In this document: positions 1 through 64,000 of the stretch, piece by piece
Layout of the letters: each line of letters begins with the position of its first letter
Position numbering within the stretch: position 1 is the first letter of the stretch
Origin: an uncultured Poribacteria bacterium
Lineage (GTDB): Bacteria > Poribacteria > WGA-4E > WGA-3G
Reading direction: 5' to 3'
NCBI GenBank assembly: GCA_951813565.1
Contig: OX638351.1
Span: 4,384,001-4,448,000, forward strand
Length of the DNA: 64,000 nt
Notes under the pieces: generated by a model
The model's input: the letters and a program-made list of their open reading frames with translations, nothing else
Databases searched by the model: none
Told to the model about the DNA's origin: nothing
Program-made: the position numbers and the translations under genes

Positions 1-2
1 GA

Positions 3-533
3 CATCAGCAGTCGTTAATCAATTTTATCGCCAGATTTACCGGCGATAAAGATAATGCTGAAGACTTGGCACAGGAGACGTTTATCCGCATGTATAAAGC
101 GGCAGATCGTTACAAACCGGGTCGTGCTCAATTTAAAACATGGATGTATTTAATTGCAAAAAGGTTATGTATAAATGAAATTCGGAATAGAGGACGGCGA
201 AATCGTTTTCGGGTTGATAATATGGCTACAAACGATAATACTTATAGGGAAAACGATGAACAAATTGACATCATCGCAACTGCGCCTGCAGATGCCGCTT
301 TTCAACCTGAAGTTGCCCTGGAACGTAAGGAACTTCGCAACGCTATCCAAAAAGCGATCGCAGAATTACCGGAACAATATCGATTTCCACTTATCCTGCG
401 GGACATCCAAGGATTAAGTTATGACGAAATCGGCAAAATACTTGAACTACGAAGTGGAACCACAAAATCGCGTATCAACAGAGCGCGATTAATGCTTAAA
501 GACAAACTAAAACCATTTATGGAGTTATTATGA
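3..533 (+). CDS. ECF RNA polymerase sigma-70 factor (5'-truncated by window edge)
   Basis: Frame is open from position 3 (HQQSLINFIARFTGDKDNAEDLAQETF). Region 2 'FKTWMYLIA' and region 4 'GLSYDEIGKILELRSGTTKSRINRAR'. Confidence 0.93.
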   Translation, partial: HQQSLINFIARFTGDKDNAEDLAQETFIRMYKAADRYKPGRAQFKTWMYLIAKRLCINEIRNRGRRNRFRVDNMATNDNTYRENDEQIDIIATAPADAAFQPEVALERKELRNAIQKAIAELPEQYRFPLILRDIQGLSYDEIGKILELRSGTTKSRINRARLMLKDKLKPFMELL

Positions 534-1087
534 ACTGCTTACAAGCTGAAGAAAACTTTTCTGCACATCTTGAAGATGCGCTTGATTATCAAATGATACA
601 ACGTTTTGAGTCTCACATTGCAGAGTGCACAACGTGCCAGCGTGAGTACGCTCGATTCAGCGAATCTGTCAAAGCATCACAACAATTGCCGCAGATTGAA
701 CCGTCCCCCTATTTTATACCAACATTAAAACAACGCCTTGCCGAAGAACAACGAGGGACGCTTTCCTATTGGCAGCGGTTGCTGCATATTTTCAACATGC
801 CCAAATGGGCTTTCAGTGGTATTATGGTATTACTTCTGATTACTGCTACTGTCACATTTCTGTACCATGATGATTTTTTCAATAGTGAAATCCCGCCATC
901 AAATAAGCAGATAAGTACACAACGTCCTGGACTTTCTTCTGGATCGCCATCGATCAACAACCAATTTCTACCACGTGCTTCAGGAACATCTGATTTCCCA
1001 AGTGCGATTTCAACACAACCGACGCAAAAACACTATACCTTAAAGCGCGTCAGTTACACCACTGCATCAACCGGTGGAGGATTATAG
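530..1087 (+). CDS. Zinc-finger (zf-HC2/ZAS) transmembrane anti-sigma factor
   Basis: 'HIAECTTC' HxxxCxxC motif and one TM helix. ATGA overlap with the sigma gene. Confidence 0.88.
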   Translation: MNCLQAEENFSAHLEDALDYQMIQRFESHIAECTTCQREYARFSESVKASQQLPQIEPSPYFIPTLKQRLAEEQRGTLSYWQRLLHIFNMPKWAFSGIMVLLLITATVTFLYHDDFFNSEIPPSNKQISTQRPGLSSGSPSINNQFLPRASGTSDFPSAISTQPTQKHYTLKRVSYTTASTGGGL

Positions 1088-1141
1088 TTCTCTGGTATGA
1101 ATATCTACAAGGCAGACAACTACTTTGGTGAGGATAAATAA

Positions 1142-2206
1142 ATGGTTCCCGAAAAATTAAAACAGAATCAAAAAATAAACGCGAAATTTTCTATTCTTTA
1201 CAAACTACTTGGTATAAGTACGTTTATTTTTCTCATCTGTGTCATAACACCAAGTTTTGGGCAGGAAAATGTGTTACAGCTGCTTGAAAAAGAATTCAAA
1301 AAAATTGTCACCACTGCCCGTCCTGTTGTTGTCAAAGTTATTGCATCACAGAATACACCGGCACAATTACCTCCCGACATAAGGAAAATATTTCCCAGCG
1401 AAAACATCAGTTCTGGCATTATTCTTGATAAGGAAGGACACATTGCTACAACTACTTTTGATATGGTGCCCAGCAAGATTGAAGTTGTCTTCAATAATAA
1501 CAAAAAAGTTCCAGCAAAAATCATCGGGATGGACGATCTGACCGATCTTGTTGTGCTTAAGACGGATAACAAATTACCTATGCAAGTAAAAAAAGGAGAT
1601 TCCGATAAAATTGGCATGGGTTCATGGGTTTTTACAATTGGGAGTTCGCAGGGCGAACATCCAATCATCTCGTTCGGTATTGTAAGCGGACGGGAAACCT
1701 TGCCCGCGCACCCTTGTGCCGAACTTATCAAAATTAATGTACCTGTTTCACCCGGTAACAGCGGTGGCGCAATTGTAAACACTTCGGGCGAAATCGTTGG
1801 CATGATTCTCGCTGTACTTACTGAACCGAACGAGTTTAACCCACTTCAATTACCGATGCAGATGTGGAATAGTCAGAACATTACTTTTGCCGTGCCGATT
1901 GAAACAGTTAAATCTGTCGCCACTAAAATCATAAAACATGGCAAGGTACCACGGGGTTGGCTTGGTGTTGATATTGAAATAAGTAATTTTGGTGTTTTTG
2001 TTACGCGTGTCGTAAAAAACAGTCCTGCCCACAAAAGTGGGCTTTTACCAAGAGATATAATTCTCGAATTCAATAACGCGCCTGTAAAAAACTATACTGA
2101 ACTTCGTAGACGTGTCGGAACCGCATCACCAAATACAGAAGTTATCCTAAAAATTCATAGAAATGGGAGCGAGCAAAACTATACTATCAAACTGGGGGAA
2201 CGGTAG
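1142..2206 (+). CDS. HtrA/DegP-family trypsin-like protein with one PDZ domain (catalytic His apparently missing)
   Basis: N-terminal hydrophobic segment, 'DLVVLK', 'SPGNSGG', PDZ 'GWLGV...SPAHKSGL'. Confidence 0.9.
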   Translation: MVPEKLKQNQKINAKFSILYKLLGISTFIFLICVITPSFGQENVLQLLEKEFKKIVTTARPVVVKVIASQNTPAQLPPDIRKIFPSENISSGIILDKEGHIATTTFDMVPSKIEVVFNNNKKVPAKIIGMDDLTDLVVLKTDNKLPMQVKKGDSDKIGMGSWVFTIGSSQGEHPIISFGIVSGRETLPAHPCAELIKINVPVSPGNSGGAIVNTSGEIVGMILAVLTEPNEFNPLQLPMQMWNSQNITFAVPIETVKSVATKIIKHGKVPRGWLGVDIEISNFGVFVTRVVKNSPAHKSGLLPRDIILEFNNAPVKNYTELRRRVGTASPNTEVILKIHRNGSEQNYTIKLGER

Positions 2207-2216
2207 TGTTTATGTG

Positions 2217-3278
2217 CTACTTTAATCGGTTAAACTCCTTTAGGTATGCTTGTGCAATGTCTTTGTTTCTCTTGATTATCAGTAAGTTTTCACTGTTTTG
2301 CTCCTCAGCTCTTTTAGAAAAGTTATACGAACCGGTAATAACAGTCTCCTCATCAATTAGTATCACTTTGTGATGCATAGTTCCAGGACCGTCATCCGAA
2401 ATTACCGGAATTCCTGCATTCTTCATTGACTCGTATTCCGAATGCTCATCAATTTGCCTTTCTTCAAACACGCCTTCCACCGGAATACCTTTTTTATATC
2501 GATCCCGCATTGCATTCCCAAGTTTATCATGTGTAAACGAAAACGCCATAAAATAAATTGACTTTTTTGCTGATTTAATCTCTTTTAGTAGGGGAGAAAT
2601 CGTGTCGTTTTCTGGCGCAAAATAGGTTGAAATTTGTGTGCCATCGTTAAGGGTAATATGTGGAAATGGAATATGCGGATCCGATGACCTATCCATTTCT
2701 GCTAAGATATACATCTCCCGAAATTCCTGTGTGAAGTTATACGCAAGCGGCTCCGAATCAATCCAAATGACGTTATTATTGTTCTTATAAGCGCCGTTAT
2801 AGGTGGCATTATACGAGCCTGTCCAGACATATCGTTCGTCAATCACGATAAATTTGTGATGCATATAACCTTCATTACCCTCATCGTCACGCACAGGAAT
2901 TCCTGCCTTTTCTAATCGCCCAATTTCCCCCCGATCTACATTATCGAACTCAGTGAAAACCCGTACATTTATGCCTCGGCCATGCGCGCCAATTAAAGCA
3001 TCCGCTATTGTTTTAGAATCCAAATCATACAGCGCTGCGTCAACCCGTTCTTTTGCAGAACCGAGTTTTGCAACAAGACGTTTCTCCAACGAAAAAGGAC
3101 TGTTGACAGCACCGACTTCGCTGAAATATACCTCCCACGCTCGTTCCTCAGTTGTGTGGGGTTTACCTTTGAAATGTCGGATTGCGAAGCCGATCGCAAC
3201 AGCAACCATTAAAATGAGAAAAAACGGGATAAACCGTGAATTCCTGCTCTTTGGCGGCGCTGGTGAAGCATTATTCAT
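2217..3278 (-). CDS. Phospholipase D/nuclease superfamily protein, two HKD motifs
   Basis: 'HHKFIVID...TGSYN' and 'HHKVILID...TGSYN'; N-terminal membrane anchor. Confidence 0.9.
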   Translation of the reverse strand: MNNASPAPPKSRNSRFIPFFLILMVAVAIGFAIRHFKGKPHTTEERAWEVYFSEVGAVNSPFSLEKRLVAKLGSAKERVDAALYDLDSKTIADALIGAHGRGINVRVFTEFDNVDRGEIGRLEKAGIPVRDDEGNEGYMHHKFIVIDERYVWTGSYNATYNGAYKNNNNVIWIDSEPLAYNFTQEFREMYILAEMDRSSDPHIPFPHITLNDGTQISTYFAPENDTISPLLKEIKSAKKSIYFMAFSFTHDKLGNAMRDRYKKGIPVEGVFEERQIDEHSEYESMKNAGIPVISDDGPGTMHHKVILIDEETVITGSYNFSKRAEEQNSENLLIIKRNKDIAQAYLKEFNRLK

Positions 3279-3296
3279 ATCTGTATGACTCCATCA

Positions 3297-4187
3297 TTAA
3301 ACGCCCCATCTACGCCGTGATTCTGCTAACGACTCGATTTTGGCATCTTTCTGCTTCCAAGCGTAATGTCCTTTCGGATTTTTCCCAATCCACCGTTCAT
3401 CAATCGCTTCAGCAGCAAGTTGATAACGGGTATCTGCTGTAATTCGAATTTTGTCAGATGTATTGACGAGCGAAGCATGCATCAGAAACATGCTGAAAAT
3501 GATAACGTCTCCAACCGAAAACGATGTCGTTGCCCAGTGTCCACCAAATTTCTCGATAATCTCAAGCGGGTTATCACTAAAATGTCCCTCAATTAGATCG
3601 TGATCAACATCTGCCTGCCCGTATGTTTCCCGAACCTTTTCAAATCGGTTGGAGCCGAGACAGAATACAATCGGCCCCATATCCAAAGAAACATCGCCAA
3701 AAGGGGTCCAGCAGGAATAGAGGTTTTGTGTCCCTCTACCCATAAAGACAATATCGTAATGAATAGGCGAACCTGATCCAGGACCAGCGGTACGGAGCCA
3801 TTTGAAGTCAAATGTTCGCGCATCACCACCGAGAAAATGCTTGAAAAAATCCATTATCGGTTGTCCTTCAACAACTGCTTTAAATGCTGGCAGCTGGGTC
3901 AACGCTTTATTTCCCATTGACCCAGTTGATGTCGGTTCTGGATAATCTGGGTTGAAGATACCCTCCATCAACGGTGTTTCGGGTGCAAGCATCCTTTTTG
4001 TTGCCAATTTTTCCAAAATTGCTTGACGTGCAGCAAGCACTGTCTTTTTGTCGTGTAGTCCACGGATCAATAGATATCCATCTTCTGCAATACGTTCATG
4101 TAACGCATCTGGATTGTCAAGGATGTCATTACTCTCTCGCAAATCGGTGCTAACCTCTACCTCTTGGTGCAAAAAGGGTAGTTTCAT
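3297..4187 (-). CDS. Phytanoyl-CoA dioxygenase (PhyH) family Fe(II)/2OG dioxygenase
   Basis: 'EDGYLLIRGL', HxD ('HYD'), distal His in 'MHASLVN', 'R.TADTRY'. Confidence 0.88.
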   Translation of the reverse strand: MKLPFLHQEVEVSTDLRESNDILDNPDALHERIAEDGYLLIRGLHDKKTVLAARQAILEKLATKRMLAPETPLMEGIFNPDYPEPTSTGSMGNKALTQLPAFKAVVEGQPIMDFFKHFLGGDARTFDFKWLRTAGPGSGSPIHYDIVFMGRGTQNLYSCWTPFGDVSLDMGPIVFCLGSNRFEKVRETYGQADVDHDLIEGHFSDNPLEIIEKFGGHWATTSFSVGDVIIFSMFLMHASLVNTSDKIRITADTRYQLAAEAIDERWIGKNPKGHYAWKQKDAKIESLAESRRRWGV

Positions 4188-4188
4188 C

Positions 4189-6219
4189 TTATTTCCTCAC
4201 TTCCGATGGCGGTGGTTCCTTCAACCACGCGTAGTTAAACCGATAATGTTGTTTACTGCTAATCAGATGGACGATGCCATTCTGACCTTGGCATACAGCG
4301 AGATATCCACCAGGTTCAGCACTATTTAATCCCATTATAAAGGGTCTTCCATCCATTGTTTCAATTTCTCGGTCAGGTCCATCATCTGAAATCAGACGTA
4401 TTTGGGACCAGGTTTCCCCATCATTATAAGAGAGTGCACCGAAAAGTCCCGTTACCAGTCGTTCGCTTCCAGATGCGTCGACAATTGGCATTGTTTCAGG
4501 TGTTTTACGGCTGCCTGTAAAAGATGCAAGAAAAATCGGTCCCTCCTGAAGTCGCAAAAATACGCACCTTTGCCCACCCGAAACAACAGGAAAAGGACTC
4601 GCGCTGTAATGCCAAGTTTTACCGCCATCTTCAGAAACACTTTTTGGCATACAACCATTAATCGTATCACCTCGACCATACGCCATGAGTCTACCATCAG
4701 ACAACTCCACTACAGCAGCATGTATCCCAGCAATCCACCCTCCGCTTTTTCCTGCTGCAAATTCCGGAATAGGTTGTCCTGCCCCTGGATCGTACCACGT
4801 TTCTCCATCATCGCCGCTTAACCATATCGCAGTACCGCCGTTTCCACCGGTCACTGCATCACATGCAAGGAGGATTGAGCCATTCTGTCTTCGGAAAACA
4901 GAGGCGATCGGCATGTGTCGGAGACGATGTTCAGGTGAGATAAAGCGTGGCTTTGACCATGTTGTGCAGTTATCGTCAGAGTAGCGCATTATCAATGCTA
5001 AAGGTCCCCACGTCGCTGCTGCGGAAAGACCGTTGAAATGATAAATTCGTCCGTTCTCATTACACCACAGAGAGGTCGCGTGATTATTCCGATCAGGCGG
5101 TCCCCAAAACGGTTCGGCAACTTCCCATTTCGATTCACCAAAACGCAACCGGCTTGCTGCCAGCGTTAACTCACGTCCTCGTTCTGTTACACACGAATAC
5201 CATGCTGCAAACATATCTCCGTTTGGGCATTCCACAATCGCAGGCACGTGGTTATGTCTTGAAAAAAGCGGTCCGTTAGAATCTTCTGGAATTCGGACAA
5301 ACGGTATTGGATCAGCAAAATACGGCACAGTAGTAGGCACACTCCGCTGTTCCGTAACCTGTTTGACATCACGCCCCCATAACGCTGCCTTCGGAGCTGG
5401 TAAATGCGTAGAGGTCTCTGGCATCTCCCCACAAACAACGCGAAATCCGATGTACCAGTGTTTATCTTCAGGTACGGCCCCCATCCGATTTGCTGAACGC
5501 AAATAGCACAGCAGCGTTGAATGGCTTCCCCCTCGTGTCACACGGTAAAGTCCTTCTGTCCTTCCAATCGGATCAACTTGTGGGTCTGATTCATAAGGTC
5601 CATACCAATCTTGGCACCACTCCTCGACGTTCCCATGCATGTCGTATACGCCCCATGCATTCGGTGATGTTTTGCCAACGTGCAAAGGTACGATTTCCTC
5701 TGCACCTTCGCTCCGCCCTATATCCGGATACCAACTCTCCCCAACGTTTTTATGAAATTCATCGGGTAAGGTATCACCTGTATGGAAATGTGTTGTTGTG
5801 CCTGCGCGGCAGGTATATTCCCATTCTGCTTCGGTTGGCAACCGATAAGGTAACCCTTCTTTCTCAGATAGCCATTCACAAAAACGGGTCGCATCGTGCC
5901 AATCCACAAAAACAACGGCTTCATCATCGTCCTGTGAGAAGCCTAATTTTCCGCGTAACTTACTATGAGCAGATTGAAATTCTTCATATTGCGCGTTCGT
6001 TACCTGAAAAATGCCGATGTAAAACGGTGTGCTGAGTGTGACTTGATGCACCGGTTGTTCATCCCAATCACCATCTCGCAGATAGTCTTTACCAGCTATT
6101 AATTCATCTGCAAGATTTGCAGTTGCCGAACCCATCGTAAAAGTACCAGGTTCAATTCTAACAAACTGCATGCCGATTGAATTGGTATAAGTCTTTCCCT
6201 GAATTGCCTGTTGTTGCAT
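4189..6219 (-). CDS. FGE/SUMF1-like domain fused to a BNR (Asp-box) sialidase-like beta-propeller
   Basis: 'RLPTEAEWEY', 'NAWGVYDMHGNVEEW', 'RGGS'; Asp boxes SDDNCTTW, SGDDGETW, SEDGGKTW, SYNDGETW. Confidence 0.88.
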   Translation of the reverse strand: MQQQAIQGKTYTNSIGMQFVRIEPGTFTMGSATANLADELIAGKDYLRDGDWDEQPVHQVTLSTPFYIGIFQVTNAQYEEFQSAHSKLRGKLGFSQDDDEAVVFVDWHDATRFCEWLSEKEGLPYRLPTEAEWEYTCRAGTTTHFHTGDTLPDEFHKNVGESWYPDIGRSEGAEEIVPLHVGKTSPNAWGVYDMHGNVEEWCQDWYGPYESDPQVDPIGRTEGLYRVTRGGSHSTLLCYLRSANRMGAVPEDKHWYIGFRVVCGEMPETSTHLPAPKAALWGRDVKQVTEQRSVPTTVPYFADPIPFVRIPEDSNGPLFSRHNHVPAIVECPNGDMFAAWYSCVTERGRELTLAASRLRFGESKWEVAEPFWGPPDRNNHATSLWCNENGRIYHFNGLSAAATWGPLALIMRYSDDNCTTWSKPRFISPEHRLRHMPIASVFRRQNGSILLACDAVTGGNGGTAIWLSGDDGETWYDPGAGQPIPEFAAGKSGGWIAGIHAAVVELSDGRLMAYGRGDTINGCMPKSVSEDGGKTWHYSASPFPVVSGGQRCVFLRLQEGPIFLASFTGSRKTPETMPIVDASGSERLVTGLFGALSYNDGETWSQIRLISDDGPDREIETMDGRPFIMGLNSAEPGGYLAVCQGQNGIVHLISSKQHYRFNYAWLKEPPPSEVRK

Positions 6220-6296
6220 AATATTCTCGTTTCGTATTTGTTTCTGTCAGGATTATAGCACACTTTAGGGAAATAGGCAAGTTTAGGTGTGGAAGG

Positions 6297-6811
6297 GGGT
6301 GTGTAAAGTTTTTGTAGAAATCCGCACAACTCCTATTGTAGGGGCGGGTCTCCGGGGAATGCCTTTTGGCATTCCCCGGGACCCCGCCCATAGGCGTCAA
6401 TTTAAGCACACAATTACCAGATTGCCTCTTGTGGGAGGGCTTTATAAGCCCGATTTATATGTATTTATCGGGGTTGAAAACCCGACAAATGCCAAAAAGC
6501 GCATTTGGCGTTGATTTGGCAGCATGCCAAACGCGCATGCTGCGTTGATTCACTCCCACAAGAGGGTATATCCTTAAATTGACGGCTATGGTGCAGTTAG
6601 GAAACCGCACCTACCTGTGATGTGCACATGTTTTTTGATTTTACTATAAAAACGTGAGTTTGATAAATAGTTAGGATTTCTACATTTCCTCTTAAAGTCC
6701 TCTGATAAGGGGGATTTAGGGGTTAAAAACACCAAAATAACGATTTTTTCAGCAAATATGCCCGTTCTCTGTTCAATTTTTGCCTGTCCAGTTAATTATC
6801 AAACTCACGTT
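6297..6811. repeat. Composite intergenic repeat cluster (IS-like end, REP, MITEs, 34-nt hairpin units)
   Basis: 6297-6590 closely matches parts of 43299-43878. Includes a MITE at 6389-6590 and a MITE at 6651-6811. Confidence 0.85.
6651..6811. mobile_element. MITE with TIR AACGTGAGTTTGATAA
   Basis: Perfect 16-bp terminal inverted repeat; a second family member lies at 11275-11773. Confidence 0.75.
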
Positions 6812-6948
6812 ATAAAACCACTTTAATGTGGTATATTATACCCTTAATTATAAAGATGTAATCTTTTGAGCAAAAAGTTGCATAATTTGGACATGGAAAT
6901 CGAGGAATAGGTTGTCAAGAAGCAGCAAAATTTCACTTAAGAAATTCC

Positions 6949-6977
6949 TTGACATTTTCTAATTCTTTTGGTATTCT
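6949..6977 (+). promoter_or_regulatory. Sigma70-like promoter upstream of the LamG gene
   Basis: TTGACA-17 bp-TATTCT with TG extension. Confidence 0.55.
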
Positions 6978-7100
6978 TAATAACGGGAGTCGCACTTTGG
7001 AATGTTTGATTTTTCTTGATGTCCGAACCGTGCTCCCTTAGAATTTGGAAAAACACAATAATAATAATGAACATTATCAAAATTTCAATGAGGTATATAC

Positions 7101-7892
7101 ATGAGATTCTGGGCAAAAAATTATAGAATACTAACCAACATTACAATGTGTGTTATATTGTTCACTGTTTTTTTCACAATCGAGATTTGTTCTGCAAATG
7201 ATCTTGTTTTGCACCTCTCTTTTGATGAGATGAAAGGAGACGTTGCAGAAGACCTCTCTGAATTTGGTAATGATGCAACCTTCAAAGGTAAAACCCAATT
7301 GGTTGATGGGAAGTTTGGAAAAGCACTTGAATTTGATGGCGCATCTTGGGGAGAAGTAGCTGACCACGACAGTCTGCATGTTGTGGATGGTATAACTGTT
7401 GAATTTTGGGCAAATTTACGGCCAAGTGCTGGTGGACCAGGTAGTGATGTACAAACCGGTGTTGAAAAAGGCTCTACGTGGAAAGCAGGACTGTTTACGC
7501 TCGCTGCATGGTACCGTGGCGGTTCGCTCCTTCAATTTTTCGACTTACCTGATAATTGTCGCGAACATAATATTGGTGACAATATACAAGATGAAACTTG
7601 GCACTTTCTTGCAGGCACGTGGGATGGTACCACAATCAAGTTGTATATTGATGGTGAACTCAATAAAGAATTGGAATGTAAGGGAAAACTTACTGCTAAC
7701 AATGATCCTCTTTTTATTGGTGCACGCGGGGGAAATCAACGTTTTGTCAACGGTGCCCTTGACGAAATAAAAATATATGACTATGCGTTAACCGAGGATG
7801 AACTCAGAATAGATATGGAAAATCCTAATGCGGCAGATGTTCTTCCTCAAGATAAATTAACAACAACATGGGCGCGTATCAAAACAAGATAA
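7101..7892 (+). CDS. Secreted LamG/concanavalin-A-like jellyroll protein
   Basis: Signal peptide, 'GKFGKALEFDG', 'WHFLAGTWDG..IKLYIDG', 'GALDEIKIY', C-terminal 'DKLTTTWARIK'. Confidence 0.88.
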   Translation: MRFWAKNYRILTNITMCVILFTVFFTIEICSANDLVLHLSFDEMKGDVAEDLSEFGNDATFKGKTQLVDGKFGKALEFDGASWGEVADHDSLHVVDGITVEFWANLRPSAGGPGSDVQTGVEKGSTWKAGLFTLAAWYRGGSLLQFFDLPDNCREHNIGDNIQDETWHFLAGTWDGTTIKLYIDGELNKELECKGKLTANNDPLFIGARGGNQRFVNGALDEIKIYDYALTEDELRIDMENPNAADVLPQDKLTTTWARIKTR

Positions 7893-7914
7893 TTGATACA
7901 GTAAAGGAAAATTG

Positions 7915-8475
7915 ATGAAAACATTGGCGTATCTATTACCAGCATTAATTATTTCACAAACCTTAACGGGTTGCGCACTCCCTTTTGGCAAAGAGCCTAA
8001 GGAGCCAGTTGCAGTCGTTACAACTGAAAATGGTACATTCGTGATTGAGTTCTATACAGAGTCTGCCCCTATGGCAGTAGAAAACTTCAAAAAATTGATT
8101 AAACAGAAGTTCTACGATGGATTAACATTTCATCGAATAGTTAACGCACCCGGTTTGAATATTGTTCAAGGAGGATGTCCAAAAGGGGATGGGACAGGTG
8201 GTCCCGGTTGGACTATTCAGGACGAGTACACGAATCCGAATCAGCGGAAACACATGAGGGGCACGGTGGCGATGGCACGAGCAAATATGCCAAATTCTGC
8301 CGGAAGCCAGTTCTATATCTGTCTCAAACCACAGCCTCATCTTGATGGACAATATACCACTTTCGGTGGCGTCATTCAAGGGATGGAGGTCGTCGATTTC
8401 TTGCAGATGGGCGATGTCATAACTAAAATCCGATTGGAGGCGAAGTCAAAATATGTTAAGGCAGCAGAAAATTAA
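7915..8475 (+). CDS. Cyclophilin-type peptidyl-prolyl isomerase, lipoprotein
   Basis: Lipobox LTGC; 'FYDGLTFHR', 'QGG', 'GTVAMA', 'SAGSQFYI', 'HLDGQYT.FG'. Confidence 0.93.
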   Translation: MKTLAYLLPALIISQTLTGCALPFGKEPKEPVAVVTTENGTFVIEFYTESAPMAVENFKKLIKQKFYDGLTFHRIVNAPGLNIVQGGCPKGDGTGGPGWTIQDEYTNPNQRKHMRGTVAMARANMPNSAGSQFYICLKPQPHLDGQYTTFGGVIQGMEVVDFLQMGDVITKIRLEAKSKYVKAAEN

Positions 8476-9091
8476 TCAATTCCCCGTCTTAATTTTGGTA
8501 TTAGCGTGTCTATTTGTAATATTTGTGTCCGGTTGTGCTCAGCAAGATCAGAAATCATCTGAGTCGACGACACAGCAGACAGAAACCGAAACAACTACTC
8601 CACAAGAGGTTATTAAACCCGCAGTAGATAGTGAAAAAACTGAGTCTGAAACCACGCCAATGATTGACGCTGCGAATGCAATCGCGGTAATTGAAACGGC
8701 AAAAGGTAATATCGAATTTGAATTTTACGCGACCGATGCACCACAAACCTCAAAGAGTTTCGTCAAAAACGCAAATCTTGGATATTACCGAGGCGAGGAT
8801 TTTCATACTGTTGAGGAACTTTTTATACAAGCCGGTTCCACTTTTGTTGATGAGACACTCCCAATTGAAAAAAGTGGCCATAGACTCGAAAAGGGCGTTG
8901 TGCTAATGGCAAAGGAACCGGGCGCAAGTGTCTCTGATGCAGGTGAATTCTTTATCTGCAAGGATGCTATCGCATTAGATGAAGACTATACTACACTCGG
9001 AAAAGTTATCAAAGGTTTAGAGGTTTTAGACAGTATTGAAAAGAATGATAAAATTGTGAATATCACAATTCGCGAACGCGATAAAGAGTAA
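8453..9091 (+). CDS. Divergent cyclophilin-like lipoprotein
   Basis: Lipobox VSGC and a Thr/Glu-rich linker; cyclophilin fold 'ETAKGNIEFEF..DAPQT...FFIC...YTTLGKV'. Confidence 0.8.
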   Translation: MLRQQKINQFPVLILVLACLFVIFVSGCAQQDQKSSESTTQQTETETTTPQEVIKPAVDSEKTESETTPMIDAANAIAVIETAKGNIEFEFYATDAPQTSKSFVKNANLGYYRGEDFHTVEELFIQAGSTFVDETLPIEKSGHRLEKGVVLMAKEPGASVSDAGEFFICKDAIALDEDYTTLGKVIKGLEVLDSIEKNDKIVNITIRERDKE

Positions 9092-9095
9092 GAAT

Positions 9096-9130
9096 TTGGG
9101 CGATTGAGCAATAATGCTGAGATCGCCCAA
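9096..9130 (+). other. Stem-loop after the second cyclophilin (terminator or RNA-stability element)
   Basis: TTGGGCGAT...ATCGCCCAA inverted repeat; no U-tract. Confidence 0.4.
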
Positions 9131-9154
9131 TCTCAAAGCTGCAAGGAGAATTGA

Positions 9155-9523
9155 ATGGCGTTAACAGTTATTCGGACAGCACGTCCGAGTCCAGTATGGC
9201 AAGAAAGTTATGTACGCGTGAAAAAAGGACAACGGCTTGTAATTGATGCTGATGGCGCATGGTCGCCGGACCTGCAAAATCGTACGGGATGGTGCGGTGC
9301 CGACGGTGTTGCTAAAACTCCTGGTGGTGATAATTATCTTCTTCCGGGGACCAATATTGGAGCCCTTATCGCCAAAATAGGGAGTGCCGTTTTTGCTATT
9401 GGTTCACGCTACGATAATCCTGCCCCCGCAGACGGTGTTATTTTTTTGGCTATGAACGAGAATCCTAACAATAACAACCAAGCGGGAAGCCTACTCGCAC
9501 AAATTATTGTTTTTGACGAATAA
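9155..9523 (+). CDS. PA-IL/LecA-like lectin-fold protein
   Basis: 'WQ...V.VKKGQRL.I.A.G.WS', 'GALIAKIG', 'APADG.IFLAMNE...NNQAGS'. Confidence 0.6.
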   Translation: MALTVIRTARPSPVWQESYVRVKKGQRLVIDADGAWSPDLQNRTGWCGADGVAKTPGGDNYLLPGTNIGALIAKIGSAVFAIGSRYDNPAPADGVIFLAMNENPNNNNQAGSLLAQIIVFDE

Positions 9524-9605
9524 TTTTGTTAAATCCACAAAAAGAATTTCATAAGATTTCCGATAAAATATATCGGAATCATTGCGTCGAATCAGGAGAA
9601 GTTAA

Positions 9606-10016
9606 ATGGAAGAAACCGCCACCCAGGAAGATGTACAACTTCCCCCTGTTGATTTTGTATCTTTTATCTCTGATCTGATTACAACCGCACATCTTTACCT
9701 TCAAGGATTCCGCGATCCAGAAACAGAAAAAGTCATTGTCAATCTTGGTTTAGCAAAACGAATGATCGATACCTTAGAGATGTTAGAAAAAAAAACAAAA
9801 GGAAACTTAACCGCCCCTGAATCCAATTTTTTAGCAAATTCTCTCTATGATTTGCGAATGGGGTATGTTCGAGTTGCCAATAGTCAACAGGATACACCTG
9901 AACAGGGCGAATCAGAGGATGCACCTGAACAGGATACACCAAACGAGAACAACACTTCAACAGAAACGGAACAAAGACAGCAAGCAACAAACGGAGAAGA
10001 AAACACTGATTCCTGA
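9606..10016 (+). CDS. DUF1844 family protein
   Basis: 'PPVDF..FI..L...A', 'NL..AK..ID.L.ML..KTKGNLT..E..FL..LY.LR'. Confidence 0.85.
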   Translation: MEETATQEDVQLPPVDFVSFISDLITTAHLYLQGFRDPETEKVIVNLGLAKRMIDTLEMLEKKTKGNLTAPESNFLANSLYDLRMGYVRVANSQQDTPEQGESEDAPEQDTPNENNTSTETEQRQQATNGEENTDS

Positions 10017-10091
10017 CCATGTTAGGTCATCAGATCTTATACACCGAAGCCTTACGGAACTTTCCCATAGGCTGCATCACAACGGAGGATA

Positions 10092-11111
10092 ATGAGTTAT
10101 CAACGCAGGATCATTATTGCCTTCAGTCTGTTGTTTGGTCTCCTTATCGTAGGAACCATCGGTTATTCAGTGCTTGAAAAGAATAATCCACTGGGTGAGT
10201 GGGATATTCTTGATGCTGTTTGGATGACCTTAATTACGGTAACAACAGCGGGTTATGGTGATATGGAGATGGGTAATGCCGGACGCATTTTCACCATGTT
10301 TCTACTTGTCGGCGGTGTTGGATTGTTCGTCTATTGTATTACCATCACAAATGCCATCCTGATTGAAGGACAATTGTTAAGTTTTTTCAAGCAGAGAAAG
10401 ATGATACGAACAGTGGAAAAATTATCAAACCATTATATTATCTGTGGAATTGGAGACACTGGCTTGCATGTCCTTGAGGAGATGCTCAAGGCAGAAGCCA
10501 GTTTTGTCGGGATTGAATTGGATGAGGAGCGTTTGGAACACCTCGCTGAAACCCACGATTTCTTATATCTGCACGGTGATGCAACCGATGATGATATGCT
10601 TATCCGTGCTGGTATTGATCGGGCAAAAGGGCTTGTTGCATGTCTGAGTCGCGATCAAGACAATCTGTTTGTCGTGATTTCTGCGAAAAAACTCAACCCA
10701 AATTTGCGGGTTGCTTCCAAAGCAGTAGAACATAATTCTCCTGATAAACTTGTGACCGCAGGCGCTGATGAAGTCGTTTTACCGGACCATATCGGTGGAA
10801 TTAGACTCGCCTCTGGCATACTTGAGCCGCATCTAATTGATTTTTTTGCTAAAATGCAGGTAAGTCGACAAACAACAAGGTTCGCAGAATCTATTATCCA
10901 ACCTGACTCTAAACTTAATGGAATTACAATAGAAGAAGCCAGTATAAAAGAAGAAACAGGGTTAGTTGTGATAGCAATTCGTAGTAAGGACGGAACGTAT
11001 ATCTATAATCCTTCAGGAGACTTGAAAATTGAAGCTGGGGATGCACTATTTGTAATTTCTGACCAAAGACAGCTGCAAACACTTCATAGACTTACCGAAG
11101 ATGCACGTTAA
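10092..11111 (+). CDS. MthK/Kch-like potassium channel (2TM pore, TrkA_N and TrkA_C RCK domains)
   Basis: Filter 'TVTTAGYGD', 'HYIICGIGDTG', 'GDAT', 'AGADEVV', TrkA_C 'GLVVIAIR'. Confidence 0.92.
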   Translation: MSYQRRIIIAFSLLFGLLIVGTIGYSVLEKNNPLGEWDILDAVWMTLITVTTAGYGDMEMGNAGRIFTMFLLVGGVGLFVYCITITNAILIEGQLLSFFKQRKMIRTVEKLSNHYIICGIGDTGLHVLEEMLKAEASFVGIELDEERLEHLAETHDFLYLHGDATDDDMLIRAGIDRAKGLVACLSRDQDNLFVVISAKKLNPNLRVASKAVEHNSPDKLVTAGADEVVLPDHIGGIRLASGILEPHLIDFFAKMQVSRQTTRFAESIIQPDSKLNGITIEEASIKEETGLVVIAIRSKDGTYIYNPSGDLKIEAGDALFVISDQRQLQTLHRLTEDAR

Positions 11112-11274
11112 GGAAAATCAATTGTCTTAACATGAATTGAGATTGGACCTATATTATAGCGGATTCTACAATTAACTGGACATCTGAGCTGTCCGAGGGA
11201 ACTCCGATTCCCGACTATTAGTGGTTTGGTCGCGATTCGGAGATCGCTCCTACAGAATATATGTGAACTTATTT

Positions 11275-11773
11275 AACGTGAGCTTGATAATTAGAATGAG
11301 TATAGATGTCCGTTGGGTAGAGCGAAGCGAAACCCATAGGTGTAAACTTAAAGAAATTTACGCGTGCTAAATACCCAACTTATGAGATGACGATAGGTGC
11401 GCGTTGTAAGTGCGCTGTTTTATCTTCCTGTAGGAGCGACCTCCTGGTCGCGACATATTACGAACGGTCGCGAGCTGGAGCTCGCTCCTACAAGAAGAAA
11501 ATCGAGCGGACAAGGTTTCCCTCCTACAAGAGAAAATCCAGCATTTTTTCTTAAGTTGACACCTATGGGTAGAGCGAAGCGAAACCCAACAATTCAACCG
11601 TCTTGACAGTCCTAAAGAGTTGGGTTTCACTTATCTTTTCGAAAATATCGACCTCAAATAGGTCAACAACCTCTCTTTACGGTCTGTTTTTATTCTCCAT
11701 TTCCGTTCTACCCCACCGAATGCCGTAGGCGCATTCGGTGTTGATTCCCTACGGGATTTATCAAACTCACGTT
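11275..11773. mobile_element. MITE (AACGTGAG[C/T]TTGATAA TIR) containing a nested MITE, REPs and a hairpin unit
   Basis: TIRs at both ends; inner element 11337-11565; REP pair 11429-11492; hairpin unit 11716-11746. Confidence 0.75.
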
Positions 11774-11956
11774 AATTTACTATAAAAGATGTGCCCACAT
11801 AGAAACCGAGTGATACCATTCGTAAGGGACACACTTAAAGTTAATACGGAAGTAACGCTTATCAGAGAAACACGGAAGGGTGGTGGTTTATTGTGTTCCA
11901 TTTCCCATCTAATACCCCAATAGTCCGTTGCAATTGGAAACCAATCAAAAGGATTG

Positions 11957-13350
11957 ATGATGAAAACTTTAGTTGTGAATCGAAATACAATTGTGTCAAT
12001 TTTCTTAGTCATTTTGTTGATATATGGGACACAAGGTATCAGTTACGGACAGGATGAAGCCCTGATTGAATTTGCTGATGCTAATTTAGCAAGGGCAGTC
12101 CGCGAAGCATTAGGTCTTGGTACTGGAGATGGCGTTGACCTTCTTAAAATTCCAAAAGTGGAATTGGAAAAATTAACAACGTTAGATGCCTCAGACAAAA
12201 ATATAATTGATCTCACTGGCTTAGAACACGCGTCACAACTGACAGAGTTATATCTTGATGAGAATCAAATCAGCGACATCACCCCTCTTGCACAACTTAC
12301 ACAACTGACGAGGTTAAGCCTTCGGGAGAATCAAATCAGCGATGTCACGCCTCTGGCAGGATTGATATCTCTTAAATTGCTCCGCCTTTTGAATAATCCT
12401 ATTAAGAGTAAGTCCCCACTTCACGCGCTCCGGGATGCGAATCCAGATGTGGATTTAGATATTACAATCTATGATTATATAGAAGGTCCGTGGCTCTGGA
12501 TGATTGCACCTGGTGGACTCTTAAACGCTGATAATCTCGCCGCATCAAGTGAAGGCATGATTACGGAGACGCAGATCGCTCAAAACGGTGTTAGTGAGGG
12601 AGATCACTTTAACTCGTTGCAATGGACAAGCGGACGTTTACTGCCAACCAGAGTTTGCGGTATTTTCTTATGTTCGTCAGATAATGTCATCAATGTGGTT
12701 AGACAGATTGGGTTGACCGATAGTAAGCAACTAACTCAATATTCTGCTTATGCCTTGATTAACCTTTTCTCTCCACGCGAACAAAAAAATGTTTTGATGG
12801 GGGTAGGAAGCGATGATTCTATTAAAGTTTGGCTCAATGGCGAGGTTGTTTACATAAACGATACTACAAGAAGGATACAAAACCGGTTTCGTGTAGATCT
12901 GAATGCTGGTAATAATCTGCTGTTAATTAAAGTTTGCAACCATGGTAGTTGGAAGCATTCTCTTTGGACTACTAATGATGATTGGGGTATGTTTTTAAAA
13001 TCTACCTTGATCCTGCGGATTATACCATATCTCTTCCAATGCGGGATTCCAATAGTCAACAACCCGTGACATCTGAAGTGCCTGAAGTAACTGAAACTCC
13101 TGAAACGTGGATACCCTACCACTTAGCAAAAGACGCGGAGGTTACACTGCATATCTATGCGGTGAACGGCACATTTGTGCGGACGTTGACGCTTGGACAT
13201 CAACCTGCCGGGTTATATCAAAACCGTTCTCGTGCGGCATATTGGGATGGCAAAAACGAATTCGGTGAAGCTGTGGCGAGTGGTGTCTATTTCTATACGC
13301 TTACTGCAAGTGATTTCTCTACTACGCGGAAGATGCTGATACGGAAGTAA
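11957..13350 (+). pseudogene. Internalin-like LRR secreted protein with FlgD-Ig/T9SS-like C-terminal domain, frameshifted near 12992
   Basis: LRRs 'LTELYLDENQISDITPLAQL'. ORFs 11954-13069 and 12982-13350 join if the T5 run at 12992-12996 is T6 (WGMFFKIYLDP). CTD 'PETWIPYHL...AYWDGKNEFGE.VASGVYFYTL'. Confidence 0.75.
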
Positions 13351-13358
13351 ACCCAACC

Positions 13359-14237
13359 ATGTTAAGCCCTGAATTTCTCACCAAACTTGAGCCACTCCGC
13401 ATCCATTGCCAACAACCGTTTCGTGGGAAATTCAGAGGTGATCGTCGCAGTCTTAATCGTGGAACTGGGGTGGAATTTGCTGATTACCGTCTCTATGAAC
13501 ATGGGGATGATCTCCGTTATCTTGACTGGAATGTTTATGCTCGTTTGGAAAAGTTGTTTATCAAATTATTCCAAGCAGACGAAGAATTGGCGATCTCTAT
13601 TTTGATAGATACAAGCCGTTCAATGGAGTTTGGCGATCCTTCGAAGTTAACCTATGCAAAACAGATTGCTGCTGCGTTAGGTTATATCACTTTGGCAAAT
13701 TCGGATCGCGTGTCGTTATATACTTTGGCGGAGCGTCTGTTTTCGGCATTACCATCCACTTATGGAAAATCACAATATCCACGTTTTCAGAAAGCACTTG
13801 CGACGATTGAAGCAGATGGGACAACGCATTTGACAGAATGTCTAAAACATTTGGCAGCGTCCCAACCGAAAGCGGGTGTTACGATCATTCTGAGCGATTT
13901 CTTGGATTCTGCAGGTTATTCAGAGGGTATCAATTCGTTGTTAGGACGTGGATTCGTGCTAACATTAATCCACGTTCAATGCCCTGAAGAAATTGATCCA
14001 CCACCTCCCGGTGAGTGGCGGCTGGAAGACGCTGAAACCAACGAGACAAAAGAAATTACGATCAACGAAGAGACTATCGCGCACTACCTAAACCGTCAAA
14101 AAGAATTCTGTAATAACTTACACCGATTTTGTATAGAGCGGGGTATCGGCTATATCCGAATAAATACGGATGTCTCGTTTGAGGCTGTTATTTTACAGGA
14201 TATGCAACGTGCAGGGTTTATTCAGCGAAAACGTTGA
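13359..14237 (+). CDS. DUF58 (VWA-like) protein
   Basis: 'GTGVEFADYR.Y..GDDLR.LDWN', 'IDTSRSM', 'LSDF'. Confidence 0.92.
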   Translation: MLSPEFLTKLEPLRIHCQQPFRGKFRGDRRSLNRGTGVEFADYRLYEHGDDLRYLDWNVYARLEKLFIKLFQADEELAISILIDTSRSMEFGDPSKLTYAKQIAAALGYITLANSDRVSLYTLAERLFSALPSTYGKSQYPRFQKALATIEADGTTHLTECLKHLAASQPKAGVTIILSDFLDSAGYSEGINSLLGRGFVLTLIHVQCPEEIDPPPPGEWRLEDAETNETKEITINEETIAHYLNRQKEFCNNLHRFCIERGIGYIRINTDVSFEAVILQDMQRAGFIQRKR

Positions 14238-14269
14238 AAACCATTGTGGTATTTAGCGAGGATAATGAT

Positions 14270-14812
14270 ATGCAAAAACAGTTTACACAAGCAAAATTAG
14301 AACTTGTCCAAGGTGATATAACGAAAGCAGAAATTGATGCGATTGTAAACGCAGCAAACGAAAAACTGATCGGTGGCGGCGGTGTAGACGGAGCGATTCG
14401 TAGGGCTGGTGGGGATGCGGTTGTAAAGGCGTGCGACGTAATTCGTGCGCAGCAAGGAGGTTGTCCGACAGGCAAAGCAGTTATTACCACAGGCGGCAAC
14501 TTACCAGCACAATATATCATCCACACTGTTGGTCCGATTTGGCAGGGAGGCAATGCGGGTGAGGCTGCGCTTCTCGCAAGTTGTTATAAAGAGAGTCTTC
14601 AGTTAGCTGCAGAAAACGAAGTGAAATCAATCGCTTTTCCATCAATTAGCACAGGGGTTTATGGATACCCAACAAAAAATGCGGCGAGTGTTGCACTTGA
14701 GACCATTCGTGACTTGGCAGAAAGTAATGCTATGATACCAGAACTAATCCAATTTGTTTTATTCGATGATGCAACCTATAGTTGTTACGCAGATGCGCTT
14801 TCGGATATTTGA
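14270..14812 (+). CDS. ymdB: Macro-domain O-acetyl-ADP-ribose deacetylase (YmdB-like)
   Basis: 'GDIT...DAIVNAAN..L.GGGGVDGAI', 'IHTVGP', 'AFPSISTGVYGYP'. ATG 14270 follows GAGG. Confidence 0.9.
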   Translation: MQKQFTQAKLELVQGDITKAEIDAIVNAANEKLIGGGGVDGAIRRAGGDAVVKACDVIRAQQGGCPTGKAVITTGGNLPAQYIIHTVGPIWQGGNAGEAALLASCYKESLQLAAENEVKSIAFPSISTGVYGYPTKNAASVALETIRDLAESNAMIPELIQFVLFDDATYSCYADALSDI

Positions 14813-14886
14813 ACAGTGGGATACATTGTGTTATATGAGATAGAATCCACCTACCGTCAAGCATGTTTCTGCTACGATTATACTTA

Positions 14887-15087
14887 TACCATTTCTAAAA
14901 AATGAGACTTCATTGTGAAATTATCGGTTCAAGCTGAGTTGAAGAATGTCCGAGGCGCCAAATGCCAAACGCAGAATCAACGCCGAGCGCGCGTATGGCA
15001 CTCGTCGCATTTGGCGTTGATTTGGCAATGAATTGCGCGACTACAAACGTGTTTTTTGTTAATGAAGGCGATCAATTAGAAATGGTA
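14887..15087. mobile_element. IS630-type MITE, TIR TACCATTTCTAA, TTA flanks
   Basis: 12-bp perfect TIR with TTA on both sides; encloses a REP carrying two nested hairpin units. Confidence 0.75.
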
Positions 15088-15144
15088 TTACAAGACGTGA
15101 CTATTACGCAAAACCTCCGACGTACCTAAGGGAGTCGCTCAAGT

Positions 15145-16326
15145 TTGGCATCCAGCAATTTTAGCCGGGCATCATTAATTCTGCCCATCTACCTCCCTGC
15201 CTTACTTCTCTCAACAGGCGCGGGGATCATCTCTCCAACACTCCCTATCTATATCAAATCGTTTGAGTTATCCTATACGTTGACGACTTTCGTAATTGCA
15301 GTTGGCGTTGTAGGGAATATCCCTGCTGGTGTGTTAGTAGCGCGAATTGGCAGAAAACCTGCGATGCTGCTTGGCTTGGTAATGATAGGTTTTTCAGCAA
15401 TTGGTATGGGAACAGCCCGAAACATTTGGCATCTTTTCGGGGCGCAGTTAGTTGGGGGTGTCGGTAATGCGTTGTGGATGCTCTCTCGACATGCCTATAT
15501 GGCAGATGTAATTCCGTTGGCAAAACGTGGAAGATCAATCGCGTTGTTTGGCGGTGTCAATCGGATGGGAACTTTCGCTGGAAAGTTTGGCGCAATCTTC
15601 CTTGGGGTGAACCTACGTCTCCCATTCTTTGTATATACAGCATTTGCTGTGATAACATTAATCATCTGCTTCTTCTCTATACCCGGAACAAAACAGGAGT
15701 CAAAGACTCATCCGCAAAAAGCCCAACAACCCTATCTAAAACAACTTCTTCATGTGTCAAAACAGCATTTTGAACTCTTGGCAACAGCTGGCATAGGACA
15801 GGTCTGTGTTCAGACACTACGGCGCGGATGTCATATCATCATTCCGCTTTATGCAAATGATGTCGCAGGTTTAACGACACGAGACGTGCGTTTAGTAGAA
15901 ATGATTTCTTCGTCCGTTGATATGTCAATGTTCCCTGTGGCTGGGTTTATGATGGATCGTTTCGGTAGGCGATACGCAACGGTGCCGGGTATCTATATCT
16001 TTGCTACGGGTATGGTGTTGATGCCATTTACGCATACGTTTACATGGCTTCTATTGGCGGCAATTGTGATGCGATTTGGTAACGGAATCGCATCAGGAAC
16101 AATGATGACACTCGGTGCGGATTTAGCACCGAAGGAAGGTACTGGAGAATTCCTTGGGTTGTGGCGACTTACTGGGGATTTTGGTGGTTCCGCGGGACCT
16201 GTCGTTGTTGGAAATATCGCGGATCTATTTGGATTGGGTTTTTCGGGTTTTGCTTTAGGCGGAATTGGTTACCTTGCGGTCGGTATCTTCCTCTGGTTAG
16301 TTCCAGAGACGCTGCAAAGGGAATAA
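15145..16326 (+). CDS. MFS transporter
   Basis: About 12 hydrophobic segments; motif A 'G.LVARIGRK' and 'GFMMDRFGRR'. Confidence 0.92.
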   Translation: MASSNFSRASLILPIYLPALLLSTGAGIISPTLPIYIKSFELSYTLTTFVIAVGVVGNIPAGVLVARIGRKPAMLLGLVMIGFSAIGMGTARNIWHLFGAQLVGGVGNALWMLSRHAYMADVIPLAKRGRSIALFGGVNRMGTFAGKFGAIFLGVNLRLPFFVYTAFAVITLIICFFSIPGTKQESKTHPQKAQQPYLKQLLHVSKQHFELLATAGIGQVCVQTLRRGCHIIIPLYANDVAGLTTRDVRLVEMISSSVDMSMFPVAGFMMDRFGRRYATVPGIYIFATGMVLMPFTHTFTWLLLAAIVMRFGNGIASGTMMTLGADLAPKEGTGEFLGLWRLTGDFGGSAGPVVVGNIADLFGLGFSGFALGGIGYLAVGIFLWLVPETLQRE

Positions 16327-16328
16327 CA

Positions 16329-16414
16329 TGCCGGGAAAGGGACTCGAACCCTTACGCGCGAAATGCACACTAGAACCTGAATCTAGCCTGTCTACCAAAT
16401 TCCAGCATCCCGGC
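16329..16414 (-). tRNA. tRNA-Leu (CAG anticodon), CCA not encoded
   Basis: GCCGGGA acceptor stem, D-loop TGGTAGAC, anticodon arm CTAGA-TTCAGGT-TCTAG, long variable arm, T-arm AAGGG-TTCGAGT-CCCTT. Confidence 0.96.
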
Positions 16415-16429
16415 TTAATAGATAATACA

Positions 16430-16458
16430 AGTATACACAGATTGCTGAGAAAAGTCAA
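16430..16458 (-). promoter_or_regulatory. Sigma70-like promoter of tRNA-Leu
   Basis: TTGACT-17 bp-TATACT on the minus strand just upstream of the tRNA. Confidence 0.6.
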
Positions 16459-16567
16459 ATTAAAAGCGTAAATATGGTATAATCTTAATATGATATTGGG
16501 TTGATGCAAAATGGTTTTGGAGTAGCATAATTACAAAGAAGTCCGCAAATGTAACGGAGAAAAAACG

Positions 16568-17095
16568 ATGAAACGTTACCTATATATCCTCTTACTGATA
16601 TGTGCTTGCGTAATAGTTTTGGGATGCCAATCAAAAGCATTCCAAATGCTAATTGAACCGCAGGAATAGGAGAATCTTTCGGTTGCAGATGGTGTAACCT
16701 GTACTGCGCCAGAAATGATAGATGGTAATCTAAAAACAGTTGGGTATGCGAAGGGCAGATGGATTCATTTGACACTCCCCACCCGAAAAACTATCCATCG
16801 TATTATCATCCGTGGCACAAACATTACAGATGCAATTTTGTATAAGCAGTTAGAAGGTGACGGACGTTGGCAAGCGATTCTGGAGGTTCATAACAACCGA
16901 GGTAATGCGATTGAGATGCTTAGGAGTATTGTGGCACAATCATTACGTATTTTTGTCGGTGGCACATCCGAAGATAAACGCAGAGCCCCCCAATATTCTC
17001 ATCTGCCTGGCGGCATCGTGCAGCGAAAGGCATTAGGTAAACCGTTCGCTCAGGAAATTGAGGTATACGGACTTATATCAAAGGACAAAAAATGA
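16568..17095 (+). pseudogene. Putative lipoprotein (discoidin/F5-8-like fold) interrupted by an in-frame TAG at 16667-16669
   Basis: ATG 16568 after GGAG gives MKRYLYILLLICACVIVLGC...EPQE*ENLSVADGVTCTAPEMIDGN, in frame with ORF 16715-17095. Confidence 0.65.
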
Positions 17096-18156
17096 AACGT
17101 TTGATTTTTGAAGATACTTATAGTTGGTCAGTATTTAGTGAGGCACGGCAGATAGATTTTAACGGACATTTATGGGTTAGAGACGAGGGAAATATCGCAA
17201 TTGATCCAGTTGCAACGTGCGATGCCGACCGTGTCCAATTTGAAGGACTTGGTGGTGCGAAATGGATTGTTATTACAAATCGTGACCATGAACGAGAAGC
17301 TGCTGCCTTACAGGAATGGACAGGGGCTGAAGTGATTGTGCATGAAGCGGATGCTGATTTGCTTGAGATTAAACCGTCTCGAACAATCCGTGATGGCGAA
17401 ACTATTGTTCCCGGATTACAAGCTGTGCATCTCCCGTTTGGCAAAAGCCCTGGAGAAATAGCGCTCTATTTTTCTCAGAAAAATGCAATCCTTTTTGGAG
17501 ATATAGTTGCTGGTGAACCGATGGGACGCTTGACACTACTTGCAGATGATAAATTAGAAGATGCCCCAAAAGCTGCGATGCAACTGCGCAAGGTGTTAGC
17601 ACTGAATTTCAACGCAGTCCTTGTTGGAGACGGACACTCCCTCTTTAGAGAAGGACGGCAAGAATTGGTGGAGTGCCTGCAGGCACGGAGCGATATCTAT
17701 ATCAATCGTATCAACATTGATGAAATTGAGTGGGCGCATAGAGATGCACCAAACCCTTACGGTTTTGAATATAAAGACATTGACCCGCTTATCGGTGCTA
17801 AAAATATAGGATACTGCGTTTACCGTCTACAACCGGGCAAGGCGAGTTTCCCGATGCACCTGCACCATTTTGGCGAGGAGATGTGTTACGTCATGGAAGG
17901 CACTTGTACACTCAAAACGCCGCGGGACGATCTTGAAGTGCGACAAGGCGATTTCATTGCGTTTCCACCTGGTCCGGTCGGCACACATAAGTTCGTAAAT
18001 GAAGGTGATGCGCCAGTTATACTGTTTATACTTGGTACTACTACCCCACACGATGTGAGTGAATATCCGGATTCTAACAAGGTGTTACCTTATGTGATTA
18101 GGGAAATTTATCGGAAAGGTGAGAGTCTAAATTATTTTGATGGCGAGGTGGAATAG
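17092..18156 (+). CDS. Metallo-beta-lactamase-fold plus cupin fusion protein
   Basis: N-half 'IDP...ITNRDHER...GKSPGE...FGD...GDG'; C-half cupin 'FPMHLHHFGEEMCYV...GDFIAFPPG...HKF'. Confidence 0.8.
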   Translation: MKRLIFEDTYSWSVFSEARQIDFNGHLWVRDEGNIAIDPVATCDADRVQFEGLGGAKWIVITNRDHEREAAALQEWTGAEVIVHEADADLLEIKPSRTIRDGETIVPGLQAVHLPFGKSPGEIALYFSQKNAILFGDIVAGEPMGRLTLLADDKLEDAPKAAMQLRKVLALNFNAVLVGDGHSLFREGRQELVECLQARSDIYINRINIDEIEWAHRDAPNPYGFEYKDIDPLIGAKNIGYCVYRLQPGKASFPMHLHHFGEEMCYVMEGTCTLKTPRDDLEVRQGDFIAFPPGPVGTHKFVNEGDAPVILFILGTTTPHDVSEYPDSNKVLPYVIREIYRKGESLNYFDGEVE

Positions 18157-18159
18157 TTA

Positions 18160-18226
18160 TACCATTTCTAATTGACGAATTGTCCCGACCTACGAAATAA
18201 TGTCCTATTATCATATAGAAATGGTA
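18160..18226. mobile_element. 67-bp IS630-type MITE (TIR TACCATTTCTA) between convergent genes
   Basis: TTA at 18157-59 and 18227-29; the second TTA is the sulfatase stop codon on the minus strand. Confidence 0.65.
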
Positions 18227-19594
18227 TTAGGTATGCCTAACTTTCGACCTACGTACCTCTTGGTTTTCTTTTGCTCGCGCATCTTCAAGATCAGGGTCAA
18301 CAATAGCATGCAGAGCATCTTCTAATTCACTACGTATTGCAGCATATTCAGGCATTAACGCCAAATCTTCGTTTTCAAGTGGATCAACCTCCACATTGAA
18401 CAGCTGCGGTTGGCTTCCGACGTAGTGACATAGTTTGTAATCCCCACGTTTGAGCATAAATCCAGCGTTTAGCATGCCCATGTGGTGGTATTCTGAGAAG
18501 ACGGAACGCGTTGTTTTGCCTGATTGTTTATTGGCAATTTCCAGTAGACTGTCACCCGGTAAATCGGACGGTTTTTCTAAACCGGCAATTTCTAATAAAG
18601 TTGGTAAAACATCTACCAAAGAGACATTTTGCTTTACACGACCAATTTTACCCGAAGGCAAGCGCAACATTAAAGGCACTTTTACTGCCGGTTCGTAGAA
18701 ACACTGCTTTTGCCAAATGCCGTGGTACCCTCCCATTTCACCATGATCGCTGGTGTAGATAACGACTGTGTTTTCACGTAACGGCGACGTATCAATGGCT
18801 TCTAATACCCGTCCAATCTGCGCATCAAGAGACGAAACAAGCGCATAATAGGAGGCTAACGCACAGCGGACAGTTTCTTCTGGTGGCGGAATGTCGTTAC
18901 GCCACGCCCAACGGTGGTGCTGGATTACGGGGTGCTGTGATTCAAGTGGTTCGTTCCACGTTTCTGGCAGCGCAAGTGTGTCCGGATCGTACCATGAGAA
19001 AAACTCAGGTGGTGCAATCAGTGGAAAGTGCGGGTGCATGAATCCACAATAAAGCAGGAAAGGTTTATCGTCTGGTGCATCAACTTTTCTGCGGAGAAAA
19101 TCTACTGCCAAGTCCGCAACCTTTCGGTCATACCTTGTGTGTTCGTGATCTCCTGGACCACATTCAGTAACGTGTGAATTGGAACCCCGACGTGCATCCG
19201 CAGTGCGTCGTGGCGGATTCCCTTTTATGTTGCACCACCGTGGCAGATCATCCAATAAGCGATCAGAAAAACCGAGAAGCCGATCCGTCCCATTGAAATG
19301 TGTGCGTCCACACAACACGGTCTCATAACCCGCCTCTGTCAAATAATCTCCCCACGTTTTGTATTTCCGATCAAGTATTGCCCCTAAATCCCATGCTTCA
19401 ATCTGATGCAGATAACGTCCTGTAAGCATAGACAAACGTGATGGCGTACAGATTGGGCTATTGCAATACGCGTTATCATAAGTGTAGCACTGTTCGGAAA
19501 GACGGTCAAGGTGCGGTGTACGGACAACTGGATGTCCGCTATGCCCCATCATCGTTCCTGTGTGTTCATCTGAGAATAGAAAAACGATATTCAT
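18227..19594 (-). CDS. Cys-type (formylglycine-dependent) sulfatase, choline-sulfatase-like
   Basis: 'NIVFLFSDEH', 'CTPSR..MLTG', 'PHFP', 'SDHGE', 'WQK'. Confidence 0.92.
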   Translation of the reverse strand: MNIVFLFSDEHTGTMMGHSGHPVVRTPHLDRLSEQCYTYDNAYCNSPICTPSRLSMLTGRYLHQIEAWDLGAILDRKYKTWGDYLTEAGYETVLCGRTHFNGTDRLLGFSDRLLDDLPRWCNIKGNPPRRTADARRGSNSHVTECGPGDHEHTRYDRKVADLAVDFLRRKVDAPDDKPFLLYCGFMHPHFPLIAPPEFFSWYDPDTLALPETWNEPLESQHPVIQHHRWAWRNDIPPPEETVRCALASYYALVSSLDAQIGRVLEAIDTSPLRENTVVIYTSDHGEMGGYHGIWQKQCFYEPAVKVPLMLRLPSGKIGRVKQNVSLVDVLPTLLEIAGLEKPSDLPGDSLLEIANKQSGKTTRSVFSEYHHMGMLNAGFMLKRGDYKLCHYVGSQPQLFNVEVDPLENEDLALMPEYAAIRSELEDALHAIVDPDLEDARAKENQEVRRSKVRHT

Positions 19595-19599
19595 TAAAT

Positions 19600-20565
19600 C
19601 TAATCATCATCGTCATCATCGTCGTGGTCGTCGTCATCATCATCGTCGTCATCATCGTGGTCGTCGTCATCATCATCGTCATCATCATCGTGGTCGTCGT
19701 CATCATCATCATCATCGTCGTAATCGTCATCATCGTCGTAATCGTCATCATCATCATCGTCATAACGAAAGTTAGGAAAATCTGCCGGGTCTTGCTGATT
19801 TATCCAATCAATAAAGAGTTGAATTTCCGCATTGGGCAACCGGGGTCCGTCAGGAGGCATTCTCCCTGAAACAATTTCTTCTATAATATCGCTGCTTCGG
19901 GCATTACCTGGGACAAATACATCCTCATCCTCTGCGCTTCTTATGAAAGTTTGGTATGTTCTGAAATCGAGATTGTCGGGTCCATTGGCATCATGACAAC
20001 CAGAATAAGCACACTTTGCTGTGAGGATAGGTAACAGGTGTTGTTCAAAGGAAACTGTCTGGCCAGTCGGTACCGGGGTTTGTGGTTGAGGTGATTCATC
20101 AACGGGAGTATCAACGGTTGCCGCTTGATTATTAATCCAATCAGTAAAAGCTTGGATTTCTGCCTCGCTCAACTTGGGACCACCAAGCGGCATTCTACCT
20201 GAAACAATTTCTGCAATAATAGAACTCCCTTGAGCATCACCTGGAATGAATACAGGTCCTCCATCTCCGCCTTTTATGAAAGCTTGATATGTGCTGAAGT
20301 CAAGGTTTTTTGGTCCTCCAGCGACGTGACAACCCGCATACGCGCATTTTGCGGTGAGAATAGGTGAAAGGTTCTGTTCAAAAGAGACTTCAGCGTTAGC
20401 AGTTTCACCACTTCCCACATGGGGAGACTGTGTGTTAGGAGGCTGTACATCTTCGGATAAAATATTATCGGGCAGTAAAATATTACCTTGCGGAGAATCG
20501 CATCCAAAGAAACAAAATAACAATCCGACGGTTAGCAGGAAAAATCTCTGTATATCTTTAAACAT
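19600..20565 (-). CDS. Lipoprotein with two planctomycete-type cytochrome c domains (CX4CH) and a poly-Asp tail
   Basis: Lipobox FFGC; two repeats of 'VSFEQ.L.PILTAKCAY.GCH...PG.A..S.II.EIVSGRMP...WIN'; 54-aa acidic tail. ATG 20565 follows AAAGG. Confidence 0.82.
   Translation of the reverse strand: MFKDIQRFFLLTVGLLFCFFGCDSPQGNILLPDNILSEDVQPPNTQSPHVGSGETANAEVSFEQNLSPILTAKCAYAGCHVAGGPKNLDFSTYQAFIKGGDGGPVFIPGDAQGSSIIAEIVSGRMPLGGPKLSEAEIQAFTDWINNQAATVDTPVDESPQPQTPVPTGQTVSFEQHLLPILTAKCAYSGCHDANGPDNLDFRTYQTFIRSAEDEDVFVPGNARSSDIIEEIVSGRMPPDGPRLPNAEIQLFIDWINQQDPADFPNFRYDDDDDDDYDDDDDYDDDDDDDDDHDDDDDDDDDDHDDDDDDDDDDHDDDDDDD
19603..19764 (-). repeat. GAT/GAC trinucleotide tract with 33-bp periodicity encoding poly-Asp
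   Basis: Y-D7-Y-D5-Y-D9-H-D10-H-D10-H-D7. Confidence 0.95.
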
Positions 20566-20740
20566 AATAACCAACCTTTCTAATACTGTTTATGGTGAAA
20601 TATGGAAATAATTGGACACCTCACCTGTGAATCAACGCCGAATACGCCAAATCAAGAAATCAATGGTATGAATCATGACGAATGCCATACGGGGAATGCC
20701 AAAGGGCATTCATACCGTTGATTTGGCGCATTCGTCTTTA

Positions 20741-21246
20741 TACCAAATTAACGGGATTTATCGCATTTTCCGGACGGTAGGTGCGGTTTCCTAACCGCTC
20801 CATAACTGTCAATTTAAGAAAAAAAGCGTTTGTAGTCGTGCAATTCATTGCCAAATCAACGCCAAGCGCACTTGGGCGAATACGCGTGGTATTCGCCATG
20901 ACTTGTCGCCTCGGACATTCTGTAGGAGCGAGCTCCAGCTCGCGACCGGGAGGTCGCTCCTACAGAAGAAAATCGGGGTTGAAAACCCGCAGCATGCCGG
21001 ACGCGCATGCTGCGTTGATTTGGACAAATGCCAAAAAGCGCATTTGGCGTTGATTTGGCAGCATGCCGGACGCGCATGCTGCGTTGATTTGGACAAATGC
21101 CAAAAAGCGCATTTGGCGTTGATTTGGCAGCATGCCGGACGCGCATGCTGCGTTGATTCACTCCCACAAGAGGGTATATCCTTAAATTGACGCATAAGGT
21201 ACGTTTTCCTAACTGCTCCATAAATATGAATCAAGTTAATGTGGTA
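20741..21246. mobile_element. IS630-type MITE carrying a nested MITE, REPs and a hairpin-unit array
   Basis: Left end TACCAAATTAACG equals the right end of the IS630 in mod; right end GTTAATGTGGTA; TTA on both flanks. Confidence 0.75.
20989..21158 (+). repeat. Tandem 69-bp repeat (about 2.5 copies) made of two alternating hairpin units
   Basis: GCAGCATGCC starts at 20989, 21058 and 21127. Confidence 0.9.
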
Positions 21247-21648
21247 TTAGTCATTCACCGGGTATGAATGCCGTTTAGGCATTCCCCGTGTGGTATTCGG
21301 CGGGAGCGATCTCCGAATCGCGACTAATGCCACTCGTAGTCGGGAATCGGAGTTCCCTCCTACAGATAAATATATCTAATTAAATCAATAATCTACCATC
21401 AATAGGCATAATTTTTGTAGTGTTGTTTTCAAGTCCAATATTCTTTTATTTTCAACATCATAACTCATAGGAATTGAACAAAGGACACATAACGTTGTGC
21501 AAATATTGTGCCATCTCTTACAATAAGCAGATGCCCGTATCTTGATAAAATTATCTGATTTTTCTGTTCAAAAAATGGACATTTCTGTTCAAAAAATGGA
21601 CAGGGTAATCATCGCTACAAAAATAGGGGTGGAATAGAAATACGATAT

Positions 21649-22383
21649 TCATCCGATGGCTCTTTCATTTGTAGAATCGGTATGGACATTGCTATAGAGC
21701 TCCGTTCCCTTTTTATTACAAAATACCAATATGAACAGGTTTTCTTCTGCTTGTTCTACATCTTTACAAAAGAGATGTTTCTCAATGAGATACTTAGCAA
21801 ATGCGACTGTCCAAAAATAGGAGGGGTAGAAGAACGTCCCTTTGTCAGGAATTGTGCTGTGTCCTCCCTTTAAACCGGTCAGTGCATCGTAGCGATCCAG
21901 AAAAGCTGCCTGACCCGCTCTCTTGATAAATTCATCATGCATAAATACAACAAAAAGACCGTTATTCGATAAAATCTGTTTTAGTTGAACTGTCATGTTT
22001 TCCAGCGCCTGATATGATACCTCAACTATATTTGAAGGGAATAGTGCAAGATCGAAAGAATTCTCTTTGTAAGGTAGAGAACCTATATCTCCAATATTAA
22101 ATTGACATTGACTTTTTCTATTATGTGCTACCTTTTTTGCGTGGCGGATTGGAATTTCTGCACAGTCAATGCCGGTTGCTATCGCCCCCATATCTTCCAT
22201 AGCAAAGGTGCACCGTCCTGCATTGCAGCCTAAGTCTAATGCACGCATGCCGGGCTGTATCAACTTACACAAGTGTTTTGCATATCTATCAAAAACAAAT
22301 TGCGATTTCGGATTATCAGGGTCAGTTGTCGGGTGAACACCTGATGCGTTGTATAATTTCTGGATCGCATTAATTGTATCCAT
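21649..22383 (-). CDS. Class I SAM-dependent methyltransferase
   Basis: 'ALDLGCNAG', 'TGID', 'GDIGSLPYKENSFDL'. Confidence 0.88.
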   Translation of the reverse strand: MDTINAIQKLYNASGVHPTTDPDNPKSQFVFDRYAKHLCKLIQPGMRALDLGCNAGRCTFAMEDMGAIATGIDCAEIPIRHAKKVAHNRKSQCQFNIGDIGSLPYKENSFDLALFPSNIVEVSYQALENMTVQLKQILSNNGLFVVFMHDEFIKRAGQAAFLDRYDALTGLKGGHSTIPDKGTFFYPSYFWTVAFAKYLIEKHLFCKDVEQAEENLFILVFCNKKGTELYSNVHTDSTNERAIG

Positions 22384-22820
22384 ATTTTGCTTTTCCTTTA
22401 TCTATGAGTTGTGTAGGATTATGTAGTTTGCTCGTTTCAGGCGTTACAATGTTTGTAGCGTATCACATAAATCAGATTTGTTAGACTTTGTTTTATTTAA
22501 CGCTCACTCATGTTGTAGGGCGGGTCCCGGGGAATGCCGAAGGCATTCATACCGTTGATTTTTTGATTTGGTGCCCGCCCGTTGTTCTATCCTCAAGACA
22601 TGGCGAGGCACAGAGACCTCGCCCTACAAATGATTTGGCTCATGTAAAGAATGAGTGCTAATCAAAAGGTTTAACCCGCGTGGTCATTGCCTTCATTAAA
22701 AACAACCGCACACACTTTTTACATGAGCGAATGATTTATGAGATAGTTTGTAGTAGCAATTTATTATCCGTTCTGTAGCGATTCAAACTTGTGTAAGTCC
22801 TATTGTATATTAGTTAATAA

Positions 22821-23390
22821 CTAAAAATGAAGTTGAAGGAGGGGTTTAACCTTTATCTGCTGATAGGTTTCCTCTGTGACAAACCCTGAGAAGAACGGCG
22901 TGAAAAACGCGTCAGCGATATCCAAAAATATAGGCAGATTTATTCCCATATAATCCCCGTTTGCGTCACCGCATTCAACGACAACTTGCCGTAATTTATC
23001 GCGTCCAGCAGTAGAAAGCGTCCGCAACGGTCGCAGCATTCGCATGTGGTATTTGATTAGCGAGGCAGACACCTGAATTAACCCTTGCAGAAAAAGCCGA
23101 TACGTATCTTCCGCTTGATGCCATAATCCTTCCCATGCTTCATGTGCTTCCCACCAGTATGCAAAGTTATAGAGATCAACACCGTATAAGTACGCTTCGT
23201 TCTGTTTCCACATTTCTGGTGGAAGCGGTGTGTCGTCAAGTTCTTCTTCCATGCCGTAACTGTGTCCGAGCGGATCACGAATCGGATGCGGTGTAACGCC
23301 TGGTATATGACGGTATGGTGGAAAAGGCATTTGTGGACAATACCGATGCCAATTGGTATCAAAAGGTTGGGGTTGTTTGTGGATGTCCAT
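22821..23390 (-). CDS. DUF309 family protein
   Basis: 'GVDLYN..YWWEAHEAWEGLW', 'LQGLIQ'. Confidence 0.85.
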   Translation of the reverse strand: MDIHKQPQPFDTNWHRYCPQMPFPPYRHIPGVTPHPIRDPLGHSYGMEEELDDTPLPPEMWKQNEAYLYGVDLYNFAYWWEAHEAWEGLWHQAEDTYRLFLQGLIQVSASLIKYHMRMLRPLRTLSTAGRDKLRQVVVECGDANGDYMGINLPIFLDIADAFFTPFFSGFVTEETYQQIKVKPLLQLHF

Positions 23391-23408
23391 ATTTTACTAT
23401 AATCTGGA

Positions 23409-24767
23409 TTATCTACCCACGCCTATGTAATGAAATCCTGCACTTCTTGCCTCTTGTGGTGAAAAAACGTTGCGTCCATCAATGAGAATCGGTGTTTTCA
23501 TCTGTTTGGCAAGTTTGCGGAGTTCAAGTCTATGGTAAAACTCCCATTCAGTAACAAGCACAAGCGCATCCGCATCGTGAGCAAGCAAGTACACGTCTTC
23601 AATGAAGTCAACACAGATTTCACTCATGGTCTGCTGTGTGTTTGGCATAGCGATAGGGTCGTGAGCGCGAACATTTGCACCTTCAGCAATGAGTTGACGG
23701 ATGATATCAAGTGAGGGAGCCTCTCGAATATCGTCTGTATTTGGCTTAAAGGCAAGTCCGAGAATTCCGATAGTTTTCCCGCTGAACGTTTTCAAAACGT
23801 CACGCAATTTTTTAACGATTCGTGTACGCTGTTGAAAGTTGACGGTTCGGGCAGCTTCTGTAATTGGCATCTCATATCCAGCTTGGGCAGCAACATTCAA
23901 TAAAGCAGCAGTATCCTTCGGATAGCAGCTACCACCCCAACCAAGACCGGCGCGGAGGAATCTATGTCCGATACGCGAGTCAAGCCCAATACCACGTGCC
24001 ACCTCCGTCACATCCGCATCAACTTCTTCACAGAGACCGGCAATTTCGTTAATGAAACTAATTTTTAGGGCGAGAAAAGTATTGGCAGCGTATTTTATCA
24101 TCTCTGCACTGTTCGGGTCTGTTGTCATCATCGGTGGAAGGTGGTAAGCAGCGGGCCGTGGTAACGAAGGCGGTGGGTCAAATGTCTGTTCCAATATCGG
24201 TTGATATAGGTGTCGTAAATCATCTAAAGCATCATTGCTGTTTGCACCTACGACAATCCGATCTGGATAGAATGCCCCTTGCAGTGCCAAGCCTTCTTGC
24301 AAAAACTCTGGATTGGAAGCCACCGAAATATTACCCCGCATCTTGCGCTCTGAAAAGACACTTTCGACTACCTCTGCAACACGTCTATTTGTGCCGATAG
24401 GCACAGTGGATTTGACAACAAGGGTATAGTGTCTCTCTGGATGGCATACTTCTGCGACTTCTCTTGCGGCTTCTTCCACGTGCCGTGTGTCTGCCTCTCC
24501 ATTCTTTTTCGGTGGTGTGCCAACAGCAATCATAATAAGTTCTGCGTCTGGGACCACTTCAGCAACGCTTGGTGTGAAACGGATAGTGTGGCATACTTCG
24601 TCAAGGAGAGACTGAATTCCGGGTTCATGGATAGGACTTTTTCCGTCTTGCAAAAGGCTAAGTTTGTTGTTGTCTTTGTCAACTGCGGCGACATCGTGGT
24701 TAAGATAGGCGAGTACCGCTGCTGTCGTCAATCCTACGTATCCTGTCCCTATAATTGTTACTTTCAT
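23409..24767 (-). CDS. ugd: UDP-glucose/GDP-mannose dehydrogenase
   Basis: 'IIGTGYVG', 'KSTVP', 'NPEFL', 'AEMIKY', 'GWGGSCYPKD', 'FKPNTDD.RE'. ATG follows GAGGAGG. Confidence 0.95.
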   Translation of the reverse strand: MKVTIIGTGYVGLTTAAVLAYLNHDVAAVDKDNNKLSLLQDGKSPIHEPGIQSLLDEVCHTIRFTPSVAEVVPDAELIMIAVGTPPKKNGEADTRHVEEAAREVAEVCHPERHYTLVVKSTVPIGTNRRVAEVVESVFSERKMRGNISVASNPEFLQEGLALQGAFYPDRIVVGANSNDALDDLRHLYQPILEQTFDPPPSLPRPAAYHLPPMMTTDPNSAEMIKYAANTFLALKISFINEIAGLCEEVDADVTEVARGIGLDSRIGHRFLRAGLGWGGSCYPKDTAALLNVAAQAGYEMPITEAARTVNFQQRTRIVKKLRDVLKTFSGKTIGILGLAFKPNTDDIREAPSLDIIRQLIAEGANVRAHDPIAMPNTQQTMSEICVDFIEDVYLLAHDADALVLVTEWEFYHRLELRKLAKQMKTPILIDGRNVFSPQEARSAGFHYIGVGR

Positions 24768-24914
24768 ATACCTCCTCAAGCGAAACGGTTTCTTGCCAAA
24801 CGAGTTGGTGTCTTGGCAGGAATTAGCAATACGAGGTTTGAAATTGTCTTTTTTTTAGATAACATGTAGATTATAGCATATCTGCCGTCTTTGCGTCAGT
24901 TATAATGTATAGTA

Positions 24915-24943
24915 TTGACATTTTTCAGAAGCAAATATAAAAT
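24915..24943 (+). promoter_or_regulatory. Sigma70-like promoter of the MurJ-like gene
   Basis: TTGACA-17 bp-TAAAAT. Confidence 0.55.
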
Positions 24944-25036
24944 ATTCTATACCGATGAATTAATTTTAAAACACTTTAGCAGTGCCCAAAACGCAATTTT
25001 ACACAGATGCGATGAATGATTTAACTCCACCACTTC

Positions 25037-26371
25037 ATGTCGAATAATGATTCACAACCCCAAACGTCTCTCCTCAAAGACGTTCTACTGATTACACCCC
25101 TTAGTCTCATAGGACGTGTCGGTACACTTCTCATCTCCGTTGCACTTGCCAATTGGTTCGGCGATACTGCAGAGATGGATTTTATCTATTATTATTGGGT
25201 CATTGCTGCATTCCTGATTGAGTTACTCAGTGCTGCTTCTGCATATTCCGTCCTTGTTCCTTTGTTAGCTGAGGCGCGAGCGAAAGGTGAAATTGAGGCA
25301 CAACGTTGTGTTCAATCCATTCTCTCTCGTTATATAACGCTTATACCGTGGCTCTGCTGTCTATTAGTTGCGATTTCATGGGGAATCTCGCAACTCTTTT
25401 TTCCAAACGCGGGGCTTACGAATTCCGCTGCAATTGGTATTGTCTGTGGATTTCTCATCTTTACGGTAATTGCATCTGCCCGCTGGATGCTTAGGGCAAT
25501 TTTAGACACCTACCAGGTATTTCATCTCCCCGTGATTGTGCAAGGTCTACGCGCTGTCATTGTTATTGGAACAATTTTTCTATGTAAACCTTATATAAGT
25601 TGGTTTTGCATTCCGCTTGCCCTCATCATCGGCGAGTCGTTTCAAACGATAATTCTATTCCAACGGTGCTGTGTCGTTTTAAAATTACCCTTGCGCGACT
25701 TATTTAGAGTCACACAAAGCCACTCGGATGCAGATAGATTTCCATACGCTAAACAATTTCTGCAACAATGCCTTTTGATGATGGGAGCAGCAATATCAGA
25801 TGGATTGAATCCCGTTGTTGACAGAGGTATGGCAAGTTCACTCGGCACAAGTTCAGTTTCAAAACTTTACTATGCCCTCCGTTTATGTGCCATCCCTGAA
25901 TCGCTCACAGGGGGGACGCTTCCCGTGCTGCTTTCTCATTGGGCAAAAATATCTTCATCAGATAATGGAAAAAAAATGCAGCAAAGTGTCTGGAGGGGTG
26001 TAGTAGTAGTGATCTTTTTGATGGTGCCGTTTCTAATCGGATTCTATATTTTCCGATCAAATATTGTGGCACTATTATATGGGCATGGGAGATTGTCTGT
26101 AGAGGCACAAAGTCATATTGCTTCCCTGCTTGGTACTTACCTGATTGGAACACTTCCGAGAATAATTAGCAGGCTGCTTATACGCGCGCATTTGGCGCGT
26201 CAGAATCACCTGACGGTTGTTACGGCAACACTTATTAGGCTCGTCCTGAATCCGGTTCTCAATTGGATTTTTATGCAGTATTGGGGATTAGAAGGTATTG
26301 CTTGGTCAACCACTTTGCTTTCTTATCCGATTCTTGCGTATATTGCAATTGAATTCTGGCGCAAAAGCTAA
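25037..26371 (+). CDS. MurJ/MviN-like MOP-superfamily flippase
   Basis: About 12 TM segments; 'FG.T.E.D', 'VVDR.MAS.LG..SVS.L.YA.RL', 'LLYGHG.L', 'G.EG.A'. Confidence 0.8.
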   Translation: MSNNDSQPQTSLLKDVLLITPLSLIGRVGTLLISVALANWFGDTAEMDFIYYYWVIAAFLIELLSAASAYSVLVPLLAEARAKGEIEAQRCVQSILSRYITLIPWLCCLLVAISWGISQLFFPNAGLTNSAAIGIVCGFLIFTVIASARWMLRAILDTYQVFHLPVIVQGLRAVIVIGTIFLCKPYISWFCIPLALIIGESFQTIILFQRCCVVLKLPLRDLFRVTQSHSDADRFPYAKQFLQQCLLMMGAAISDGLNPVVDRGMASSLGTSSVSKLYYALRLCAIPESLTGGTLPVLLSHWAKISSSDNGKKMQQSVWRGVVVVIFLMVPFLIGFYIFRSNIVALLYGHGRLSVEAQSHIASLLGTYLIGTLPRIISRLLIRAHLARQNHLTVVTATLIRLVLNPVLNWIFMQYWGLEGIAWSTTLLSYPILAYIAIEFWRKS

Positions 26372-27084
26372 ACTTCTGAAAAACGTTCTGGGTAGTTTGA
26401 TGTGATACCTTGGACTCCAAAAGCGATCACCTGACGCATACGATCAATATCGTCGACTGTCCAACTCCACAGTGCGATACCACGCCGACGGATTTCATAA
26501 GCGAATTCTTCAGTTACCAGTTGGTGATTGACATTAAGTAAGCTGCTGCCGAGTTCGCTGATTTGTTGACACAGTTGGATCGGATCTCTATGTCCGTTGT
26601 TACTTCCGATAAGCCATCCTGTTGGAATGCGTGGCTCTAAAGTGCGAACGGTTTGCAGAACAGAGGTGTGAAAAGATATAATGACGGTGAGTTCAAGTAG
26701 ATCCATCTCTTTGATTTTTTGGACAACAGCGGCGGCTATAGTTTCATCCTTAATTTCCAAAACTGCAATTGCATTGTCTGTAATACATGCTAATGCTTCT
26801 GCAAGCATCGGTACCGGTTCACCTTCAAACTCAGGATTGAACCATGCACCTGCATCGGCACGTTTGATAACCTCTAAGGTCGTTTGTTTAATTGGGCCGC
26901 TCAGGTTCGTTGTTCGATCCAAGGAAGCGTCGTGTATTACAACAATTTCACCGTCCGCTGTGCCGTGTAGGTCAAGTTCAACGGCATCCACGCCGATTTC
27001 AATTGCTTTCTTGAATGCTGCGAGTGTATTTTCCGGGGCGATTCCCGATGCACCACGGTGCGCTATCCGAATCCACGAGTTCAT
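26368..27084 (-). CDS. Glycerophosphodiester phosphodiesterase
   Basis: 'IAHRGAS..APENTL', 'ELDL...DG..VV.HD', 'LEIK', 'WTVD', 'ITSNYP'. Confidence 0.93.
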   Translation of the reverse strand: MNSWIRIAHRGASGIAPENTLAAFKKAIEIGVDAVELDLHGTADGEIVVIHDASLDRTTNLSGPIKQTTLEVIKRADAGAWFNPEFEGEPVPMLAEALACITDNAIAVLEIKDETIAAAVVQKIKEMDLLELTVIISFHTSVLQTVRTLEPRIPTGWLIGSNNGHRDPIQLCQQISELGSSLLNVNHQLVTEEFAYEIRRRGIALWSWTVDDIDRMRQVIAFGVQGITSNYPERFSEV

Positions 27085-27090
27085 AACGTT

Positions 27091-28524
27091 CTATTTCCTG
27101 CTATTTTCATCACCTTGTTGTTTTATCTTTTTTATGAGAGTCGTCCGACTGATACCAAGCAATTCTGCGGTTTTGCTATGATTGTCCGAGCATTCATCTA
27201 ACGCTAATTCAATCAGTGCTTTATCCAACAGTGTGACAACATCATCGTAGAGTTGCTGGCTACCTTCAGCAATCGCAGCTTTAGTAATCCCGCGTAAAAC
27301 AGATTTGAGAGAGGTTTCTAAATGTGAGGAATCAGAGGTGAGGGTATGTCCTGTGTGTATTTCGGAGGGTAGGTCATCTGGCAAAATTACATCTGATCGC
27401 GAAAGTGTTGCAGCGCTTCTGAGGCAGTTTTCTAACTCGCGGACGTTACCGGGCCACGCATAATTTTGTATCAGTTTCATGCCCTCTTCTGATATGCCAC
27501 GGATCGGTTTGCCGAGTTCGTCTTGGATAAGTTGTAGGAAGTGGGTGACAAGCAACGGAATATCTTCTTGCCGTTCTCGTAGAGGCGGGAGATGGAGTGA
27601 GATGCGTTTGAAGCGGTAGTAGAGATCAGCACGGAATTCTCCGAGTTTGACCATTTCTCCGAGTTCCCGATTAGTAGCGGCAATGACGCGCACATCTACC
27701 TTAAGGGTTCGCGTGCCACCTAACCTCTCAATCTCTTGCGTTTGTAATGTGCGTAGCAACTTTACTTGCAAAGCAGGACTCATATTAGCAACTTCATCAA
27801 GGAAAAGCGTACCACTATCTGCTAATTCAAATCGTCCGGGTTTTCCCTGCGCTTTTGCACCTGTGAATGCGCCTGCTTCGTAGCCAAACAACTCGCTTTC
27901 CAAAAGTTCATCTGGAAGTGCCCCACAATCAATTGGGACGAATGGTTTATCTTTCCGTTCACTCCCCATGTGAATTGCACGGGCAACGAGGTCTTTTCCT
28001 GTTCCTGTTTCGCCTTCAATTAGCACTGTTGTAGCGTTGCTCGCCATCACCCCGATGAGTTTGTAAATTTCGCGCATCTGCTCGCTTTTTCCAACGAGTC
28101 GATGCTCTCGTTGCTCCGCTGGGGAATCGCTGTCTGTTTCCACAGGCAGAGTGCTTCGGACAGATTGCGTACGAAAAGCACGTTCAAGCACGCCTTTGAC
28201 GACATCTAAATCAATCGGTTTCGGGACAAAATCGAATGCATGTAGACGCATTGCTTCTATTGTCGTTTCTACATCATCATAAGCAGTAATTATAACTACA
28301 ATTACCCACGGATGGTGAGCCTTAATTTCCGCCAACGCCTCCAAGCCGCTCATTCCCGGGAGTCCAACATCAAGTAAAACAACATCCGGTTTGTCAGAAG
28401 TGATACGACGTAAGCCTTCCTCGGCACTGTTCGCGATGGTAGGATTATAACCTTCACCTTCAAGGAACTGCTTAAATGCCCAACAGATTTTCTCATCGTC
28501 GTCAATTACCAATACATTTTTCAT
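27091..28524 (-). CDS. Sigma-54-dependent response regulator (NtrC/AtoC family)
   Basis: REC domain, Walker A 'GETGTGKD', 'GAFTGA', 'FLDEV', 'WPGNVREL', Fis-type HTH. Confidence 0.95.
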   Translation of the reverse strand: MKNVLVIDDDEKICWAFKQFLEGEGYNPTIANSAEEGLRRITSDKPDVVLLDVGLPGMSGLEALAEIKAHHPWVIVVIITAYDDVETTIEAMRLHAFDFVPKPIDLDVVKGVLERAFRTQSVRSTLPVETDSDSPAEQREHRLVGKSEQMREIYKLIGVMASNATTVLIEGETGTGKDLVARAIHMGSERKDKPFVPIDCGALPDELLESELFGYEAGAFTGAKAQGKPGRFELADSGTLFLDEVANMSPALQVKLLRTLQTQEIERLGGTRTLKVDVRVIAATNRELGEMVKLGEFRADLYYRFKRISLHLPPLRERQEDIPLLVTHFLQLIQDELGKPIRGISEEGMKLIQNYAWPGNVRELENCLRSAATLSRSDVILPDDLPSEIHTGHTLTSDSSHLETSLKSVLRGITKAAIAEGSQQLYDDVVTLLDKALIELALDECSDNHSKTAELLGISRTTLIKKIKQQGDENSRK

Positions 28525-28561
28525 GATGCTGTCCTTCACCTGTTTTACATTCCCACGTCTT

Positions 28562-29836
28562 TTACCGTTTCCCGCCCTCTATTGAAAGCAGAAACTTTTT
28601 TCCATCGTCGCTCATCTCAGGTTCACCTGCCTCCGTTGTCTGTTTTTCAAGTTTTTTCTTCAGAACAGGGTAAGAATCCACTACGGGAGTTTCGCTAAGA
28701 GATGTCAGAGCCGGTTTACGGGCTTCAGCTCCTGTGACTGCTCCAACAAGGCGTTCATTTTTTTCTGCTACATATCCAGCATCTCGTGCTTTGAAATCTG
28801 GTAAAACCCTATCGGCAAATAGTGCTAACGATTCACATATATCTTCATGTTGATTCATACCTGCTTGCTGAATGAAGACGACCTGATCTACGCCTGCGTC
28901 CTCCATTATTTCTAAATGTTCGCGGACTTGGTCGGGAGTGCCGATTCCTGCGCGTGCTTCAGCAGGGTCTTGCTTTGATTGTTTATACAATTTCCAGATA
29001 TCTGTTTCACCCGGAACTTGTGAACCGTTATAATAGTAATGTGCAAGCGCAAATCGGAAGAAACGTAAACCGTCTAAACCGCGCGCGAGCGCTACCTCCT
29101 CGTTTTCATGGCAGGAAAAACCGGACACCATAGCGATGTTCGGGTTCACCCTTTGTGTTAGCGGCGTGCATTCGTTTTCAAAGATTTCATAATACTCTTC
29201 CACCCAGAATTTTGCTTCGTTTGCATCAACAAAGGCGAAGGTAAGTGCGCCTAATCCGTATCTGGCGGCGTATCGGAGACTGTCTCGACTGGAGCAGGCT
29301 ACCCATGGTGGCGGGTGTGGTGTTTGTAACGGCTTCGGAATAACATTGCGAGGCGGCATTGAAAAATGTTTTCCATCATAACCTGCATAGGGGGACTGTG
29401 TCATCATTTTGGCAGTTTCGCGCGTGCATTCTTCCCACATCTCACGTTTGCACTTTGGGTCAACTTTGAATCCGCCGAGTTCCATGTGTGAGGCAGACTC
29501 ACCTGTTCCCCACTCTACGCGTCCGTTTGACACTAAGTCGAGTGTAGAGATGCGTTCGGCTACACGTGCTGGATGGTTGTATGCTGGCGGCATCAGAACG
29601 ATACCATGGCCTAACCGTATTTGCTTTGTTCGTTGGCTGCATGCTGCAAGGAATACCTCGGGTGCTGAAGAGTGCGAATACTCTTCAAGGAAGTGATGTT
29701 CTACTTCCCAAATATAGTCAAACCCAAGTTTGTCCGCCAGTTCGACTTGTGCTAACGCGTCTTGAAAAAGTTTGTGTTCAGCGCCTTCACGCCATGGACG
29801 GGGAATTTGGTGTTCATAAAACAACCCAAATTTCAT
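28562..29836 (-). CDS. Luciferase-like (LLM) flavin-dependent oxidoreductase
   Basis: 'MKFGLFYE', 'W.VEHHF..EYSHS', 'HPARVAE', 'LD.VS.GR'. Confidence 0.92.
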   Translation of the reverse strand: MKFGLFYEHQIPRPWREGAEHKLFQDALAQVELADKLGFDYIWEVEHHFLEEYSHSSAPEVFLAACSQRTKQIRLGHGIVLMPPAYNHPARVAERISTLDLVSNGRVEWGTGESASHMELGGFKVDPKCKREMWEECTRETAKMMTQSPYAGYDGKHFSMPPRNVIPKPLQTPHPPPWVACSSRDSLRYAARYGLGALTFAFVDANEAKFWVEEYYEIFENECTPLTQRVNPNIAMVSGFSCHENEEVALARGLDGLRFFRFALAHYYYNGSQVPGETDIWKLYKQSKQDPAEARAGIGTPDQVREHLEIMEDAGVDQVVFIQQAGMNQHEDICESLALFADRVLPDFKARDAGYVAEKNERLVGAVTGAEARKPALTSLSETPVVDSYPVLKKKLEKQTTEAGEPEMSDDGKKFLLSIEGGKR

Positions 29837-29881
29837 GCGTTTATGGTGTTTCCTTTCTCATACTAATTTTATGGTGTAGAT

Positions 29882-29907
29882 GTCGCGAGCTGGAGCTCGC
29901 TCCTACA
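29882..29907. repeat. GTAG-type REP (also at 11429-11492 and 20921-20964)
   Basis: GTCGCGAGCTGGAGCTCGCTCCTACA is identical to 11467-11492 and the reverse complement of 20921-20946. Confidence 0.8.
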
Positions 29908-29964
29908 GGAAGAGTCTTGCTGTGCTATAAATAACTTACTCATAATTTGAAAGTAGGTATAGTA

Positions 29965-30732
29965 CTACTTTTCGAGTGCCTGCATTTCCGCTTCTGTTAA
30001 CTGCCATTCAAAGATGTCTAAGTTTTCACGCAGATGTGGTTCTGAACCGGATTTTGGGATAACAACAATTTCTTTCTGAATCAGCCATCGTAATGCGACT
30101 TGTGCAGCTGTTTTTCCGTGTCTGTTGCCGATTTCTGCTAATTCCGTGTCTCCTGCGAGGTTTCCTACAGCAAGTGGCCTGTGAGCAGTGATAGGGATGT
30201 TCCGTGTTTCGCAATGCTCTCGCAACGCTTCCTTGTTATTGCGGACATGATATTCAACTTGATTTGTGCAAATCGGCAGTTCAGATACCTTGCATGCTCT
30301 GTCAACTTGTTCAATACTAAAATTGCTGATACCGATGCTTTTCACCTTGCCCGCGTCGTAGATCTTTTGGAAGGCCCCAAATGTTTCTTCAAACGGGATC
30401 GTGTCACTTGGCCAGTGGATTAACAACAGATCAACATAATCCATCTGCAGATCGCTTATACATACCTCAAACTGGCTTAGTACATCGGCATGTTTCAGAT
30501 GGGTATGCCAAATTTTGGTTGTAATAAAGAGGTCTTCACGTTCAACGTTTATATTTCGAAGTGCTTTCCCTATTTGTCGTTGGTTTTCGTACATCCACGC
30601 CGTATCAATGTGGGTATATCCCATTTCAATTGCTATTTTGATAATCCGTTCACACTGTCTACCTTTTAGTTGCCAGGTTCCTAAGCCTAACATAGGCATT
30701 TCGTGTCCTGATGCAAGTTTGACGTTTTTCAT
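29965..30732 (-). CDS. Aldo/keto reductase
   Basis: 'GLGTW', 'DTA..Y.N', 'TTK', 'DL.LIHWP', 'GISNF', 'IPKS'. Confidence 0.94.
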   Translation of the reverse strand: MKNVKLASGHEMPMLGLGTWQLKGRQCERIIKIAIEMGYTHIDTAWMYENQRQIGKALRNINVEREDLFITTKIWHTHLKHADVLSQFEVCISDLQMDYVDLLLIHWPSDTIPFEETFGAFQKIYDAGKVKSIGISNFSIEQVDRACKVSELPICTNQVEYHVRNNKEALREHCETRNIPITAHRPLAVGNLAGDTELAEIGNRHGKTAAQVALRWLIQKEIVVIPKSGSEPHLRENLDIFEWQLTEAEMQALEK

Positions 30733-30826
30733 AACTACAATGCGGGTCTCCAAACAATACCCAACCTCTCCTTTTTAAATGCATGATAGTCAATTCTAAA
30801 AAAAAGTCAAGAGAAATGTGATGCCT

Positions 30827-31861
30827 GGGTGTGTAAAGTTTTTTGCATGAGCATCACGCAGCTTTTGTATCTGGGAACCAATACCTATCCCAAGCCTTAT
30901 TCTTGGACAAACATCGCCACTTCAGCACGGCATTGATACCCGGTTTCTCCCACCTCACAGATGCTTGTTTACATCTCTGCCCCACAACATGTGGACAAGC
31001 ACTTTCAATCACACCGCTTCCGATTTGATAGCCTTTTTCTCTAAACGCTTTATACTGCGGACGCTTCTTATGTTTTTCAAAATAGCCTGCCTCTCTTTCT
31101 AAACTATCCGATACTTCCGGATGCTGTGTGGCTAAAGCACGGATGCGCGCAACAACCTCTGTAATGTTGCCATCCTGAAGGAGAAGTTCCGTCTCTTTTA
31201 CCCAAGTTTCTACGACTTCTGTTTCTGTCTCACCGAAGGCAACTTTAGCAACATCGGACAGATGAGATTTCGCATGCATGTAATCCACAATCTCAACAGC
31301 ATTCGGGAAGTATTCATTCGCAATGTTCCAAATCCACGCAGCACCATCGCCTCTGCTACACGATGTGTGTATTGATCCAATAACTTCTGTTTAGCATCCC
31401 ACGGCGCATGACGATGTCCTTGTTCACAACAATACACCCAACGATTTACGCTTATTTTGCCACAAAGTGTTGTAAAATGACGCTCACGCATACGCAATGG
31501 ACGACAAGGTTCTTGACACGCTGGACAGACAACAGGTTCACTCTCTTTCTCACCTGCCTTTTGAGAGACACACATTTCTAAAAACTTTTGTTCAAAAGAA
31601 CGAAAGTTTTCGGAAACGCGGACTTCAACATCACCTAAAGATAAACTCTCGTCAGAACTGATGTTTTCATAAAGATCGTTTGCTTCTTTTACAAACTTGT
31701 TAAAACCTGCTTTAGAATCGTTGCTTTCACAACCACTTAATGATATACTTAGCATTGGTATCCTTCCTAAAAAAGTATCTTATTTATGAGGTCAGGATAC
31801 CATTTGTATACATTCTGTGCAAGAACTCCATTCAATGTCATGCCAAAAACTTTACACACCC
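30827..31861 (-). mobile_element. ISKra4/ISLre2-like (IS256 superfamily) IS, internally deleted
   Basis: 24-bp TIR GGGTGTGTAAAGTTTTT[T/G]GCATGA; transposase fragments 'CPAC', 'GDGAAWIW...DYMHA', 'IGSGVIESAC'. Confidence 0.85.
30854..31755 (-). pseudogene. Transposase remnant (N- and C-terminal parts out of frame)
   Basis: ORF 31755-31210 switches near 31350 to the frame that encodes GDGAAWIWNIANEYFP; the central region is missing. Confidence 0.8.
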
Positions 31862-31924
31862 TTTTCTGTCTGCATCGCGGATTTCGCAGATTGTAAGAAA
31901 ACTTGAATAATTATGAACAAACAA

Positions 31925-34900
31925 CTATTCTTCAGATTGGGTTGCTTCCGCAAACGCGCCGACGCGGCAGACTCGTTTATAAGCACAGTAACTACAAGGT
32001 ACAGTAATGTCTTTAGGTGTGATAGGTGCATCGCCTTCCACTTCTGAGTCTACAAACGTATCAACACGCGTAATGAGGGGAAAGATACCGTTAGCGATAC
32101 TGTCAACATACTGTTGGATATAACCGTTGACTCGCTCAAGCCGCCTGTCAAAAAGTTCATCGTCTAATAACTGCCCGCTTTTATTCGCCATTTTCCATTC
32201 GTTACCGTTGAAAGTTCTATAAGCAATGTCATTGAAGGATTCGGTGCCGATGCCGAGTTCAACTTTGCATTCGTCCAGTCTGATTTTGTGATAAAGTCCA
32301 GACGCAGGTTTTAATCCTGTCAGTCCATGTTCGCCTAACAAATCCTCCGCAATTTGGAGGTAGATCGGGAGTTGCAGACTCCGACCTTCAAGAATATCTC
32401 GAATTCTAATCGTTGAACTTCCTGTCTTATAATCAATTATATTAAAAACCCCTTCACCTATATCAATACGATCGATTTTGCCTTTCATAAACACGTCGCC
32501 AATGGTAATCGGTTTAGAGCAACTGAGTTTCGGATCACCATGTTCATCCAATGATCCGATAGTAGCCTCAAAGAAGCGTGGCACAACATGTAGATTGTAG
32601 GCGCGTTCAGCTTCAAGCCATTTATGTAGTGCGGTCTGGAGTTTTTCCATTTCTATTTTCCAAAAAAGATTGTTTTCACTGATTTCCTTGCGTCCATTAC
32701 GTTTTTCTTCAGATATGGAGTATAGCAGTTCATCTAATTGTTGTTTTGCTTGTTCAAAGATTTCATCGGAACATAGTCCAATTGACGGGTCTTCGTTGTC
32801 ACGACGGTTCTTGTAAAATTCGCAGAGAACTTCATGAATCAACGATCCTTTTTCAAGGCTGGATGGTTCCTCTTCAACGTCTTCCTCTTTCACTTTAGAT
32901 ACTAAGACTTTAGCAACAAAATACTGAAAAGGACACTTTGCATAAGTCTCCAAATCTGTGACAGAATATACCTGATTACGGAGTGTTACCAAATTATCTT
33001 GACTGTCCGGCGTTAATTCTTTTGCATTTAAGATTCCATCATACATCTGTTTATCGTGCGTTTGCTCACGACTCTTTTCAACCGAAACAACATGTTTTAT
33101 TCGAGGACGCATGTCCACCATTTCAGCAGGGAAATCCGTGTCGGAAGGTGTATCTGCTGCCCATACATGATTGCCGTAAGCACTTAGGAAACCAGGGACG
33201 CTTCTTCGCGTAGGATTAGCAATTTCTTTTGTTCCAATGCTCGCGACTGCTGCTAATTGTGTTAGGAACAGGGAGGGTATTAACTCTGATACATTTTCGC
33301 GTTTCGGCACAAGAAGATATAATCGTTCGCGAAAGGATTTAAGTATCCGATAGAATAGGAATCGATTGTCGTATAGTTGTTCATCCTCAGTACGATACGG
33401 GGTGTCTGGGAGCAGTGGATCGGGGCGATATGTCGGTGGGAATCCACCCTCTACAAAATCGCCTAAAAAGACAGTCTCAAACTCTAAACTTCTAAGTTCA
33501 CCGAGTGTGGCAATTTTGACCGTTTCAATCTTTGTCGATGCCCTGTTTTGATAGTGTGTGTGCTTTGCGATATAGTGGAGTTTTTTTGTATAATGTTCAA
33601 GAGGGTATGACTTCTTGCCTTCCGATTGTAATACAGTACAAAGTTCTTTAACGATTTTTTTGAATTGCTGGAGTGCGTTTACCTCACCTTCAACGATTTC
33701 ACGATTTACTAATAGCATCGGGTTTAGAATATGTTGGAGGACTTCGCCATTATTCAGTAAATTGTTAACATATTCCTGAAATTCATTGGGTGGAAATGTG
33801 CGTGTATCTGATACTGGTTTGACATCAGAAAAATAGGTGTTGCCTATAGACACTCGTTTTGCTGTAAGTCGAGAAAAAATTTCTTTAACAACTTCTGATT
33901 TCGTCAACGGAATGCTTTCTGAAAGCGAATATGGAATTCCGAAAGCGGGAAAAGTCTCAGCAATCCGCTGTTGATATTGGCTCACATTATAGTAGGCAAC
34001 ACAGATGTCTCCGAGTTTACAGTCGCCATCTGATACATGTTTTTGAATAAGATAAGCGATCTGATCTACCTCTTCTGATCGGTCAGTAGGTTTCAAAACG
34101 GTAATCTGATTTTTTAGATCAATTTTGTGATTTGAGGTAGTGTTCGTTTGAAACAAATTCTTTGCGAAATGCTTGTGTCGGTCATGATCGCGTTCATACT
34201 CGGAATCAATATAAACATTTGCATCTTTAAATTCTTGCACAAGATAAGTAATATTTTTATTGAGGTTTTCATTTTCTGAAAAACAGTCAGTGCGAAACCA
34301 CATCTCAATATCAGGTATTCCGGCGATGCGTTTTAAGATTTTAATGTCTGCTTTAGAAAGCACGGTAAAACCTTCAACAACAATAAGGTCGACAAATGGG
34401 AACGCACGCTTGATAAAATCATCTTCAAAATTGTTCGCCAAATAAAGGTGTTTGCCTTTCTCATCTATCCAATGATCCGTGAGTTTCTTCTCATACTTGT
34501 TGTAAATTTCGGCAAGGTCCGCTTTAGTTAGGTTGTCTATGGCAATGTTTTGGACAGTCTCGTCGCGTTCTTTGAGGTTATTTATCGTATTTGTGATGAG
34601 GGAGAGTGTGCTGTCAGGAACGGAAATATTTTGGTTGGGTCGGAATGCATTAAAACTGTAAGGAACAGCATTATCTGGTTCAGGGTTAGCTATTTCGTGA
34701 AGCCAGAGGTTTTGAAGTCCTGATGAGATAGGTTTTCTTGGGGAACGAACTTGGTTGTACAACCGTTGGACAATATTTTCAATACCATACACATGCAAAT
34801 TGGCAACTGCCCGGTTTGGGTCATATCCGATTAGCTCGCGTTGGCGTTTCAGGCGCGCAGTATCAGTCGGGACAATGACAACAAAGGTGTCTGCCTCGTT

Positions 34901-34942
34901 ATTTTGGATACGGGCTTTAAGGATGTCTTCTATATTTTGCAT
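31925..34942 (-). CDS. AddB/RexB-like protein with C-terminal PD-(D/E)XK nuclease and 4-Cys Fe-S motif
   Basis: 'YSVTDLETYAKCPFQYF', 'GSLIHEVL', 'GKIDRID', 'IIDYKTG', 'LQLPIY', 'CSYCAYKRVC'. Confidence 0.85.
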   Translation of the reverse strand: MQNIEDILKARIQNNEADTFVVIVPTDTARLKRQRELIGYDPNRAVANLHVYGIENIVQRLYNQVRSPRKPISSGLQNLWLHEIANPEPDNAVPYSFNAFRPNQNISVPDSTLSLITNTINNLKERDETVQNIAIDNLTKADLAEIYNKYEKKLTDHWIDEKGKHLYLANNFEDDFIKRAFPFVDLIVVEGFTVLSKADIKILKRIAGIPDIEMWFRTDCFSENENLNKNITYLVQEFKDANVYIDSEYERDHDRHKHFAKNLFQTNTTSNHKIDLKNQITVLKPTDRSEEVDQIAYLIQKHVSDGDCKLGDICVAYYNVSQYQQRIAETFPAFGIPYSLSESIPLTKSEVVKEIFSRLTAKRVSIGNTYFSDVKPVSDTRTFPPNEFQEYVNNLLNNGEVLQHILNPMLLVNREIVEGEVNALQQFKKIVKELCTVLQSEGKKSYPLEHYTKKLHYIAKHTHYQNRASTKIETVKIATLGELRSLEFETVFLGDFVEGGFPPTYRPDPLLPDTPYRTEDEQLYDNRFLFYRILKSFRERLYLLVPKRENVSELIPSLFLTQLAAVASIGTKEIANPTRRSVPGFLSAYGNHVWAADTPSDTDFPAEMVDMRPRIKHVVSVEKSREQTHDKQMYDGILNAKELTPDSQDNLVTLRNQVYSVTDLETYAKCPFQYFVAKVLVSKVKEEDVEEEPSSLEKGSLIHEVLCEFYKNRRDNEDPSIGLCSDEIFEQAKQQLDELLYSISEEKRNGRKEISENNLFWKIEMEKLQTALHKWLEAERAYNLHVVPRFFEATIGSLDEHGDPKLSCSKPITIGDVFMKGKIDRIDIGEGVFNIIDYKTGSSTIRIRDILEGRSLQLPIYLQIAEDLLGEHGLTGLKPASGLYHKIRLDECKVELGIGTESFNDIAYRTFNGNEWKMANKSGQLLDDELFDRRLERVNGYIQQYVDSIANGIFPLITRVDTFVDSEVEGDAPITPKDITVPCSYCAYKRVCRVGAFAEATQSEE

Positions 34943-34974
34943 TTTGTGGGAGTTTGGTAAGTGGAACGTGTTTA

Positions 34975-36867
34975 CTATCTAACTTGTGTACCAAGAGGAA
35001 CTTCTGTTTCAGGACTTGCTAACACCACCGCATCACCGCTCGCCGCGAGAATCATGCCGTGCGATTCAACATTGCGGATTGTCGCGGGTTCTAAATTTAC
35101 GACTACAATTACTTGTCTGCCTACCAATGTATCTGGCTGATAGTGTTCTGCTATTCCTGCGACTACTTGCCGTTTTTCTGTGCCGAGGTCTACCTGTAGT
35201 TTGAGGAGACGATCCGCGCCTTCAATTGGCTCAGCGGAGGTGACACACCCAACCCGTAAATCCAGTTTTTGAAAGTCGGCAAACGAGATAAGGTTGCTCT
35301 TTTTCTCTTGCGACTTTTGTTTGGGTTTAGCTGCTTTCGGTTGTGTTGCTTTTTCTTTTTTGAGATCAATACGCGGGAAGATAGGTTCACCTTTGCTGAC
35401 CTTTAGGTCTACAGGTAAACGTCCCCATTCTGCAGTGATATCAAATTCTGCTAAACCGATCTGTTTCTGAATTTTCTCAGCGGTGTCTGGAATAAAAGGT
35501 GAAATTAAGACTGAAACGAACCGCAGTGCCTCTAAGCTATTGTAAAGGATAGTTCCCATCCTCGGCTTTGTCTCTGGCTTCGCGAGCGTCCAGACTTCTG
35601 TCTGTTGCACATAACGGTTGACGCGCCGCACAAATTCCCAAATAGTTTCCAATGCGCTGTCAAATGCATAAGTTTCTATGTGCGCGTCTAATCCATCAAG
35701 CGTCTTTTGTGCCATCTCTTTGATTTCATTGTCAAACTCTCCCGGTGTTGTCGGTGCGGGAATACCCTCAAAATTTTTATTGAGCAAACCGAGGACGCGA
35801 TTCAGCAGATTGCCTAAATCGTTTGCAAGATCAGCATTATAGCGTTCATGCAAACGAGTAGGACGGTAGTCACCATCATTGCCAAAACTAAATTCACGGA
35901 GGAGATAATAACGGAATGTATCTAATCCGTAAGTTTCGATGTCCTTGTCCATATCAATGACAATACCGCGCGTTTTGCTCAGAGCTTCGCCATCCTTTGT
36001 CAGCCAACCGTGTGCGACTACCTGCTTTGGAAGTGGCAAGTTAACAGCCATCAACATTGCGGGCCAGATCAGTGCATGAAAACGGGTAATGTCCTTTGCC
36101 ATCATGTGGACATTGGCGGGCCAAAAGGTGTGGTACCGCTCATTGTCGGTCTCATAACCGAGTGCTGTCATATAGTTCATCAACGCTTCGATCCAGACAT
36201 AGACGATATGCTCAGGATCAAACGGTAAAGAGATACCCCATGAGACGGAGGAACGAGATATGCTTATATCCTCTAATCCAGAATCGAGTACGCTCAAGAG
36301 TTCATTGCGCCTACTTTCGGGATAGATAAATAGTGGGTTTTCGTGGATGTGCTTGAGTAAACGGTCTTGATATTTTGATAGTCTAAAGAAGTAATTCTCT
36401 TCCTCAATCCATTCTAAAGGCAACTTGTGGATAGGACAGATTTTTTCGTCTGTTAACTCCTTTTCAGGAACGAATCGCTCACACGGTCGGCAATAGTAGC
36501 CCTCATAGGGACCTTTGTAAATATCTCCGCTGTCGTAGAGGGCAGTAAGAAATTTCTTAGCACCGCGCTTATGCATGTCGCTTGTGGTGCGTAGAAAGAT
36601 GTCGTGCGAGATGTTCAGTCGTCTCCAAAGTTTGGTAAATATGGGTGTCATCTTATCGCAATACACTTGCGGGTCAAGACCTGCGTTCTCAGCGGCTTTA
36701 TGGACGTTTGCGCCGTGCTCATCAACACCAGTGAGGAAGAAGACCTCATCTCCTTTGATGCGGTGATAGCGTGCCAAGACATCAGAAACGATGGTGGTAT
36801 AGGCGTGCCCTGCGTGTGGTTCACCGTTAACGTAGTAGATGGGTGTAGTAATGTAAAATGTGCTCAT
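34975..36867 (-). CDS. metG: Methionyl-tRNA synthetase with C-terminal tRNA-binding domain
   Basis: 'YITTPIYYVN..PHAGH', 'GVDEHG', KMSKS-like 'ALSKT', 'LANDLGNL', C-terminal OB fold. Confidence 0.97.
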   Translation of the reverse strand: MSTFYITTPIYYVNGEPHAGHAYTTIVSDVLARYHRIKGDEVFFLTGVDEHGANVHKAAENAGLDPQVYCDKMTPIFTKLWRRLNISHDIFLRTTSDMHKRGAKKFLTALYDSGDIYKGPYEGYYCRPCERFVPEKELTDEKICPIHKLPLEWIEEENYFFRLSKYQDRLLKHIHENPLFIYPESRRNELLSVLDSGLEDISISRSSVSWGISLPFDPEHIVYVWIEALMNYMTALGYETDNERYHTFWPANVHMMAKDITRFHALIWPAMLMAVNLPLPKQVVAHGWLTKDGEALSKTRGIVIDMDKDIETYGLDTFRYYLLREFSFGNDGDYRPTRLHERYNADLANDLGNLLNRVLGLLNKNFEGIPAPTTPGEFDNEIKEMAQKTLDGLDAHIETYAFDSALETIWEFVRRVNRYVQQTEVWTLAKPETKPRMGTILYNSLEALRFVSVLISPFIPDTAEKIQKQIGLAEFDITAEWGRLPVDLKVSKGEPIFPRIDLKKEKATQPKAAKPKQKSQEKKSNLISFADFQKLDLRVGCVTSAEPIEGADRLLKLQVDLGTEKRQVVAGIAEHYQPDTLVGRQVIVVVNLEPATIRNVESHGMILAASGDAVVLASPETEVPLGTQVR

Positions 36868-37079
36868 TAGTATTTCTTTTGTTGAATCCCGTTTAGGTTC
36901 GGATCGCTGTTTGTAGTATGAGTTGGACTATTTGGGGACGCAATCAGCTTGTCATCAAACAATTCAAATTCTATCCTAACGGGGCTTGTTTGTCAAGGGC
37001 TTTTGAACGAGGAACAGGGTTATTTAGTTTTCGGTTTTTCTGCTATATTTTTTCACATTTCTATAAACTATCTGTCCGT

Positions 37080-37540
37080 CGGGTAGAGTTTGCGAAACCC
37101 ATAAATCAACGCTATGAATGCCTTTTGGCGGAATACGCTTTTGGTATTCCGCATGATTCAGCCAAATCAACGCTGAATACGCGTCCGGTATTCAGCGGAT
37201 GTCAATTTAAGGAATATTATCCGTTTTTTGGATATGTATAGCCCCAGAGGGGCGAAAGGTGTCCAGAACAATCGGAACACCCATTCACAAAGCCCCAGGA
37301 ATCAACGCCAAATGCGCTTGGCAGAATGCGCTTTTGGCATTCTGCATGATTTGTCGGGGGCGACAGGTGTCCATTAGATGTGGTTGTCGGACACCTTTCG
37401 CACCGCTGGGGCTGTGCACCCATTACAAATAAACACCGTTTGCTCATACTGTGCACTAAATTGACACCTATGGGTAGAGCGTGCTACACCTGACAGGATA
37501 TAAACGTGTCGGGTGTAGCACGCTCTACCCGACCTACGAA
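37080..37540. repeat. Composite REP/MITE/hairpin-unit cluster
   Basis: GTCAATTTAAG...AATTGACACCTATG element; hairpin units at 37103-37196 and 37300-37356. Confidence 0.7.
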
Positions 37541-37617
37541 ATAAACTATACCACGCCATCTCAGTAATTCGGAGAGTTTAGCGGTAATTCTATTCTGGAA
37601 CAACTGAACACAGATTT

Positions 37618-37830
37618 CTACACACCATTTTCCGGAACCCAATCCGCTGTGGCTTCAGCAAATTCCTTAGAAAGCTCCTCAGAAATAGTCTGTTCAAGTA
37701 GTTCAATCAGGTCCTCTCGGAATTTTACCCAGTCATCACCGCGGCGAGTAAAACGGTGCATATCCTCAATTTCAACAAACATTGTGTCCTGCGGTTCAGA
37801 CATTGATTCTAAATATCGTTTGACTTGCAT
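37618..37830 (-). CDS. Small acidic hypothetical protein (70 aa)
   Basis: ATG with GAGGTG RBS; non-repetitive sequence. Confidence 0.65.
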   Translation of the reverse strand: MQVKRYLESMSEPQDTMFVEIEDMHRFTRRGDDWVKFREDLIELLEQTISEELSKEFAEATADWVPENGV

Positions 37831-37862
37831 TTTTCACCTCATTAATAATTTCCGTTAACTCA

Positions 37863-38155
37863 TACCAGATTAACTTGATTCCAATCTATCGGTGCGGTGA
37901 ATCAACGCCAAATAAGCGTTTGGCGGGAACGACATAGCACTATACACATTTCGCCCCGCTGGGGCTCAAAAAAGCTTCTTAACCGTTTTCTATACACATT
38001 TCGCCCCGCTGGGGCTCAACACAACTACAAGCGCGGACTCATTTCCTTAAATTGACTTCTATGGTGTGGTGAATCAACGCCAAATAAGTGTTTGGTATTT
38101 GTTGGGAAACCGCACCTACCACCCGAAAAATAAGATAATTTCCGTTAATTTGATA
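37863..38155. mobile_element. IS630-type MITE (inverted relative of 20741-21246)
   Basis: Ends TACCAGATTAACTTGATTC and CCGTTAATTTGATA; flanks TCA/TTA; internal duplicated TATACACATTTCGCCCCGCTGGGGCTCAA. Confidence 0.65.
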
Positions 38156-38169
38156 TTACTTATCAATTT

Positions 38170-38856
38170 TTATGATGCTTGCATCCATTCGTGAATTTCC
38201 CAATCTGTTTCAAGTGCTTTCTTGCGTAGTGCTTTGCTTGGATTGACAGCAATTGGATTCCCCACGGCATCCAACATAGGCAGATCAGATTGGCTATCAC
38301 TATAAGCATAGCAATCATCAAGTGGAACATTAGCTTGCTCAGCAAACTTTTTCAACGCAATTGCTTTTTGCTCTCCGATAAGCGGTTCAGTTGTCAGTTC
38401 ACCTATAAACTTTCCGCTCTGTTCTGCAAGTTCAGCGGCTAAAACAGAATCCACACCGAAATATGCTGCAATCGGCTGGACAATAAAGTCAAGCGAACCC
38501 GTCAGTAGGACAACATGGTGTCCTTGTTCTTTATGCGCCTCTATTTGCGAAATAGCTTCAGGAAATATCTTCTGACGAAGGTAATTCTCAAACATATCAG
38601 TTGCTGACGCCTTTACCGCTGTAGCATCCATGCCACGATAATTCCGATAGAAAACCTGATTAAATCTTTCCCTGCTAATCCGATCAAGAATTAGGTAGTA
38701 TATAATTTTTGGAAGAAAACCGATAGTCCAGAAGAATTTTTGAATAGAAGACAGCGAGGCGGTCCGCAGCCAGATGTAGCAATGTGCAATAGTCGAACTC
38801 AGCAACGTGCCATCTACATCAAAAAAGGCGATAGCTTTTTTCTGCATCGATTCCAT
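38170..38856 (-). CDS. HAD-IB family hydrolase (phosphoserine-phosphatase-like)
   Basis: 'AFFDVDGTL', 'LTGS', 'K', 'AYSDS.SD.PML..VGNP.AVNP'. Confidence 0.9.
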   Translation of the reverse strand: MESMQKKAIAFFDVDGTLLSSTIAHCYIWLRTASLSSIQKFFWTIGFLPKIIYYLILDRISRERFNQVFYRNYRGMDATAVKASATDMFENYLRQKIFPEAISQIEAHKEQGHHVVLLTGSLDFIVQPIAAYFGVDSVLAAELAEQSGKFIGELTTEPLIGEQKAIALKKFAEQANVPLDDCYAYSDSQSDLPMLDAVGNPIAVNPSKALRKKALETDWEIHEWMQAS

Positions 38857-38866
38857 TCTAAATATC

Positions 38867-41800
38867 CTAACCGAGTGTTTCTCTGAGTTCGGCAACACGG
38901 TTTTCAAGTTCAGTCAAAAATTCCTGATATATTTCTGAATTCTCCGTGATGTCCGCTGGTTTTTGTGAAACGTCAAAGAGAAGCGGTTTTCCAAAAACAA
39001 TCTGAATCGGATGTTTTTTCGGCAAGTTTTGTCCTTTCGGCAGTGCTTCAAAAGTTCCTTTAATGTAAGTTGGTATAATCGGCACCTGCTGTCCATAAAT
39101 CAGAAGACTGAGGAACCCAGGTTTGAAAGGCTGGAGTTTTCCATCAAGTGATCGTGTTCCTTCTGGAAAAATTAGCAATCCGTTGTTTTGTTCTGTTACT
39201 TCGTTAGCCATCCGCAAATCCTGCATAAACCGCGTAAAATTACCGTCGCGTTCTATCGGCAGTGCATTGAGGCAATTGTGCGCGAACCATCCTTGGATAC
39301 GGCTACCGAACCAATAATCCCTTGCAGCGAGCGTCCACAATCGGTGTGATTCCTGTCCTAAAGCCGTAATAACTGTTAGGGTATCTAAATGACTGGTGTG
39401 GTTCGGTGTAATAATGTATGGTTTTCCTTGTGGGATATTTTCTAAGCCGAAACACTGGAACGAGAAATAATGTCGGTATAGGGTACTGATACCCGCTCGG
39501 AAAGCACGCGCATACCAGTGCGGTTTTTCGCGCAGCTTCATCGGTTTTGCTGTTGCTTCGTTTGATTGTCCAGATTCTGTTTTCTCAAAAACCTGCGTTA
39601 ATTCAACAACATCTTTGACGGTCTCCAAATTGATGAGCATTGCATCAGGAATTGTTTGACCTAATTGAGACTCAAGAAGCATTAGCAGATCAAGCCGCGT
39701 AAGCGAGTCAAGCCCAAGGTCCACAGCTAAATGGCTATGAAGATGAATCTTGTTAGCAGGCATACGCGCCAATTGTGCAAGTGGTGATAAAATTTCTTCT
39801 GGGATATTCTCTGATGGATGTGAATCTCGTTGGTCAAATTCATCTACCACAGCGGCATGTTCGTCTGCCAGATACTCTACTAACTGTTCTTTAACGCGCG
39901 GACGATCAATTGTACCATTCTCAGTTTTTGGTAAAGTATCCTGAAACAGATGTGTTTTGTGAAATTGCTGGTAACTCGGTAGCTGCTTTGCGGTTTTCTG
40001 CAGATGGTTGTGAATTTCTACCTCAGTCGTCTCATTGCTATCTGTAGGGACAATCACCGCATGAATAGCCGTATCAGAACCGTCTTCATAAGGAATGCCA
40101 ACGACACAAATCTCAGAAATAGTAGGAATGTTCTGATAAAGCACCTCCAATTCAATAGGGTAAATGTTCTTGCCAGAGGCGGGAACGATAATATCCTTAC
40201 AATGCCCAGTGATATAAAGGTAACCGTCTTCATCAATATACCCAAGATCGCCCGTGTAGAGCCAGCCGTCACGGATTGCTTTCTCTGTGGCTTGTGTGTT
40301 TTGATAGTAACCTTTCATCGTGCTGGGACCTTTAGCAATAATCTCGCCGATACCATCGCTATTCGGGTTTGCAATATCGAATTCCACACCTTCCACTGCT
40401 GGTCCAACAGACCCACGTTTGCTATTTAGGTAGGGATTGACGCTCAGAACAGGAGCAGTTTCGGTCATCCCGTAACCTTGATAAAGCGTCAGACCAAATT
40501 TTTGGAAACCATCATAAACTGCGTTAGAAAGCGCAGCACCGCCGCTAACAAGGACGCGAACGTGCCCCCCCATAACTGCTTGTGCTTTTTCAGCTAAAGT
40601 CTCTCCGGATGTATCTTCTCGCAATGCCTGCCGTTCAATAGTACTTTGAAGCATCTGAAAGAGTCGTGGCACACTGATAAATGCGGTGGTCTTATCCTCG
40701 CGCATTGTTTTCAGAAGCGTTGTTGGTCGAAAGGCATTGACATAAGTAGCAGTGGTTCCGCTATACAGCGCCATTAGCAGGCTACATGAAAAACTCAATG
40801 CATGATACAACGGTAGTGCTGATAGAATCCGTTCCTCATCTGTCGGAGGCAGTGCCTTCGCTACTGCTTTGACGTTAGAGATAAAACCGCCATGCGTTAG
40901 CATTGCGCCTTTTGCATCTACGGTCGTCCCCATCGTGAAAATAATAGAGGCGACGGTATCTGGGTCAATTTTTACGTCAGGAAAATCTTTTGGGATATCT
41001 GCATCTGAATTAGCGGCATCATTAAATTTGTTGATATTTTTCAGGAGAATATTAGCATCTGCCAACTGTGTGCCTGAATTGGCTAAAACAGCATCGGACA
41101 CAAGGATTGCTTTCGCGGTGGTGAACTCAGCAATGGCAGCTATTTCTCCTGTAGGTGTCTGCGCGTCAAGTGGCACAACTGCACAGCCAATTTGCGATGC
41201 GGCAAGGTAAGCAATACACCATTCCGGTTGGTTTTCCGAAACTAAAACAACGCGATCGCCTTTACGTAAACCGCTATTCCATAATTGGAACGCTGCTCGG
41301 CGTGAACGTGTGTAAGTTTCTGCGTAGGTATACCGCTCCCAATCTTCATCATTTACCATCTGAAGCGCAATTTTATCGGGGATACGTTTTGCCTGAATTT
41401 CAATTAAATCCACGATTGTCTGTGGAGAGATACTGTCAATAGGGTTTGGAGCGGGAGCAGGATACTCGTCTGTTTCTTCTTGGGAAGATGCTTCTTTCCG
41501 CTTTGATATACCCGATGTTTCATCCTCAAGTTTAAGCACATGCCGTTTGATGCCTGGGATGTGAATCTCCTGAAAATACTGCTGCCAACGAATTTGCGTT
41601 ACATCAAAGATAAAACGTTCCTGTTCAATGGGTGAAAGTGCGTCGTAAAGTGCCTGCATCTTTTCTGTTTCAAATTCAAAGTTTGTTCGGGTATAAGGCG
41701 CGTAAATTCGGATGTAATGTAGTAGTGCTTTAATGCCGCTTTGCTTCACAATTAGTTTTCGGCGTTTTCGTTTTGCTGATCGCGTTGGTAATAGTGTAAG

Positions 41801-43123
41801 TACTCGAATAATGTGCTCAAGCAGACGCATTTTACCTGCCACTTTCTTTTCGAATAGTTCTAAACTGGGAAATCGCCATACCGGAACTGGAATAGGTTTG
41901 CCATTTTCCATCATCGGATTTTGAGTAAAATACCCAGATGTCGCGTCAACAATACCGCGAAAATATAACGGATTCTGCGTGCCTGTTGCAACGTGGTACA
42001 CTTCAATCCCACCATTTTTTGAGATGGCTTCGGCAGCAGCTAACATTGCATTCACTACGAAATCAACAGGTATAATATCTAAAATTATATCTGGGTCGGC
42101 GGGAAAATCGGGGATACGCCCCTTGGCGAAACCGACTATCAACGGTTCAGACATCCGATATTTACCGAGCCATCCGGGACGCGGTTCAGCAATGCTACTT
42201 TCAATAATTGATGGGCGAATGATGGCAGTAGGGAGATCACCGCGCAATTCCATGATTACCTGTTCAGCAAGGAACTTCATATAGGTATAAGTGTCGTTCC
42301 ATCCGCGGAAGCGAGCGTGTTTTAGGCCTGCTTCAACAAGACGCGCTTCAAGCCAATCTGCTTTAGCTTCCTCAGTAAGTGCTTCAAGATTTTTCCGACT
42401 CCTGCGTTTATCTGCTTTCAATTGTCGTTGTGCGGTCTGTTGAAACTGAGATACTTTTTCTGGTGTTTCTGCTTCATCTCGGATTGTTTGGTTTAGCGTG
42501 AGCAGATAGTCGATTTCTTCTGAGAGTGTTGGGGGAATTGTGTTTTCATTTTTATCGTTATGTTGTTGTGCGAGCTGTTCGTAAGGTAGATGGAGTTCTT
42601 CTGGAACGCGTCCCGGTTTATCACCACAGACATAAGCAGTTGAAACATGTAAAAAAACCGCGTTGGAACAACCTTTAGCAAACGTCACCACATGTTTTGC
42701 AGCAAGTGCATTACCTTTTAGTGACGCATCAAATGGAGGATCAAAATCAACGAGTCCTGCGATATTAATAAAAACGTCTACTTCATTTTGGAGGCGTTCA
42801 TAGTCAGCATCGCTAAAGCCGAGGCGTTCATCTGTTAGTTCGCCTTCAATAGGCGTAATTCTTTCTGTAACCCACGCCTCAAAATTGGCGCCGTGCAGCC
42901 GACGCAACGCATCAAATACATCAGAAGTTAATAGTTCTTTTTTAAAACGATCTTGTGCAGAAGTGACTTTACCATTCGACTCAACCCGGCTTCGGATAAG
43001 AAGGTAGATTTTTTGAACATCTGGCAGAGAAGTTAGAATTTTGGCAACCATCGGTTGCCCAAGGAAGGCAGTGCCGCCTGTAATCAGTAATACCTTCCCA
43101 CGAAAAAAATCGGTTATTGACAT
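38867..43123 (-). CDS. Multidomain FAR-adenylation-ACP-acyltransferase (ElbD-like)
   Basis: FAR 'LITGGTAFLG', 'HVSTAYV', 'YTYMK', 'RPSIIES', 'IPVDFV'; A-domain 'GYGMTE', 'TGDLG'; ACP 'LGLDSL'; PlsC 'NHTSHLD', 'FPEGTRS'. Confidence 0.9.
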   Translation of the reverse strand: MSITDFFRGKVLLITGGTAFLGQPMVAKILTSLPDVQKIYLLIRSRVESNGKVTSAQDRFKKELLTSDVFDALRRLHGANFEAWVTERITPIEGELTDERLGFSDADYERLQNEVDVFINIAGLVDFDPPFDASLKGNALAAKHVVTFAKGCSNAVFLHVSTAYVCGDKPGRVPEELHLPYEQLAQQHNDKNENTIPPTLSEEIDYLLTLNQTIRDEAETPEKVSQFQQTAQRQLKADKRRSRKNLEALTEEAKADWLEARLVEAGLKHARFRGWNDTYTYMKFLAEQVIMELRGDLPTAIIRPSIIESSIAEPRPGWLGKYRMSEPLIVGFAKGRIPDFPADPDIILDIIPVDFVVNAMLAAAEAISKNGGIEVYHVATGTQNPLYFRGIVDATSGYFTQNPMMENGKPIPVPVWRFPSLELFEKKVAGKMRLLEHIIRVLTLLPTRSAKRKRRKLIVKQSGIKALLHYIRIYAPYTRTNFEFETEKMQALYDALSPIEQERFIFDVTQIRWQQYFQEIHIPGIKRHVLKLEDETSGISKRKEASSQEETDEYPAPAPNPIDSISPQTIVDLIEIQAKRIPDKIALQMVNDEDWERYTYAETYTRSRRAAFQLWNSGLRKGDRVVLVSENQPEWCIAYLAASQIGCAVVPLDAQTPTGEIAAIAEFTTAKAILVSDAVLANSGTQLADANILLKNINKFNDAANSDADIPKDFPDVKIDPDTVASIIFTMGTTVDAKGAMLTHGGFISNVKAVAKALPPTDEERILSALPLYHALSFSCSLLMALYSGTTATYVNAFRPTTLLKTMREDKTTAFISVPRLFQMLQSTIERQALREDTSGETLAEKAQAVMGGHVRVLVSGGAALSNAVYDGFQKFGLTLYQGYGMTETAPVLSVNPYLNSKRGSVGPAVEGVEFDIANPNSDGIGEIIAKGPSTMKGYYQNTQATEKAIRDGWLYTGDLGYIDEDGYLYITGHCKDIIVPASGKNIYPIELEVLYQNIPTISEICVVGIPYEDGSDTAIHAVIVPTDSNETTEVEIHNHLQKTAKQLPSYQQFHKTHLFQDTLPKTENGTIDRPRVKEQLVEYLADEHAAVVDEFDQRDSHPSENIPEEILSPLAQLARMPANKIHLHSHLAVDLGLDSLTRLDLLMLLESQLGQTIPDAMLINLETVKDVVELTQVFEKTESGQSNEATAKPMKLREKPHWYARAFRAGISTLYRHYFSFQCFGLENIPQGKPYIITPNHTSHLDTLTVITALGQESHRLWTLAARDYWFGSRIQGWFAHNCLNALPIERDGNFTRFMQDLRMANEVTEQNNGLLIFPEGTRSLDGKLQPFKPGFLSLLIYGQQVPIIPTYIKGTFEALPKGQNLPKKHPIQIVFGKPLLFDVSQKPADITENSEIYQEFLTELENRVAELRETLG

Positions 43124-43298
43124 AATTTCCTTTGCCTAATTCAGTATATAGTTCTCACCGATAGGACACTACAACGAGCCTGCCGGATTTACGTAAGTCT
43201 TGGTCAGTCACATCAAATAATTATTTGAAGGGTATCAAATTCAGATAAGTTGTACTTTAACATATACGACAATAAAAGTCAAGAGTATTGTACCCAGA

Positions 43299-43935
43299 GG
43301 GTGTGTAAAGTTTTTGTAGAAATCCGCACAACTCCTATTGTAGGGGCGAGTCTCCGGGGAATGCCAAAAGGCATTCGGACCCGGTGAATGACTAAAGACG
43401 AATGCGCCAAATCAACGGTATGAATGCCTGCTGGCATTCCCCGTATGGCATTCGCCATGGTTCATACCGTTGATTTCTTGATTTGGTGCCTGCCCGTTGC
43501 ATGGCACGTCCTGCGCAGTGGCGGGGCACCAAATCAACGGCATGAATGCCTTATGGCATTCCCCGGGACCCCGCCCATAGGCGTCAATTTAAGAACACAA
43601 TTACCAGATTGCCTCTTGTGGGAGGGCTTTATAAGCCCGATTTATATGTATTTATCGGGGTTGAAAACCCGCCAAATGCCAAAAAGCGCATTTGGCGTTG
43701 ATTTGGCAGCATGCCACACGCGCATGCTGCGTTGATTTGGACAAATGCCAAAAGCAGAATCAACGCCGAGCGCGCGTATGGCACTCGTCGCATTTGGCGT
43801 TGATTTGGCAGCATGCCGGACGCGCATGCTGCGTTGATTCGCTCCCACAAGAGGGTATATCCTTAAATTGACGGCTATGGGGCACCAAATCAACGGTATG
43901 AATGCCTTATGGCATTCCCCGGGACCCCGCTCTAC
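43299..43935. repeat. Composite repeat cluster: IS-like end, REPs, MITE 43575-43878 flanked by a 52-bp direct repeat, multiple hairpin units
   Basis: Direct repeat 43523-43574 = 43879-43930 (1 mismatch); shares blocks with 6297-6590. Confidence 0.85.
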
Positions 43936-44013
43936 AGTGGAAAACGCCGCGTAATCATTGCAAATTGAACCTATGTAACCCAAATATTTACACACGGTTT
44001 AGTGAAAAGAGAT

Positions 44014-44042
44014 TTGACAAATACTTCGCAGGTGATTATAAT
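44014..44042 (+). promoter_or_regulatory. Perfect-consensus sigma70 promoter
   Basis: TTGACA-17 bp-TATAAT; argues for a CDS start at 44140 rather than 44002. Confidence 0.7.
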
Positions 44043-44139
44043 AGCACGATATATTTTAGAAATCTGTCTTGTAAAATGCATCTTGGTAGCGATATTTAAC
44101 CAATTCAAACACATAGCAATCTCAAGGACATGTGCGTTT

Positions 44140-45321
44140 ATGTTAGCAGAACAAAAATTAGAGTTTCTAAAGAAAACTGAACTTTTTGCAGAACTCTCGA
44201 AAGCGGATTTAAAATCAATTAGTGATATCGTACAAGAGGTGGTTTACCCAGCAGATCATACCCTTTTTGAGGAAGGGGATGAGGGCGATTCACTTTATCT
44301 GCTTGTTGACGGAGAAATTAGCATCATAAAAGCAGAGACTGAAGTCTTATCTTTTAATGAGGAGGGGTATTGTTTTGGTGAAGTTGCCCTGATTGACGAT
44401 AAACCGAGAAGTGCAACGATTAAAACGACTACCTCAACCTGTCTCCTGCGAATCACACGGAACGATTTTTATCAAGCAATGGCGCGAGAACCGCTGATTG
44501 GCAGAGGTATGTTTCGGGTACTGAATAATAAAATTCGCCATGATCTTGAAATTCAGATGAGTGCGATTCGAAAGGAGATCGCACAAGAGGAGTCGATGCG
44601 TCTTGCCGCTGAAGTCCAACAATCAATCTTGCCAAACGAAGAGGTTGCGCATCCCTGTTTAACCTCCGCTGGATATTGCCAACCGACAAACAGTGTTGGT
44701 GGTGATTATTATGATTATCTTTATCTGCCAGACAATCGAGTTGGGATATTTATCGGTGATGTAATGGGGCATGGGTTTCATTCCGCGATGGTCGCTGCGA
44801 TGACAAAAAGCGGCATACAAACGCAAATCCGTTTTGACGCTTCAGTGCCTGAGGTGATGATGGCTGTGAAACGGGTTACTGAGGAAGATGCACAAACTTT
44901 TATCTATATGACATGCTGTTATGTCATTATCCATCAGGATAATCGGCTTGAGTTTGCTAATGCGGGGCATCCAGCAATGCTTCTTTTTCGGACGCACAGT
45001 GGAGCGTGTATTGAATTAGAATCACAATTTTCGCCAGTAGGTATTGCGCTGCCACATGATAAACCGGGAACGCAATACCATAGTACTGAAGCGAGATGGG
45101 AGCCCGGCGATTTACTTGTGCTTTATTCAGACGGTATCACCGAAGCCTTTAATGCAGATACTGAAATGTATGGAATTGAACGACTCAAAAATCTTTTGTC
45201 TCAGAAGCAGCATCTGCCTGCTGCTGAAATCAGGAAGGAGATTCTGTCTGACCTTGAGACACATCAACAAGGTGAAAACCCACATGATGACATTACGTTG
45301 GTAGTCGCGAAATTTCTTTAG
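44140..45321 (+). CDS. cNMP-binding domain plus SpoIIE/PP2C (RsbU-like) phosphatase
   Basis: 'FGEVALID..PRSAT'; 'VGGDYYD', 'GDVMGHG', 'NAGH', 'LYSDGITEA', 'DDIT'. Confidence 0.92.
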   Translation: MLAEQKLEFLKKTELFAELSKADLKSISDIVQEVVYPADHTLFEEGDEGDSLYLLVDGEISIIKAETEVLSFNEEGYCFGEVALIDDKPRSATIKTTTSTCLLRITRNDFYQAMAREPLIGRGMFRVLNNKIRHDLEIQMSAIRKEIAQEESMRLAAEVQQSILPNEEVAHPCLTSAGYCQPTNSVGGDYYDYLYLPDNRVGIFIGDVMGHGFHSAMVAAMTKSGIQTQIRFDASVPEVMMAVKRVTEEDAQTFIYMTCCYVIIHQDNRLEFANAGHPAMLLFRTHSGACIELESQFSPVGIALPHDKPGTQYHSTEARWEPGDLLVLYSDGITEAFNADTEMYGIERLKNLLSQKQHLPAAEIRKEILSDLETHQQGENPHDDITLVVAKFL

Positions 45322-45350
45322 GTGTAAGTATACTGATTGGATTACCGATT

Positions 45351-46550
45351 CTACCGCTCAATTTTATTTGCAGCGTAATGCATTATGTTTTCCATAAGTT
45401 CCTTGTTCATAGAAACCGTATATTGATTATCATTTCGAAGACTGGTAATGATGTAAAGCCCTTTTCCATATCGTCGTGCGCCGATAACGAGTTCGTCGCG
45501 TTCTTGGGTAGTCGCAAAAACTTCATCGCTCTTATCCCAACCTACCCAAGCGTCGTCAACATAAATTTTTCCTGACTGAATTTTATTGGGTGTTGAGAAA
45601 AGAGTAGTTTCTTTGTTGGTAACTTTAAAAAACCTATCTGGTGGACTTTCAACGCCTGTTAATTTGCCCTGTAACCATCCAACACTACAAGGTTTTTGCA
45701 TAGTACTGTCTTGTCCCGAAACGACAACAATACCACCATTTTTGACGAAGTTTTTAATTTCTTTCTCTGTTTTTTGAGAAAGGAGGTGGCGACCAAAACT
45801 TGAAATCTCTTCGTACCCGATCCATAACATATCGGCATCTTGTAAGTTCGGTAGCGTGCGTATTTTGGTAGCTTCATAAGCCAATTGGCGCTTTCCAATC
45901 TTTCTAATGTTTCGCAAAGCTTGGTATTCATACGTCATGGAGTTGGTATAAACATGCGTCTGCCCCCAAGTTGGAGAAGTGCTATTACCTGTCAAAACCA
46001 GTATTTTTAATGCGTCCTTGGTAGCGGTAACCCACATTTTGCCATCTAACATGTCGCGAACAGCTTTTTGAAAAGTTTTTGTTTTACCTTCAAACGTTCG
46101 GTTCATCATCGGATCAATGTGTGTAAAACTCCACCATGAACTGCCGCTTCTGCCTCGATATGCACGCATTTGAAACCATGTGTCATCAATAAAACACATA
46201 CTATCAATACCGTAATGGTCTCGATAAAAAACAATGATTGGCATGCCCTGTTTAAGTAGTCGTACCATCTTTTGTGGTGAGGTGCCTTGTTTATATTGTC
46301 CGGTTTGAAAATTCATTTTAATTTCTCGTAGATTACTTTTTCCCTTTACGTCTTCATTGACTTTAATAGTTGCTTGTAATCTCCGAGTGTTGACAGTTTT
46401 AACTTCACCAAAAACGATATTTGTGCAAGCATCAAGAACTTCACGAATTGTATATTCACGTTCAATAAACCCAAGCGCGGGTGATGAAGCAAGGAAACCG
46501 ATAAGAAATAGGGAAATAATCAATGTTGTTAGGACACGTGTAAAACGCAT
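45351..46550 (-). CDS. Secreted hypothetical protein (possible C-terminal GATase-like domain)
   Basis: Signal peptide MRFTRVL...ALG; 'FVKNGGIVVVSG'. Confidence 0.75.
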   Translation of the reverse strand: MRFTRVLTTLIISLFLIGFLASSPALGFIEREYTIREVLDACTNIVFGEVKTVNTRRLQATIKVNEDVKGKSNLREIKMNFQTGQYKQGTSPQKMVRLLKQGMPIIVFYRDHYGIDSMCFIDDTWFQMRAYRGRSGSSWWSFTHIDPMMNRTFEGKTKTFQKAVRDMLDGKMWVTATKDALKILVLTGNSTSPTWGQTHVYTNSMTYEYQALRNIRKIGKRQLAYEATKIRTLPNLQDADMLWIGYEEISSFGRHLLSQKTEKEIKNFVKNGGIVVVSGQDSTMQKPCSVGWLQGKLTGVESPPDRFFKVTNKETTLFSTPNKIQSGKIYVDDAWVGWDKSDEVFATTQERDELVIGARRYGKGLYIITSLRNDNQYTVSMNKELMENIMHYAANKIER

Positions 46551-46630
46551 TTTCAGACCTCCATCAGTAACAGGTATTTTATAAAAGTTTATCATATTTT
46601 ATGCAAATTGACAATGATTTTGTTAATTTG

Positions 46631-46878
46631 GGGTGTGTAAAGTTTTGTCACTAATCACCTTTAGAAATTTTAATTTGACAAACATACTTATTTGTGTTAA
46701 TATAATTATCACATAACAATAATTGGAGATGCCCATAGAACAAAGAGAGAAAATAAAAAAACTAAAAATCACGTCACATTCCTTGTACCACTTGACATTA
46801 GCACGTCACTAGGACGTGCAAAACGTCCTAATTACAACCTACAAATGTCCTACGGACAATGACAAAAACTTTACACCC
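46631..46878. mobile_element. MITE with ISKra4-like ends, upstream of the defence island
   Basis: Left end GGGTGTGTAAAGTTTTGTCA, right end TGACAAAAACTTTACACCC. Confidence 0.65.
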
Positions 46879-46936
46879 AAATAATACGACATTTTTTTGC
46901 CTGATGTGGTATAATTAAAGGAGGTGGAATATATTT

Positions 46937-48202
46937 ATGTGCAACAAACTTAATTACCTTGATCTCTTTGCTGGAGCTGGAGGACTTTCTGAAGGATTTA
47001 TCCGCGCTGGGTTTAATCCCATAGCACACGTTGAGATGGATCCAGCCGCTTGCTTTACGCTTAAGACCCGGATGGCATACCATTCGCTAAAAGAAAATGA
47101 TGATTTAGATCAATATGCCGATTATCTGAAAGGTGATATTAAAAGGAAAGAATTTTATAATTCGGTATCAGATACAGTGATCAATTCTGTTATTGACGCT
47201 GAGATTGGGGAGAAAACTCTGCCAGACATTTTCCACAAAATTGATAATTTATTGGGGAGTCAAAAAGTTGATTTGATTATCGGGGGACCACCTTGTCAGG
47301 CATATTCGGTTGTAGGACGAGCGCGTTCTCCGAATGGAATGAAGGGAGACAAACGGAATGATTTATATGTCTTCTATGCGGAATTTTTAGAAAAATACGA
47401 GCCTAAATATTTTGTGTTTGAAAATGTCCCTGGTCTGCTGTCTGCCACAGATGAAAAAGGTGAATCCTATTTAGATCTTATGCTAGATCTGTTCCACGAG
47501 TATAGGTATGAAACAAAACCCAAAACACTGTTAGCAAGTGATTATGGAGTTCCGCAAAACAGAAAAAGAGTATTCCTTGTTGGAAAGAGAGATTCAACCA
47601 TAGACATCTACCCTGAACCAGATAGATGTGCTTCAGATATTCTTGTAGAAGATATTCTCGCCGATTTACCTGCTCTCAAATCTGGTGAGGGTAATATAAA
47701 ATCCTGCAATCTAAATTCAGAGTATCATCCTTGGCTGCATGACGTAGGTATACGGAATAATACACTTCCGGTAACATTTCATCAAGCACGTCCCAACAAC
47801 GAACAAGATCTTGAGATTTACAAAATTGCAGTTATGCTTTGGGAAGAACAAAAGATACCTCTTAAGTATAATGAACTTCGTGACGAATTAAAAACGCACA
47901 AGAACAAGGAATCTTTTTTGAACAGATTCAAGGTTGTTGAAGCGGATTCTCCCTATTCACATACTGTAGTTGCTCACATTGCAATGGACGGTCATTATTA
48001 TATTCATCCAGATATTGAGCAGAATCGTTCTCTTACACCGAGAGAAGCGGCAAGGCTACAGACATTTCCGGATGACTATTACTTTGAAAGCCGTAATGGA
48101 AGAGCTTACCGGACCACTGCTTACCGTCAAATTGGGAATGCGGTTCCTGTGCTTCTTGCACAAAAAATTGCGGGAAAGTTAAAGGAGAATTGGGAATCAT
48201 GA
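46937..48202 (+). CDS. dcm: DNA (cytosine-5) methyltransferase
   Basis: 'DLFAGAGG', 'GGPPCQ', 'FENVPG', 'QNRKRV', 'REAARLQTFPD', 'QIGNAVP'. Confidence 0.96.
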   Translation: MCNKLNYLDLFAGAGGLSEGFIRAGFNPIAHVEMDPAACFTLKTRMAYHSLKENDDLDQYADYLKGDIKRKEFYNSVSDTVINSVIDAEIGEKTLPDIFHKIDNLLGSQKVDLIIGGPPCQAYSVVGRARSPNGMKGDKRNDLYVFYAEFLEKYEPKYFVFENVPGLLSATDEKGESYLDLMLDLFHEYRYETKPKTLLASDYGVPQNRKRVFLVGKRDSTIDIYPEPDRCASDILVEDILADLPALKSGEGNIKSCNLNSEYHPWLHDVGIRNNTLPVTFHQARPNNEQDLEIYKIAVMLWEEQKIPLKYNELRDELKTHKNKESFLNRFKVVEADSPYSHTVVAHIAMDGHYYIHPDIEQNRSLTPREAARLQTFPDDYYFESRNGRAYRTTAYRQIGNAVPVLLAQKIAGKLKENWES

Positions 48203-50358
48203 ACAACGACATAACCTATAAGATCAGACCTGCGGGACGGCATATTCTGACTATTGGTCGAGATCTCATTCAGGATAATTATGCGGCTGTTATTGAATTA
48301 GTAAAAAACGCTTATGATGCAGATTCTCCGTATGTCAACATAGAATTTAGAGCAGCTTCTAATCTTAGTAGATATACTATCATCATCTCTGATCATGGGC
48401 ACGGTATGTCCAGAAATGATGTCATAAACAAGTGGCTTGTTCCATCAACGCAAGATAAACGTGTAAATAATAGAAGCCTTTCAGGAAGAATCATGCAGGG
48501 AAGCAAAGGAGTAGGACGTTATGCGGCTTCTATTCTTGGTGACGATCTACTGCTTGAAACTGTGACCAATAATGGTGAAAAAACAACAGTTTATGTTAAA
48601 TGGTCTGATTTTGCGAAAGCGAAATACCTAAATGATGTGGATATATTAGTTGAAACAGTGGAGACATCTGAACCTACAAGTACTGTCATAACTATCAACG
48701 GAGATGTAGAGTTACTATCGGAATGGAATAAGGATCGATTTGAAAAACTTCGATTTGAACTGAAAAAATTGACATCCCCAATGAGTAATATTCTTTCTAA
48801 TGAAGATAGCGTTGATAAATTCAGTATCAGCTTGACAGTTGAGGGATTTCCCGGTGTGGAAAATGTCAATGAAACTATTGAGCCGTACCCACTTTTTGAA
48901 CTTTTTGACTACAAAATTTCAGGCACCGTAGATGCAAACGGTGAAGTAGTGCTGACGTACTCTTCACAGAAAGCTCGAAACACTACTGAGGAAAAAATCG
49001 CTTTCAATTTAGGGAAAAAAACTGGGTGCGGCAAACTTGATATTGATATTCGCGTGTTTGACCGTGAGAAGGAAGCTATCGCTGCTTTGACTGAACGAGG
49101 ACTCAAAGAGGAATCCGAAAGTCCTTTTGGAAAGCTTACAGCAAGACAACTTCTAAATTACTACAATGGGGTTGGTGTTTATCGGAATGGATTTCGCATT
49201 CGACCACTCGGCGATGCGGGTTACGATTGGTTAAAACTGAACGCAAGGCGTGTAAATAACCCTACCCTTCGGATTGGCAATAATCAAGTAATCGGTTTTG
49301 TCCAAATTCAGTCGGCGGATGAATCCGGTTTAATTGAAAAAAGTGCAAGGGATGGACTCAAGGAAAATGCAGCTTTCAATCGGCTTCAAGAAATTACAAA
49401 GGAAGTTATATCAGAACTTGAAACAAGACGTTTCAGATACAGAAAAGACGCGGGACTGAGTCGCACCAAATTCAAAATAGAGCAGAATCTACAAGGTCTT
49501 TTTTCGTATGATGACTTAAAACAAAATGTTAAGAATCGGCTTAGTAATAAAGCCATAAGTCAGACAACCACTGAAGAAATTATTGATCTTATTGATAAAG
49601 ATGCGCAAGAAAAAAATAAGGTAGCAGAGGAAGTTCGTCAAGCTGTTGCTGTTTATCAAGGACAAGCTACCTTGGGAAAAATCATCAATGTTATTCTACA
49701 TGAAGGCAGACACCCTCTGAACTACTTCCGAAACCGAATACCTTTTCTCAAACGTAGATATGAATTATATCAAAAATATCAGAATTCGGTAGACCTTGAA
49801 AAAATCATGGATATTGTGAATGGGATTGCTTATAATTCAGAATTATTGGGAAATCTTTTTAGTAGACTTGATCCTTTGGCGGCTGCTAGACGCTCACGAA
49901 GAAAATCTTTTAAATTGAAACAGACAATTGAAAAGTGTCTTTCTGTCTTTGAAAATGAAATGAATATTCACAATATATTTCTAGAAATAATAGGGCCTGA
50001 CGACTTCAAATTTTCAGGATGGTCCCAGGACCTCTACGCGATCTTCACTAATCTGGTTGATAATAGCATTTATTGGATCTGCGAGAAAAATGTTGCCGTG
50101 CGAAAGATTAAAATTCTACTCAAAATGAAGAATAATACCCTGGATTATATTGACTACCATGACACAGGTCCTGGGATTGAACCTGATCTAATTGAAAGCG
50201 AAGTTATCTTTGAACCACACTTTTCTACTAAACCTGATGGAATAGGGCTAGGATTAGCGATCGCAGGTGAAGCAGCGGAAAGAAATGGTTTTAAATTGAA
50301 AGCTATTGAATCTGAAGAAGGAGCCCATTTTATACTTCAACCAAAAATGGAGATTTAA
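48199..50358 (+). CDS. MORC/MutL-type GHKL ATPase fused to a histidine kinase
   Basis: N-terminal 'ELVKNAYDA', 'DHGHGM', 'GSKGVGR', S5-like 'YRNGFRI'; C-terminal H-box 'ILHEGRHPL', 'NLVDNS', 'DTGPGI', 'FSTK', 'GIGLGL'. ATGA overlap with dcm. Confidence 0.9.
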   Translation: MNNDITYKIRPAGRHILTIGRDLIQDNYAAVIELVKNAYDADSPYVNIEFRAASNLSRYTIIISDHGHGMSRNDVINKWLVPSTQDKRVNNRSLSGRIMQGSKGVGRYAASILGDDLLLETVTNNGEKTTVYVKWSDFAKAKYLNDVDILVETVETSEPTSTVITINGDVELLSEWNKDRFEKLRFELKKLTSPMSNILSNEDSVDKFSISLTVEGFPGVENVNETIEPYPLFELFDYKISGTVDANGEVVLTYSSQKARNTTEEKIAFNLGKKTGCGKLDIDIRVFDREKEAIAALTERGLKEESESPFGKLTARQLLNYYNGVGVYRNGFRIRPLGDAGYDWLKLNARRVNNPTLRIGNNQVIGFVQIQSADESGLIEKSARDGLKENAAFNRLQEITKEVISELETRRFRYRKDAGLSRTKFKIEQNLQGLFSYDDLKQNVKNRLSNKAISQTTTEEIIDLIDKDAQEKNKVAEEVRQAVAVYQGQATLGKIINVILHEGRHPLNYFRNRIPFLKRRYELYQKYQNSVDLEKIMDIVNGIAYNSELLGNLFSRLDPLAAARRSRRKSFKLKQTIEKCLSVFENEMNIHNIFLEIIGPDDFKFSGWSQDLYAIFTNLVDNSIYWICEKNVAVRKIKILLKMKNNTLDYIDYHDTGPGIEPDLIESEVIFEPHFSTKPDGIGLGLAIAGEAAERNGFKLKAIESEEGAHFILQPKMEI

Positions 50359-50360
50359 AG

Positions 50361-51416
50361 GTGAGCACATTAAGGTTACTTTTAGTAGAAGATTCAGAAC
50401 AAGAGCTTGAAATCCTTAGAGATATTTCTGAAGAATACATTCACGAGAAGAAGCGAAAAATAGATATAGTCGAATGTAAAACGTTGGAGGAAGCATTAAA
50501 CACATTAGATAATTCCTTTGATGGTGCAATTATTGACTTGAAACTTGCTGACCAAGGTGATGAAGGAAATAAGATTGTAAAAAAGATTGTAGAGTCTTTT
50601 TTTCGGATTCCAATTGCTATCCTTACAGCAATCCCAGGTAATTGGGATGAAAGCTTAAATGAAGAGATTATGCTTATGGATGTTTTCGTAAAAGGTGAAG
50701 TAGAATATGTTGAAATTTTAGACAGATTTTGGGAAATTTACAATACAGGGCTCACACGTATCATGGGGGGCAGAGGCAAAATTGAGATTGCTCTCAATAA
50801 GGTTTTCCTCAAAAATCTGAAGCCACAGATAAAGACATGGATATCTTATGGTGAAGAAAATTCTGAACGAACCGAAAGATCTCTCCTCCGTTACACCCTG
50901 AATCATTTATTTCAACTTCTTGAAGAAGATGGAGAAAGTTGTTTTGTGGAGGAATTTTATTTGTCCCCACCTGCCACAGATAAGATTACCACAGGCAGTA
51001 TTGTAAAAGAAAAGACTACCGATCAACCTTTTTTAGTTCTGAGTCCGGCGTGCGATCTTGTCATTAGAAAAAATGGTAAAAGCAACACAAATTTTATTCT
51101 TTTGGCTAGTATTGAAAGTATGGACGATGTGCTCAATGGTAAAAAGAGTAAAGGTAGCGTTAAGGAACTATGTACTAATAGGCGAGCATATTACCATTGG
51201 CTACCAGAAACTAAATTTTTTGATGGTGGAATCATAAATTTCAGGAAATTAATAACTTTCCAAAAAGATGTTTTTGACGAAAATTTTGGAAAACCTACTA
51301 TTCAAATATCTCCCTTCTTCATAAAGGATATTGTATCGCGCTTTTCTTCATACTATGCACGGCAAGGTCAACCCGAAATAGATAGTGAGGATTTTATTAC
51401 CCGCTACACGTCCTGA
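50361..51416 (+). CDS. Receiver-domain protein with an uncharacterised C-terminal domain
   Basis: 'LLLVED', 'IIDLKL' (phospho-Asp), 'LTA', 'FVKG'; C-terminal 'LSPACDL...RFSSYYARQGQP'. Confidence 0.85.
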   Translation: MSTLRLLLVEDSEQELEILRDISEEYIHEKKRKIDIVECKTLEEALNTLDNSFDGAIIDLKLADQGDEGNKIVKKIVESFFRIPIAILTAIPGNWDESLNEEIMLMDVFVKGEVEYVEILDRFWEIYNTGLTRIMGGRGKIEIALNKVFLKNLKPQIKTWISYGEENSERTERSLLRYTLNHLFQLLEEDGESCFVEEFYLSPPATDKITTGSIVKEKTTDQPFLVLSPACDLVIRKNGKSNTNFILLASIESMDDVLNGKKSKGSVKELCTNRRAYYHWLPETKFFDGGIINFRKLITFQKDVFDENFGKPTIQISPFFIKDIVSRFSSYYARQGQPEIDSEDFITRYTS

Positions 51417-51826
51417 ACCCTACGCGTACCAAAGGAACGCCCATGCCCACACTTGACTTCAAAGGCAAACAATTCATATACGCACACCACCTCACCGTCC
51501 CCTTCCGCACACTGGATATAGACGACGACAAATCCCTCACAAGCGAAATCCCTCCATCATTAGACGACAACTTTATCATTCACGGTGACAACCTACACGC
51601 CTTAAAAGCACTCCTCCCGAAATACGCTGGCAAAATCAAGTGTATCTATATTGACCCGCCGTATAACACTGGTAACGAAAATTGGGTTTACAACGACAAC
51701 GTCAACAGTCCGATGATGCAAACGTGGCTTGAGAAAAATAGCCCTATAGACATTGAAGATTTAGAACGGCACGATAAGTGGTTGTGTATGATGTGGCCTC
51801 GGTTACACCTATTGCGTGAGTTGTTA

Positions 51827-52979
51827 TACCATATTAATATGATTGTTCTTGCATTTATTTTTTGGATGTGTTATTGTGATCAGATGAAAAATAAAAAACA
51901 TGGGGTTTCCCCTCACTTTTCAGTAGAAGTTCTGAAACAAAGGTATCTTGAATGTGAATGTCCTATTGAACGGACGCACTGGCATATTATTTGGCTTCTT
52001 GCTGATACCACACATCCGCGAACACCTCGCGAAGTTGCTGAGATTGTAGGATGCACGCCGGACTGGGTTCGGAAGTTGCTCAAACGCTACAACGCTGAAG
52101 GCGAAGCAGCTATGCGAGACAAACGCAAAAACAATGGACGCAAGCGTATTTTGGATGAAACACAGCAAGCAGCCCTTGAAGCTGCACTTTCTTCGCCTCC
52201 TGCTGATGGCGGTCTGTGGACAGGTCCGAAGGTGGCTGCGTGGATATCCGAGACACTCAAGCGTCCTGTCAGTAATGTGTCAGGTTGGAAATATCTCAAG
52301 CGTCTCGGTTATACTTTACAAACACCTCGTCCTCAACATCAGTCAGCTGCAACACCAGATGAGCAGCAAGCATTAAAAAAAAACTTAGGGAGCGGGTAGC
52401 TGAGCTTGAAGGTCAGCACCCGGAGAAATCGGTAGAAGTCTGGGCAGAAGACGAGGCACGCGTGGGATTATTGCCGGTTCATCGGCGTGTCTGGGCGAAG
52501 CAAGGTGAAAGACCGACAGCCTCGGTGTGTCCGTCATATAAATGGCTTTATGGTTTCGGTTTTGTCCGTCCACAGACGGGTGAGACTTATTGGCTTCTGA
52601 TGCCGAGTGTGAGTGTTGAAGTGATGAACCTTGCGTTGGCAGAGTTTGCTCGGGATGTAAACCCGGAAGGCAAGAAACAGATAATCCTCTTATTAGATCG
52701 TGCCGGTTTTCACACGGGTAAGGATTTAGATGTCCCACAAGGTATTGAGTTATTTTTTTTACCGCCGTATACACCGGAACTTCAACCTGCCGAACGGCTA
52801 TGGCCTCTGTTGCGAGAGGTGGTTGCCAATAAAGTTTTTAGAACGCTATCAGACCTTGAAGAAGTGCTTGTGAAAAGGTGTCAGTGGTTCTCCAAAAACA
52901 GAAAGAAGGTGCAAGAACATGTCGGTTTTCAGTGGATTTGCAAAATGGAAAACACAATATGACTTACGTTAATTTGGTA
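51827..52979 (+). mobile_element. IS630-family insertion sequence (1153 bp)
   Basis: TIR TACCA[T/A]ATTAA; TTA duplicated at 51824-26 and 52980-82. Confidence 0.92.
51884..52962 (+). CDS. IS630 transposase (HTH ORF plus DDE ORF, -1 frameshift at A9 run 52375-52383)
   Basis: HTH 'EVAEIVGCTPDWVRK'; DDE 'WAEDEAR', 'LDRAGFH', 'LPPYTPELQPAE.LW'. Confidence 0.9.
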
Positions 52980-54289
52980 TTATCCGATGATGGCGTCATT
53001 TTTATCTCTATTGATGATAATGAGCAGCACCGTTTGCGGATGCTCATGGATGAGATTTTTGGAGTGAGTAACTTTGTTGCTAATATTGTGTGGCATCACA
53101 GAAAATCAAGTCAAAACGATATAGATGTTTCGCTTTCTCATAATCACATACTTTGCTATGCCCTTGAAAAGTCTATATTTTCTTTCAACGCTGGAGATGT
53201 TGATGAAAGTAAATTCTCGAATCCCGATAAAGACTCTCGTGGTCCGTGGGTGGCAGATCCAATGGACGCCCCTCACATCAGGAAAAATTTGACGTACGAA
53301 ATTATCAACCCCAACACTGGCAAAATCTATCTACCTCCAGCCGGTAGACATTGGAGATTTTCTAAAGATAAGTACGAAGCCGCACTGAAAGAAAAACGAA
53401 TTATCTTTGGAAAAAGAGGAACTTCCAAGCCACAATATAAAAGGTTTCTCAGCGAAGCGCGTGAAAAAGGAGTCAATATCTTCACAATATGGAGTGATGT
53501 AGGAACTGCTACCGATGGGACTAAAGAACTTATTAACATTTTTGGTCGTGGACAAACTTTTCCAACTCCAAAGCCAACAGATTTAATTGCAAAAATAATC
53601 AGAGTATCTACAGATAAAAACGACATTATCCTTGACTCATTCGCAGGCAGCGGCACTACTGCTCACGCTGTCCTTGCCCTCAACAAAGCGGATGGCGGCA
53701 ACCGAAAGTTTATCCTTGTTGAATGTGAAGACTATGCTGACAATATCACAGCCGAACGCGTCCGTCGCGTCATAAACGGCGTTGAAAATGCCAAAGATGA
53801 AAACTTGCAGAAAGGACTCGGTGGATCCTTCACCTATTGCACACTCGGTGAAACAATTGACACTGAGGGGATGCTCACAGGTGACTCACTTCCCACATAC
53901 CAAACCTTAGCGAACTATGTCGCTTATGCGGCTACCGGCAGTAAATTGGAGATCAAAGCAAAGCAGAAAAATTACTGCTTCGGTGAAACAAAGGATATCC
54001 GATTCTATCTCATCTATGAACCGACACTTGAATTTTTAGAGAGCAATGAGTCCGCTTTAGATGCGAAACGTGCTGAGCAGATAGCTGAGGAATGTAAAGC
54101 GGCAGGCAAAAAAGCCTACGTTTATGCGTCTCATAAGTTTATGAGTCAAAAAGAACTTACGCCTATGGGTATTACCTTCTGCCAACTCCCCTATAGCATC
54201 TATCAAATCACATAACACGTATTCTTGCCTTGAATTTTATTGTTTTTTGTCCTATAATTTAGTCAAGTGTTTACTGAAGGAGTACACAA

Positions 54290-54697
54290 ATGAAGAAGGT
54301 TTTACTCTTGGCTCTCTGTTTTCTTATCTCAACGACTTGTGCGTTTGCAGAACTCACACAATCCGATTTTGAGAAGATTCAATCAATTGTTGAAAAGACT
54401 GTTGAAAAATCTGAAAAACAGATTAAGGAATATATTGATCTCAAAATTGATGCCGTTAATGCAAGAATTGATGCCGTTAATACGAACATTGATACGAAAA
54501 TTGATGCCGTTAACACAAGAATTGATGCCGTTAATGAATCTGTTGGTCGTAATTTCTACCTAATTATAGCCACGTTCATTCTAATTGTGGTTGCTGTTGG
54601 CATTCCGCAGGTAATCATAGCAATACAAAGTAAGAAATATGATAAATTGGTAGACGATGTTGAGATGTTAAAACAGCAACGTATCGCAAGTCCGTGA
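54290..54697 (+). CDS. Small secreted/membrane coiled-coil protein with IDAVN repeats
   Basis: AGGAG RBS, signal peptide, four 'IDAVN', C-terminal TM helix. Confidence 0.8.
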   Translation: MKKVLLLALCFLISTTCAFAELTQSDFEKIQSIVEKTVEKSEKQIKEYIDLKIDAVNARIDAVNTNIDTKIDAVNTRIDAVNESVGRNFYLIIATFILIVVAVGIPQVIIAIQSKKYDKLVDDVEMLKQQRIASP

Positions 54698-54801
54698 AAT
54701 TTACGCTTGTCTTGCGGGTTGAAGCAAAACCCCGTACAAAACTGCTTATTGCATCACTTTGCACTCCCCTATAGTATCTATCAAATCACAAACAGATAAA
54801 A

Positions 54802-57417
54802 ATGGAACTAAAAGAGTACCAACAACAAGCATTAGAGACTTTAGACCGCTACCTTGATGCACTGAAAGAGGCGTATCTGCAATTGGACAAAGTCGCCAAG
54901 ATTCTCTCATCAGATGAAGTCCCTGATAGTTTGAGAAATTATCCCTTTCAAGCATGGGAAAGTTTACGCAAAAAATCAGGGTTGCCGGGCGTACCAGACA
55001 AAAACGGTGAGAACCATATTCCAGAATATATTTCACGTGAGGCGGCCTCTGGCGAACTGATCCCGCATGTCTGCTTGAAAGTGCCAACAGGTGGTGGAAA
55101 GACGTTGTTAGGTGTAGGGGCGGTAAGGCGACTCAAAATCGGCACAGGATTTCTGCTCTGGATTGTGCCAACCAAAGCCATCTATTCACAAACACGAGAT
55201 GCATTTCGCAATCAAGAACATCCGTATCGACAGATTTTGGATCGCGCTTCTGGTGACCGTGTCAAGCTACTGGAAAAAGATGACAGATTTACAAAGCAAG
55301 ATGTTGAGAATCACCTCTGCGTAATGCTTTTGATGTTACCCTCCGCAAACCGAGAAAAAAACAAAGAATTTCTGAAAATATTTCGTGATAGTAGTGGTTA
55401 TGACTCCTTCTTCCCTATTGAAGACAATATTAGGAAACATCAAGCATTATCGGAGGAGCACCCAGACCTTGAAACTATAAAACTCGATGAACCAGGCCAG
55501 ATGCGTGGCATGTTCGCCGCAAATCCTGCAGATAGACTGATTAAGCAGAGCCTTATTAATGTGCTAAAATTGATACGACCGACGGTAATTTTAGACGAAG
55601 CGCACAAGGCTTACGGGAGCCAAAAAGTGGAAAATAATCGAGAGTTCGTAAAAGCAGTGAACCGCCTGAATCCTCGCTTTGTATTGGAGTTATCTGCTAC
55701 GCCGCAGCTCGGAATTAGCAACATCCTTGTCAATATCTCTGGCACAGCACTGAAAGAAGAGGAGATGATTAAAATCCCGATTCAACTCCGCAATTTTCCA
55801 AATTCCACCTGGAAATATACACTTGCTAAAGCAAAAGCAGAACGGGATAAACTGGAAGAAGCAGCAAAGCAATTTCAGCAAGCAGAAAATCGCTACATCC
55901 GTCCTATTGCAGTGATTCGTGTTGATCGTACCGGTAAAAAGCAGCGTGCCGGTGTTAAAGTGCACGCTCAAGATGCCCGCGACGAACTTATCAAGGTACT
56001 CGGTGTGCCAGAGGAACACATCAAGGTTAAATCTTCTGAACAGGATGAACTCGCTGGTGTGGATCTACTCAGTCCTTTCTGTTCTGTGCGCTACATCATC
56101 ACAAAAGATGCATTAAAGGAAGGATGGGATTGTCCGTTTGCCTACCAATTGGCACTGCTTGATAACACCACTGCACAGACCGCTATGACGCAGCTTATCG
56201 GCAGAGTCATGCGGCAACCGCATGCACGCGCAACGAATTGCTCGGAATTAGATACTTGTTATATCTACTGCTTCAATCAGAAAGTAGGAGATGCTGTTGA
56301 CAACGTCAAAAAAGGGTTAGAGGCGGAAGGGTTAACAGGGCTTGCGGAATACGTTGAAAGCATGGATGTGGAGCGTGAAAAGAAAAGTATTCAGCGCAGG
56401 AAGAAATACCGTGAGATAGATATTTTTCTGCCACAAGTAATGCACAAACATGGACGTAGTTGGGACATGCTCAATTATGAGCGTGACATTCTCAGTGCGA
56501 TTGATTGGCGTCAACTCGGAGCAGTGGAACCTGTAAATTTAGATGACCAAGAACTTTTACAAGAAATCCGCGCTACTATCCATTTGCAAGACCATGACGA
56601 ACCAGAAAAAATCATATTAGAAAATACATCGGAAAAATTGGAAATATCGTTTTTTGTTAGGCGTTTGAACGATGTTATTCCGAATCCTTGGCAAGCAGCG
56701 CGTATCGTTAAAGCCACCCTTCAAGCCTATCGGGAACAAGGCGATGATGAGGATAAGTTATTTACAAATCGGGTATATCTTTCCGAAGTCTTGAAAAACA
56801 AACTCCGTACACAGATAGATACTCTTGCAGAAACTATTTTTAGAGAGAAACTGGACGATAACAAAATTCGGTTTAGTCTTGAAACAGATGTCGCGTTGAA
56901 TTTTGAGTTGGAAAAAACGATTGAAGTTATTATCTCAAAAGACGCAAAACGTCTAACCCATTCAGATGCAAGTCCCGTGCAGCTCAACCTCTTTAACCCT
57001 GTGTATGAAGCAGAATTCAACAATTTGGAGAAAGATTTCGCGCTTTATCTGGATAAAAAAGATGCAATTCAGTGGTGGCATCGTATCGCCGCGAGACAAG
57101 GCTATTTTTTACAAGGTTGGCGGCGGGACCGTGTTTATCCTGACTTTATCGCTTGTGTGCAAGGAGACAAGAAGGGACAGCAACGTCTACTCATTTTTGA
57201 AACCAAGGGGCAACACCTTGAAGGCAACAGCGACACCACCTACAAACAAGAACTTATCAAGACATTAGAGTCAGCGTATAAAAACGCTACAGAATACGGG
57301 ACAATGGAAGCTGCCGGCCCTAATGACAAACCTATGTCTTTTCGCATGTTGCTTGAGGACACTTGGTGTGAGACTGTTAATGAGACGATAGATGACTACT
57401 CTGCATCGTCACAATAA
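54802..57417 (+). CDS. res: Type III restriction endonuclease Res subunit (SF2 helicase plus PD-(D/E)XK)
   Basis: 'LKEYQ', 'PTGGGKT', 'DEAH', 'SAT', 'EGWD', 'QLIGRVMR', 'PDF...ETKG'. Confidence 0.93.
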   Translation: MELKEYQQQALETLDRYLDALKEAYLQLDKVAKILSSDEVPDSLRNYPFQAWESLRKKSGLPGVPDKNGENHIPEYISREAASGELIPHVCLKVPTGGGKTLLGVGAVRRLKIGTGFLLWIVPTKAIYSQTRDAFRNQEHPYRQILDRASGDRVKLLEKDDRFTKQDVENHLCVMLLMLPSANREKNKEFLKIFRDSSGYDSFFPIEDNIRKHQALSEEHPDLETIKLDEPGQMRGMFAANPADRLIKQSLINVLKLIRPTVILDEAHKAYGSQKVENNREFVKAVNRLNPRFVLELSATPQLGISNILVNISGTALKEEEMIKIPIQLRNFPNSTWKYTLAKAKAERDKLEEAAKQFQQAENRYIRPIAVIRVDRTGKKQRAGVKVHAQDARDELIKVLGVPEEHIKVKSSEQDELAGVDLLSPFCSVRYIITKDALKEGWDCPFAYQLALLDNTTAQTAMTQLIGRVMRQPHARATNCSELDTCYIYCFNQKVGDAVDNVKKGLEAEGLTGLAEYVESMDVEREKKSIQRRKKYREIDIFLPQVMHKHGRSWDMLNYERDILSAIDWRQLGAVEPVNLDDQELLQEIRATIHLQDHDEPEKIILENTSEKLEISFFVRRLNDVIPNPWQAARIVKATLQAYREQGDDEDKLFTNRVYLSEVLKNKLRTQIDTLAETIFREKLDDNKIRFSLETDVALNFELEKTIEVIISKDAKRLTHSDASPVQLNLFNPVYEAEFNNLEKDFALYLDKKDAIQWWHRIAARQGYFLQGWRRDRVYPDFIACVQGDKKGQQRLLIFETKGQHLEGNSDTTYKQELIKTLESAYKNATEYGTMEAAGPNDKPMSFRMLLEDTWCETVNETIDDYSASSQ

Positions 57418-57685
57418 CGGATCAGTCGCATGAGTAAATCTCTCTTCCAACCTACAATTCCTTATAGAATGGACAAGTTTTTCCTGCTTCTGCTTTCCTT
57501 GACGTAAGGAAGTCCCTTCTTTATGTCTAACCCTCCTATTTCTTTAAGCATTTGCCTTTTTCAAGCGTTACAACGTTCAATCACAATTCATTGTGTTGTC
57601 TTAGCAATTAGTCTTAAATTATGTTGCGTCCTTATTATTTGCATAAGTCCTGAAGTTTTTAGAAGTAATACACAGAACAACATTT

Positions 57686-59224
57686 ATGTTAAAATTAAAG
57701 TCTTCTCTTGCATTAAATTATACATCAACAAAAATTTTAGATTTCGCGACTTATATCGGATTTTTAATTTTTGTCCTATCGCTTCCATTCGGTTATTCAA
57801 CCGTATTTCTAAATATAGGGATGTCGCTTGTTCTGCTTGGATGGGTGGGACGTATGATCTCAGAGCGGAAACTCAATTGGCATCGGACACCGCTTGACGT
57901 TCCCATCGCACTATTCTTAGGGTTAGCATTAGTTGCCTCACTATTTGCCCCGCATTTTGCAAGCAGTAGTTTCGGCTATTTTTGGAAGCTGCTTCGAGCG
58001 ATACTACTCTTTTATGCTGTAATTCATAGCCGCTTAGGTATACGATGGCGTCATATTATCATAGCGTTTTTTGTTGCAGCGGCGATCTGTTCTACATTTG
58101 GAATCTGGTACTACGCCAACGATACACGTTTAGCGCTCGATTTTATGGGACGAGTCGGGTTAGAATTTCAGGAAGAGTTCTCCGCTGGCAAGGGGTTCTC
58201 AGACGATTTGCGCGCTGAATTGCGACGAATCAATGTTCCACTTTCCCAGAGTGCCTTGATTTCTTCAGCAAATACCCAAAGTGAATGGCGCGTTGATGAT
58301 TCAGTAAGGGACAGACGTTATGTAGTCCGTAAGGACGAAAAACATCTCATGGTTTACATGATTGAACAGCGACTCGCAGGTACTTTCAAGATGCCGAATG
58401 ACCTTGGTGCCTACCTTGCATTAAGCCTTCCGTTTGTGATAGGATACTTTGTGGTAAGTTGGCAATCTCTGCGAAAACAGAAGCGAACAATGTGGATAAT
58501 TGCTGCACTCAGTGCTGTTGTTTTCGTAATGACAGTGAATTTGATGCTAACCCTTACACGCGCTGCTTGGGTGAGTGTTGCAATAGCGGCAATTTGCATC
58601 GGTTTCTACGTCGTTGTGAAGATGCTATCGGCACTTAAATCTGTAGGCAATATGTGGAAGTTTGTGTCGATAGGGACGGTTTTAATAATCTTGGTACTTG
58701 GTGTATCACTATTTCTGATGCCGCAGCATATCAAATCGCGCTTCCAAACGATAATAGAACAGCCAGTGGGTTTTATGGGAGAACGTCCGCAGTGGTGGCA
58801 AACCTCACTTGAACTCATTCAGAAATACCCATTTACAGGCATTGGGTTAGGTAGGTTTCGTTATGAGTACCAGTTAAACGGACCTGCTGAACAGTATAAT
58901 ATCCCTTTTCACGCGCATAACATCTATCTTCATATAGCCGTTGAACACGGCATTCCTTCCCTATTCCTGTTTTTGTGGATAATTGTAATCATCTGGAGAC
59001 AGATTTGGGCACTCCGTTCCACGATGGGGGTTGAAGAATATTTTTGGAACATGGGAGCATTTCTCGGTGGAAGTGGATTTCTAATCTCAGCACTAATTTA
59101 CGGATTAGCAGATAACATCCTACATCAGCGAACAGTTTTGCTTTTTTGGTTTATCATCGGCATAATATATTATATCCAACTACATAAGGACGAAATACAT
59201 GAAAAAAGACTTGAAACCGATTGA
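57686..59224 (+). CDS. O-antigen ligase/Wzy_C family membrane protein
   Basis: 'R..GTF..PN', 'TLTRAAW', 'P.TGIGLG.F', 'HAHN.YL...E.G'. Confidence 0.88.
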   Translation: MLKLKSSLALNYTSTKILDFATYIGFLIFVLSLPFGYSTVFLNIGMSLVLLGWVGRMISERKLNWHRTPLDVPIALFLGLALVASLFAPHFASSSFGYFWKLLRAILLFYAVIHSRLGIRWRHIIIAFFVAAAICSTFGIWYYANDTRLALDFMGRVGLEFQEEFSAGKGFSDDLRAELRRINVPLSQSALISSANTQSEWRVDDSVRDRRYVVRKDEKHLMVYMIEQRLAGTFKMPNDLGAYLALSLPFVIGYFVVSWQSLRKQKRTMWIIAALSAVVFVMTVNLMLTLTRAAWVSVAIAAICIGFYVVVKMLSALKSVGNMWKFVSIGTVLIILVLGVSLFLMPQHIKSRFQTIIEQPVGFMGERPQWWQTSLELIQKYPFTGIGLGRFRYEYQLNGPAEQYNIPFHAHNIYLHIAVEHGIPSLFLFLWIIVIIWRQIWALRSTMGVEEYFWNMGAFLGGSGFLISALIYGLADNILHQRTVLLFWFIIGIIYYIQLHKDEIHEKRLETD

Positions 59225-60146
59225 CATGTCTTCCGTGACAACTTATCCGCTACAGGATCGTATCAACAAAGTATCTGTCAACGATTTTGCGACACTGGCA
59301 GACTCAGAGATGGATATATCCCCCTTTTTGCAATCTCTCCCTAAGATTCTTAAGGGACAAGATTTTTTAGAACTCATTGATAAAATCGTTACTGCATATC
59401 GACGTAAAAAGGCAGTTATTGTCATGATGGGAGGACATGTCATCAAATGTGGTTTATCGCCACTTTTAATTGCACTTGCGAAACAGGGGATAATCACCGG
59501 TTTCGTCTTTAATGGCGCAAGTAGTATTCACGATTTTGAGATCGCCCTCATCGGTGAAACCTCTGAAGATGTCTCTGCATATCTACAAACAGGGCAATTC
59601 GGGATGTGGGAAGAAACAGGAAGATTAATGAATAATGCGATACAAAATGCTGCTAATACAGGCATCGGTATGGGCGAAGCATTGGGCAAACTATTGATAG
59701 AAATGGACGCACCGCACAACGCGTATAGCCTCCTTGCTGCAGGAATTCAACATGATATTCCGATTACTGTTCATGTCGCTATCGGTACGGACATCATTCA
59801 CCAGCATCCATCAGCGAACGGTGCTGCCATTGGAGAGGCGAGTTTTACAGATTTTCGTTTGCTGACACAACTTGTGACGCAGTTAGAAGATGGGGGTGTT
59901 GTTCTAAACTTCGGCTCGGCAGTAATTTTGCCAGAAGTGTTTCTGAAAGCGTTGACGATCGCTCGGAATTTGGGGCATACGGTATCTCATTTCACTGCTG
60001 CCGACTTTGACATGAATCAACAATATCGTCCCTTAGAAAATGTTGTCAAACGTCCGACTGAAATGGGGGGAAAAGGTTGGACTTTTACGGGACATCATGA
60101 ATTGATGATTCCGCTTTTGGTGCAGGGGATTAAGTCACGCTTGTAA
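59199..60146 (+). CDS. Conserved protein with a deoxyhypusine-synthase-like fold
   Basis: 'GGHVIKCG', 'HDFE.A..G.TSEDV', 'IGTDI.H.HP', 'GSAV.LPEVFLKA', 'GHHE'. Confidence 0.7.
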   Translation: MKKDLKPIDMSSVTTYPLQDRINKVSVNDFATLADSEMDISPFLQSLPKILKGQDFLELIDKIVTAYRRKKAVIVMMGGHVIKCGLSPLLIALAKQGIITGFVFNGASSIHDFEIALIGETSEDVSAYLQTGQFGMWEETGRLMNNAIQNAANTGIGMGEALGKLLIEMDAPHNAYSLLAAGIQHDIPITVHVAIGTDIIHQHPSANGAAIGEASFTDFRLLTQLVTQLEDGGVVLNFGSAVILPEVFLKALTIARNLGHTVSHFTAADFDMNQQYRPLENVVKRPTEMGGKGWTFTGHHELMIPLLVQGIKSRL

Positions 60147-60578
60147 TTTGTTAGGCGCGATATATAAGAAAATACTGTCTCGCCTATTGTGTCACGTATG
60201 GCATTCACCGCCTACCGGTCAATGTCCGAGGCGCAATGAATTGCGCGACTACAAACGCCGCAAACGGTAATAAATGTCCACTTAATTTTATAATTCACTA
60301 TAATATGCTAAGATTTAATCTCAACTTGTCTCATTAATTGATATTTCTGTACTTCTACAATTTGATTTGTATTTTGAAGGTTCATCATAGTGAATCAACT
60401 TAGAATACATGTATGGTATTCAGTGTAGCGCGCCAATTCGTGACTTTTCCTGCAAACATCTAAATTACTGAAAACTAAATAATTTAATGATATTCTACCG
60501 TAGCGCATTTTCAATTAATTTTTGGTTTAACACTTGCATTTTGTTCTGTTTTATCATATAATTTGTGTAAGAGTGCCA

Positions 60579-61496
60579 ATGAAGATAGATAAATTCACGA
60601 ATCAACGTCAAATGTGCATACGGCATTTGTCGGATTTTAACCTGAAATATACCTTAGAATCTGGACAGTCGTTCCGATGGAACCGGGTGGACGATTCGTA
60701 TTATGGTGTCGTTGAGGGACGGATACTCAAAATCCTGCAAAGGGGCAATACCTTAATTATAGATAGTTCGCAATACGAAGACGAGGCAATTTTCACATCG
60801 CACTTGTCTCATTATCTTGACTTACACCGGGAGTTGGCATCAATATTAGCAGTTGTGAACGTTGATGCTTACATTGATCGTGCAATTAATCAGTTCTGGG
60901 GCATGCGTATTCTAAATCAGGAATTATGGGAAACCATAGCATCGTTTATCTTATCACAAAACAACAACATGGGGCGAATCCGCAGCATTATCCGATCACT
61001 ATCAGAACGTTTCGGCCAGAGGTTGGAGTTTGAGGGGTACGTGGATTACACTTTTCCATTGCCGCAAACACTTGCGGATGTTGGTGTTGATGAAATTTTT
61101 GCTTGTGGTACCGGATACCGTGCAAATTACCTCTGGAATGCCGCGAATAACATTGCCAATGGCGAACTTGTACTTGATGCGTTAAAACAGGTGGACTACC
61201 CTGACGCAAAACACGAATTGATGAAATTGGAAGGTATTGGCGAAAAGGTCGCTGATTGTATCTGCCTTTTTTCTCTTGGTCACCTTGCAGCATTGCCTGT
61301 TGATGTTTGGATAAAGCGGATTTTTGAGACAATATATCTTCGCAGGCGCGCGACACTACGCGAAATTCAAGAATTTGCCAAAAGCTATTTTGGGGAATTC
61401 GTAGGATATGCCCAACAGTATTTATTTCACTACGCGCAAAACCATCCAAAGTGGGCGGATGCTGAACATCTGGCATTGCGCGACAAGAAAAAGTAA
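60579..61496 (+). CDS. ogg: 8-oxoguanine DNA glycosylase (HhH-GPD)
   Basis: 'TLESGQSFRW', 'SQNNN', 'GYRA', 'GIGEKVADCI.LF', 'PVDVW', 'GYAQQYLF'. Confidence 0.9.
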   Translation: MKIDKFTNQRQMCIRHLSDFNLKYTLESGQSFRWNRVDDSYYGVVEGRILKILQRGNTLIIDSSQYEDEAIFTSHLSHYLDLHRELASILAVVNVDAYIDRAINQFWGMRILNQELWETIASFILSQNNNMGRIRSIIRSLSERFGQRLEFEGYVDYTFPLPQTLADVGVDEIFACGTGYRANYLWNAANNIANGELVLDALKQVDYPDAKHELMKLEGIGEKVADCICLFSLGHLAALPVDVWIKRIFETIYLRRRATLREIQEFAKSYFGEFVGYAQQYLFHYAQNHPKWADAEHLALRDKKK

Positions 61497-61636
61497 TATT
61501 AATTTTGTATTTTGCAGTAAAGTTATCTCATCAATCACCATAGTCAACAATTCATTGATGTAACTCCGATGTAAGTTGGCTTGAACGGGTGAAACTCAAC
61601 AAATCGTTTTTTGCGAACGCTGTAAATAGCGGAATT

Positions 61637-61796
61637 TATAGTGAACTTTGAAATTATTGGGACACTTTGATAAACTTGTCTTGGAAAGATAATGGACAAT
61701 AGAAGTTGTAGCACAACCTTTTAGTTTGTGCCTTATGAGACGCAAACTAAAAGGTTGCGCTACAGAAGTGTCCCATTAATTATAGGTTTTACTATA
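61637..61796. mobile_element. MITE with a 31-bp imperfect TIR enclosing a long GTAG...CTAC hairpin
   Basis: TATAGTGAACTTTGAAATTATTGGGACACTT versus the reverse complement of the right end, TATAGTAAAACCTATAATTAATGGGACACTT; internal hairpin about 61707-61764. Confidence 0.65.
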
Positions 61797-61820
61797 GTAA
61801 AATATCTTTAGGAGGATTGT

Positions 61821-62183
61821 ATGACTGAAGCAACAGGGAAAAACGTGGTATCTCTTTTAGAAGAACATGTGGACCTTGCTATATCGACTGTTAAAAAATT
61901 AAGAGATGAAAAACTTGAACTTGAAGCAGAAATTGCGCGGCTTAACAGTGATGTGTTGCAACGTAACGCAAAAATTCAAGAGTTGGAAAATCTTAATAGT
62001 GACTTACGAGAAGCATCTGAACTTGCACGGTTAGCCACTGAAGAGGAACGTGCTGGAATCCGACAGCAGCTTGAAGGACTAATGGCGGGCCTCGTTGAAC
62101 CAGATGTAACATCAGAAGCTACTGATGCAACAGCAAGCAATTCTGAAGATGAGGTGCTGTTTAAAGCTCAAAGTAAAGAATAA
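61821..62183 (+). CDS. Coiled-coil protein, ZapB-like
   Basis: AGGAGG RBS; 'LEEHVDLAISTVKKLRDEKLELE...ERAGIRQQLEGL'. Confidence 0.6.
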   Translation: MTEATGKNVVSLLEEHVDLAISTVKKLRDEKLELEAEIARLNSDVLQRNAKIQELENLNSDLREASELARLATEEERAGIRQQLEGLMAGLVEPDVTSEATDATASNSEDEVLFKAQSKE

Positions 62184-62201
62184 TATTCTGAAGTCAAACC
62201 G

Positions 62202-63332
62202 TTGCATGTCTTAGTTCTTTCGCATTCTTATATAATGAAACCTTACCGGAGGAAGTTCAATCTCATTGCAGCAAATCCGGATGTCACAATGCGTGTTCTC
62301 ACGCCTGACCGTTGGCACGAAAGTTTTCAGGAGATAAGTTTTGCCCCTGATTCTGACGTTCACTGTGAAGAGATACCTTGTCCCATAAGGTTTTCTGGTT
62401 ATGGCAGCCGTTTTTTTTATCGTCGAGGCATAACACAACACTTTAAGGGCTTTCAACCTGATATTATCCATCTTGAAGAAGAAGCGTGGAGTCTTAATGC
62501 GTTGCAGACGGTGCGGCTGAAACGGAAGTTTTGTCCAAATAGCCGCTTCATTTTTCGTACTTCACTTAGCATACCGTCTAAGCAGCGTTTTGGTCCCTTA
62601 CCTGTTTGGATTGAAAAACAAGTTTTCCGTGAAACTGACATTGCTTTTCCGCTCAGTGAAAATGCTGGCAAAATATTAAAGCAACGGGGATATGGTGGCA
62701 CACAGATTCCGTTTCCAAACGGTGTAGACATTTCGCTATTTAAAAAACGGAACGTGAGTCAATTAAAAACATCTCTTGGACTTACTGACAACTTTGTTAT
62801 TGGTTATGTCGGTAGGTTGATTCAAATGAAGGGTGTTGATGCGCTCATTGAAGCGGCAGCGATGCTTAACTTTCCGTTCAAACTTTTAATTGTTGGACGT
62901 GGTGAGGATAAGTCAAAATTCCAAGAAATCGCCGCAACGCATCAAATCACAGACAAAATTGTTTGGATAGATGCTGTTCCCCCTGAAGAAGTTCCCGACT
63001 ATCTCAACTGTATGGACACACTGGTTTTACCTTCCCGTACCACAGCGGATTGGGTAGAATTTTTCGGTAGAGTGCTTATTGAAGGAATGGCATGCGAGGT
63101 GCCGGTTATCGGGTCAGATTCGGGGGAAATCCCTCAGGTGATTGAAGATGCTGGTTTGGTCTTTCCAGAAGGAGATGCCGCAGCTTTAGCAGAAAAGATA
63201 AACCAGATTGCATCTGATCCAACACTTTGTCAAACCCTCCAAAAACGTGGTCTGGTAAGGGTGCAAAACTTCACGTGGGAGACTATCGCCCAACGCACTT
63301 ATGGGGTATATCAGCAACTGTTAGCAGAGTAG
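62202..63332 (+). CDS. Glycosyltransferase family 4
   Basis: 'PNGVD', 'VGRL..MKG', 'EFFGRVLIEGMACEVPV'. Confidence 0.92.
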   Translation: MHVLVLSHSYIMKPYRRKFNLIAANPDVTMRVLTPDRWHESFQEISFAPDSDVHCEEIPCPIRFSGYGSRFFYRRGITQHFKGFQPDIIHLEEEAWSLNALQTVRLKRKFCPNSRFIFRTSLSIPSKQRFGPLPVWIEKQVFRETDIAFPLSENAGKILKQRGYGGTQIPFPNGVDISLFKKRNVSQLKTSLGLTDNFVIGYVGRLIQMKGVDALIEAAAMLNFPFKLLIVGRGEDKSKFQEIAATHQITDKIVWIDAVPPEEVPDYLNCMDTLVLPSRTTADWVEFFGRVLIEGMACEVPVIGSDSGEIPQVIEDAGLVFPEGDAAALAEKINQIASDPTLCQTLQKRGLVRVQNFTWETIAQRTYGVYQQLLAE

Positions 63333-63562
63333 ATTTAAGAATTGCCTGAACACTTTACACCAGCGAGGTTAGGAAACCTCCAAATCAACGGTATGAATGC
63401 CATTTAGGCATTCCCCGCCTACCGGTGAATGTCCGAGGCGCGATGAATTGCGCGACTACAAACGCTGTAAACCCAGATGGCGGATGTGTAAAGTATGGCA
63501 CTATCTATGATGTCATACAAAATAATTATTAACCACATCAGATAATTACCTGCGGAGGAAAA

Positions 63563-64000
63563 ATGGAATTAAATCAAACAACCCTTAAGAATGAAATCGC
63601 TCACTTGGAAGCAGAAGTTATGGACAAACAAAAAAGACTAAGGGATCTTAGAAGGCAGCTTTCACCAGAAGAAGTACCTGACTACGTTTTAAAGGGAGTA
63701 AATGGAAAAAAGGTAAAACTTTCTGAGATGTTTGATGACAAAGAAGATTTGATTATCATTCATAATATGGGTAACAGTTGTTCTTACTGTACCCTGTGGG
63801 CAGATGGCTTTAATGGTATGCTTCAACATCTGGAAAACCTTGCAGCATTTGTTGTAGTATCGCCAGATCCGCCTGATATACAGGCCGCATTTGCTCAGAA
63901 AAGAGGGTGGCAATTTATGATGTATTCCAGTGAGGAGTCAACTTTTACTGAAGATATGGGTTTCAAGGATGAAGAAGGTTGCCTACCGGGTGTTTCAACT
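63563..64000 (+). CDS. DUF899 thioredoxin-like protein (3'-truncated; not in the ORF track)
   Basis: GGAGG RBS; MELNQ...LSEMFDDKEDLIIIHNMGNSCSYCTLWADGFNG...KRGW; frame open to the window end. Confidence 0.85.
   Translation, partial: MELNQTTLKNEIAHLEAEVMDKQKRLRDLRRQLSPEEVPDYVLKGVNGKKVKLSEMFDDKEDLIIIHNMGNSCSYCTLWADGFNGMLQHLENLAAFVVVSPDPPDIQAAFAQKRGWQFMMYSSEESTFTEDMGFKDEEGCLPGVST

Follow-up and report, generated by a model that had tools for sequence, protein, structure and literature searches.

A C5-methylase gene that runs directly into a histidine kinase and a receiver gene, next to a restriction-modification (R-M) locus, raises a key question: what does such a phosphorelay do, and through which effector? 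The window analysed here (64,000 nucleotides of an uncultured Poribacteria genome) carries one such cassette, which a sequence-only reading had put forward as a candidate signalling-controlled defence system. R-M-linked kinase-receiver cassettes have been on record since 2021, but with no output assigned to them. The layout and related, phage-blocking phosphorelays are already known, and what is new here is the predicted fold of the receiver output domain, which, together with its invariant residues, allows direct tests. The features of the locus are as follows.

46675-46703 and 46886-46915, + strand: two sigma-70-like promoter matches 5' of dcm (10/12 each, consensus match only)
46937-48202, + strand: dcm, C5 cytosine DNA methyltransferase (421 aa)
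48199-50358, + strand: GHL-ATPase/histidine-kinase fusion gene (719 aa; GHL head with E33, N37, D65-G67-G69 and G104-G106, middle region, H-box H501, CA domain)
50361-51416, + strand: gene 3, receiver protein (351 aa, GTG start)
50361-50741, + strand: receiver domain (residues 1-127, phospho-acceptor D59)
50742-50927, + strand: helical hairpin linker (residues 128-189; main predicted homodimer interface)
50928-51416, + strand: output domain (residues 190-351, fold match about 205-336, model pLDDT 94.7)
51443-51823, + strand: 5' part of mod, type III methyltransferase (PADLOC MTase_III residues 1-133, E 7.1e-70)
51824-52982 (about), + strand: IS630-family insertion sequence within mod (NF033545 on both ORFs)
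52983-54215, + strand: 3' part of mod (PADLOC MTase_III E 1.5e-109)
54802-57417, + strand: res, type III restriction subunit (871 aa, open frame, PADLOC REase_III E 1.6e-232)

The cassette and its neighbour

The three genes first recognised from the sequence were borne out, including the ATGA overlap of genes 1 and 2 at 48199-48202 and the 2-bp gap (AG, 50359-60) between genes 2 and 3. The block is indeed AT-rich, with 37.9% GC vs 43.1% for the genome; none of the 1211 non-overlapping 4480-bp tiles of the genome has a GC content as low. Promoter evidence is weak, since five sigma-70-like sites were found vs 2.1 +/- 1.4 in shuffled sequence. A type III R-M locus does lie directly downstream, as described, but an IS630 element that had been missed interrupts its mod gene, and the adjacent locus is therefore broken in this genome. 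Seven more near-full copies of the element (98.8-100% identity) are present in the genome, and loose contig ends fall at its borders (51820-51824 and 52982-52983). The res gene is context and lies outside the cassette.

Gene 1 is a Dcm-type methylase, as proposed (PF00145, E 3.1e-62; FAGAGG, GPPCQ and ENVPG motifs), and belongs to a single conserved subfamily, with a mean identity of 72-81% across 39 relatives over residues 271-300 and 331-390. It also matches the PADLOC DrmMII model PDLC02649 (E 3.9e-162). The other five proteins scanned matched no Drm model, and among the six the methylase is the sole counterpart of class II DISARM (DrmMII plus DrmA, B, C and E). While type II R-M systems pair a methylase with a cognate endonuclease, neither a cognate restriction enzyme nor a nuclease ORF beside the Dcm family recurs among ORF clusters present in at least two loci, in agreement with the earlier claim that the cassette has no such enzyme. 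The PADLOC REase_II models match solely the GHL head of the kinase (residues 17-127).

The product of gene 2 is a soluble kinase whose GHL ATPase head is intact and which keeps H501. The two ATP-binding modules ascribed to it correspond to PF13589 (residues 29-141) and PF02518 (residues 610-717). A profile of 16 relatives matches solved histidine kinases at positions 477-712 (ZraS, E 1.1e-35), H501 aligning to their H-box histidine, and the 60 PDB matches listed are all kinase cores. The GHL motifs of the head are invariant among relatives. Hydrophobic segments are absent (the 19-residue Kyte-Doolittle mean peaks at 1.15), consistent with the reported absence of a transmembrane sensor. The suggested S5-like region was not borne out, as Pfam gave no match above the cut-off over residues 142-480.

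Distribution of the kinase-receiver pair

Is the triad the functional unit, as first supposed? It is real and widespread, but the fixed core is the kinase-receiver pair. The kinase core adjoins a receiver in 62/63 metagenome and 28/28 phylum loci, and Dcm is dispensable, accompanying the pair (directly upstream) in 38/50 metagenome loci vs an overall 12/27 phylum loci (locus counts here and below include kin loci, which are not independent). Seventeen phylum loci have either no dcm or remnants of it, and 15 of these keep all key residues of the pair; moreover, two single-contig genomes, G053 and G031 (96% and 93% complete), carry an intact pair and no PF00145 match, out of five genomes covered by this check. 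Because the intact pair persists without Dcm, the triad is not the unit. The output domain in Dcm-less pairs shows dN/dS values of 0.09-0.29 (21/78 pairs, dS below 1.2). Vsr follows the receiver in 45/64 metagenome loci and in 0/27 phylum loci, so that the absence of a Vsr gene from the window genome is normal in this phylum.

Of the 22 long phylum loci, 19 have the pair within or next to type I or III R-M genes (two of the 19 have mod remnants only), vs an own-genome background of 120/5409 18-kb windows (2.2%). With the query set used, R-M genes were absent from 8/19 long metagenome loci and 3/22 phylum loci. Other neighbours of the pair include matches to SEFIR, HEC-01 and Mza models. The distribution is patchy, with 30 matches of full length across 176 genomes, and kinase and receiver queries both match 46 plasmid records. 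The family, a large one, comprises 1490 proteins at 90% clustering, and its C-terminal part gives 653 clusters at 50%. The pair moves among dcm(-vsr) cassettes and R-M loci of types I and III, and the view of a conserved, mobile, soluble phosphorelay tied to methylation and restriction loci is supported.

Predicted fold of the output domain

The receiver fold covers residues 2-138 of gene 3 (Z 15.6). The acidic pair, phospho-acceptor, threonine and lysine noticed earlier are the conserved E10, D11, D59, T89 and K111, with D59 present in 128/128 relatives. The linker helices (residues 139-166 and 168-188) bear on the oligomeric state: the predicted homodimer scored 0.72 vs 0.00 for the best control, a mark reached by 20/30 solved pairs and 1/23 single chains in calibration, with at least 92% of contacts agreeing between runs and pLDDT of at least 83. 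The confident interface consists of the receiver flank and the linker; strand 290-301, most of the last helix and the invariant residues are not named, which leaves their part in the interface uncertain rather than excluded. The canonical MazF dimer, formed by the barrel edge strand and the last helix, is therefore not what is predicted.

The C-terminal part had rightly been described as something other than an HTH, and a fold check had been proposed for it. The model is predicted to adopt the MazF/PemK/CcdB fold. In a search of 48,161 chains, all 11 with Z of at least 8 belong to the MazF, Kid or CcdB families (best Z 11.1, rmsd 2.8, 104 aligned residues); ranks 12-15 are the type III toxins CptN, AbiQ and ToxN (Z 5.4-7.9), and the first unrelated chain scores 4.5. 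No DNA-binding or nuclease fold was matched in this search. Foldseek concurs (best E 4.5e-4), and PemK-like rows lead a further fold search. The predicted domain shares the barrel and C-terminal helix of the MazF/PemK/Kid/CcdB fold, which has a ToxN/AbiQ/CptN branch, over about 100 aligned residues (Z 9-11.4) and at 8-17% identity. Profile-profile comparison with 31 PemK-family proteins was not significant (probability 0.09, E 0.58), and Pfam gave nothing on the domain at E <= 1, PF02452 included; the fold link thus rests on the predicted model. In contrast to MazF-type toxins, the fold domain is fused to a receiver and has no antitoxin gene.

C231, R334, Q335, G336 and P338 are invariant in 128/128 relatives; G212 and P229 are also invariant, while D232 (126/128) and H279 are nearly so. 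The Cys-Asp pair sits in the domain's first helix, a short one, and RQGQP ends its last helix; these regions correspond to the antitoxin-binding groove of MazF (PMC10893535) and to the CcdB C-terminus, residues 21-146 of the model aligning to CcdB 1-101. The activity of MazF requires a catalytic Arg and Thr (available text of PMC10893535). These are kept in 26/31 (Arg) and 31/31 (Thr) members of our PemK reference set and appear lost here, position 222 being variable and 252 mostly Glu, Asp or Gln, on an approximate mapping by strand register and a non-significant alignment rather than residue-level superposition. The invariant Cys-Asp, His and Arg set nevertheless seems to resemble an active site more than a scaffold.

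Possible functions of the phosphorelay

The layout itself had already been published: a C5-methylase/kinase/receiver arrangement was described for a sister family in 2021 (Bellieny-Rabelo et al., PMC8011034), and the analogous Ambrosia system has been validated. According to the available text of the former, HEF_HK/Response_reg_2 shares with the cassette a soluble HATPase_c_3, H-box and HATPase_c kinase beside a receiver, and its context also matches (C5-methylase usually upstream, Vsr often immediately downstream of the receiver, R-M neighbourhood), except that the copy in the window, which has dcm, lacks vsr. That paper's query receiver is 600 aa long, whereas ours is 351 aa with a PF00072-type domain. 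PF19191 and PF19192 matched no window protein (E <= 0.1), 0/128 receivers and 0/21 plasmid proteins, in searches run without a known member as positive control. The available text names no output domain, describes no experiments and proposes a regulatory role.

Ambrosia (AbrRABCD; bioRxiv 10.1101/2025.09.30.679545) likewise clusters methylase, HATPase/kinase and receiver. As described in the available preprint text, it is anti-phage and requires the phospho-Asp, and methylation does not protect the phage. Its five-gene make-up sets it apart, with an XRE regulator, an N6-adenine methylase, a receiver-wHTH and a separate HNH nuclease beside the kinase; the cassette has a C5-methylase, neither an XRE nor an HNH ORF, and a receiver fused to the predicted MazF/CcdB-fold domain. 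In Detocs (DtcABC; bioRxiv 10.1101/2023.01.24.525353), a kinase phosphorylates a receiver fused to a swappable effector, abortive infection has been shown and defence needs the phospho-Asp. The same logic may apply to the cassette, whose architecture fits, although Detocs uses a TPR-sensor kinase (DtcA) where the cassette has a GHL head, a buffer receiver (DtcB) and mainly a PNP effector, and its available passages mention neither a GHL head nor a methylase link. No standalone buffer receiver was seen among recurring ORF clusters, and no PADLOC model matched the receiver protein. The R-M-associated paraMORC GHKL ATPases (Iyer et al. 2008, PMC2292703) likewise have a GHL ATPase at the N-terminus and a link to C5-methylases and Vsr, with nuclease, TIR or other tails where the cassette has a kinase core; the main text, as available, contains neither "receiver" nor "two-component".

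We favour, at a probability of about 45%, a toxin module gated by phosphorylation that would serve as a back-up to methylation-based defence. The GHL head would act as an ATP-driven clamp watching the host methyltransferase, the R-M complex or the DNA methylation state; a disturbance by phage infection, e.g. an anti-restriction protein, would trigger autophosphorylation of H501 and transfer to D59. Phosphorylation may then rearrange the linker-held dimer and release the MazF/CcdB-fold domain, which would arrest the cell, being either an RNase whose active site has been rewired or a protein poison akin to CcdB. The kinase would thus substitute for an antitoxin, and Dcm would be the usual watched partner, not a self-mark shielding from the effector. 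Among the three effectors guessed at originally, it is the toxin that the predicted MazF/CcdB fold of the output domain favours most. In favour of this reading are the fold searches, the invariant residues, the kinase-receiver coupling and its persistence without Dcm, the R-M context, the patchy spread, the homodimer score and the precedent of Detocs and Ambrosia. The same kinase design occurs on plasmids with swapped outputs (MBL hydrolase, HNH), which also counts for it. Against it stand the dependence of the fold link on a predicted model, the apparent loss of the MazF Arg and Thr, the non-canonical predicted dimer, and the constant Dcm subfamily upstream with Vsr downstream, which suggests a tie more specific than "any methylase". 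The loci in which the query set found no R-M gene, the lack of a DtcB-like receiver, and G161S and the broken R-M neighbour of this copy weigh in the same direction.

The apparent loss of these Arg and Thr residues of MazF, with the non-canonical predicted dimer, could instead indicate a MazF-fold domain without catalytic activity that binds RNA or protein, through which the pair tunes, post-transcriptionally, how abundant or active the adjacent methylase or R-M proteins are. The retention of the pair in many R-M contexts, its tolerance of Dcm loss, the regulatory role suggested in PMC8011034 and the interpretation of the Ambrosia pair as a transcription switch (bioRxiv 10.1101/2025.09.30.679545) agree with this. 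However, no DNA-binding fold was matched, the invariant residue set looks more like an active site, and since no separate effector gene recurs in dcm-kinase-receiver-vsr cassettes, there would often be just a methylase to regulate; we regard such a regulator as rather unlikely. The order of those cassettes, with the pair where an R gene would sit, together with the conserved target-recognition region of Dcm, might suggest atypical restriction, in which Dcm marks self, the clamp reads unmethylated incoming DNA and the phosphorylated receiver attacks it or recruits a nuclease. Dcm distances follow the GHL half of the kinase best (Spearman 0.74, 38 triads), a tracking that adjacency alone predicts. 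Intact pairs in genomes without a C5-methylase match should be self-reactive, dcm is repeatedly lost beside intact pairs, no nuclease fold was matched and no Dcm-specific motif avoidance was found, all of which makes this explanation improbable.

MazF, Kid and CcdB folds are classic addiction toxins, and the cassette might stabilise itself or its mobile element: once the element is lost or the methylase diluted, the kinase could be tripped, or its phosphatase activity removed, so that the MazF-fold domain kills the segregant. Low GC, patchy spread and the conjugative nature of 42/46 receiver-bearing plasmid records fit this idea, but 41 of these records, from one genus, are near-clonal, defence genes surround most other loci and dcm has repeatedly been lost while the pair stayed intact; although compatible with the toxin module, addiction is the least likely of the alternatives. 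Finally, the family may work as proposed with the window copy inactive or idle. Its GHL head has Ser at position 161 (G161S), where at least 95% of 91 relatives keep Gly, and TAIP replaces the TGTP motif that follows receiver strand 4; its genome lacks Vsr, the adjacent mod is broken, and decayed copies occur in relatives (L167, L176, L188, L191). Yet all three frames are open with all catalytic residues kept, contigs from two runs, which may be the source sample, span 46500-51853 and 46500-51362 with zero differences, a second, full-length type III locus lies elsewhere in the genome, and Vsr absence is usual in the phylum, so an idle copy also seems improbable.

If the toxin reading is true, phosphorylation instead of an antitoxin controls a MazF/CcdB fold, a new mode of control, the fold has acquired new chemistry, and a first way in opens to the question of what prokaryotic MORC-like clamps sense. 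A broader and less probable version is a widespread defence module in which an antitoxin-less toxin of the MazF/CcdB fold, its active site rebuilt (Cys231-Asp232, His279, RQGQP), would be switched on by His-to-Asp phosphotransfer from a MutL/MORC-type clamp guarding the adjacent methylase or R-M complex (C5, type I or type III). Distant receivers of 388-630 aa bear the same output-domain signature, and this fold may therefore supply the effector hitherto missing from much of the R-M-linked kinase-receiver class.

Cassette architecture and the unit of conservation

The cassette consists of three genes on the forward strand of the window, and their reading frames, the ATGA overlap between the first two and the 2-bp gap before the third all match the earlier description.

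46937-48202, (+) strand: dcm, C5-methylase
48199-50358, (+) strand: GHL-ATPase/histidine-kinase fusion, 719 aa
50361-51416, (+) strand: receiver protein, 351 aa (receiver domain 1-127, helical hairpin linker 128-189, output domain 190-351)

The sequence-only reading of gene 1 as a C5-methylase was borne out, and the two ATP-binding modules proposed for gene 2 were recovered as a GHL head (PF13589, residues 29-141) and a kinase core (PF02518, residues 610-717); an S5 label attached to this protein was not confirmed. Residues E33, N37, D65, G67, G69, G104, G106 and H501 are present in 91/91 aligned kinases, and H501 falls on the H-box of ZraS (E = 1.1e-35, profile of 16 kinase sequences). A receiver fold was likewise found in the third protein, with D59 kept in 128/128 aligned sequences. 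The block is indeed AT-rich (37.9% GC versus 43.1%; 0 of 1211 tiles are equally low). The type III restriction-modification (R-M) neighbor does lie downstream, but its mod gene is split by an IS630 element at ~51824-52982, which had been overlooked. The closest relatives with record titles come from Candidatus Poribacteria MAGs (65-76% identity). Between mod and res, a 135-aa ORF (window 54290-54697) has hydrophobic N-terminal and C-terminal segments and a coiled-coil, with weak Pfam matches that all fall below the cut-off. A second full-length type III mod-res pair is located elsewhere in the same genome (G000:C1:4777429-4781535; 54% and 42% identity to that of the window).

Is the triad conserved as a whole, or only a part of it? 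At E <= 0.001, 1490 proteins belong to the receiver family. The metagenome set comprised 76 distinct loci of 80 (the best of 306; four identical loci were removed). The kinase core adjoins the receiver in 62 of the 63 loci with enough flank, the GHL head is present in 53/53, one Dcm subfamily lies directly upstream in 38/50, and Vsr lies directly downstream in 45/64. Within Poribacteria, the receiver profile finds a match in 45 of 176 genomes (at full length in 30), and the Dcm subfamily is present in 17/176. Loci were fetched for 28 of these 30 (the own genome and one short contig were excluded) and contain the kinase in 28/28 cases, Dcm upstream in 12/27 (10 intact, 2 remnants) and Vsr in 0/27. 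Among the 17 loci without intact dcm, 15 keep every key kinase and receiver residue and two are decayed; an obligatory triad was thus rejected. In five Dcm-less genomes searched for any C5-methylase, none was found in two (G053 and G031), and unrelated ones occur in three. Of 78 Dcm-less pairs, 21 have dS < 1.2, and their output-domain dN/dS is 0.09-0.29, values that average over a history in which dcm was perhaps then present. Intact pairs without dcm, together with the near-constant kinase-receiver linkage, indicate that the pair is the core of the cassette and would not need the Dcm subfamily for self-protection.

The cassette is real and widespread. The same layout has been described for PF19191/PF19192 proteins, with no output domain or test given in the accessible part of the source (PMC8011034). 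The layout is shared, but the cassette family matches neither model; a PF19192 search of 151 genomes gave no match, and no positive control responded. According to the available portions of their reports, Ambrosia, which is validated, combines a methylase, a kinase, a receiver with a wHTH and an HNH protein (10.1101/2025.09.30.679545), and Detocs is a validated kinase-to-receiver-effector system (10.1101/2023.01.24.525353). The accessible sections on paraMORCs make no mention of receivers (PMC2292703), and those of PMC12839542, PMC12137116 and 10.64898/2026.09.30.754977 do not describe the kinase-receiver module. Membership of the cassette in DISARM was rejected. In the literature covered, mostly non-subscription and with preprint supplements aside, no receiver-MazF/PemK fusion or experimental test of the cassette was found. 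The layout is already known; what is new, as far as these searches reach, is that the output is predicted to have the MazF/CcdB fold and that the pair is independent of Dcm.

The output domain of the receiver

The output domain (190-351) has no match in Pfam, NCBIfam, PADLOC or PHROGs, and the best 60 of 132 matches of the receiver profile to PDB sequences cover the receiver part only. Since receiver domains were the sole matches when the full-length protein served as the fold query, the output domain was modelled alone from a 137-sequence alignment (pLDDT 94.7). Among 48,161 representative chains, 11 reach a Z of at least 8, and every one of them is a MazF, Kid or CcdB family protein, with Z 11.1 for MazF of S. 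aureus (rmsd 2.8, 104 aligned) and Z 10.2 for CcdB. CptN, AbiQ and ToxN follow at ranks 12-15 (Z 5.4-7.9), whereas the best unrelated chain scores 4.5. Foldseek (best E 4.5e-4), a repeat fold search and a viral library point to the same family. In ESM Atlas, the matches were to unnamed clusters (0.89-0.92), apart from a weak one (0.75) to a cluster in which 13% of the members have PF19192. The output domain is predicted to have the MazF/PemK/CcdB fold. The HHalign comparison with 31 PemK proteins was not significant (probability 0.09), so the MazF link is counted as structural only. No standalone output domain was present in the best 120 of 1130 matches, all full-length receivers, in a search that covered forms of up to 707 aa. 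The own genome also has eight ordinary PemK/MazF-family matches elsewhere (L094-L101), two with internal stops.

MazF needs an Arg and a Thr, according to the accessible part of PMC10893535. The Arg is present in 26/31 and the Thr in 31/31 of the PemK proteins compared. By approximate mapping onto 128 aligned receivers, the Arg equivalent (position 222) is variable, and the Thr equivalent (position 252) is Glu in 69, Asp in 25 and Gln in 12. Instead, G212, P229, C231, R334, Q335, G336 and P338 are kept in 128/128 receivers, D232 in 126/128 and H279 in 119/128. A receiver homodimer is supported by a prediction score of 0.72 (best control 0.00; the mark was reached by 20/30 solved pairs and 1/23 single chains), with contact agreement of at least 92% between runs and pLDDT of at least 83. 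The confident predicted interface is formed by the receiver flank and the helical hairpin (128-188); it is not the canonical MazF surface, and none of the invariant output-domain residues is listed in it. Given the fold match, the lack of the MazF Arg and Thr and the non-canonical interface, the modelled domain is best described as MazF-fold but outside the MazF RNase family. In ToxN-type proteins, the MazF fold is used by a monomer whose active site differs.

Genomic context and possible mode of action

Of 22 long Poribacteria loci, 19 have the pair either within a type I operon, where it separates hsdS from hsdR and frequently adjoins SEFIR or HEC-01 genes, or immediately ahead of a type III mod; two of the 19 have mod remnants only. 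The control rate for type I/III genes is 120/5409 own-genome windows, with the caveat that the phylum loci are kin and not independent. Outside the phylum, the link is weaker: type I, III, Mza or EcoRII genes occur in 11 of 19 long metagenome loci, and the query set found none in the other eight. In type I operons, TIR/SEFIR-domain genes or C-terminal fragments occur between hsdS and the kinase (L161-L163, L166, L167, L171, L182, L191), and the one such gene scanned matched PADLOC bSEFIR (E 1.6e-80). At metagenome locus L044 (9598-14750), an Mza-like cluster (MzaB, C and D models) directly follows dcm-kinase-receiver-vsr; AIPR/MzaE occurs in related loci. The cassette family had no match among 50,697 phage records; viral contigs yielded four loci.

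The architecture, the conserved phosphorelay residues, the predicted fold and the linkage form the part of this account that computation shows. Beyond it, we infer a whole chain, at a probability of roughly 0.45, in which phosphorylation gates arrest by the MazF-fold domain. The GHL clamp would monitor a methylase, an R-M complex or the methylation of DNA; disturbance would trigger H501-to-D59 phosphotransfer, the linker-held receiver dimer would rearrange, and the MazF-fold domain would arrest the cell, acting either as an RNase with a rewired active site or as a poison of the CcdB type.

That the pair is instead a post-transcriptional or protein-level regulator seems unlikely; for the window copy, control of the adjacent type III system was rejected, its mod being broken. 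Atypical restriction with Dcm as the self-mark is still less probable. When ORF clusters present in at least two loci were considered, no nuclease recurred next to the Dcm family; EcoRII-C occurs in three loci, all without the Dcm subfamily of the cassette. A test for motif avoidance in kinase and receiver genes (37 Dcm-bearing versus 20 Dcm-less loci) revealed no motif peculiar to the Dcm-bearing loci. An addiction module, the least favored of these readings, would be compatible with cell arrest. Family function apart, the window copy itself may be idle, as the G161S substitution in its GHL head and the broken R-M neighbor would allow, although every frame and catalytic residue is intact; we regard this as rather improbable.

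Plasmid relatives, variants and fusions

Ten of the distant kinase records were fetched. On plasmids, the kinase design also pairs with short receivers, followed by an MBL hydrolase or by HNH and an N6-methylase. Longer plasmid receivers have the output signature (L208, E 2e-28; L206, 5.5e-7; L207, 1e-4; 15-protein search), in L201 by motif only. Campylobacter accounts for 41 of the 46 plasmid records carrying the receiver, and its conjugative plasmids carry the pair with a convergent dcm (L008:1-4454).

Receiver variants of 221-225 aa combine a related receiver with a different 100-aa domain (L189:5589-6266, L192:8220-8897, L193:7808-8485, L194:8807-9484, L197:7861-8538, L198:9054-9719); the gene order in L193 is dcm-kinase-receiver-mod. 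By eye we took this domain to be HicB-like, an identity without support from HHalign or Pfam. Four related stretches occur in the own genome.

At L191:8663-10333, the receiver is fused to an AAA_21 ATPase, with a DUF4276 gene downstream and a split kinase, apparently the outcome of a deletion involving the receiver and a HEC-01-like neighbor. Protein P0162 (571 aa), in which the N-terminal part of a Dcm-subfamily protein is joined to the receiver linker and output domain, is probably also a deletion fusion. In L177 and L187, Dcm and the GHL half are 79-90% identical to those of the window and the kinase core and receiver 53-62%, and in L168 the receiver is the part closest to the window (74%); such mosaic identities suggest recombination within the kinase gene.
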